Shown: piece by piece, positions 1 through 45,512 of the stretch
Numbering within the stretch: the stretch's first letter is position 1
How the letters are laid out: every line of letters begins with the position of its first letter
Assembly (NCBI RefSeq): GCF_001194135.2
Contig: NC_068985.1
Location: 62,728,889-62,774,400 of the forward strand
Length of the DNA: 45,512 nt
Direction of reading: 5' to 3'
DNA from: Octopus bimaculoides
Lineage: Eukaryota
Position numbers and translations under genes: made by a program
Notes under the pieces: model-generated
The model's input: only the letters and a program-made list of their open reading frames with translations
Databases searched by the model: none
Told to the model about the DNA's origin: nothing

Positions 1-62
<62 letters not shown>

Positions 63-125
63 AACGTGTACATATATACAAATATACACGTATAGATATA
101 TACATGAATACATATACACGTGTAT

Positions 126-290
126 CGTCGCCATCGTTTAACATCCGCTTTCCATGCTAGCATGGGTTGGACGATTTGACTGAGGACTGGTGAAACCGGA
201 TGGCAACACCAGGCTCCAATCTAAATTTGGCAGAGTTTCTACAGCTGGATGCCCTTCCTAACGCCAACCACTCAGAGAGTGTATGTATGC
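126..290 (-). mobile_element. RTE LINE 3' end (5'-truncated copy)
   Basis: catcgtttaacatccgctttccatgctagcatgggttggacg... is the reverse complement of the tail that follows the RTE ORF at 39083-39700. Nearly identical to the copy at 2882-3050. Confidence 0.8.
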
Positions 291-557
291 ATATATACAT
301 TCATATATACAGATATGTCTATATATGCTCATATTTATACATATGTACACATATTTATATATACACACATATATATGTATGTACATATATATACATATGT
401 AAAAAATTCCAAAGTTTATTTAATCTGCTTTGCGGGAAGGACCGTCCCAATGAAGTTGCGCATTTACCTTGCCTTCGAAACACGGAGTAGATGGAACAGG
501 GACAACTGACGAAGGGATATCCTCTTCATGTTGCATGTCTCGTTTGTCTGTTATTTT

Positions 558-1400
558 CGTTGTTGAAAACCAGGAATCAAAGAGCCTTAAAGTTAACCTA
601 GCTAAGACCAAAGTTGTTAATAAGAAGATAAAACTCTCTTTCCATCAGGTAAATGGCCCTGCTCAATAATTTGGAAGAAAATCCATTCACTGCACCCAGT
701 GTAAACTATCAACACAGAAGAAGTGCAGTGGAATCACCGGCAAAATAACAGATAAAGTCGTCTTCATATGTGACAGATGTGTGGGGACCAATAAGCACTA
801 AGAGCACACGGGACTTAGAATCTCTCAAATGCCTAGGAGGCTCTCTTGAGGTTGTAGATAGTTTCTATTACCGAGATGACCAAATCAGCAATGGTGGAGG
901 AAGTTCAGAGAGCTATTACCTCTGTTGGCAACAAAAGGACTCTCTCTCTCTGAGTGAAAGGTAGACTACATGATGCTTGTGTGTGAACAGCTATACTCCA
1001 TGGTAGTGAGACATGGGCTCTGAATGCACAAACTGGAGAGAAATGAAGGTAGTATGCTCTGTTGGATGTGCAACATCAGTGCACGTGTACAGCAAAGTGG
1101 AAATGCATTGAGAAAAGTTGGGCATAAGAGGAATCAAATGAAGCATACAAGAGAGAAGATGACATAGTTTTGGACATGTGAGGCATATGAATGAGGGCAG
1201 CCGCATAAAGATGTGCCGGTCACAGAAAGTAGACAGTACTCCTGGAAGAGGGAGACCCAGGAAGACGTGGGATGAAGTTGTAAGGACCAATCTCAATATG
1301 TTGGGCCTCGTGGGAGGAAATAACAATGGACCGAGACGTCTGGTGATATGAAGTTCTAGAAATGACCTGCCCACATCAGTGAAACTGAGTTCTAGAAGCG
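558..1400 (+). mobile_element. Decayed RTE-clade LINE, C-terminal RT region
   Basis: Fragments LKVNLAKTKV, GGSLEVVDSFYY and GRGRPRKTWDEVVR, homologous to the RTE copies at 21.7 kb and 39.7 kb; frameshifts and stops. Confidence 0.85.
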
Positions 1401-2619
1401 CTGTGTCCCACCCACACGTAAGAAAACTTCTCACACTACCACAACAAACCAAACTACATCTCTGCTTTGCTTCAAGTTTCCGCTTCATGCACTATGCTTA
1501 CCTCCCACTCCCCAATCCTGTTCTCTTGGTCCTGTGCTACTGTATCACTGCTCTCCGTTAGCCCCCGACCTGTGTGTTCCACTCACACACCCTATCTCAC
1601 TGTATTATTGGTATCTGCTTGTGCCTGACCTGTGTGTTTCATCTACATGTAACAAGAAAACTTTTCACTCACCGTACTGCAACAAACCAATCTATTTCTC
1701 CACATCTCTTCCTCACATTTCCTCTTTCATACACTATGCATAGCTCTCACACCCCAGTCCTGTCATCATGGCCCTGTTCCTCTGTATCATTGCTATCTGG
1801 CAGCCTCCACTTCCCAACTCAATATATACCCAGGTTTTCATCCCCGCCTCCACTCATTGATCATACTTCATTCGCAATATCTTGCCACCTTTATTATGGC
1901 ATTATTATCTCGGTGGATAATAAAAATTCTAGATAATTCCATGTTATGCTTAATCTAAGCTGAAATACTTTACATCGCCATAAATAATTACTTACTCATT
2001 AAGTTAAACACTATAAAAGGAATTAATCTTACTATATAATTAATAGCTGAAATATTTGAATATCTTTCTAAATTTATAGCAACATCTTAAAGATCGGTGC
2101 CCAGCAAAATTCAATAAAGTCAATTATAAAATATAATTCTTTGAGGAAAGCTTACAAGTTGAATTGCCAATAATGAATAAATAGGTATTTGGTTTCTTTT
2201 CTGTAATTTTTATTTTTTAATCATCCAGTAGAAGGGTTTATTATATTAAGTAAATAGGTAATTAAATATTTTGACAAAGTATCCAAGTTTCTATTAAACA
2301 TTACATAGTATTATTATCAGTAGTTTTTATTCTTTAGTAATCTATTAAGCATAACATGGAATTCTTGTCTGCAGATTTTACTCCTTAGATGTCCAGTGAC
2401 TTCATCTACATTTGTTGATGAAGTTACTCATTTTTTAGGTTGTCTTAGGGTTTTTTTTTTCTATGCAGATTTCAAATTGTCAAAAAGTATGGAATTAGTA
2501 TGGTATTTTGTTAGTGTTTTTTAACAGCTGAATGATTTTCACAATGTTCACTTACATTTTCACTAATTTGGATTACCTTGATAATGTTGTGTTAACAAAT
2601 TTTCGTACACAATATTATG

Positions 2620-3172
2620 TATATATCATCATTTAATGCCCATTGTCCATGCTGGCATGTGTCAGATGGTTTGATTGGGCTGGCACACTGCACCAAACTC
2701 CTATCTGATTTAGCATGGATTTCTGCATCTGGATGCCCTTCCTAATGCCAACCACTCCAAGTGTGTAATGGGTGCTCTTACGTGACATCATGATGCGTTT
2801 GTGTGCCACCAACATGGGTGCCAACTTGTGTGATACTGGTATCTGCCATGACTGCAATTTTGCTCAAATTGATATATGAATATCATCATCATCGTTTAAC
2901 GTCCGCTTTCCATGCTAGCATGGGTTGGACGATTTGACTGAGGACTGGTGAAACCGGATGGCAACACCAGGCTCCAATCTAATTTGGCAGTGTTTCTACA
3001 GCTGGATGCCCTTCCTAACGCCAACCACTAAGAGAGTGTAGTGGGTGCTTTTACGTGTCACCCGCACAAAAACGGCCACGCTCAAAATGGTGTCTTTTAT
3101 GTGCCACCCGCACAAGAGCCAGTCCAGGGGCACTGACAACGATCTCGCTCGAAAACCCTACAAAATGCACTT
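2620..3172 (-). mobile_element. Two tandem RTE 3'-end copies (one old, one young), running into the N gap
   Basis: Same catcatcgtttaacgtccgc / ctggatgcccttcctaacgccaacc tail motif at 2620-2865 and 2882-3172. Confidence 0.75.
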
Positions 3173-3960
3173 NNNNNNNNNNNNNNNNNNNNNNNNNNNN
3201 NNNNNNNNNNNNNNNNNNNNNNNNNNNNNNNNNNNNNNNNNNNNNNNNNNNNNNNNNNNNNNNNNNNNNNNNNNNNNNNNNNNNNNNNNNNNNNNNNNNN
3301 NNNNNNNNNNNNNNNNNNNNNNNNNNNNNNNNNNNNNNNNNNNNNNNNNNNNNNNNNNNNNNNNNNNNNNNNNNNNNNNNNNNNNNNNNNNNNNNNNNNN
3401 NNNNNNNNNNNNNNNNNNNNNNNNNNNNNNNNNNNNNNNNNNNNNNNNNNNNNNNNNNNNNNNNNNNNNNNNNNNNNNNNNNNNNNNNNNNNNNNNNNNN
3501 NNNNNNNNNNNNNNNNNNNNNNNNNNNNNNNNNNNNNNNNNNNNNNNNNNNNNNNNNNNNNNNNNNNNNNNNNNNNNNNNNNNNNNNNNNNNNNNNNNNN
3601 NNNNNNNNNNNNNNNNNNNNNNNNNNNNNNNNNNNNNNNNNNNNNNNNNNNNNNNNNNNNNNNNNNNNNNNNNNNNNNNNNNNNNNNNNNNNNNNNNNNN
3701 NNNNNNNNNNNNNNNNNNNNNNNNNNNNNNNNNNNNNNNNNNNNNNNNNNNNNNNNNNNNNNNNNNNNNNNNNNNNNNNNNNNNNNNNNNNNNNNNNNNN
3801 NNNNNNNNNNNNNNNNNNNNNNNNNNNNNNNNNNNNNNNNNNNNNNNNNNNNNNNNNNNNNNNNNNNNNNNNNNNNNNNNNNNNNNNNNNNNNNNNNNNN
3901 NNNNNNNNNNNNNNNNNNNNNNNNNNNNNNNNNNNNNNNNNNNNNNNNNNNNNNNNNNNN
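3173..3960. other. Assembly gap (788 N); further gaps at 18692-18790, 24920-24931, 29401-29531, 38073-38134 and 44959-44968
   Basis: Directly visible. Confidence 1.
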
Positions 3961-4561
3961 TTTCGAAAATTTATTGGGAAATCAATGACAGAAACCTTGG
4001 AATTAAGTTTTTGCATAATAAAAATATAATGAAAAAGAAGAAAGATATGAAAAGAAAATTGGTTTCAATCTTGTGCAAAAGTCATGATTTGAAATGAAAA
4101 ATATTGATGCTGAATGTGGAAGATCTGCAGAGAAATTAGATAGAGCACAAGTTTAGAGACTGGTTGTGCATAGAAAGCATTAACCAATACATGTGAAGAA
4201 GAACTATGATGGAGTAGACATACATGGGTGAAAGTGTTATGCTGCTAGAAATCACAACAAATAAAAACATGAGAAAAAGCAACATAATCAGATCTCAGGC
4301 TTCACAAATTACTATCATCATCATTATAATAATATCCACTTTTCCATGGTTGCACGGATCAGATGTAAATTTTTTTTTAGCTGGATGCCTTTTCCTGTCA
4401 CCAACCCTCACCTATTTTCAAGCAAGGTACTATTTTCACATATAAAAGTTGATTGCTAACATATGATACTGTTTGTATGATAGTGACACTTGTTTACAAC
4501 TATCAGATAAATACATACATATATTCAACAGTTGTATTTTATTTCCATTTAATAGATCAAT

Positions 4562-4680
4562 TCACAAGGTTTTTGTTAGCCCAAGCTTATATTAAAAAAA
4601 GAAACACTCGTTCAAGGTGGGCAGTGGAGCCAAACCTCTTTACCACTGAGCCATGCCCACTCATGGCTGTGTGGTTTCAT
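4562..4680 (-). mobile_element. Degenerate tRNA-derived SINE head
   Basis: Reverse-complement similarity to the SINE at 10250-10595. Confidence 0.45.
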
Positions 4681-4890
4681 TGATAATTGCAGTTTAGCAT
4701 CATAATCACACTTTGAGATGTACAAATCCACTGACTGACGACTATTCAACTAATTTTTATGCAAGACATACAAACCCAAGATTACTTAATTATTCAGATG
4801 TCATAAAATTATCTCCTCTCATGATTGACAGCATTTAATAAAATGAGAATATCTTAAGTTATCTATAGAAAAAAAAAAAAAAAAAATTAC

Positions 4891-4953
4891 CTTCCTTTCT
4901 TTTCTTTCTTCTTTCGTTTCAATCCTAGTTGGTGGAGGTGTGTCTTTAGGATC
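4891..4953 (-). CDS. SNRNP70: U1-70K second coding exon (63 nt, 21 codons)
   Basis: TTTACAG acceptor, then DPKDTPPPTRIETKEERKERK (human [21 protein letters not shown]), then AAG|GTAATT donor. Phase 0-0, joining in frame to the 14099-13956 exon. Confidence 0.95.
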
Positions 4954-5219
4954 CTGTAAACAAAGGCAGAAACATTTAATTGAAATTTTCCATTGCAAGA
5001 CAGTTCTTTCACTATTCCACTTCATGTCTATATGTGATCTTCAATCCTACCCATTTAACAACTTTTGCTGTCCTGAATACACAATTCTTACAGAAACTTG
5101 TAATTATGCTGATTTCATTTAAAACTAACTACCAACTTGATTATAATCAACATGCACTGAAACTATCTTCTACAACTCACCTTTCCAAAACCAAATCTTC
5201 ACCCTGTCCCCTGAAGCTA

Positions 5220-6035
5220 TGAGGGTTAGCTGAAAAGTTCATAGGCTGATCAAAATACTCTTATGAAATGTAATCAAATGAAGTTTATTTTTTCCACAGT
5301 ACCCCCTTGTTGCAAGGATTGTATCCAATTGAAGAAGCATTCATCCTGTTGGTCACAAAAGTCATCAACAGCAGATGTCATCACGGTGATACTGGTTCCC
5401 AGCAAAGTGGTTTTTCATGTTGAGAAACAGATAATAGTTAACTAGGGCCAAATCAAGAGAACAGGGAGGTTGAAATCAAAGAATAGGAATCAACCAGTTT
5501 AAAGCCAGTCACACACAACAGCCATTGAAAGCAAGGACCTTCTGTTCCTAGGTGCTTGTCCCGATAGCAAATTGGCATAGTACTATCCACTGATGGTGTG
5601 GCCCTTTTGAAGATAGTCAATTAGCACAATGCTTTTTGTATCTCAAAAAAACTGAGACCATTACCTTCCCTGTAGATGAAAGGACCATGGCCTTCTCTGG
5701 AGTAGGCAAGGAGGGGACTTTCCACTGTATGTATTGTCTGCTTTGTCTCTGACTCAGTGATGAAGTCAACACTCATATTGGCTTAGGGAAGACCAGCTGG
5801 AACTGCCTGAAACAATGCCAGATTTTCTTGTGATGTGATCGGCCTGGTGTGGTTTTGATTAGGTGTCAGAAGACATGGCACTCACTGAGCAGAAATGTTA
5901 GTCATGCCAAGTTCATTGTGCAGAATATTCTTCACTCTCTCACAGGATACACTAATAGTATTGGCTATTTGATTTATAGTCAATTGCCTGTCATTCATCA
6001 CCACGTGGTGAACACGATCAATGTTTTTCTCGATG
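5220..6035 (-). mobile_element. Mariner transposon, 3' part with one TIR
   Basis: TA followed by the TIR gagggttagctgaaaagttcataggctga at 5220. Minus-strand translation DDRQLTINQIANTISVSCERVKNILHNELGMTNISAQ*VPCLLT is the mariner HTH/WVPRLL region; pseudogenised. Confidence 0.85.
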
Positions 6036-6483
6036 GAGGAAAATGAAGCTGTCCTCAAAGAGACAATGATACTGCCATTTTAATCTCAAGAAGACTTCTC
6101 CTCCAGCTGGTTTATTCAGTGTGCTTCTCACACGATATTTATTGTAAGCAGGAGATAACTTCTGCCACCCTGGCATCAAGACTACCAGACCAAGTAGTTC
6201 TTCTTTCCCACTTACTAAAACTTTTAGTTGTTGGCTAAGTTTATCTTGAGTCTTTTTGATTCTAGATTTAGCTTCCATGTCTATAATTTCTTCTGTAGCT
6301 CCTACTACAAATTCAGATATGAGAACTAGATCAACACATGGGAGTTGCTATGACCTACATGGCTTGTATAGCCCCCATTTGTTAACATCTAGTTTCCTGT
6401 GATGAATATGAATGCATGAACACATATCACCCAAAAATTTCAAACAGGACAAACGCTAAACCCACCCAAAACAAAATGTTTAA

Positions 6484-7505
6484 CCCCTTGGTTATCTGAT
6501 TCCTCTACGAAACTGCTAAAAAGAAAATAAATCATAATATTAAATTTTAAAACCTTTCCTGCATTCATTCAAGCAAAAATACCATGAAATTTTGGAGACT
6601 TTTTTTTTCAACGTTTGATGAAAAGTGTATATCTTAGTTTTTAACAATATGGCATCAGCAAGTAGCGATTCCGACTTTGAAGGTTTTACTCTTGATGATG
6701 TACAAAATATAGATGAAAACAACAGTGATTTGTCTTTAGACGAATCTGATATTGAAAAGATTATAGCAATATGGTTGAAGATTACGTCAACCAGTTACCA
6801 ATTTCACAGAAAAGACTATTCCACAACACAGCCTACCTCGCAATGCTCAATCATTGGACTATTAATTTTTACCGAAAAGTATTTTGCAAACTATTGTGGA
6901 AGAAACAAATAAATATGCTGAATGCATAATTTCTATTTGTGGAAGTCCTGCTCCACTATAGCAGCTAGCTGATACTGTGGAAATACGAGCTTTTTTTCTT
7001 TTTATGATAAACATTATGTTTGGTATCAAGCAGCTTCCTCGACTGTGGAAATACTGGAGTCCTGATATAAGGTATGGTGATCCATATATCTCCAGTATCA
7101 TGTCTAACTATAGTTAATTCATATATTGTTTATGCAAAAAGCCACAAGGTACCTTCGCCACCAAAGGGCTACGACCATTTGAAATCGCATCTTAGTTACA
7201 CGAGGGCTTTTCTTCCAGAAAAGCAAAATTAACTGAGATGGATGTCAGAGAAAATACTGACTTCAATCAGTTGAAAAACTGCGAAAGGATATCAGGTCAA
7301 TACCCCATGTGTGTATGTTTTGTAAAGTGCCCTTATGTACAGGGTACTTTGGACAGCTTCACGATAGATATATAGCATAACTATATTGTTGCTTGATAGT
7401 AATACTATTATATATTTCTTTCATTTTATAAGTAATATGTGAAAGTGAGAAATACATATTAATTTTCAGTATGTTACACACCTGTATTCACCTTTGTCTC
7501 GCCTG
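6484..7505 (+). mobile_element. piggyBac transposon, internally deleted
   Basis: TTAA|CCCC start (TTAA at 6480-6483); acidic N-terminus MASASSDSDFEGF...; FLPKSILQTIVEETNKYA and MFGIKQLPRLWKYWSPD...YISSIMS motifs; Cys-rich C-terminal remnant ~7230-7370. The right end (TTAA at 7506-7509) is uncertain. Confidence 0.8.
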
Positions 7506-7699
7506 TTAATGAGCTTTTTTCATTAGATGCATTCTGTTATGTAAATGTATTTCATTAAATTGTGTAAGAGTACATAGCCAATGGTATATTGACTAGTAAA
7601 AGAGTTTTGTACTTTATTTTCAATGAAAATGTTTGAATGTAATCATCCCAATTGTAAGAGCCTCACAAAATGTCAGCAGCTGTTGTGGTTCCATATATA

Positions 7700-9650
7700 C
7701 AGTGGTATCTTGACTTATGAGTTTAATTCGTTGTGACGGAGCTTGTAACTCAAATTGCTCATATGCCAAATCAAATTTCCCCATTGAAATGAAACGAAAT
7801 GCCATTAATCTGTTCTGAGCCTCCCCCAATAAACATCGCAATTTTTCGTTATGCATTTTTAAATAAGAAAAATGTACTTGTAAACAACGAATGTTGTATA
7901 AGAGAACAATGCAATAGAAGGTACTGCAATAAACTGGTTTTATTATGTATAATGTACAACATTTACCTTGAAGATCAGACAACTTAAGAATGACGGTGGA
8001 GGTGGAGGAGAAAGGCTGAACTGAATAACAATCTTTTTCGCTGATTTTTGGCCTTTTTGCCACGCTTTCCTCTACAGAAATTTGATAAAAACCTGTCCAA
8101 TAAGGTCTGTTTCATCTTCACTTTCAGTGTTTCTGAAATGAGTTAGGCAAGTGTCATTAAATAGCGCTGTCACACACTCACTTGCAACTTTTCCTGGGTG
8201 TTTCTTTTTGAATAAAGTCTGAAAATTTCTCCAACATTTCCCTTAATGCACTTGTAGAGATAACTTCCTCCATCTTCTCTACCTCACCTATTTCTTGCAA
8301 AACCTCCATTAGCTCTTCTGTTGTCAGTTTCTGAGTGCAGCTCATCAATGTCACCTTCATCCACATCCAGGCCCATGGACTTGCCAAGGGAAGCAATCTT
8401 GTCCATCACTGCTACTTTGAGTCTTTCAAAGTCCGTTTCAGACACAACCTCAGGCCGCAGCTTCTTCCATGCAGAGGTCAAGGTCCTCTCTGTAACACCC
8501 TGCCAGGCCATATATCAATAATTTTGAGGCATATCATGATGTTACAGTGGTCCTTCCAGAACTCTCAAAAGGTGAGGTTTGTGCTCTCCGTCACCTCAAA
8601 GCAGCAACAGAACAGCTGCTTGGTGAAGAGCTTCTTGAAATTAGAAATCTCCCGCTGGTCCATGGGCTACAGGATAGGGATGGTGATGGGTAGAAGGTAG
8701 AGAACCTTTATAAACTTGAACTCTTCGAGTTTAGGTGGGGGAGCAGGTGCATTATCCAGGATGAAGCTTGCAGGACTAGGTTATTTTCTTGGAGATATTT
8801 CTTAATGCCAGGACCAAAGACCAAATTTACCCACTCCACAAAGAAATTCCTGGTGAGCCACGCCCTTGGATTTGCCCTCCACATAACCTGCAGTTTTTCT
8901 TTCAGAATCTCATGTGATTTAAAGGCTCTGGGGTTTTCCAAACAATAAACAAGCAGCAGCTTAATCTTGCAGTCGCTGCTTGCATCCTCTTCTCCTCTGC
9001 TGCTATATAACTCCTCCTTGGACTGTCTCATCACAATTGAAGACTTGTTGCGGGGGTATGTATCCTTCGGCTGCTATAATTCCAGCAAAAGTTTTAAGGT
9101 AATGCTCAGCTGCCTCCATATCGGCTCTCACTGCATCACAAGGGGGTGAATGCCGGTCCTCTTTTTAGAATTCTCAAACCTTGAGCCTTCTCGTAGATTA
9201 TAGCCTCCGTCATAGTATCTTCTCCATATTCTCATGGATAGATGTCTGCTGTTTAGAAATTATTTTAATGCCCTTGGTTGACACCTTCTGCTTCAGTATA
9301 GTGCAGATCGTAGTAGTGCTACGCTCATACTGCTTCGCCATGTCAACTACACGCACACCCTGGTCATATTTTTTCAATAATTTCTTTAATGCAATGCACA
9401 TCATCCATTTCTTCTCACCACTGTCCTTCGCACTCACTTTCTTCGGACCCATGGTTGGAAAGATGAAATTTTGCAAAATAACTGTAAGCACAACACTGAT
9501 GCTTCTGTAACCTGCAATGACTAAGTAAGCATTTTACCACCCGTCTAGCTAACGATCCACTAACGATCATTGCACTTGCTAACACATATCTGTCTAGCTA
9601 TCGAGTGAGACACGGGATGCTGGGCGGATGTTACAGCATTCGCTATACCA
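7700..9650 (-). mobile_element. Tigger/pogo-family DNA transposon (CENP-B HTH + DDE_1 transposase pseudogene)
   Basis: TA|CAGTGGTATCTTGACTTATGAG terminal repeat at 7700; ORF pieces MGPKKVSAKDS...VVDMAKQYERSTTTICTILKQK (HTH), QQVFNCDET and LVYCLENPRAFK...WRANPRAWLTRNFFVEW (DDE_1). The second TIR was not found. Confidence 0.9.
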
Positions 9651-9792
9651 ACTAGCAGTGGGGTATCTGAAGCTGTCTTTTTCACATTGCCTACATGGAT
9701 GAACACATATGGAGGAATAGGTTGAGCAATTGTCAACACATATACACAAATCTTATACAGCCCATTTTTTGCTTTACTTATAATGCATAGAC

Positions 9793-9975
9793 ATGGATGT
9801 GTGGTTAAGAAACCAAGTATTTCTAGATTCAACCACACTGCACAGCATAGGGGACGTCTACTATAGCACTGGGCTGAACAAAATCTTGGGATTTGGTAGA
9901 TGAAAAGTCAAAAGCTCTGTGTCTGCATGCACAGATCTGGTTGTGCCTTCTTGTATGGTAGTTTGTAAATAAGTG
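9793..9975 (+). mobile_element. Partial tRNA-derived SINE
   Basis: gtggttaagaa...cttctactatagc...gatttggtagatgaaa, similar to 10250-10595. Confidence 0.55.
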
Positions 9976-10249
9976 TTACATCATAAAAATAATCTGGTCA
10001 TGGATAAATACTATCTTAAAAACAAATGAGGTTTAGTGAAAGGATGAGAATACAGCAGTAGAAAATCTGCCTCCGTGAATTTCATATTTTTGTAACTACC
10101 CACAACCCAGAGATATGGAATTTTAAAATCTTTCACATTAGATGAGCTAGCAGTGTCATTAACATGCAGAGTGTGAAAGTATCGCAGCATTTTGTCTCTA
10201 TATTCGGAGTTCAAATTCCTCCATGGTCGTCTTTGTCTTTTATCTTTTA

Positions 10250-10595
10250 GGCAGTAAGAAGCTTGCTTCTCACAAGGCTCCAGGTTCAGACCCACTGTGT
10301 AGCACCTTGGGCAAGTGTCTTCTACTATAGCCTCGGGCTGATGAAAGTTTTGAGAATGGATTTGGTAGACGGAAACTGAAAGAAGCCCGCTGTATATACA
10401 TACATATATGTTTGTGTATGTCCTCCACCATCGCTTGACAACTTATGTTGGTGTGTTTACGTCCCTGTGACTTAGCGGTTTGGCGAAAGTGACCAACAGA
10501 ATAAGTACTAGGCTTACAAAAAATGGTTGATTTGCTCGACTAAAGGCGGTGCTCCAGCATGGCCGCAGTCAAATGACTGAAACAAGTAAAAGAAT
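10250..10595 (+). mobile_element. Near full-length tRNA-derived SINE (octopus-type)
   Basis: tRNA-like head with B-box-like ggttcagaccc, body cttgggcaagtgtcttctactatagcc, internal (TA/TG) microsatellite, tail ...gactgaaacaagtaaaaga. Multiple relatives in the window. Confidence 0.85.
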
Positions 10596-10714
10596 ATCTG
10601 CACCATCTTTTTTTTTACACACAGTATAGCTGATAGTCTTCAGAAGACCAACACTTAAGTTCACTATGTACTTTGCCCATTCTCATTCAAAACAGTGAAT
10701 TATTTCACATAGAT

Positions 10715-11073
10715 ACAGGCATGACTGTTAAAAAGCTAACTTTGCAGCCACGTGGTTTTGGGTTCAGTCTCACTGTAGAGCATCTTCAGAAAGTGTCATC
10801 TACTGTAGCCCTGTGTTGACCAATTGCTTGTGAGTGAATTCTGTAGAATGTAAATTGCACAGAAACCTATCATATATGAATATGTAGTGTGTTCCGCCAC
10901 TATTGCTTGAACACCGGTGTAATATCCCTGTAACTTAACGGTTTGGCAAAAGAGTTCAACAGAATAACTATTAGACTTAAAAACAAGAAAACAGTACTGG
11001 GTCGATTCGTTCAACTAAACCATTCAAGGTAGTGCTCCAGTACAGCTGCAGTCCAATGACAAACAATAGAAGA
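10715..11073 (+). mobile_element. Older copy of the same SINE
   Basis: Colinear similarity to 10250-10595 with many CpG>TpG changes. Confidence 0.7.
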
Positions 11074-13955
11074 AATCTACTTATCATAGATTCCAAGTGA
11101 CCGTTTGACTAACAATAAATAAATGCCAAATTTTCCATCCATATTAAAATCCTTTACGTATTAGACAAATTAGCTTGGCACATTTTTTTATGTCTCTGCA
11201 CCAGATTCAAATTCTGCTTTGGCCAAGTTAGCCTTTCATCCTATCAAGTCAACAGAAGTAGCAGTCTTTAGTGAGGATCTTTGAAGCACCTCTCTGATTT
11301 TATTAACACTTTTTACCCTGTTGTTTTTCATAGAAATACAAAGATGTCCTTGCATACACCTAAGTCCGTAAGTAACCCAGGCCAGATGTACATAGCATTA
11401 CCTATAAATAAAATACGTTGGGTGACAGTACCGGTTGTAAGCCAAAATAATATAAAATATAAACTGTGACGTCTTGATCTAGTACACTACCAAACATTGA
11501 ATACTTTCCATCATTGTGTGAGCAAGACGATAGTCTCAATTTTTGTTAATACTTTCAATATTTTCTTCATCATCTACTAAAAAATTATTATACCATTTTA
11601 AATTACGAATTTCGTGTCAAAAGGGGGACATTGCCGCGATCTCTTAAAGACCTGCTAATCTCGAAAATACCCGAACGACATACTCCGGAAAAAAGCGACG
11701 CTTCACCCGACGTACAGAACACAGATCTAAAATTCGTGTGTTTCCGGAAGACGCTCAAATATGAATCTAGTACAATCCGATGAATGTAGAATACTAAAGT
11801 ATTATTATATATATGGCTTTCTGTTGCCACCCTCTACATTTAATACTGTATGTGAGTGTCTGTATTACGAAATTGGGAAGTTTATCTCAAAATTTTGTAT
11901 TTGATATTTCCATCTATTACGAAAACTAGAATTTTCTGTATTAGTGTCTAAGATTTACTTTTGTGAAATCAAAACAGCTAAATACAATTTTCTAAACAAT
12001 GTATATTTCTGATAGTCACCGAATCCATTAAAAAAAAAAAGTAACATTCTAAAAGAGAAAAAATAAAATCGTTATCCATATTACAACACAGAATTTAAGT
12101 TGCATTGTGTTCAAGCGAATATCGGGACGAATGTTTTTTTTTTATTTGCTTATTTAAAAATGTTTCAGGAACCAATCTCGATCAGACATTAGAAAGTGGT
12201 TTTATTTTGCAATAGAAAAAGAAGTGATTGGTTGGGGGGGGGGGGCTGTAATAAATTTGTTATGAACCATGACAAATGTAGGATTTTTAAGGCTAAGTTT
12301 ACGAAATCTCGGTTACTATAGCAATAGTCATAACAACCATTTATCGATCTGTAATGAACTTCAGATACTATCAACTCTAAACAAAAACAATAAAACGTTT
12401 CTACAGCTGAATTTGCAAGAAAAATCAAGCTTGCATATATACCTATAGAATGTGTGCAACAAATTCTGTTGAAAAACTCCTTGCGTTATCACAAGAAAAA
12501 TGAAAATTAGGAAAACATTGGATAACTATCAGTCTCCGTTAAGTGATTTTAATACATTCTACTTGAATTTTGTTTCTAAATCTAAGGATCTAAATGTTTC
12601 TAAATGTCGGTGATTCCCATCATCAAAAACAAGTCGAATGAAGAAGATTCAAAATCAGTAACCCATATTTTACAGAATTGGAAGGAAGTATCCTCACCGA
12701 AAATGTCTCCTGAACTGCTGTAACATGAATAAATCAGATAAGGTGGTCCAAAATAAATATATTGATACATTTCCTGTTACAGATAATTATTTATCTAAAG
12801 AAAAGGTTAAAAAGAAAGCATGGAAAGATACTCGTAAGCAATGTGTGACACACTGTCCTGCCGATAGTAAAGACGATGCTACCGTTCCATTACTTAAAAG
12901 GGAAGATTATAAAGATAGGTAAGTCAGTTGAAAACTATTTCATTTATTTATTGTAACTCAAGATGAATTACTAAAAATAACATAGTATTTTCGTATAGAG
13001 AAGTACATTAAATAAAATTAGTGTAAAAATCGAAAAATCTACAATGCTTGTGATAGGCATATATCCTTCTTAAAAAAAGAATATCTTTGGTAACGTAAGA
13101 ATTAAAAAATGGGAATTAATATTCGAGTTTTCGAAGGACTGTACAGCTTTGCCAGACAATCACTATTTAAGGAGCGCCAACGAAAAAGACGAATTTACAT
13201 AAAACGAATCAAGACCGCGGGAAAGTCAAGAGACGACCATGGTTGTAGCCTCTTGAGATTATATATTACTCATGCATCTTGGTAGCCGCGTGGCTATGTT
13301 TATTCGGATTAGTTAACCACAAACATTTTTAAAGAGAGTCACAAGTCGAAGATAGTCTCCATCAGTGAAAATTCAAGTCACGTTTAAAGAAATCAAAACA
13401 ACGAACTTATAACAGCAGTAATTGTATATTAAATAGTAACTGTGTATGTATATATATATATTATAGCAAGAGTTGGAAGAAAATTAGTAGTCCTCCCAGT
13501 AATTGATAATTATCATCGCTACTTCTGTCATCTGACAGTTTTCTAGTGTCACACACAAACAAGTTCCAAGCATGATTGTTATGTTACAATAGCGATATCG
13601 TAAATACTAACAGAACTCTTCTAAAACAATGTATCAGGCACCACGTAAATGCTGAAGGATGTCCTGTTCACCTGCAATGGCTAACGGCTCAGGCAATCAG
13701 CATGGCGACACTAGTAACCGCCATTTTGGAAAAACTCTAAGTTCACCTTTTGTCTCGCAGTTAATTCTAGTAAAGATTTTATAAATAAAAAAAGTAGACT
13801 ATAGAAACAGCATGATCCCACCCTAACCATTGAAATACATATTCATATCATCACAAATACAGAGTGGATCATATTTTAACATCAGCGAAATTAAAATTTT
13901 ATACAAATAAGCCAATAAATGTGTAATCGAAATAAAGTAAATTGATCAGGTTTAC

Positions 13956-14099
13956 CTCGAATTCCTTGAAATATTGTGCTACTCCTGTATATGGCACTCT
14001 CTTTTTTTCGTGACTTAGTTTGTCAACTGGAGGATAATAAGGAATAGGATCTCTGGCCGCAAACAAAGCCAACAGATTCGGTGGCAAAAATTGTGTCAT
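13956..14099 (-). CDS. SNRNP70: U1 snRNP 70 kDa protein, first coding exon (48 codons)
   Basis: Translates to [48 protein letters not shown], the diagnostic U1-70K N-terminus. ATG at 14099-14097; ends at a phase-0 donor GAG|GTAAAC (GT at 13955-13954), matching the intron position I recall for the human gene. Confidence 0.97.
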
Positions 14100-14149
14100 T
14101 GTCTCCGTAAATTAATTATCGATTTTAAATGAATAATATTCGGAAAAAA

Positions 14150-14480
14150 TCTGTCGTTAAGAAATAAGTGAAGCCAGTAATGTGTGCAATTTCCTTCTTT
14201 CTTTTTTTTTAAACGTTTTTAAGTGCTCCGCGTTGGAAACAGTTAACGTAATTCAAAAGGCTTCAATATGTCCTTAATGTTTTGTTGAAGGATAAAGTAG
14301 TCGACAGCGCAAAAATGGTTCCACACTGAAAATTCAAAATTCAAGTTTAAAAAAAAATTTGCTAATCACAAAGACTGATTGCCTACGTGTACCTTGCAAG
14401 TGAACTGGAGATCAACTGCGAAATCTGACTGGTAATGTCTACAGCAGTTCGTGTCGTCAGCCAATAGCACATGCTCACTT
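14150..14480 (-). promoter_or_regulatory. Probable SNRNP70 5'UTR intron/promoter region
   Basis: Pyrimidine tract plus CAG acceptor on the minus strand ending at 14151 (cttatttcttaacgacag), 51 nt before the ATG. Weak candidate donor AAG|GTACAC at 14392; CCAAT box (cagccaatag ~14459-14468); CpG-retaining sequence. TSS not determinable. Confidence 0.4.
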
Positions 14481-15328
14481 CCTATGTCTGCTCCTCCACA
14501 GCAATGGTGCTCGATGATGATACTGCTGCCAACGCCATCTACTTCCCTTTTACTCCCACTATCTCTCTCAGTTTCTATTATTTTTACTTACTTTCTCGAT
14601 ATCTGACTTTTTCGTTCTCTTGGTATGTTATTGTGAAAGGCAGGGCGAGAGAAGGAAACAATCATTGACTGACTTTGTACTCGTTTATGCTGAACTTTCA
14701 ACATATAATGATTTAAAAGGAATGCAGCTTTCCGAAAAAGAAGTAATGTTTGTTATCAGTTCAGTACGTGAACATGTACCTTCGTGCAAGTTGGTTATAG
14801 GTGGGCCAGATCGAATAACCTGTTCGCATTGAATAATATCTTCATGTATGCCTTCATCACTGTTAATGGTTATCATTGGTCTTCAGAGCAGCAGCAGCTT
14901 CTACAATTTTTACACACACGCGCACATACTTCTTTTTTTTTCTTTTTACCTTTTTTTTCTTTTTACTTTCCATTAAATACTAAAATACAGCGAAAGCGAA
15001 CTCTGCAGATGCTGAAAATTCTATGATGACTGCTGTATATATGTATATACCTCGACAAGTATATGTATCTATGTACACACACACATATATATACACGCAT
15101 ATACATGTATATATATATATACGTATAAATACATATATATATATATTATTCATACATATCACAGAGTTGATGGATAAAAAGTATGTTGAGAATTACACGG
15201 AAAACCACAGCTATATAAATTTTTTTTAACTGATGCACATCAAAGAATGATGGATACATAAGATATGTGTATGTAAACGGCACATCTAACACGCACTCAC
15301 ATAAACACTTCTCTCTTTATATATATAT

Positions 15329-15372
<44 letters not shown>

Positions 15373-15635
15373 GTTTGGTTATTTCTACTTTGTGAAAATC
15401 TATTGATTTTGGCCAACTATTAACATTTTAATGTGCTCTGTCTCACCAAAATCGTTCGCTTTCTTCAATCGGCAAACACCCACACTTACTGTACTCTATA
15501 TTCCTCTTGATGCGATTTGTTTTGTTTGTGTTTGAATGTATCTGAATGTCGTGAGAGAAGATTCTTCTGTATGCAGCAGCAGCGGCAGACGCCACAAAAT
15601 CCGACCTGAAGGGGATGAGGTAAGAACCTTTATTT

Positions 15636-15653
15636 TATTATTATTATTATTCC

Positions 15654-15692
<39 letters not shown>

Positions 15693-15704
15693 TATTATTA
15701 TTAT
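15636..15704. repeat. (ATT)n microsatellite
   Basis: Directly visible, just downstream of the GTAAGA donor at 15620. Confidence 0.95.
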
Positions 15705-17049
15705 CATCATCGAATGTCACATTTGAATAGATCTGATTACTACACCATTGCAACAGCTATCAATAGTGATAATTAATGTATTTAACCATGTGACATTCAG
15801 TATTTTCAGAGACGAACTTGAATTTCTAAGTGCCTTCTTAAGTTTAAATAAATACACATATTTATTATTTTATGTATGCATGAATATGCATAACGATGTG
15901 TATATGTTTGCATACGTGTGAACATGTATGTTTGTATGCTTATATGAGTGTAGGGTGAGAACTGGTACATTCGAGCAGAAGTACTCTCCTAGTCATGCCC
16001 AACTCAATTAATTCCCCTTGCGCCAATACTACCTTTGTATCTGATTAGAAAGATAACATCAAGGGCATAGTTAGTGTCAATTGACTGAAACCACGTTATT
16101 TAACTCTGAATTTAAAAAGAAAATAGTACAGTAAAGACGGGACATTTTAGTACTGTGTTCTGAAGTGGGATGACCAGATTGTGAATACTTCTTGGCTGTG
16201 ATAAAAACCATCTCAGTACTAACACCTTTCAGGTGTACAGAATGGACATTTTACAGCCATCTCTCCTACCACCAAAGACAGTCCTATTCCTAACAGATGC
16301 AACATTTCAGGGTTGAAGAAATTGTAGGTATGTGATATCAGAGGCCAGTAAATGTGTGCTATGTACAAAAGAAGAGATCGAAACGAACGTCTGCTACACT
16401 CCTCGCGGGGAAGGAACAGATGTACAAATTTATATGGGTAGATAACAGTGTTGAAGTCATAGATATATGATCCGGAAAGGCAGGGGGAGGCAACTGTCCT
16501 CTCAAATTCGGGTAAGGCAAGAAGAAAAATATGTGACGGGGAAAGTAAAAATATTAACTAACAATGTTGCCGAATTGATTGTACAGAAAAAAAAAGGTAA
16601 TATACGTATGCCTAAGAGGGCGTGTATGTAAACATACATAGCGACCGCTTGGCAACAGCAGCTGTATCGTGTATTATTATAATCTATTGTGGTACCCGTG
16701 GAAAAAAAAACGATGGGTAATAAAATCTTCAGCTATATTTGTGGACATCAGAGGTAATAAGTTGCTCTGATTTTTCTGAAACAGACTCGTTTAGCTAACT
16801 GAGCTTATGTATGTGGGTGATAGACAGAAAGACTGCAATAAAAGATATTCAGATATATATAACCGAACACACGCACAGCTCTTAAGTCACATAAGTGGTT
16901 TAGAAACAAAATCTGCAACGCTAGTACAAAATTATCCCCCCACCCAAATTATGCAATATTTACCAGTATCATAACACTTGCAAACCACTATCTGAATCAT
17001 GAAGGATGCTTCCGTGCTCTCAAACTGCAGTTGATCTTTCTGGCAAGAT

Positions 17050-17990
17050 GATCTCTGCTATGCAGAATCCTCTTTTCCTCCTCTCAGTTGTGAGGATTCT
17101 ATGAAAAGTACGTTCACGCTGCCTACTTTACACCCGACTCCACAACTCACATTAGTAAATTGCCTTAGAGTTTATTTCTATCTTCCCAATACATACACAC
17201 CAAGTGCGAAAGTACATATGTTCACACAAGATCACTAACACTGACAATATTCCTTAAATCCCCTAGAGCTAGACACCTTCAAATATTTAACCACTTCCTC
17301 TCTTCAGGGATGTACACAAATCTTTGGAATCTCGTTGCTATGTGTTCTGTTCCCAAGAAGGACAACCCCTCTGACTTTTTAAACTACCAGCTTATCACCC
17401 ATTTCCAGTATCTTCAAGGTAATGGAGGCAGATATTAATGCCTGTGTTCTCTGACACATTGAATTTTCACACACCTTAATAACCACCTGTGTGCTTTTCT
17501 CAACCAACTTCCAAAATTTGCATCACAACTACCATCTGCTGGAGACTATATTGTGCGCTTTCACTCTTGGGGAGTGTTGTTGCCTTTAACATAAGGGGAG
17601 CCTATGGGCTTCATCTGTCTGTCATTATTAGGAGTGATTGCTTCCAAGTAGATTGCACTGTTATCAAAATGCTGATGTTCCACAAACATTCTAAACAGCA
17701 TCTGTTGAAAAGGCACTCTGGTGATTGCCATAAAGTTAACCATAGAGACTTTCTACTATCTGACCCTGATGTTGGTTGCCTACTTCTGCCTCCTCTAATG
17801 CTACTGCAGTGCTCTTTCCTCTTCGAGGCTGACGGGTTTCATACTACTATTGTACAAACTTATCCAGATCACTCATTTCTCATCCTCACATCACCCATGA
17901 TATATCCAGCATCCCAGGACTCAGGCAAATCAATATGTTTCAAATGTCAGCTCTGTGGTACCCTCTATCAATGTCATTTCATGTCCTTCC
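17050..17990 (+). mobile_element. Highly decayed L2/CR1-group LINE RT fragment
   Basis: FNHFLSSGMYTNLWNLVAMCSVPKKDNPSDFLNYQLI resembles the LFNxxLxxGxFPxxWKxAxxxPVPKKGDxSDxxNYRPI RT N-terminal motif; internally deleted. Confidence 0.65.
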
Positions 17991-18269
17991 ATCTATGTAT
18001 GCATGTGTGTGTGTGTGTGGGAGTATATGTGTATGTATGTTTCTGTGAGCATGTATCTGTGTTTACGTGTGTAAATATGTGTATATTTATATATATATGT
18101 ATGTGTGTGTGTATAGCATCATCATCATTTAACGTGTTTGCCATGCTGGCATGGATTGGAAAACTTGGCAGGAACTGGCCAGTCAGAAGTACATGCTGTC
18201 ATCTTTTGGCTTCTGAGCATTACAAACAGACATCAAATAACGATGTATATATGTGAACGTACATACATA

Positions 18270-18691
<422 letters not shown>

Positions 18692-18839
18692 NNNNNNNNN
18701 NNNNNNNNNNNNNNNNNNNNNNNNNNNNNNNNNNNNNNNNNNNNNNNNNNNNNNNNNNNNNNNNNNNNNNNNNNNNNNNNNNNNNNNNNNNATACAGAAA
18801 TAAATTTTTTTTATACTCAAAACGCATGATAATGCTAAT

Positions 18840-19386
18840 AAAATAGCGTGATGATGCTACATTTAAATTGCATAAATTGGGGACCAGAGAATCTGCATAT
18901 TACAGAGGAATATCCTGCTAAGTTTTCAGGAGTTACTGTATGGTGTGGTCTATCTTCAAAAGAATTGTCATGCCAAGCATTCAAGAAGGCTTTAAAGATG
19001 TGGAGTTTTATTTCCAAAAAGATGGGGCACCTCCAAACTGGAAAGTCCTACCTTGACAAAATTTTGTCAAATAGGTAGATTGCATGGAGGGATTCAGTAC
19101 ATAAAAGATACAACTTACCGTGTAAAACCAGCAGAAGTTGATAAGCTGAATGAGTCATTAAACAAAAGTGTATACAAACTCTGAACAAAATGTTTCTAAA
19201 AATTTGTGATCCAATTTGCTTTGTGCTATCTGCAGTATCTGAAGTAGGATGACCATCAATTTGAAAACAGGCATTAGGAAAAAATTAAATTCTGTCTGTA
19301 GAGTTCATTCAATTTTGAAAATGTAATAAACTTCGAGTTTATAATCATTCAATGTGTGTTTGCATTTTAGGGGAACACCTAGTGTA
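18840..19386 (+). mobile_element. Tc1/mariner-superfamily transposase remnant
   Basis: NCINWGPENLHITEEYPAKFSGVTVWCGLSS and a frameshifted FQKDGAPP motif; ends in ttttaggggaacacctagtgTA, a TIR-like terminus. Confidence 0.65.
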
Positions 19387-19488
19387 TTGAAATGTACATA
19401 CTGAGTTTTGTTATAAAAGTTCATAAATGAGTGGTTTAGGTGAGTAAGATCTCATCTTAATATGTTCAAGTTTCATGAATACATTAAT

Positions 19489-19855
19489 AACAAGAGCACA
19501 GACCCCTGCCAAGTCAACACCAACGTCCTCTCAGCAATTAGCCAGAGATGATTTTTAAAATGAGAATTTCTGAAATAAACTTGACTGCTCTCACAAACAA
19601 GAATATTAAAAGTGAACCCAACTTTTCTCAAAAATTAAGTAAAAAAAAAACAAAAAAAAAACAGGAAAATAATTCAGAACCCTTGTCTAGTACTGGATCA
19701 ATCCCAAAATCTAATCAGTTCATGCCAGTGATGAGGTCAAGCATCCCTGAAAGTTTCATCCAAATTCACCCAGCTGTTTGAGATATCTTGCCTACGGACA
19801 AACAAAGAAACACAACTGTAAACAATACCCCTGCCTTTGCTAAGGCGAAGGTAAC
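19489..19855 (+). mobile_element. Non-autonomous Helentron-like (HINE/DINE-type) element
   Basis: Starts AACAAGAGC, contains aaagtttcatccaaat and ggacaaacaaa, ends with a short hairpin gcctt-tgct-aaggc then gaaggtaa. Assignment rests on resemblance to remembered mollusc HINE architecture. Confidence 0.5.
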
Positions 19856-19994
19856 AAGTGAAAAAAATTCTTCTAACAGGCTCAGGGTGTCCCAAAAGCA
19901 ACCATCCATTTTGAAAAATATTAAAAAATTATAAAACTTCAAGATACATACATCTCTCTTTCCATTATATATGCATGCATACATACATAGATAC

Positions 19995-20345
19995 ATCTTT
20001 TCTTTTACCTTTTACTAAATTCAGTCATTGGACTGGCAATGCTGGGCTACCGTCTTGAAGGGTTTCAATCAAACAAATCAACCCCAGTACTTATTTTTTA
20101 AAGCCTGGTACTTATTCTATCATTTCTTTGTTTTTGTCAAACTGCTAGGTTATACAGACATAAAGACACACACACATTATATATACATATGCAATGGGCT
20201 TCTACACAGTTTCCATCTATCAAATTAACTCACAAGGCTTTGGTTGACCCAGAACTATAGTGAAAACACTTGCAAAATGTACCACATAATGGAGCTGAGC
20301 CTAAAACTATGTGGTTGCAAAACAAGCTTCACCACACAATCATGC
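19995..20345 (-). mobile_element. tRNA-derived SINE
   Basis: Reverse complement of the 10250-10595 family. Confidence 0.75.
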
Positions 20346-21711
20346 TGCAGGTGTTGTTTTATATCTGCATTTAATGTTGACGTGTTAGATGTTTATCTCA
20401 GTTCACACCAGTTCATATTCAGAGTTACTGCCCTCCGAAATGGGTCAGAGGATCACACTTCAATACTGTTTTATTTTTGTCATGTTTTCTGTAGTTGGAT
20501 GCCCTTCTTAACACAAACCACTTTATGAAGAGTACTGGGTGTATTTTATCATGACATTATTACTAGAGGGATTACCACCATTGTATCTTTTACTTAACCC
20601 TACTGACTGACCTCTCTTTCACTTAACCATTAATACGTTCTCTTCTCCCCCCCCCCATTACTTTCTTCTCTAATATTGCCTTCATTAGACTCTCCCCTTC
20701 TACCATCTCTCAACAGTAAACCTATGTAACTCCAATAAGAATTGTCTTGGACTCTGACAAATCATCCAACCTGTGCAGGCACAGCAGAGAAACCAAGCCA
20801 CCTCATTACCATGTTGTTCCTGTCCTTCACACAAATCCTAAACATTACATTTTCCTTGTCTCCTCCTTTACTCCTACTCTAACACTGTTCCCAGTGTTTT
20901 TCTCTGTATTACTATCTTCTCATAACAGTAAATCTGTTCTATCCATCATGGGTGCTCTCTTGTGAGCTACAAGATAATCCCCAACAGTGCTGGTCCCACA
21001 ATAAGCAACCTGTATGCTTTGTAGGTAGTTGGTAATCAATTTGAGCAGTGACAACACAGGGCTTGAGAAGACACTGTATTCTTGTTGAGAGCAAGCAACT
21101 TCTATAGTGCCAGTAAACTCAGTACACTGTAAAGTGGTTGATGTCAGGAAGAGTATCCAGCTATAGTAACCATGTCAAAAATGAGTCAGTGAAGCAAGAT
21201 GTGATCTTCTAACCCACTGAATCCAGTTCAGCTGTTCAACTCATGCCAGTATGGAAAACAGACTTAAATTAATAATTAATTAACAAAAAGTAAATGCATG
21301 AAAGTCTAGAGGGTTCTAGAAGTTTTTAATTACTTTTTAATTTTATTGATTTCAGTTGGTGCCACAAGAAAACATTGAATACACTCTGTAAAGTGGTTGA
21401 TGATAGGAAAGGCATCCAGCTGTGTAACAGAAGGCAAATGGCAAGCACAAACACCTTGTCTATGGAGGTAGTGGCTCCCAATAACAGATGACTCAGGCTG
21501 TGATGAGCCATTCAACACATTAGCATGAAAAGTGGATGTAAAATTATAATGTAGTATATGTGTGTGTGTGTTTATTGAACTTTTATATGGTTGAGGTTGA
21601 CAATTTGAAGCTTTAGCTAACTTGCCTTTGTCATACTGTCAATAGACATGTACTCACTAAAATGTATAGAGTAATCTTTCAGTTTAATGTTAAATTGTTT
21701 TCATATATAAC

Positions 21712-23770
21712 TTGATGGAGAATGAATGGGAGGAGGAGAATCTGTCAAATGTTGACCTAATTGAGGGACTAGCTACCCAAATAGACAGTACCTTGGTAGA
21801 TAAAGCAATTAAGGATATGAAGACAGGGAAAGCCTCTGACCCATCAGGGATCACCATTGAGATGCTTAAAATATCTGGCAGTGTGAGTTATGGTCTAATC
21901 ACCTGTATTGTAATTCAGGTGGTTCACAAAGGAGTCCTACCCAATGACTGGTGTAGCAGCACCATAGTCAACTGCTGCAAAGGTAAAGGTGATGCCTTGG
22001 AAATAAATTACAGAGGTATCAAATTGTTGGATCAGGTGATGAAAGTTACAGAGAGGGTCATAGCCCAACTAATTAGAGAGAGTATTAGTCTCAAGGAGAT
22101 GCAGTTTGGTTTTGTGCCAGGGAGAAACACCACTGGTGCTATATTTCTGGTAAGGCAACTTCAGGAAAAATACCTAGCCAAATATAAACCTCTGTACTTG
22201 GCTTTTGTTGACTTGGAGAAAGCCTTATCTGGTGATCAATGCAAAAACTGGGGATAGACGAGTGGTTTGTGAGAGCTGTACATGCCATGTACAAAGAAGG
22301 ACACTATCAGTAAGGAGGGGATTGACAATGAGTACAGTGAAGAATTCAAGGTGCAGGTAGGTGTTCACCAAGGATCAGTCCTCAGCCCCATCTTGTTCAT
22401 CATAGTCCTCCAGGCAGTAAGAGAGGAATTTCAGACAGGCTACCCCTGGGAGCTCCTCTATGCTGATGACTTTGTTCTTACAGCTGGATCACTACCAGAA
22501 CTACAAAAGTTTCGGGTATGGAAGCAAGATCTAGAATCAAAGGGCCTTGGAGTTAACCTAGCAAAAACCAAAGTTTTAGTAAGTAGAAAGGCAGAAAAAT
22601 CACAAACCCCTTCATGTAGATGGCCTGTTCAATCGGTAGAAACTCTATGAGATGTACCTGGTGTAAGATAGGGACACAATAAGTACAGCAATATCAAAAG
22701 AGGGTTAACAGGGAAAATAACTTTTGTGTGTGGAAGATGCATAGGTATAATAAACACTGAAAATGTACAGAAAATAGACTTCATCCACTGTCAGTGGGGT
22801 AAGCTAGCAGTAGATAGCTTCCATTACCTAGGTGACCAAGTTAGTACAGAGGTAGATGCTCCAAGAGCGTAGCTGTGAGAAGAAGAATAGGCTAGGCAAA
22901 GTTCAGAGAGCTCCTACCCCTGCTGGCAACAAAGAGCCTCCCAGCTCAGAGTAAAAGGTAAATTGTGTGATGCTTGTGTGCAAACAGCTATGCTACACGA
23001 CAGTGAAACATGAGTTGTGACAGCCAAGGACATGTGTAGGCTTGAAGGAAATGAAGCCAGCATGTTTTGCTGGAGGTGCAATGTCAGTGTGCATGTTTGA
23101 CAGAGTGTAAGCATCTTTAGAAAAAAGTTGGGCATAAGAGGCATCAGGTGTGGTATGCAAAAGAGATGACTGCACTCGTATGGTCATGTGATGCTTATGG
23201 ATGAGGATAGCTGTGTAAAGAAGTGCCGATTTATAACTCTGAAGGGAACCTGTAGTAGCGGTAGACCCAGGAACTTTGGGCTTCACAGAGGTAATGACTA
23301 GTGACCAAGACCTTTGACGACATGCTGTGCTTGAGAAGACTTGCCAAGCCAAGTGAAATCATCATGGTCAATGCTGGTTTTGTACAATTGGCACCTTTGC
23401 CGGTGACACAAAAAGTGCCTTTCGAGTGTGGGACCTCACGGAGACAAAGTGGCATGTGAAAAACTCCTTTCAAGTGTTGGGTGTCACAGAGTCAAAGATG
23501 AATGACCAAGACCTTTGCCATTATATCATGCTTGAGAAGAAACCCATCAAGCCAAGTAAAATCACAGTTATGGCATATATTGGTGTCACACAAATGGCAC
23601 CTGAGCCAGTGGCACATAAAAAAAGTGCCTGTTACAATCTTGGAGTGGTTAACATTAGGAAGGGCATCCAGCTATAGAAACCATGCCAATAAGGTTGGTG
23701 TCTGGTGCAGCCTTCCAGCTTGCCAGTCCTGGTTAAACCATCCAACCCATGCCAGCATGGACAACAGATC
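21712..23770 (+). mobile_element. RTE-clade LINE, 5'-truncated (RT domain + 3'UTR), pseudogenised
   Basis: ORFs with GKASDPSGI, NYRGIKLLDQVMKV, LYLAFVDLEKA, GVHQGSVLSP and LLYADD; RTE tail ending ...ccaacccatgccagcatggacaacagat. Confidence 0.95.
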
Positions 23771-23819
23771 ATCATCATCATTTAACATCCACTTTCCATA
23801 TATATCAATTTTATGAGTA

Positions 23820-24060
23820 GATATATGTAAATATACTGCAGATAATGATCTACAGAGATATGCTGGAAATATCAAAGAAGCCGGAGATATTTTTCTCCAA
23901 AGACTAGGGCCAATGTTTGGCATTGAGCACTAAACAAATCCCTCAAGTTGAAACTGTTGCTTTATACTAAATGTCCCATTATTTCTAGACAGAAATAGAA
24001 CCAGGTACTGTAATATAGAGTTCAAAGGACCATAGGTATCCTTCAGCTAGAAAGGAAGTC
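23820..24060 (+). mobile_element. Possible R4/Dong-like (RLE clade) RT remnant
   Basis: DLQRYAGNIKE...IFFSKD*G..FG resembles the YMDDLKLYAKNE...FSKDIGMEFG region; very degraded. Confidence 0.35.
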
Positions 24061-24572
24061 GTTTTTTTTATTGACATCCATCACCTAAGTAGTTGCGAAG
24101 ATATTCAACCAACAAACAGACATTTTCTGTGTTATATCTCAAGACAACAGTAACCTCAAACATTGTTGTTCACTAAATACCATCTTGTGAAAAAAAGCTG
24201 TTGGAATATTAATGATGATGCTCCAGCATGATCCCAGGCTGAAAGTAGTAAACATATGTACATGCACATATATGCAAACCATAACACATACATGTATGTA
24301 TATGGGTATATATAGAGAGTGCAAAGGATATCTGAGGGCAGTTATCAGTATATTACTCTCTTCAAACCAGGTAAAAGGTTTTTATTTTAATCAGATCTCT
24401 CATGGTAAGTAAAACGTTAATGAAAAGACATGCAGTCATTATTGTTATATGTGCAGAAAACAGTGATTAAGAAATGGCCAACTGGATGCTTTTAGTGAGG
24501 TCACAATGTAGGCTGCATGACTACAAACCCCAGGAGAAGCAGCTTCATGCTAGGAAATGAAAGGTTAAAGCA

Positions 24573-24715
24573 TAATGGTGGGCTGAAAAGTTCATAGGCT
24601 GACTATGAAGGAGTGATACTAAAGCTGTGAAATCTTATAGGCATTAATTTCAACTCTTCCAATTAATAATTACATTGTTTTTTTCTAGGTAAACTGTGCT
24701 GTTCAAAGAAGATTG
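24573..24715 (+). mobile_element. Mariner 5' terminal fragment (same family as 5220-6035)
   Basis: Shares the TIR gctgaaaagttcataggctga with position 5229 onward. Confidence 0.7.
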
Positions 24716-24757
24716 TTTTGTGAAGGAGGGAAAAGAGAGAATTGCAGTAGTCTTACC

Positions 24758-27715
24758 TGTCAATATGGAAGGGTTGCTCACAACGTCCACGCGCTATCTC
24801 AATCTGGAAGGTTCACTTACAACGTCCATGTGCTCTGTCTGCCATTGTACCGTCTAACATATCTGCTCTCATATGCTGTCCACTGCCAACTGACTGCTCG
24901 CACCTCGCCCCCCCCCCCCNNNNNNNNNNNNCCCCCCCCCAGCCTTTCCAGTGGGACCCACAAGCCCTGCTTCCAAGAGGACAATGCATACTCCCTCACT
25001 TCTGGTCCTTTCCTACAACACAGCCTAGCTCATAACACCACATGCACCACCTGATCTGAAGATCATTCAACCGACCTGACCACACACCTTAACTTGTCTC
25101 ATAATCCGCTACCAATGAGGAGGGCCGCGCTCCCTCTGCATCCGTCATTGGACTTCAGGACTAGCCTCAGTTCCTGGCATGTTGCTGCTGGCTTCGGCCT
25201 CTTGTCCATTACTGTTGGCTCCATCCTCCATCTCAGTGATGATCATGCGCACATCCAAAACATGACGTGGCATGCCATCTATGGACACATTGTTCCTCAA
25301 ATTTACAGAGGTTATTGTCCCCTTTCCCCATTGTGATGTGCACTGTGCATTTGAGGGTTTAACCCAGACTTCTTCCCTGACTTGCACAATGGCATGCTCT
25401 GTCACTTCTGCAGGTTGCAGCAATGCGGTACATAGATGTCTCCACTCATACTTGAATATTGCCCTGTGTGGCATTGACTCCTCAGCTTTTCCTGATCTGG
25501 GCAACATATTATACCAAAAAATGGCCTTGACTAGTGAAATGTGGCCCCTCTCTGTCATGGTCTTGATGATGTGATGATGCCTCTCCACAACCCCATTGCC
25601 ACTTGGCTGGTATGCCACCCAGAAGAAACGGCTAACATGCCACTTGTTGAGCATTTCCCCCAGCACCTCCAAGCAAAATGCAGTGCTATTGTCCACAAGC
25701 AGCTCATCCATGGGGCCTTGTTCTAGGAATATCTCATTTAGTATTCTTGTGATTCCCTCTACAGTCCCCGTTTTCATCTCCCTCCATACGGCCAACCGTC
25801 CCGGTCCACAGTCAACCATCAAGAGGTATGTCCCCTACCAGTAGTGCATCACATCCACTGCCAGTCGTTTCCAGTTGTGTACCACTGGAGTGCTTCCTAC
25901 CTCATGCCCACCCTGAGCGGAGTCAATGGACTGGCACCTGTCACAGCTCCCAACTACTCTCTGCCTGGTCATGTCAGAGTCAATTTTCCTGGCTAGGACC
26001 AGGGTCCTGTCCACCCCCATATGCAGTCTCCTCAGCTCCGAGTCACTCAGTCGACACTGCAGCCACTCCTTGCTCCAGATCCTCCGGCACCTGCAACTAT
26101 GTTTTCTTTACTCTGGTCAGGACGTCCGCTCTATTCCTCTCAGAAGGCACAAAACCTTAGGTCAAACTCGGCAGCTAGCTCACCCAGGATTCCCAAATGG
26201 CATCTTATCAGCATCTCTGCACCCCCTTTGGTTTGCATCCTCCACTCGCCGGTGAACACTGATCCCACCCATCTAAGTACAGTGGCTGAATCAGTCTGGA
26301 TCTCGATGGTACACAGCCCCCCACCTCAGGGCCGTGTTCAGCCCCTTCAGCATGGCATCCAGCACAGATATATTGATGTGATTGCAATCATCCTTCTTCC
26401 TGAGCCAGGCTGCATTCTCCACCATGACACCTCCAATTTCCAGAACAACTCCTGTTGCAATGCTGCTAGCCATTCTTCAATTTGGGCACATACCAATTTC
26501 CTCTTACTGGGTCCACTGCTGTCACTCTCTCTAAGACTTCTTGCATCATGGCAGTTGTCTTCTCGTCCACATTGTCACTCCACCTCACCTCTTGATGAAG
26601 CTGCATGCCGTTTGGAGCCATCCTGCAATCAAGTAGTGTCTCAGTAGCTTCCCACACACAGAAAACAGTTCTCGCCTACTTGTCTTGAAGCCCAGTTCTG
26701 GGATCTCATTCCCTCTCCGAAACACCAACACGCCAGCCTTGTCTCTCTGTAGCCTGAGTCTCAGTGCAGATCTTTCTATCTCCTCCAGCAGTTTGGCAGT
26801 TAGCCCCAAACTCTTCAGGTGCCTTATGACCTCCTTTGCCAACACTATGCTCTCGTCCAGCTGGATGTCATCAATATAGGAATTGGTGGCTCTTTTCACT
26901 TTGACTGCCTTTCCCAGGATGATTTTGAGAATCGTCGCCAATCTTCGGTGCACAATTTAGCCCGAATCCCAACCTGGTCAGGCAGTATGTCCGACCCTTG
27001 TACCTTACAAACTGATATTTCCACAGTCTCTCAGCCACATGCAGCTGCAGGTATGCCAACTTCAAATTGACAATTGTGGAGGCCCCTTGTCATCTGCCTC
27101 CGCTCTGTCAAGGTTTCACTGCAAATGTCCATGGTTCGCTGCCCATATGGCACAATATGTGGTTGTTCAGCTCTCAGAAATCTAATACTGGCCTGACTTT
27201 ATGCTTCATCAGCTGCACCACTGCCATCAGTGGTAACACTCCACTCTCCACTTCCTCCTTCCAAGGGATCAGAATGCCTTCCTTGATCCACCATTCCACC
27301 TCTCTCTCGAACTCACTTCTGGCTTCCCCTATCAGGGTATGCTGATAGCAACCTACTGTGTTTTTCAACATGGGAGAATCTCCCTTCCAGTACCATTCCA
27401 CTGTCCACTGCTGGCTGTCAAACACAGCCCAAAAATCCTTGTCTGTATTGGTGTGTGCAGCATATTTTTCTTCGCAACTCTCACCACTCCCCTGTCACAG
27501 ACTCACAGCACATAGCACCCCAGCATCACTGAATATTACACCAGCTTCATTGATTGTGACACCTCCCAAACGGACATCCATCCCCATCACCACATCGACT
27601 CCGTCCACATGTGGTCGATCACGATCGCATGCAACCTCAATCTCATTCCTCATACTACCATCTCCACATCGCTACTTCCTCTGCATTCAACTTCCGTACC
27701 ATCAACAGCCCGCAT
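24758..27715 (-). mobile_element. Ty3/Gypsy LTR retrotransposon, 5'-truncated (protease end, RT, RNase H, integrase, 3' LTR)
   Basis: RT PLMAVVQ...KVRPVLDF, LTRLGFGLNCAPKI and YIDD; RNase H DASS...HINI; integrase MVDCGPGR...LLVDNSTAF...YQPSGNGVVERHH. The order RT-RH-IN is gypsy-type. A G-rich polypurine tract (24903-24940, partly N) precedes a TG-starting LTR at 24902; the LTR's other end is approximate. Confidence 0.92.
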
Positions 27716-27721
27716 GTATAT

Positions 27722-28185
27722 ATATCATCATTGTCATTTAACATCCGCTTTCTGTGCTGGCATGAGTTAGACAGTTTAATTGAGAACTGGCAGGCCAGGA
27801 GGCTGCACCTGGCTCCAGTCTGATTTGGTATGATTTCTACAGCTGGATGTACTTCCTATCACCAACCACTCTAACAGTGTAGTGGGTGCTTTTTACATGC
27901 CACCAGCACGGGAGCCAGTCAGGCAGCACTGGCATTGGCCATGCTCAAATGGTGCTTTTTATATGCTGCTGGCACGGGTACCAATCAGGCAATAGTGGCA
28001 TCAACCAGACTTGAATGGTGCTTTTTACACACCATTGGTATCAGCCATGCTCAAATGGTGCTTCTTACGTGTCACCAGCACAGCTGCAAGTCAGCTGTCA
28101 CTGGCCACGACTACAATTTCACTTGGTTTAACAGGTCTTCAGAAGCACGGCATATCAGCCAACAATTGAAGGGTGCTTTTAAATG
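27722..28185 (-). mobile_element. RTE 3'UTR copy at the truncated 5' end of the gypsy element
   Basis: Same tail family as 39083-39700. Confidence 0.75.
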
Positions 28186-28189
28186 GGCC

Positions 28190-28362
28190 ATTTATGTGAC
28201 ACTGGCATCAGCTGATGGGCTTCTTTCAGTTTCCATCTACTAAATCCACTCATAAGCCTTTGGCTGGTCTGAGGCTATAGTAGACAACACTTACCCAAGG
28301 TGCCACCCAATGGAAGTGACCCCAGACCCCAGAACCTTGTGGTTGGAAATCAAATTGCTTAT
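28190..28362 (-). mobile_element. tRNA-derived SINE head
   Basis: Reverse complement of the 10250 family 5' half. Confidence 0.7.
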
Positions 28363-28481
28363 TGCACACGCACACACATATATATATACACATGTAAGTA
28401 TATAAATAGGTAGGTAATTTTGTAGAAGTGCCTTTGCAGTTTCAAACAGGAGAAAAATGTTCTTGAACAACAATTAGACAG

Positions 28482-28721
28482 GTTAACTGTAAGGTTAGGA
28501 ATGTAGTATATAGCTTACAATGTACTGAGGGATGGTGCAGAAACATGACAACTACCTACATAGGAGAGTATATAGGTGAATATTGGCAAGAGCTCAAATA
28601 AGGGAAAAGCTCATCAGTGCTCTACCAACATGCACAGGAAGAACATGTAGGCTTGGTTAATAGCATAGAGGTTAAAGTACTATCAACACATAGAACTGAA
28701 ACAATACTTAGATTACAGAAA
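28482..28721 (+). mobile_element. Penelope-like element GIY-YIG endonuclease remnant
   Basis: My translation: VNCKVRNVVYSLQCTEGWCRNMTTTYIGEYIGEYWQELK*GKSSSVLYQHAQEEHVGLVNSIEVKVLSTH... It shows VVY...C...C...YIGE and the H...H pattern of PLE endonucleases, with one stop at 28599. Confidence 0.8.
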
Positions 28722-29037
28722 CCACACACATAACAGTAGACAGACCAAACTTCACGAGAAAACATAAATGGAACAGTAATACCCACCACCACACCACACC
28801 ACACCACTAAAGATAGTAGGGATGTGAAGAGAGAGGGAAAGGGAAAAAATCTTAAATAATACGCATACATACAGAGTATATACACACAATAGACATATAT
28901 GCACTTACCTGTGATACTTATGAGAAACAGAGATAGATGTATATAAAAAAAATAAGTAAATATATAAATACATAAGTAAACGAATATATAAATATATCTG
29001 CCACATACCTGTGATAAATGTTAGACAGATATAGATA

Positions 29038-30651
29038 TCTTAATATATAAAGCTGAAGATGTATGTCTGTGTGAAGCCTTTTTAAAAGTTTATAGAAATC
29101 CACATTTTCCACTTTTTCGTAAAAATTTTTACATCAATGGAATTTTCTTGATGTGAACTTTCCAGTGCAGTAATTAGATTTTTAAAATTCCATTGACTTT
29201 GTGTGATTTAAGGGAGATTTGGCTGCTGTTTCTAGCAACTTTTATATTTCTTCCCTTCTACCTGGAACAGCGTTCTTACACATCGATCACGTGCTCAACA
29301 TATAATATAGAGAGTAAGAGTAAAAGAGGGAGAGACAGAGAGAGAAAGTGATACATACAAAGTCAAAGATTAATCTGCTTTAAGACTATTCTTTCCTTCT
29401 NNNNNNNNNNNNNNNNNNNNNNNNNNNNNNNNNNNNNNNNNNNNNNNNNNNNNNNNNNNNNNNNNNNNNNNNNNNNNNNNNNNNNNNNNNNNNNNNNNNN
29501 NNNNNNNNNNNNNNNNNNNNNNNNNNNNNNNAAAACACACACAACTACACATATGTGATCTGTGACAACAACATACACATAAACACATCAACATTATAGA
29601 TATGAGATTTAGTTTCTGTGTGTTTCTTATATAAACATGCGCACGCATTGCTATTTTATAACTATCTTCCGTTCTCCCTTCCTCTCTTTCTCTCTCTTCA
29701 TTGCTCCCGTTCTCTATTCCTTTCTCCCCCTCTCTCCCTCTTCTCTCTCAAACACATACACGCGCACGTACACACAAGCATTCACTACAATATAACTCAT
29801 GTTCGTCGATGTTTTGTAAATATACAAACTATGGAGCTTATGGACAACACATTGCAAATCAGTGAACTTCATTACAAATGTGGGTAATTTTTCAGATTAA
29901 CACCCGAACGATTTTCACTAGGGTTAGGGTTTTAGGGTCAGGGTTAGGGTTTTAGGGTTACGGTTAGGGTTAGGGTTTAGGGTTAGTGTTACGGTTATGG
30001 TTTTAGGGTCAGGGTTATGGTTATGGTTTAGGGTTAGGGTTAGGTAATTGCGCGGGTGTTAATCTGAAAAATTACCGAAATGTGAAAACTACCGACCCTG
30101 CCCTCTATTATAACTTTTGTTGTTCTGTTTAATATGTACATAGATTATGCCTCCAAAGAAGAGAGTTTGCTGGGGAAAGAAAGCAACTGGTTTACAATGA
30201 CAGCAACAGACTGCAGCAGTTCACCACATTCCAGAAGCTACTTTGAACATAAGGCAAAGTGGTGCATCAACATCTACTGCCCAATCTGATAGAATTCTGG
30301 CAGAACTGTGTAGGAACAGATCGCCAGCAATTGCTTCATCAGAAATCGCCGTCCTAGCTCCTGCGAAAAGGGATTACCCTGCTATGTATAATCAGAGCAT
30401 CGCAAAAAGTTGTTTTGCACAAGCATTTGTATAGCCAATTAGACGGATGAAATTTACGTATGCTTAATGATGTTACGCAAAACAGCCTTCAGACTTGCCC
30501 TATTAATTTCGTCTTTTGAATTATGAACATATTTACATCATAAGGGTTTTTTCGTTGTAAGGCTTTCTTTTTTAGTTGATTTTCACCTAGCAAGACTTAT
30601 CGTAGATGGTGTAATAAGTCACACCCGGACAATGTCGGGTTATACTGCTAG
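29038..30651 (+). mobile_element. Non-autonomous Helitron (candidate boundaries)
   Basis: 5' A|TCTTAATATATAAAGCTGAAG...TGTCTGTGTG; 3' hairpin acccgg-acaatg-tcgggt (30623-30640) followed by tatactgCTAG|T at 30648-30652. Inserted between A and T with no TSD. That both ends belong to one copy is inferred. Confidence 0.7.
29883..30076. mobile_element. MITE with perfect 24-bp TIRs and internal telomeric-type repeats (Merlin-like)
   Basis: GGTAATTTTTCAGATTAACACCCG (29883-29906) and its exact reverse complement (30053-30076); flanks caaatgtg / gaaatgtg (8-bp TSD with 1 mismatch); interior of TTAGGG variants. Confidence 0.88.
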
Positions 30652-31074
30652 TAAATAAATAAAACTATATAAAGGGCATGGATACATATGAAGCAAACCA
30701 ATACATACACACACATGAAACCTCATGGACAGCCATATGATGTCAACAACACAACTAATATGGTCAGCAGCAGCAGCGGTGCCGATGAAGGCAATAACAA
30801 CAACAACTACCACATGGACAAACACATATACAGAGGAATACAGGAACTGTACCTTTTTTTTTTTTTCCTTTTCTTGGGTCTTAGGACAGCAGCAGCACAA
30901 TGGGGTGAGAGGCTGGGACTGAAGGGAAGACCACACTGCTACTAAAGACTATGACACACACACAAACAAGGACACAAATGCAGTGTAATTTGAACTCATA
31001 ACATAGCGACATGAAATATTGCTAAGTATTTTGCCTGACCTGCTAACAATTCTGCCAGCTTGCCACCTTATAAT

Positions 31075-31250
31075 AATAATGGTTTCAAACTTTGCCACAA
31101 GGGCAGCAATTTTGGGGGAGGTGCTGAGACAATTACATCGACTTCAGTGTTCAACTGGTACTTATTCTATCGACCCTAAAAGGATAAAAGGTAAACTCGA
31201 CCTTGGCAGAATTTGAACTCTGGCGTACTAACGATTCTGTCAGCTTACCG
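31075..31250 (-). mobile_element. SINE with Nin-like core (OR-type), second family
   Basis: Reverse complement reads ...gagttcaaattctgccaaggtcgagtttaccttttatcc...gggtcgatagaataagtacc. Confidence 0.7.
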
Positions 31251-31589
31251 CTTTTATGATAATATTAATAATAACCCTTTTGTGGAGGTAGGATGAATGA
31301 CTAGAAGGGAGAGGGAATGATATCATGAAGGGACCGGAAGGTGAGATAACATCAGGTCAGCGAGCAGCAGATTGAAAATGGCCACTTTATTTTGGGGTCA
31401 GTGGCAAGACAAGTCGTGTGCTGCTAGCGGTCATGGTGTAGTAATGCTTGCCGGTGAGGAATCGGCAGAGTTGACACGTGATTACAACTGTAAGATTTGG
31501 ATGGTTTTCCCGTGTTCTGACATTTGGAGTTATTGTTGCCAATTGCAACTCTAAGTAAGAGCAACTTTATTTTGTACCTTTAAACTACA

Positions 31590-31757
31590 CCTTTCTACTG
31601 AAGGCACAAGGCCTCAGATTTTTGGGGAGGGAACTAGTCGATTGCATCGACCCCAGTGTTTCAATGGTACTTAATTTATCAACTCCGAAAGCATGAGTGG
31701 CAAAGTTGACCTCGGCGGAATCTGAACTCTGAATGTAAAGACAGGCGAAATGCTGCG
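31590..31757 (-). mobile_element. SINE with Nin-like core (OR-type)
   Basis: Reverse complement gagttcagattccgccgaggtcaactttgcc...gataaattaagtacc...ctggggtcgatgcaatcgactag. Confidence 0.75.
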
Positions 31758-33039
31758 TGTGTGTTTAGTTTAACGGCCTATGTATAAAGAGTTCCTTTAC
31801 CCTAGGTGTCGGGAAGACACTGATTCAAAAACAAAATAAACAACAATACTATTATTTTCAACGCACGAAACCGCCGTATTAATGTGTTAAGGGAAATAAC
31901 CCAACTGGGTTTAATGGTCTCAACAGACCCCTTCGCTATGCGTGGATACGAAACATTGCACCTCAACATGGGGAATTTCTTTATTTTAAATTTAACCTGT
32001 ATTATTTTCACATTTTTGTAAATCCCTAATCTTATCTGTAATTGTGTGCATTTGATATTTCCGTTTTGTTTTCCTTTATAGTTTCGGGTTTATTTTCTTT
32101 CTCTAGAACATCCATGAGTTAAGGTAACAAACTTTATTTTCTTTTACTTAGCTGTCAATGTACTCTCTCTTGGAGCTGGACTGAGAAGTTAAGTTTCTCG
32201 CTTCTGTCAAAAGTGAATAATCAATACTTAATATAGGTAATTATTGAGACAAATTATTCTTTTTCTTCTATTAAACTGCAAAAAGTTCAAGAATATTAAT
32301 ATCTGACGTGATCGAATACCTAGCATGATCGAACCGTCTTTTTTTCCGCCGGGATTACTCGTTGTTTGTTTATTCCTGGAACAAATTACGGTGGTTATCG
32401 TAAATACTTTATTGTCGCATTTACATCAGCCTGCGAAATTGATTTAAAAATTAATATTTTAAAACATTTTATTGCCATAGTTATTACTATTAGGCGTGTA
32501 GAATACTTCGACCAGCTTTTGAAAGTGTTAGTATGTTTATTTAGCTTCATATCCGTAAATAGATGTTAGATAATAATTTAGTTGTGACCTCGTTCAGAGG
32601 ATTGGGTGTCGTAAGGCAACAAGTCCAACTTTTGATATCGCAATTACCGTTTCCACCTCCAGGTCGAAGAAAAGAAGTATTTTCTATGAAAAGAGAAAGA
32701 AATACACAATGTATTAAAAATATTACACTTATTCTATTGTCCATGTTAAATTTTTACAACTCGGAATCTAGTTAATAATTTTATAACGTAAAAAACAGCA
32801 CATAACTTCCGTAAGTTATGTGACTTGCCGGAAGCATTAGCTTCGGGCTGTGGAATATTGAAGAACTTCTTTTGGTAATAATCATAGTAATAAAATTAAG
32901 TACATGGTTACTAAGATAATTTTAACTATCATTTTCATTTGTGTATGAATTATGTCGATAATGATACAGACATCCCATTAACGATTTAAAGAAAGTTACT
33001 AATTAGACTGAGATTAGTAGATCTATTAGTGATGTAGAG

Positions 33040-33225
33040 AGAGGGTCTTTGGGAGAGAGAGAGAGAGATTAGAAGATCATTAAATAGTGAGCGATAGATA
33101 GAGAGAAGGGGAGGGAAAGAGATATGATATAAGTGAGAGAAGGGGAGAGAAAGAGAAGCTATAAGTGAGAGAAGGGGGAGTAAATGTTGTATTAGTGCGG
33201 TAAAGAGAGCGAGAAGGAGAGATTG
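33040..33225. repeat. GA-rich low-complexity tract
   Basis: Directly visible (GA)n/GATA mix. Confidence 0.8.
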
Positions 33226-35759
33226 TTTTTTTTTTTCCTCCCACCCCAAGAGTAACCGCCATTTTTGCTGTAAGCTGGACCCTTATGCTGCTATACTCTA
33301 TAATAATAGCTGAGTATACTAAAGTATTAGACGTTTCTGCTGCTGCCACTCTTATTAAAGGAGGGCACAACTACTTAAAATTCTATTCAAAACAGAACAT
33401 CTTCTATATTAAAATTCTTTAAAGTTAACAGTTATTGTTACTTAAAGACTAATTCATGGCTGGAGCCTTTGACCCAGAAGACAAGAACAGGTAGGTTGTA
33501 AGAGAATGAAGTTATTGTTGGACAGCCTAAGAATATTTCTCTGTAACTGTTGATGATTTTAGTCGTCAATCAGCTACCATTCTATATATATATGTATATA
33601 CACACACACACACACACACACATACATACTTACATATTTTACCATCCGTCTATGATAAAACTTCCATTAGGAATAACTTGTTGGAACTTTTATTGACAAC
33701 TTCTCAAAATACTCCTGAAAAACTATTGTCACACTTGCCATAACACGATCATTTATTTTCCCATTTAGTCAATGGATTAATGTGTTTTATTAATAACTTT
33801 TGTTGCTGTTCTCGTGAAAATGTTTCGTGTTTCTATTATAAATGTTTATTCTTTTTCCGTTTAAATTACTTAATTTTTGTTTTGTATATATAAATAAATG
33901 CCCACAATTTTGTCATATACTTGGACATAAGAACTGGTCTGACACTTCTTGAGCAAACTGACTTCGTTTATGTATTAAAGAAATGTTTAGTTATTGGAGG
34001 AGGGGCATTTGTAGATCAATGTCTGGTGAGACTTGTGTGGAGGAATGTACGGTGTGTTGAACGTTAAAAACTTGGGAATTATGAGGTGTGTGGACTGGGG
34101 AATGGTTAAGTGGCTTTCAAGTTAAGAGGCAATGTCATTGTAGAAGATACTAAGAGAAGTAATGTCTGTGAATTTATGAATGAATGTTTGCAGCAATATG
34201 AGAATTACTACTGAATCAACTGAGCTTCTAAACCGGGTTTAAGTTGTCCCTGAAGAAAAGAAGGGATGTAGATTTAGCAATGTGGAGGGCTGTACCATTT
34301 ATGTTGAAATGTGGGGTTAGAATTAGCTAATGAAATTATTAATATACAAAGAAAACTGTGGGGCATAAGTGAACTCTGAAGAGAACCCTCAAGTAAAAGA
34401 ATGTAGATTTGAGGGGAACTTCGTCAACGTAGTCTGCGAACATAGTTTCAGATAAAAAAAAAACTGATTGAGGTTTTAGATGAGTAATACTAGATGAGTA
34501 ACAGGGAAGTTCTTGTACAGTGACACTTGTTTTCACCATTCTCTATAATACTTGAGTGTTGGAAGTGAAACGAGTGACCAGTTTGTTTCCTGGTGATCAA
34601 TGAGGCGAGAATGTGCGGTTAGGCTCTGACACTTAAAAATCGTCGCGCGTTTCCAAATATTCCTAACTCTAGTACACACTGAGATGAATAAAAACTTAGG
34701 TTGGAAGTACTAGGAGGCAAAACTGCGTATTTTCTGGACGAAATTATTTGTTCTGTGAATGAAAATATATTCTACCTGATTTAGAATTGAGCAAAAGAAA
34801 TGCGACTCCAACTAGTCAGGTGTTAATAGTTGTTTCCCTTAGATTCCAGTTATTAAAGGTGAGGTCATCGATTCAGATAATTGATTTTTTTTTTTTAACA
34901 TCATAGCATCCGTCCTTATTTGTGGTCAGGGTGATGATAAATACTGATTGTTGTTTAACTCCAGATCAGTACTAATCGTGAAATGAAAGGCTCAAGTCCA
35001 GATTGTCATTGTACGAATTTACAGAATCACTTTGTCTAATGTATCCTTCGTTTCACAAATTACTAGGGTATGATTTGAGGGAATGTTGGTTGTTATATCT
35101 AACATCTTTAGTGACCATTTAGAGTTCTTTGTCTCCTGATTATTTAAGTGGCTGATAGAGTCTCCTTTTCCCGGATATTAATATAAAACGCCAATCTTCA
35201 TTGAATAATCTTAAACACAAACGGAAACGATTCGTAAAATGGAAATTATATCGTGAAAGAGAAAAACGTTAATTCACACGCAGTTTACTTCTCCGTTCCT
35301 TCTTTAAACAGGAGTTATCGATACACATCAAGTTGATTTCCATATTTATTTACCCTATGTAATTTTACAGCCTATAATTTTTTTTTATTTATGGTTGTTC
35401 CTCAAATCCAAAGATGACCACTGTTTTAGAAAGGCAGCTATGACTAAGCTTTATTTTGTATGAACGATAACATCTTTAAAGCAAAGACGACACTTAGAAT
35501 ATAAACCGAGCAAGGTTATAGAATAAAGATATGTCAAGAGTAGTAACAAGACAGTGTTGCAAATAGTCTGGTACTAGTGGCAGTAAGTAGAGAATTAGGA
35601 GCTAGTCGTTACACTGTAGTTTGATATTTACAAATATTACTTCACATCATATATGGAACTCTCCTTGTGATTATAGTTTTCAGTGACCAACTTTACTCAG
35701 TACAGTCTTGTAAGTAGTTCACTCTTTGTATAATATGTATCAAATGACAGAACAGGAGG

Positions 35760-36360
35760 GACATGTCTTGTTTAGGTTGATTAGGCCACTCAAGCATAGG
35801 GTTTTTGGAGGTGTGTATGCTGGTACTTGGCTTCCATCTGTTCCAGCATGAGGATGGGAGCCACCATTTCAGAATGACTGGACATAAGTTTACTTACCAA
35901 GCATTCTGTGGGGTCTTTGTTGTTTTGTAGCTTGCTGGTAGCAGGCATATGTATTCAGGGCTTGATTTAACTTGATCATATGTACCATCTCAGAATAATT
36001 TCAGGCGACATTAACTGTATTAGCGCCAGGCAACTCTTAGACCCTCCTATAATTTCAAAACTTCTTTTAATGTGTTTTTACTTTTTTTTTTCTGGATACT
36101 CAGTCACACACAGTCTACTTCTTGGTTCCTTTTTGACACTCTGGAGAACTTGTGGGAGAATCAGCTGTTTGAAGGTTTGGGCCTTTCATATTTTGTATCT
36201 TTCAGCTTAGCCATGCCATGGGAATAAAAGGCAGTTGTTTGGTTACTGCTGGTGATGCCATATTTCTGCAGAAAAGTTAATTCTTCTGATATGAACAATG
36301 ATCCCTGATCATAATGAATATGAGCAGGCATTCCAACTACACTGAACAACTTACGATCTT
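35760..36360 (-). mobile_element. Ty3/Gypsy integrase remnant
   Basis: FSVVGMPAHIHYDQGSLFISEEL-FLQKYGITSSNQTTAFY matches the rve core FGxPxxIHSDxGxxFxSxEL...TTxYxPxGNG. An LTR-like segment with AATAAA follows at ~35430-35650 (uncertain). Confidence 0.75.
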
Positions 36361-36699
36361 AGCTATCATTTTGAGACAGGGTGTACATGAATGGTAAACA
36401 ACAATATTCATCAATTGCTGTTAAAACATAATAGCTTTTATTAGCCATTCAAGCAATATTTGGATGGCATAAAAAATTGAACAGATCTGTCAGTTTGTTC
36501 AGATTTGTTGTGGTGCAGTTCATTCAGTTTTACATCCATTTTTCACATTCTAGCATGGGTTAGAGAAATATATTACACTGGCATTGCTTTATAGTTGGAT
36601 GCTTTCCTTGTGGCTAAGCCATACCTTGTTTTCAAGTGATCTCTTATGCCACATATTTTTGAAGGCACAATACTGGCAGATGATTTGTTGATAGGAGAA

Positions 36700-36945
36700 A
36701 TTACATCACTCCTTATAGCATTTTGATTTTAGAAGAAGTGCAAATGTAAACACACATACACAGCAGGCTTCTTTTAGTTTACAGTTACCAAATCCATGCA
36801 CAACTTTTTGATTAGCCTGGGGGCTAAGAAGAAGACACTTGCACAAAGTGCCATACAGTAGGACTGAAAATCCAGAACCCTGTGATTGGCAGGTAAATTT
36901 CTTAATGACATAGTTATGTCTGTATCTTAGACAGTATATCAGCTG
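36700..36945 (-). mobile_element. Degenerate tRNA-derived SINE
   Basis: Diverged reverse complement of the 10250 family head. Confidence 0.5.
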
Positions 36946-37169
36946 CACAATTCAGTGCAGCTGGGCAATATTGTCATAAGAAAAGGGAACTCCTGCTTTC
37001 TAGCACATAGCTCTTTGCAGAGAACAGCAGTGATCATGTGCTTCTTAGTGGGTGGGTGTTTGTGTTCATGGTATGTATATGTCCATGAGAGCAATGCAAC
37101 TGGTCACACTAGTTTGGTATGTGTCTGCTTCAATGGTGAATATGCAATTATCGATTTGCTGAGATAAAA

Positions 37170-37700
37170 GTTTTCAAAACTTTTGTCTTTCATGTTATGA
37201 AGGCTGCCAGTACTGGAGTATTAAACAGGAATTCTTGTGCACTTTACACAAGAATTGTTATATCCACTGTAAATTACTTAAAATCCTCCATATTACAGGT
37301 GAAGGGAAACCATATCCTGTGCAGCTGGTGTTGGGATTCAGGTTGATAGATGCTTGATTTAATGGGCATTTATTATTGTTTAGTATCAAATTTATTTCTT
37401 TTGCTGACTTCTAAGAACTGGTTTAGATTTATATTATGTTTGGTCTGCATTCTTCTGCAGACAATAACAATATTAATGTATAAAAATGCATCCTTAACAT
37501 CAGCATTTTTGTTGATCTGGTCTATAACTCTTTGTAAAACTGCCACTCCTAATACCAAATGATGCCTTGTTGAATTGGTAGGGCTTGCTGCAAAGTTCTT
37601 TTATATGGATTTAGTGGTAAATACTTCACAGACTGTGTATTAAATACTTCGTATTTTGCAATCTTTTCCATTATTTTATTGATACTAGAAAATGGAGAGT
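37170..37700 (-). mobile_element. Possible very old LINE RT remnant
   Basis: Broken QQG/SPxxFN-like and post-YADD-like motifs across frames; weak. Confidence 0.3.
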
Positions 37701-37714
37701 AGTCAATAACCATG

Positions 37715-37880
37715 GTCGATATGTTGCTTTAAAAGTTAGCTTCCCAACCACATGGTTTCAGGTTCAGTGCCACTGCATGGTACCTTGATCAAGTGCCATC
37801 TACTATAGCACCAGGCTGACCAAAAGCTTGTGAATAGATTTGATTGATGGAATCTGAAAGAAGTTCATGTGTATGTATAT
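37715..37880 (+). mobile_element. tRNA-derived SINE head
   Basis: gcttcccaaccacatggtttcaggttcagtgccactgc...ctactatagc, same family as 10250. Confidence 0.75.
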
Positions 37881-37985
37881 AGCTTGAAATGTTAAAGACT
37901 TTCTCTATTCCCGAGCGTTAAACTAATACATCCTTTTGTTGTTTACACCACCTGTCCTCGTCTGTTGTTTTTTTCGTAAATTCTC

Positions 37986-38026
<41 letters not shown>

Positions 38027-38319
38027 AAAACTTACTGTCGTGGGAAGAGCCATTTTAACGATGCGTACTGCCNNNNNNNNNNNNNNNNNNNNNNNNNNNN
38101 NNNNNNNNNNNNNNNNNNNNNNNNNNNNNNNNNNAAACGTCGGTGTTTTAATGGTGGCAGCTGATGAAGGATATGTTCTCTATGTGGCCTGCTTGTTTGT
38201 TGTACCTTGTTTATCATTTTGTCCATGTTCTTTTGCAATGTCATGTACCCAGATATGTATCTATATGTACATGTAGAAGGTATGTACATATATATATATG
38301 CATATACTCATATATTGTT

Positions 38320-38369
<50 letters not shown>

Positions 38370-39082
38370 CATGTGTGCTTTTATGTTGTCTTGTATTACA
38401 TCATGTGATAGCTGTAAATGAGTGTCACTGTCATACAAGAAGTGTCATTCATTTTCAATATTCTGTAAAAATATCTGGCCAAAGGGAAATATATGGTGAG
38501 AGTTGGTGACAAAAAAGACATCCAACTATACAAAATATGCCTTAAACTTTGATCCATGCAAGCTTGGGAAAATGATTCTTAAGTTTTTTACCTCTGGTGA
38601 TTAGCATTTGAGCTCTCTTGGGAGACTTGCTGGACTCAGCAATGCTATGTTATTGCACTCAGCTAACTTCTGAATGTATGAAGAAGTCTGTCTTACAATG
38701 TTACTGGACTTGGCAGCAACAGGCTTCTAGATCAGAAGGAAATTGTTAAATAGCACAGTACAGGACTTTTAATAGCTAGGTCACATACTGTAAGTAGGTG
38801 GGTAGAGTGGAGTGCCATGAAACTTAGTTTATGTTCATATGTTGTTTTAGGATATTATGTCTATACACCATTCTTTTGTTACAGTCAGTTCAACCTTTTG
38901 GTATTTATTAGAACAAAGCGAAACATCTGATAATTGAGAATTGAAAACTGTAGAGTGGTAGTTACCATGGAAATTATTCTGTTAAGTGAATGACTGCCAA
39001 AACTTATAGAACATTTGTAACTTAGTCTTTGTTTTCATAAGACAGTTTGTTAGGTTGAGGGGAGACAGAGTTGGTATAAGAG

Positions 39083-42000
39083 GCTACTGTCATCATCGTC
39101 ATTGTTTAACGTCCGCTTTCTGTACTGGCATGGGTTGGACAGTTTGACCAAGGGCTGGCAAGCTAGAAGCCTGCACCAAGCTCCAATCTGATCTGGCAAA
39201 GTTTCTACTTCTGGATGCCCTTCCTAATGCCAACCGCTCTGAGAGTGTATTGGGTGCTGTTTATGTACCACTGGCATGAAGGCCAGTCAGGCAGTACTAG
39301 CATCAACCACGCTCGAATGGTGCTTTTTACGTGCCACGAGCATGGGAGTAGTCAGCTGGCACTGGCATCGACCATGCTTGAATGATGTTTTTTACGTACC
39401 ACCAACATGGGAGCCAGTCAGACAGCACTGGCAACAACCACACTTGAATGGTGCTTTTTTACAGGCCACTAACCCAAGACCAGTCAGGTGGCACTGGCAT
39501 TGACCATGCCCAAATGGTGTTTTTTATGTCCCACTGGCACAGGTGCCAACCAGGCTGTACTGTCATCAGACACGACAATGACTAAACTTGACTCAACAGG
39601 TCTTTGCAAGTGCAGTTTATTGCCCAATCATTGAAGGGTCCTCTTAAATGGGCTGGTTATGCTGCACTGGCATAAGCCATGGTTACAGTCTCACTTGGCT
39701 TGCCAGGTCTTCTTAAGTACAGCATATCTCCAAAAGTCTCAGTCACTTGTCATCGCTTCTGTGAGGCCAACATTTGAAAGTCGTACTTCACCACCTCATC
39801 CCAGATCTTCCTGGGTCTACCTCTTCCGCAGGTTCCCTCTACAGCTAGGACGTGACACTTTTTCACACAGCTGTCCTCATCCATACGCAGCACAGAACCA
39901 TACCAACGCAGTCGTCTTTCTTGCACACCACATCTGATGCTTTTTATGTCCAACTTTTCTCTCAGGGCACTTACACTCTGTTGTGTATGCACATTGACAT
40001 TACACATCCAACGGAGCATACTAACTTCATTCCTTGCAAGCTTACGCATGTCCTCACTGCCATGTAACATAGCTGTTCGCACACATGTGTCATACAGTAT
40101 ACCTTTTACTCTGAGCGAGAAGCCCGTTGTCACCAGCAGATGTACGAGCTCTCTGTACTTTGCCCTGGCTATTTTTATTCTAGCAGCTACACTCTCAGAG
40201 CATCCACTTCCACTACTGACTTGCTCACATAGGTAACGGAAGCTGTTTTCTGCACATTTTCAGTGTTTATTGCTCCTGAGCATTTGCCACACACAAAAAA
40301 TATTTTCCCAGTTAGCCTTCCATTGATATTGCTGCACCTTTGTGTCCAGAGCTTACACAGGTATATCTTAAGGAGTTTCTACCTCTGACTTTTCTACAGA
40401 TCAAGCAGGGCCATCTACCTGAAGGGATTTGTGATTTGTCTGCTTTCCTACTTAAGACTTTAATTTTTGCTAGATTGACTCTAGAGCCCTTCAATTTTAG
40501 ACCTTGCTTTCACACCTGAAACTTCTCTAGTTCTGATAGTAACTCAGCAACTAGAGCAAGGTCATCAGCATAGAGGAGCTCCCAGGAGCAACCTGTCTTG
40601 ATTTCCTCTGTGATCGCCTGGAGGACTATGATAAATAGGAAGGGGCTGAGGACTGAACCTTGGTGGACCCCTACCTCTACCCGGAATTCTTCATTACACT
40701 CGTTGCCAACCCTCACCTTACTGACAGCATCCCTGCACATGGTTTGTGCAGCTCTTACTAACCACTCATCTATCCTTAGTTTCCGCATTGACCACAGATA
40801 AGGGATCGGGGGTCCCTGTCAAAGACTTTCTCCATGTCAACAAAAGCCAGATATAGAGGTTTATCTTTGGCTAAGTACTTCTCCTGTAGCTGTCTTACCA
40901 GAAATATAGCATCAATGGTGCTTTTCCCTGGCACAAACCTAAACTGCATCTCATCTAAACTATCTCTCTCCCGAATTAGATGGGCTATGACCCTCGCCAT
41001 GACTTTCATTACCTGATCCAACAACTTGATACCTCTGTAATTATTCATATCTAATGCATCGCCTTTACCTTTGTGGCAGTTGATTATGGTGCTACTACAC
41101 CAGTCATTGGGTATGACTCCTTCATATATCACCTGATTGACTATACGGGTGACTAGACTATAGCTGATACCGCCAGATATTTTAGGGTTAGGGTGATTCC
41201 TGATGGTCTGAGGTCTTTCCCTGTCTTCATACCCTTAATTGCTTTACCTACCAAGATACTGTCAATTTGGATAGCTGGTCCTTCTGTTGCCTCGACATTC
41301 GACAGGCTCTCTTTCTCCTGTTCCTTCTCTTCATTTAGCAATCTCATTAAATGCAAGTGAGCCATCATCCATGCGGACACATTTCTCTCCTATGACAAAA
41401 CAATTTTCTCTCACACCCTGTCTTACAATATGAAACACTTCAAATCTTTGGTCTTCACAACGCAGGACATTGGCAAATTTTTTCTTATCTGCTTCTCCTC
41501 TGGCTAAGTAAACCTGTCTCCTAGCTTCCTTTCTGGCAATCTGATACATTTCACTGCTACCACCGTTATTCAAGTCCTTCCATACCTGTTTCTTTTCCTT
41601 GATGGCCCTGTCAACTACATTGTTCCACCACCACACTATCTTGGGTCGAGAGGGGACTTTGCACCATCCAAAGATCTGGTCAGTAGACCTCAACAGGTTG
41701 TCCCGTAGGAACCTCCAGTTGTTTTCCACATCATGTGATGCTATATCCTCCTATTTTGTCAAAAGCTTCGTGTAATATATCTCTAAATCTCTGTCCATTC
41801 GCAGAATCCTTAACCTTCCAGCCCTTCTCCATGCTGGGCATCCATTTAGCCCTGATCCTGAAGTCGCTAACGACTAATCTATGTTGAAGGGTGCATTCTT
41901 CACCTGGGAAGGTTTTGGTGTCTTTCCTGTTTCCTGGCAAAGATGTAGTCAATTTGTCTATTGTGTCCACCAGATAGGTGAATAGGTGACTGGCAGGTTT

Positions 42001-42171
42001 ATTGAAGTTAGTATTACAAGCCATAAGCTCGCTTGCATCGCAGAACTCCAGCAGCCTGGTTCCCTCCTCATTGCAGGAACCAAAACCATAGCTGCCATGT
42101 ACACGATGGAGCGTTTGTTTATATGTATATAATCTTGTTTCAATCATTGGACAGCAGCTATGCTGGGGCAT
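39083..42171 (-). mobile_element. RTE-clade LINE, long copy (end of APE endonuclease, RT, ~650-nt 3'UTR), pseudogenised
   Basis: YGFGSCNEEGTRLLEFC...CNTNFNK and QHRLVVSDF (endonuclease); WWWNNVVDRAI; NYRGIKLLDQV; GVHQGSVLSP; LLYADD; GRGRPRK; tail ending ggacgttaaacaatgacgatgatga. Confidence 0.95.
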
Positions 42172-42490
42172 TACCTTGAAGGGTTTTAGTTGAATAACTT
42201 GACCCCAGTACTTATTTTTTAAAGCTTGGTACTAATTCTGTTGGTCTCTTATGTCAAACTGCTACATTATGGGGATGTAAACAAACACCAGTTGTCAAGC
42301 AGTAGTGGGGAACACACACACACACACATATATATATATATTTCAGTTTTTGCCTACCAGCTCCACTCACAAGGCTATAGTAGACACTATGCAGACAGAT
42401 GCTATAGTAGACACCATAGTAGACAGATGCTATGCAGTGGAACTGAACCCAGAATCACCATGTGGTTGCAAAGCAAATTTCATGTCACAC
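42130..42490 (-). mobile_element. tRNA-derived SINE at the RTE 5' truncation point
   Basis: Reverse complement of the 10250 family. Confidence 0.7.
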
Positions 42491-42937
42491 TTATGCCTAT
42501 ATATATAAATTATCAGAAAATGGAGAAAACTTTTGATCAACAAAACAAATTGAACCACATTGGTTGGTTATTTTTTTATGCAAAACATGACATAACATTT
42601 CTTTCGGCCGTTTCTACTTCCAATGTTAGTCGGTGCTTTTGAAAGAAATTCCGAAAATAATATTTGTTATCGTCATAGCACATTCGATCTATTAAATGGA
42701 GCTTCATCAGAGTGAATACAAATGCATAAAATAAAATGAACAAACGGAAGAGAAAAGAATAGGGTCTTGAGAAGAGGCCAGATGGCTCAATATATTAAAA
42801 TCATACCATCTGGCAGCGTGGAACTTGAAGTTGATAGGCAGATGAGTGAACTAGCAGTGGTCTAGGGAAATATTTATGGGTATATTTCTATATAAAGGGG
42901 GAACCAGGGTGTTTGAATAGTAGTGAAACAAAGCTAG

Positions 42938-43003
<66 letters not shown>

Positions 43004-43012
43004 CATACATAC

Positions 43013-43043
<31 letters not shown>

Positions 43044-43384
43044 TATATATACTCTCACACACAGAGAAACAAATGTACATGGAATTAGGAAATGCTCAAG
43101 AATAATTGACATAGAAAAAACAATAGCAACTGCCCAATATGCACAGTGTGAAACAAAACTAATAGGATTCAAATTAGAGGATGCAAGATTACAAAAAAAA
43201 AAAATTAAAAATGCAGCTACAGAAATGAATGTCTGCTTGGGAACGATTGTATGAGAAGTAACATTATATATAAATGTGAAGTGGAAACAAATGAGCATAA
43301 ATATGCATATGTAGGTGCAACAAGTGACAACTTCAAAAGCTACTTCAGAAACCACATTGCATCATTTTCTAATAAGTCTTTTTT

Positions 43385-43846
43385 TTATTTTCATACAAAG
43401 AATGAAGTTTAATCAATTATTTTCCATTTTGTTCGATGACCCTTTGCCATCTTTCTGGCAACTTCATGATTCCATGCTCATAGAACTTCTGGTCCTTATC
43501 AGCCAAAACCTGAAGCAAGTGCAATTTTAGGTTATCATCATTATTGAAAGTTTTATCGTTCAAAGAATTTTGCAAACTTTGAAATAAATGGTAATCTGGT
43601 GGATGTGACATAACTTCCCAACCAAGCTCCAATAATTTTTCACTAGTTAGCGAAGACGTATGTGGTCTAGCGTTGTCATGGTGGAACACGATACCTTTAC
43701 GATTTGCTGGTTCTGGCCATTTTTCTTTGATTGTTTCCTCCAGTTTTGTTAGTTGTTGACAGTAAATGTCTGAATTGATCATTTGGTTCCTTGGAAGTAG
43801 CTCAAAATATCAACACCTTTGTAATCCCACCAAATTGACAGCATGA

Positions 43847-43879
<33 letters not shown>

Positions 43880-44592
43880 ATACAATTCAGCTTTCGATAT
43901 GATTTGTGCTGGTTCATTATGCTTTGTTCATGATCGTTTTCAATTGATGTTATTGTAGACAGTTCATTTTTCATCACCAGTGATGATTCATTTAAAAAAA
44001 AAAGTCGTTTCAATGCATTTGAGATGCATATCGCAAATATTGATTTGTTGCGCTAAGTGAATCTCTTTCAATTTATGTGGAACCCAAATATCAAGCTTCT
44101 TAACGAGTCCAAGACATTTTAAATGATTTTCAGTTGTTGTGTGTGATACATTTAACCTCTCTGCAATCTCGTATGCCAATCAAACTCGGTTGATTCGGTC
44201 ATCACCAACTTCAGTAGGTCAACCAGAACATTGGACATCTTTGAGTGAAAAATCTCCAGAATGGAATTTTTAAAACCATTTCTGACATGTGAGTTCTATT
44301 AAGCAATCAATACCATAAACTTCACATATCTCTTTGTGAGCCTCAGCAACTTTCTTGCCTTTATGGAAATAAAAAAGCAAAATATGGTGAAAATGTTTGT
44401 CTTGCACTCCATATTAAAATTGACACTGAACTAACAGCTGCAAACAAAATTATATGCAAGTTGCTTCTAAAGTAAGCTAAAAGTAATGGCTATCAAATGT
44501 CGAAAGGAAAAAGATCAAAACATTGACAAAAGTCATTGAAAAAGATCATAACTCTATTTGCAAAAAACGAAATTACTTTCTTGCCCACCCAA
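43385..44592 (-). mobile_element. Mariner transposon pseudogene
   Basis: WVPHKL, FHHDNARPHTS, DYHLFQSLQNSL and YEHGIMKLPERWQRVIEQNG; TIR ttgggtgggcaagaaagtaatttcg ending in TA at 44593-44594; a poly-T run interrupts the ORF near 43849-43878. Confidence 0.92.
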
Positions 44593-44756
44593 TATTCAGC
44601 TGTATATTCTTTTTTGCATTTCAGCCCATGCTGAAATGTGGCCATGCTGGGGCACTACTAGTGTAATTACCTTTCCAGTGGCTATTCTTTTGTGATTGGC
44701 TTTTGGGAAAGAAGGGAGTTCAACATTGCTGCCTTCTTTTGAGTTTCTTGTCATGA

Positions 44757-45440
44757 TGTAGGTTCTGCCAGGGGTGTAGCCAGCCCACTTATGCGTACCT
44801 TTCCTTCATTGGACACTAAACTCTGTTTGCGAAGACCTGTTGAGGCAAATGTAATCGATCCAAATTCGACGGCTGGCACCCATGCCAACCTCTCCTTCAT
44901 TGGACACTAAACTCGGCTTACGAAGACCTGTTGGGGTAAGGGAAATCGAAATCGTGATNNNNNNNNNNCATTGGACACTAAACTCGGCTTACGAAGACCT
45001 GTTGGGGTAAGGGAAATCGAAATCGTGATTGAACCAAATTTGATGACTGGCATCTGTGCCAGTGGAGCGCTAAGAGCAACGTCCGAGCGTAATCATTGCC
45101 AGAGCAGCTGTCTGGCATCCGTGCGAGTGGCACATAAATAGCACCATTTGAGTGTGATCGTTACCAGCGTTGCCTAACTGGCACTTGAAAAACATTCGAG
45201 CATGGTCATTGCCAGTGCTGCTGGACTGGCTCCTGTGCAGGTGGCACGTAAAAAACACCATTTTGAGCATGGCCGTTGCCAGTACCGCCTGACTGGCCCT
45301 TGTGCCGGTAGCACGTAAAAGCACTGTACAAACTCTGCCAGATCAGATTGGAGCCTGGTGCAGCCATCTGGTTCGCCAGTCCTCAGTCAAATCGTCCAAC
45401 CCATGCTAGCATGGAAGGCAGACGTTAAACGATGTTGATG
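44757..45440 (+). mobile_element. RTE 3'UTR copy, young subfamily
   Basis: Colinear with the 3'UTR of the 39083-42171 element; ends gcagacgttaaacgatgttgatgat followed by (TA)n. Confidence 0.8.
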
Positions 45441-45491
<51 letters not shown>

Positions 45492-45512
45492 AATATGTGT
45501 GTGTATATAATT

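What the first reader, a model, noticed from the sequence alone, without database searches (positions are those of the whole stretch)
11334..13789. Candidate spliced gene nested antisense within the SNRNP70 intron
Seen on the + strand: exon A 11334-11367 (tttttcatag acceptor, CC|GTAAGT donor); exon B 12676-12918 (attttacag acceptor, AG|GTAAGT donor, 243 nt, open, phase 2-2); exon C from 13638 (TACTAAC branch-point match at 13605-13611, 27 nt before tatcag). Joined, they read without stops: ..IQRCPCIHLSP-IGRKYPHRKCLLNCCNMNKSDK...DDATVPLLKREDYKDR-HHVNAEGCPVHLQWLTAQAISMATLVTAILEKL* (TAA at 13738-13740). AATAAA follows at 13784-13789, about 170 nt short of the SNRNP70 exon. An alternative acceptor at 13760 would give an immediate stop. 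The region is repeat-free and retains CpG. I do not recognise the protein, and the 5' exons are unidentified. Inference: a lineage-specific coding gene or an antisense lncRNA positioned to interact with U1-70K expression.
Basis: partly seen in the sequence, partly recalled or inferred. Interest (0 to 1): 0.7.

Follow-up and report, generated by a model that had tools for sequence, protein, structure and literature searches.

The report
Potassium-channel start exons inside SNRNP70 intron
Two short stretches on the strand opposite the splicing-factor gene SNRNP70 are real, evolutionarily conserved protein-coding exons, most likely alternative beginnings of a neighbouring Shaker-type potassium-channel gene and not a new small gene or a non-coding RNA.

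Summary
Exon B (12676-12918, + strand) is a genuine coding exon. It has orthologues at the same place, antisense in SNRNP70 intron 1, in a second octopus, three cuttlefish lineages and an unnamed non-cephalopod invertebrate genome. dN/dS is 0.03 in cuttlefish (25 synonymous versus 4 non-synonymous changes) and 0.13-0.21 between the octopuses.

Conservation starts at the ATG. Except in this octopus, the 'stop' TAA lies inside a 5' splice site (CT|GTAAGT), so this is a first coding exon, not a terminal one.

In the non-cephalopod genomes both exons lie upstream of, on the same strand as and in phase with the single-exon core of a Shaker/Kv1 potassium channel that sits head-to-head with SNRNP70. 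The best reading is therefore alternative N-terminal exons of a Kv1 gene whose 5' end overlaps SNRNP70.

- Exon A has no support.
- The exon C acceptor, the TAA stop and the AATAAA are incidental.
- The lncRNA reading is refuted for exon B and the mini-exon, and so is lineage-specificity.
- Not shown: transcripts, and the Kv1 core, which lies outside the window.
- In this octopus the mini-exon's donor reads CT, not GT; this is unexplained.

The parts
12676..12918 (+). Exon B: a conserved coding exon, proposed to be an alternative N-terminal coding exon of a Shaker/Kv1 gene. Acceptor AG is at 12674-12675 and donor GTAAGT at 12919-12924. The exon ends with two bases of a codon (phase 2).
   Evidence: Orthologues P0121 (88% identity) and P0122 (44%) were found by exhaustive phmmer. 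Synteny with SNRNP70 exon 1 holds in cuttlefish and in L022/L023. dN/dS is 0.03 in sepiids and 0.21 between the octopuses, where the exon has 0 gaps against gap-rich flanks. The AG|GTAAGT donor is kept in all cephalopod sequences, and GGCAG|GTACGT in L023.
12725..12727 (+). ATG (MNKSDK...), the probable start codon of the exon-B isoform in octopods.
   Evidence: This Met and the following KS.K are invariant in all five orthologues. Between the two octopuses the 17 codons upstream change 4 non-synonymous: 1 synonymous, while dN/dS from the Met onward is 0.125. The acceptor AG is displaced by 2 nt between the two species. The N-terminal 44 codons found in sepiids and L023 are absent from the window. 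The start assignment is an inference.
13702..13740 (+). Mini-exon: a conserved 12-codon ORF, MATLVTAILEKL-TAA. In other taxa it is a first coding exon of 35 nt followed by CT|GTAAGT. Here the donor reads CT|CTAAGT (C at 13737).
   Evidence: The peptide is MATLVSAILETL in sepiids, L019 and L022/L023. There are 11 variable sites, distributed 2/1/8 by codon position. The non-octopus taxa differ only synonymously. Conservation starts at the ATG, and no in-phase acceptor exists in the non-cephalopods. In-phase acceptors exist at the Kv1 core. The octopus donor scores -3.7 bits.
13638..13701 (+).
   Evidence: The acceptor scores -1.46. Nothing upstream of 13699 aligns to cuttlefish. Two sepiids differ by a 2-nt indel in the corresponding stretch.
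11334..11367 (+).
   Evidence: The donor scores 4.5 bits. It is one of 10 equally good in-phase candidates in the intron. It has no counterpart in cuttlefish. It lies in CpG-depleted sequence, upstream of the CpG peak at 11500-11800.
11500..11800 (.). CpG-rich segment (16 CpG in 200 nt, o/e 1.8), a candidate promoter for the exon-B transcript. This is an inference only.
   Evidence: It contains cttccggaag (read). No comparative or transcript evidence was obtained.
13100..13400 (.). CpG-rich block conserved between the two octopuses, a candidate promoter or 5' UTR for the mini-exon transcript. This is an inference only.
   Evidence: Identity to L001 is 81% and CpG o/e is 1.2-1.5. In sepiids the 300 nt upstream of the mini-exon are 88-95% conserved without a coding signature.
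13956..14099 (-). SNRNP70 (U1-70K) coding exon 1. It lies inside the proposed first intron of the + strand gene.
   Evidence: tblastn against human U1-70K gives E 2e-16. It is 98% identical to cuttlefish at the protein level.
4891..4953 (-). SNRNP70 coding exon 2 (DPKDTPPPTRIETKEERKERK). It bounds intron 1.
   Evidence: The acceptor at 4953 scores 10.5 bits.

Best explanation
The + strand features are alternative 5' (N-terminal) coding exons of a Shaker-type (Kv1) potassium-channel gene. That gene lies head-to-head with SNRNP70, and its 5' end reaches into SNRNP70 intron 1.

Proposed mechanism:
- Transcripts start either upstream of exon B or just upstream of the mini-exon.
- Each of these exons ends after two bases of a codon and is spliced to a common channel exon. 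In the non-cephalopod genomes examined, that exon holds the whole core in one piece: T1 domain, S1-S6, pore and the ETDV tail.
- The core lies to the right of SNRNP70 exon 1 and, in cephalopods, beyond this window.
- The result is channel isoforms with different cytoplasmic N-termini. One is a short hydrophobic MATLVSAILETL tip. The other is a longer, Ser/Lys/Asp-rich extension with an invariant Cys-Leu, an M.KS.K motif and a D(D/E)xTxPLL motif.
- N-termini of Shaker channels set fast (N-type) inactivation and can carry sorting signals, so the exons probably diversify inactivation kinetics or trafficking.

Shown:
- Both exons are under coding constraint.
- Their position relative to SNRNP70 is conserved.
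- Their donors share the same phase.
- In non-cephalopod genomes there is a Kv1 core on the same strand with in-phase acceptors.

Inferred:
- The actual splicing.
- The presence of the Kv1 core downstream in cephalopods.
- The functional role of either N-terminus.
For: 1. Coding constraint.
- Sepiid exon B (L002 versus L008) has 29 differences, of which 25 are synonymous. Codon positions are 3/2/24 and dN/dS is 0.03 (binomial p 7e-14). Flanks are about 80% identical and carry indels.
- The octopus pair is 89.7% identical in the exon with 0 gaps, against 72-81% in gapped flanks. dN/dS is 0.21 overall and 0.125 from the Met (p 5e-4 and 6e-5).
- A pairwise coding scan of 4.7 kb ranks exon B first. 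SNRNP70 exon 1 served as the positive control.

2. Conserved location. In cuttlefish, exon B and the mini-exon lie antisense in intron 1 of SNRNP70, between exons 1 and 2. The same holds in L022/L023. L019 keeps the mini-exon.

3. The mini-exon is a first exon.
- The peptide MATLVSAILETL is identical in three non-octopus lineages, which differ only synonymously.
- Conservation begins at the ATG.
- No in-phase AG lies upstream in L019 or L022/L023.
- CT|GTAAGT follows directly.

4. Exon B must be spliced onward. In L023 the donor GGCAG|GTACGT has no adjacent in-frame stop. In sepiids the frame is coding right up to an acceptor whose TAG is in frame.

5. A shared phase and a common acceptor.
- Exon B and the mini-exon both end in phase 2 in every taxon.
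- In L022/L023 the Kv1 core starts with ttctacag|C ATG GAG (8.0 bits), which is in phase with both.
- A second in-phase site, tccag|GTCAT, is shared with L019.

6. Identity of the neighbour. Its best match among solved structures is Drosophila Shaker (E 1e-219), then Kv1.2 (1e-209). Kv3, Kv2 and Kv4 reach only 1e-84 or weaker. The precomputed Pfam domains are BTB_2 and Ion_trans.

7. Precedent. Protostome Shaker genes use alternative splicing to vary inactivation (PMC3519636). From memory and not verified here: the squid SqKv1A-D cDNAs differ only in their 5' UTR and first ~34 coding nt.
Against: - No transcript or junction evidence was obtainable.
- Every public contig carrying exon B is collinear with the genome.
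- No spliced protein isoform appeared in the large protein collection. That tool also missed a known 88% relative, so this absence is weak evidence.
- The Kv1 core is not in the 31 kb to the right of SNRNP70 in the window, nor in the cuttlefish loci. The link in cephalopods therefore rests on homology with other taxa.
- In this octopus the mini-exon's donor is CT, not GT.
- Octopus exon B lacks the N-terminal third of the sepiid exon, and its acceptor is not fixed in position.
- In cephalopods an in-phase AG|C sits right before the mini-exon ATG. This would also allow exon B to be joined to the mini-exon.
- The exon-B peptide has no detectable similarity to any described channel N-terminus (Pfam and PDB gave nothing).
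Confidence: 0.68

Rival explanations
1. This is a self-contained small protein gene nested antisense in SNRNP70 intron 1, essentially the reader's model with a corrected last exon. Exon B would be spliced (AG|) to an acceptor directly before the mini-ORF (AG|C ATG at 13700|13701). The product would end ...DYKD-S-MATLVTAILEKL* and be polyadenylated near 13784-13810.
For: - In octopus and sepiids an AG|C lies immediately before the ATG and is in phase with the exon-B donor.
- TAA ends the frame in all taxa.
- AATAAA lies at 13784-13789.
- In this octopus the mini-exon has no usable donor, so here the ORF really does stop.
Against: - The AG|C acceptor is very weak: 0.08 bits in octopus, -5.0 and -0.5 in sepiids.
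- It is absent in L019 and L022/L023, where the peptide is nevertheless perfectly conserved and starts at its own ATG.
- A consensus GTAAGT follows the 35th nucleotide in four of five lineages.
- Neither the AATAAA nor anything after the TAAGT is conserved.
Confidence: 0.13
2. Exon B is the last coding exon of a small protein. Translation would stop at the TAA inside 'GTAAGT' (12920-12922), and the transcript would end after AATAAA at 13011-13016. The mini-ORF would be an unrelated element.
For: - The TAA is in frame in all cephalopod sequences.
- AATAAA lies 92 nt downstream in octopus.
- In cuttlefish, AATAAA at L002 2572 sits where a conserved block ends.
- Short contigs from runs SRR292714xx cover L002 1660-2700 unspliced.
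Against: - In L022/L023 the same exon ends GGCAG|GTACGT with no stop at that place.
- The full 8-nt donor consensus AGGTAAGT is kept between octopus and cuttlefish, although the neighbouring codons changed.
- The library type of the short contigs is unknown, and they match genomic DNA exactly.
Confidence: 0.07
3. The exons are 5' exons of some other downstream gene in cephalopods, because the old Kv1-SNRNP70 neighbourhood was broken by the large genome rearrangements of coleoids.
For: The Kv1 core was not found within 31 kb. Coleoid genomes are heavily rearranged (PMC9023564, title and abstract as listed).
Against: The mini-exon peptide is conserved at 10 of 12 residues (octopus) and 12 of 12 (sepiids) with taxa where it sits next to Kv1. 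This argues for the same partner. Cephalopod introns of tens of kb are usual, so 31 kb without the core is not informative.
Confidence: 0.05
4. The feature is a chance ORF, a transposon relic or an antisense non-coding RNA without protein-level function.
For: - Open frames of this length are common in the window (91 of 243 nt or more).
- There is no Pfam family.
- The composition is AT-rich and the translation Lys-rich.
Against: - dN/dS is 0.03-0.21 with strong third-position bias.
- There are no indels in the exon while the flanks are full of them.
- Orthologues exist in cuttlefish and in a non-cephalopod genome.
- No repeat copies exist in the window.
Confidence: 0.01

Closest known systems
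Alternative 5' exons of Drosophila Shaker (ShA, ShB, ShC, ShD and ShH N-termini)
   Same: Several mutually exclusive 5' coding exons are joined to a common channel core. They give N-termini that differ in length and in N-type inactivation. PMC3519636 states this in general terms for protostome Shaker genes.
   Different: - The peptides here show no sequence similarity to the fly N-termini.
- Function is untested.
- The 5' exons lie inside the first intron of another gene on the opposite strand.
Squid SqKv1A-D cDNA family (Rosenthal, Liu and Gilly 1997, J Neurosci 17:5070; recalled from memory, paper not held)
   Same: It is a cephalopod Kv1 family whose members, as I recall, differ only in the 5' UTR and the first ~34 coding nucleotides. 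That is about the size of the 35-nt mini-exon. The ORF of SqKv1A from nt 43 reads DLKNPDEENN..RVIINVSG (supplement of PMC7192619), so its N-terminus before T1 is short.
   Different: - I could not read the first 14 residues of SqKv1A, so identity with MATLVSAILETL is untested.
- SqKv1A may be a different Kv1 paralogue from the one next to SNRNP70.
Human and mouse KCNA7 (Kv1.7) next to SNRNP70 on 19q13.33 (from memory)
   Same: A Kv1 gene and SNRNP70 are neighbours. If the recollection is right, the head-to-head pairing seen in L019 and L022/L023, and implied for cephalopods, is ancient microsynteny.
   Different: As far as I know the mammalian genes do not overlap, and Kv1.7 N-terminal isoforms arise from alternative start codons. 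The adjacency was not verified with the tools; one search gave only gene lists.
Opposite-strand host/nested and overlapping gene pairs
   Same: One gene's exons lie in an intron of another gene on the other strand, with potential for transcriptional interference or shared regulation (PMC11694760, PMC12274878 and PMC13309782, abstracts as listed).
   Different: Here the relationship is most likely a reciprocal 5' overlap, with each gene's first exon in the other's first intron, and not full nesting.

Membership tests
Alternative N-terminal exons of a Shaker/Kv1 (KCNA) channel gene | The exon is protein-coding and under purifying selection in the stated frame. | tested here: met
   Exon B has dN/dS of 0.03 in sepiids and 0.13-0.21 in octopods. 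The mini-exon has 8 of 11 variable sites at codon position 3, and its peptide is identical in three lineages.
Alternative N-terminal exons of a Shaker/Kv1 (KCNA) channel gene | The exon lies upstream of, and on the same strand as, a Kv1 core exon. | tested here: inconclusive
   This is met in L022/L023 for both exons and in L019 for the mini-exon. In the window and in the cuttlefish loci the core is not within reach.
Alternative N-terminal exons of a Shaker/Kv1 (KCNA) channel gene | The exon has a 5' splice site at its end, in phase with an acceptor of the core exon. | tested here: inconclusive
   This is met for exon B in all taxa (AG|GTAAGT, or GTACGT in L023). It is met for the mini-exon in sepiids, L019 and L022/L023 (CT|GTAAGT), with in-phase acceptors at the core. 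It is not met for the mini-exon of this octopus, which reads CT|CTAAGT.
Alternative N-terminal exons of a Shaker/Kv1 (KCNA) channel gene | The neighbouring channel belongs to the Shaker/Kv1 subfamily. | tested here: met
   The L023 ORF matches Drosophila Shaker at E 1e-219 and Kv1.2 at 1e-209. Kv3, Kv2 and Kv4 reach only 1e-84 or weaker. The motifs ERVVINVSGLRFET, TMTTVGYGDM and a C-terminal ETDV are present.
Alternative N-terminal exons of a Shaker/Kv1 (KCNA) channel gene | Spliced mRNAs join the exon to the core, and the isoforms differ in gating or sorting. | not testable with these tools
   No read-level RNA data were available. The protein collection gave no spliced isoform, but it is insensitive (compare).
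Self-contained nested (intronic, antisense) protein-coding gene | A complete ORF, with start, stop and terminal exon with acceptor and poly(A) signal, lies within the host intron and is conserved among orthologues. | tested here: not met
   - The stop after exon B is absent in L023.
- The mini-ORF has no acceptor in non-cephalopods and is followed by a donor.
Antisense long non-coding RNA | There is no selection on any reading frame. | tested here: not met
   The excess of synonymous over non-synonymous changes is strong.
Transposon-derived or chance ORF | There are repeat copies or a transposon protein domain, and no orthologous conservation. | tested here: not met
   - No repeat family covers the region.
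- No Pfam family matches.
- Syntenic orthologues are present.

The most novel reading that the evidence does not exclude
The promoters and first coding exons of a neuronal Kv1 channel sit inside the first intron of SNRNP70, the gene for U1-70K. Channel transcription would therefore run antisense through SNRNP70 exon 1 and its promoter. This arrangement is conserved from cephalopods to more distant invertebrates. It could be a selected regulatory coupling between a core splicing factor and an excitability gene, through transcriptional interference or shared chromatin. Alternatively, the 12-codon ORF could act on its own as a conserved micropeptide or upstream ORF, as its state in this octopus (intact ORF, no donor) might suggest.
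Probability: 0.12. Interest if true: 0.6.

Novelty: new member of a known kind. Interest (0 to 1): 0.42.

Why it matters
The work turns an anonymous intronic ORF into two conserved coding exons with a concrete, testable gene model. That model can correct or extend annotation of a cephalopod Kv1 channel and of the SNRNP70 locus.

If the model holds:
- It defines two N-terminal channel isoforms. One is a 12-residue tip that is invariant in the sepiid and non-cephalopod genomes examined and differs at two residues in this octopus. Their effects on inactivation or targeting can be measured directly.
- It documents an old head-to-head overlap between a housekeeping splicing gene and a neuronal channel gene.

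It also shows a general trap. In-frame TAA 'stops' that are really the TAA of a GTAAGT donor made 5' exons look like a closed small gene.

Tried and rejected
- **Word-indexed protein search.** The search with the joined 125-aa peptide found nothing. Only the exhaustive representative search found the orthologues. A later word-indexed search with the cuttlefish sequence returned only the known cluster.
- **Exact look-ups.** Window ORFs (SNRNP70 exon 1 ORF, exon B ORF, an integrase-like ORF) are not in the collection. The window's own species is therefore not represented.
- **Family and RNA scans.** Pfam and PDB searches of the peptides gave no family. Rfam at gathering and at E<=1, plus a tRNA scan, found nothing credible in 10.5-14.5 kb.
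- **Metagenome scans.** DNA pattern scans for exon B's 3' end and for the mini-exon gave 0 hits.
- **Upstream exon search.** No octopus-cuttlefish conservation exists upstream of exon B. A candidate sepiid first exon (L002 1399-1452, MIAFLLTPGLVKQQPYKQ|GTCTGT, in frame, 3 synonymous: 1 non-synonymous) has no octopus counterpart and stays a candidate only.
- **Strand of the 45-nt block.** I considered that it is a minus-strand element, either a YY1-like GCCAT motif or a small minus-strand ORF. With two lineages the antisense frame looked nearly as good. With four lineages, the donor and the position next to Kv1, the + strand reading wins.
- **Second cuttlefish mini-exon.** L002 4406-4485 looked like a further alternative first exon, but it is broken in L008.
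- **Literature.** I looked for the run accessions, for a known gene nested in SNRNP70 and for the squid Kv1 N-termini. Only ERR12945500 could be tied to a species, Acanthosepion esculentum. The 1997 squid paper is not held.
Full report
**1. The observation**

Every coordinate in the finding reproduces.
- Exon A is 11334-11367, exon B is 12676-12918 and exon C runs from 13638.
- TACTAAC lies at 13605-13611, TAA at 13738-13740 and AATAAA at 13784-13789.
- The three pieces joined read 125 codons without a stop.

SNRNP70 is on the minus strand, with coding exon 1 at 14099-13956 and exon 2 at about 4953-4891. The candidate is therefore antisense in a roughly 9-kb first intron.

The region carries no repeat shared with the rest of the window. 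It keeps CpG, with o/e 1.03 against 0.41 for the window. The CpG-rich block extends from about 11.4 to 16.5 kb around the SNRNP70 5' end, with local peaks at 11500-11800, 13000-13400 and 14000-14400.

**2. Is it more than chance?**

An open frame of this length is not unusual. The window has 91 open stretches of 243 nt or more.

I scored splice sites with a simple PWM built from remembered consensus frequencies.
- Donor B is strong (10.5 bits).
- Acceptors A and B are moderate (about 7).
- Donor A is weak (4.5).
- Acceptor C is very poor (-1.5).

Only three AG...GT open segments in the window match exon B's scores, and the other two lie in transposon sequence. Markov simulations of the intron produce one in about 0.7% of trials at thresholds set after the fact, and in 8-14% at looser ones.

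Exon A is one of ten equally good in-phase candidates upstream. From sequence alone, exon B is mildly remarkable and exons A and C are not.

**3. Exon B is a conserved coding exon**

The word-indexed protein search found nothing. An exhaustive phmmer search of 1.84 billion representatives with the exon-B open stretch found two relatives.
- P0121 is 65 aa and 88% identical.
- P0122 is 122 aa and 44% identical, with E 1e-8.

Their contigs are all collinear genomic-type sequence. They fall into four groups.
- A second octopus (L001).
- One cuttlefish species (L002 and others). Run ERR12945500 is cited as Acanthosepion esculentum short reads in bioRxiv 10.1101/2025.04.22.649952.
- Cuttlefish 90-93% identical to it (L007, L009, L011, L012).
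- A more distant decapodiform, about 80% identical (L008).

In cuttlefish the exon lies in the same place. SNRNP70 exon 1 is 2.5 kb downstream on the other strand, and exon 2 is upstream in L008.

Substitution patterns show clear purifying selection on this frame.
- Between L002 and L008 the 375-nt exon has 29 differences, 25 synonymous and 4 not. Codon positions are 3/2/24, dN/dS is 0.03 and p is 7e-14. The flanks are about 80% identical with many indels.
- A frame-by-frame scan of the 4.7-kb alignment ranks this exon first. SNRNP70 exon 1 was the positive control, and no other block showed a coding signature.
- Between the two octopuses the exon is 89.7% identical without a single gap, against 72-81% in gap-rich flanks. 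dN/dS is 0.21, and 0.125 from the internal Met.

This refutes the lncRNA and chance readings.

**4. Structure of exon B**

In sepiids the coding signal runs up to the acceptor (7 synonymous: 2 non-synonymous changes in the 53 codons before the first Met). The acceptor's TAG is in frame, so the reading frame enters from an upstream exon.

The octopus exon differs.
- It is 131 nt shorter and lacks the KDLD..RIRRSKS segment, which is nowhere else in the window.
- The acceptor AG is displaced by 2 nt between the two octopuses.
- The 17 codons before the Met evolve about neutrally.

Translation in octopods therefore probably starts at ATG 12725. This is an inference.

The donor AG|GTAAGT is kept in all cephalopod sequences.

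**5. The end of 'exon C' is really a first exon**

Only 13699-13743 aligns to cuttlefish. It encodes MATLVTAILEKL* in octopus and MATLVSAILETL* in cuttlefish.

With two lineages the antisense frame looked almost as good. The acceptors before it are very weak: 0.08, -5.0 and -0.5 bits.

The matter was settled by fetching SNRNP70 exon-1 loci of more distant, unnamed invertebrate genomes, using U1-70K exon-1 ORFs found earlier.
- L019 and L022/L023 contain the same 12-codon ORF antisense, 40-90 nt from SNRNP70 exon 1.
- The peptide is identical there, with only synonymous differences. Over all lineages 11 sites vary, 2/1/8 by codon position.
- Conservation begins exactly at the ATG. The preceding residue is S, I or T.
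- No in-phase AG lies upstream in those genomes.
- The 35th nucleotide is followed by GTAAGT in sepiids, L019 and L022/L023.

The 'stop' TAA is therefore the TAA of a 5' splice site, just as at the end of exon B.

**6. What the exons belong to**

L022/L023 also contain a homologue of exon B (E 4e-14), further into intron 1 on the same antisense strand.
- It has a strong acceptor in the same phase as in sepiids (PKDLD...).
- Its donor is GGCAG|GTACGT, which is not followed by a stop. The exon must therefore be spliced onward.

Exon B and the mini-exon both end after two bases of a codon in every taxon.

In L019 and L022/L023, a single 511-522-codon ORF follows on the same strand, 1.3 kb past the mini-exon and beyond SNRNP70 exon 1.
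- It carries ERVVINVSGLRFET, TMTTVGYGDM and a C-terminal ETDV.
- Its best solved relatives are Drosophila Shaker (E 1e-219) and Kv1.2 (1e-209), far ahead of Kv3, Kv2 and Kv4.
- In L022/L023 it begins ttctacag|C ATG GAG (8.0 bits), which is in phase with both upstream donors.
- A second in-phase acceptor, tccag|GTCAT, is shared with L019.

The simplest model is that exon B and the mini-exon are alternative 5' coding exons of a Shaker/Kv1 gene. That gene overlaps SNRNP70 head-to-head, with SNRNP70's exon 1 and promoter lying in the channel gene's first intron.

Alternative splicing that varies inactivation is described for protostome Shaker genes (PMC3519636). From memory, squid SqKv1A-D cDNAs differ only in the 5' UTR and first ~34 coding nt, and human KCNA7 neighbours SNRNP70. 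I could verify neither with the tools.

**7. Mechanism**

Two promoters are inferred, at the CpG peaks near 11.5-11.8 kb and 13.0-13.4 kb. The second is 81% conserved between the octopuses. They would give transcripts that splice exon B or the mini-exon to the common core.

The products would differ only in the cytoplasmic N-terminus.
- One is a short hydrophobic tip.
- The other is a longer, probably disordered extension with invariant C-L, M.KS.K and D(D/E)xTxPLL motifs.

By analogy with Shaker, I expect effects on N-type inactivation and perhaps on sorting, the latter through the dileucine-like PLL motif. Both expectations are speculative.

**8. What does not fit**

- The Kv1 core is not in the window or in the cuttlefish loci.
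- No transcript evidence exists in either direction.
- In this octopus the mini-exon's donor is CT instead of GT.
- The cephalopod AG|C before the ATG would permit joining exon B to the mini-exon.

**9. Verdict**

The feature is real and coding, but it is best filed as new alternative N-terminal exons of a known kind of gene in an overlapping arrangement with SNRNP70. It is not a lineage-specific gene or a lncRNA.

Noticed in passing
window 13737: Every other taxon has the G of the mini-exon's GTAAGT donor here. This octopus has C (CT|CTAAGT), while the 12-codon ORF itself is intact. This could be loss of the isoform, a polymorphism or an assembly error.
   Followed up: partly
L002 4406-4485 (also L009, L011); L008 about 12600-12680: Cuttlefish carry a tandem second copy of the mini-exon (METFILSAILIIRITGKRFQIFPKFS, donor GAG|GTAAAC, phase 2) with a hydrophobic-then-basic make-up. 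In the more distant L008 it has a stop, a 1-nt deletion and no donor.
   Followed up: partly
L019 7367-8935, L022 7465-9000, L023 7353-8888 (minus strand of those loci): A single-exon Shaker/Kv1 channel core lies head-to-head with SNRNP70 in three unnamed invertebrate assemblies. This recalls the KCNA7-SNRNP70 neighbourhood in human, which is recalled from memory and not verified.
   Followed up: partly
L002 2381-2586, 3268-3644, 3913-4200: These blocks in the cuttlefish intron are 85-98% identical to L008 and have no coding signature. One ends at an AATAAA (L002 2572). They may be regulatory elements or UTR.
   Followed up: no
L002 1399-1452: This is a candidate first coding exon upstream of cuttlefish exon B (MIAFLLTPGLVKQQPYKQ|GTCTGT). 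It is in frame with exon B and differs from L008 by 3 synonymous and 1 non-synonymous change. It has no octopus counterpart.
   Followed up: partly
window 10400-16500: This block keeps CpG (o/e about 0.7-1.8) in an otherwise CpG-depleted window (0.41). It covers the SNRNP70 5' end and both + strand exons, with sharp peaks at 11500-11800, 13000-13400 and 14000-14400.
   Followed up: partly
window 7600-9500 (-), 21712-22650 (+), 40510-41132 (-): Transposon remnants are present. A pogo/Tigger-type DDE_1 fragment lies inside SNRNP70 intron 1. Two reverse-transcriptase (RVT_1) fragments form inverted copies about 18 kb apart.
   Followed up: partly
window 203-295, 2687-2779, 2960-3052, 27801-27893, 39169-39261: This is a five-copy family of a ~93-nt SINE-like repeat. 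It fits an octopod origin, since the Sepia genome paper notes that SINE expansion is specific to octopuses.
   Followed up: no
window 5218-5305 and L008 5357-5444: A short block is conserved between octopus and cuttlefish (72% in translation, with stops) near SNRNP70 exon 2, but on opposite sides of that exon in the two species.
   Followed up: no
L020, L021 (TARA and another metagenome assembly): In this planktonic eukaryote SNRNP70 intron 1 is only about 1 kb and holds neither exon. CDC37-like and ANAPC15-like ORFs lie nearby.
   Followed up: no
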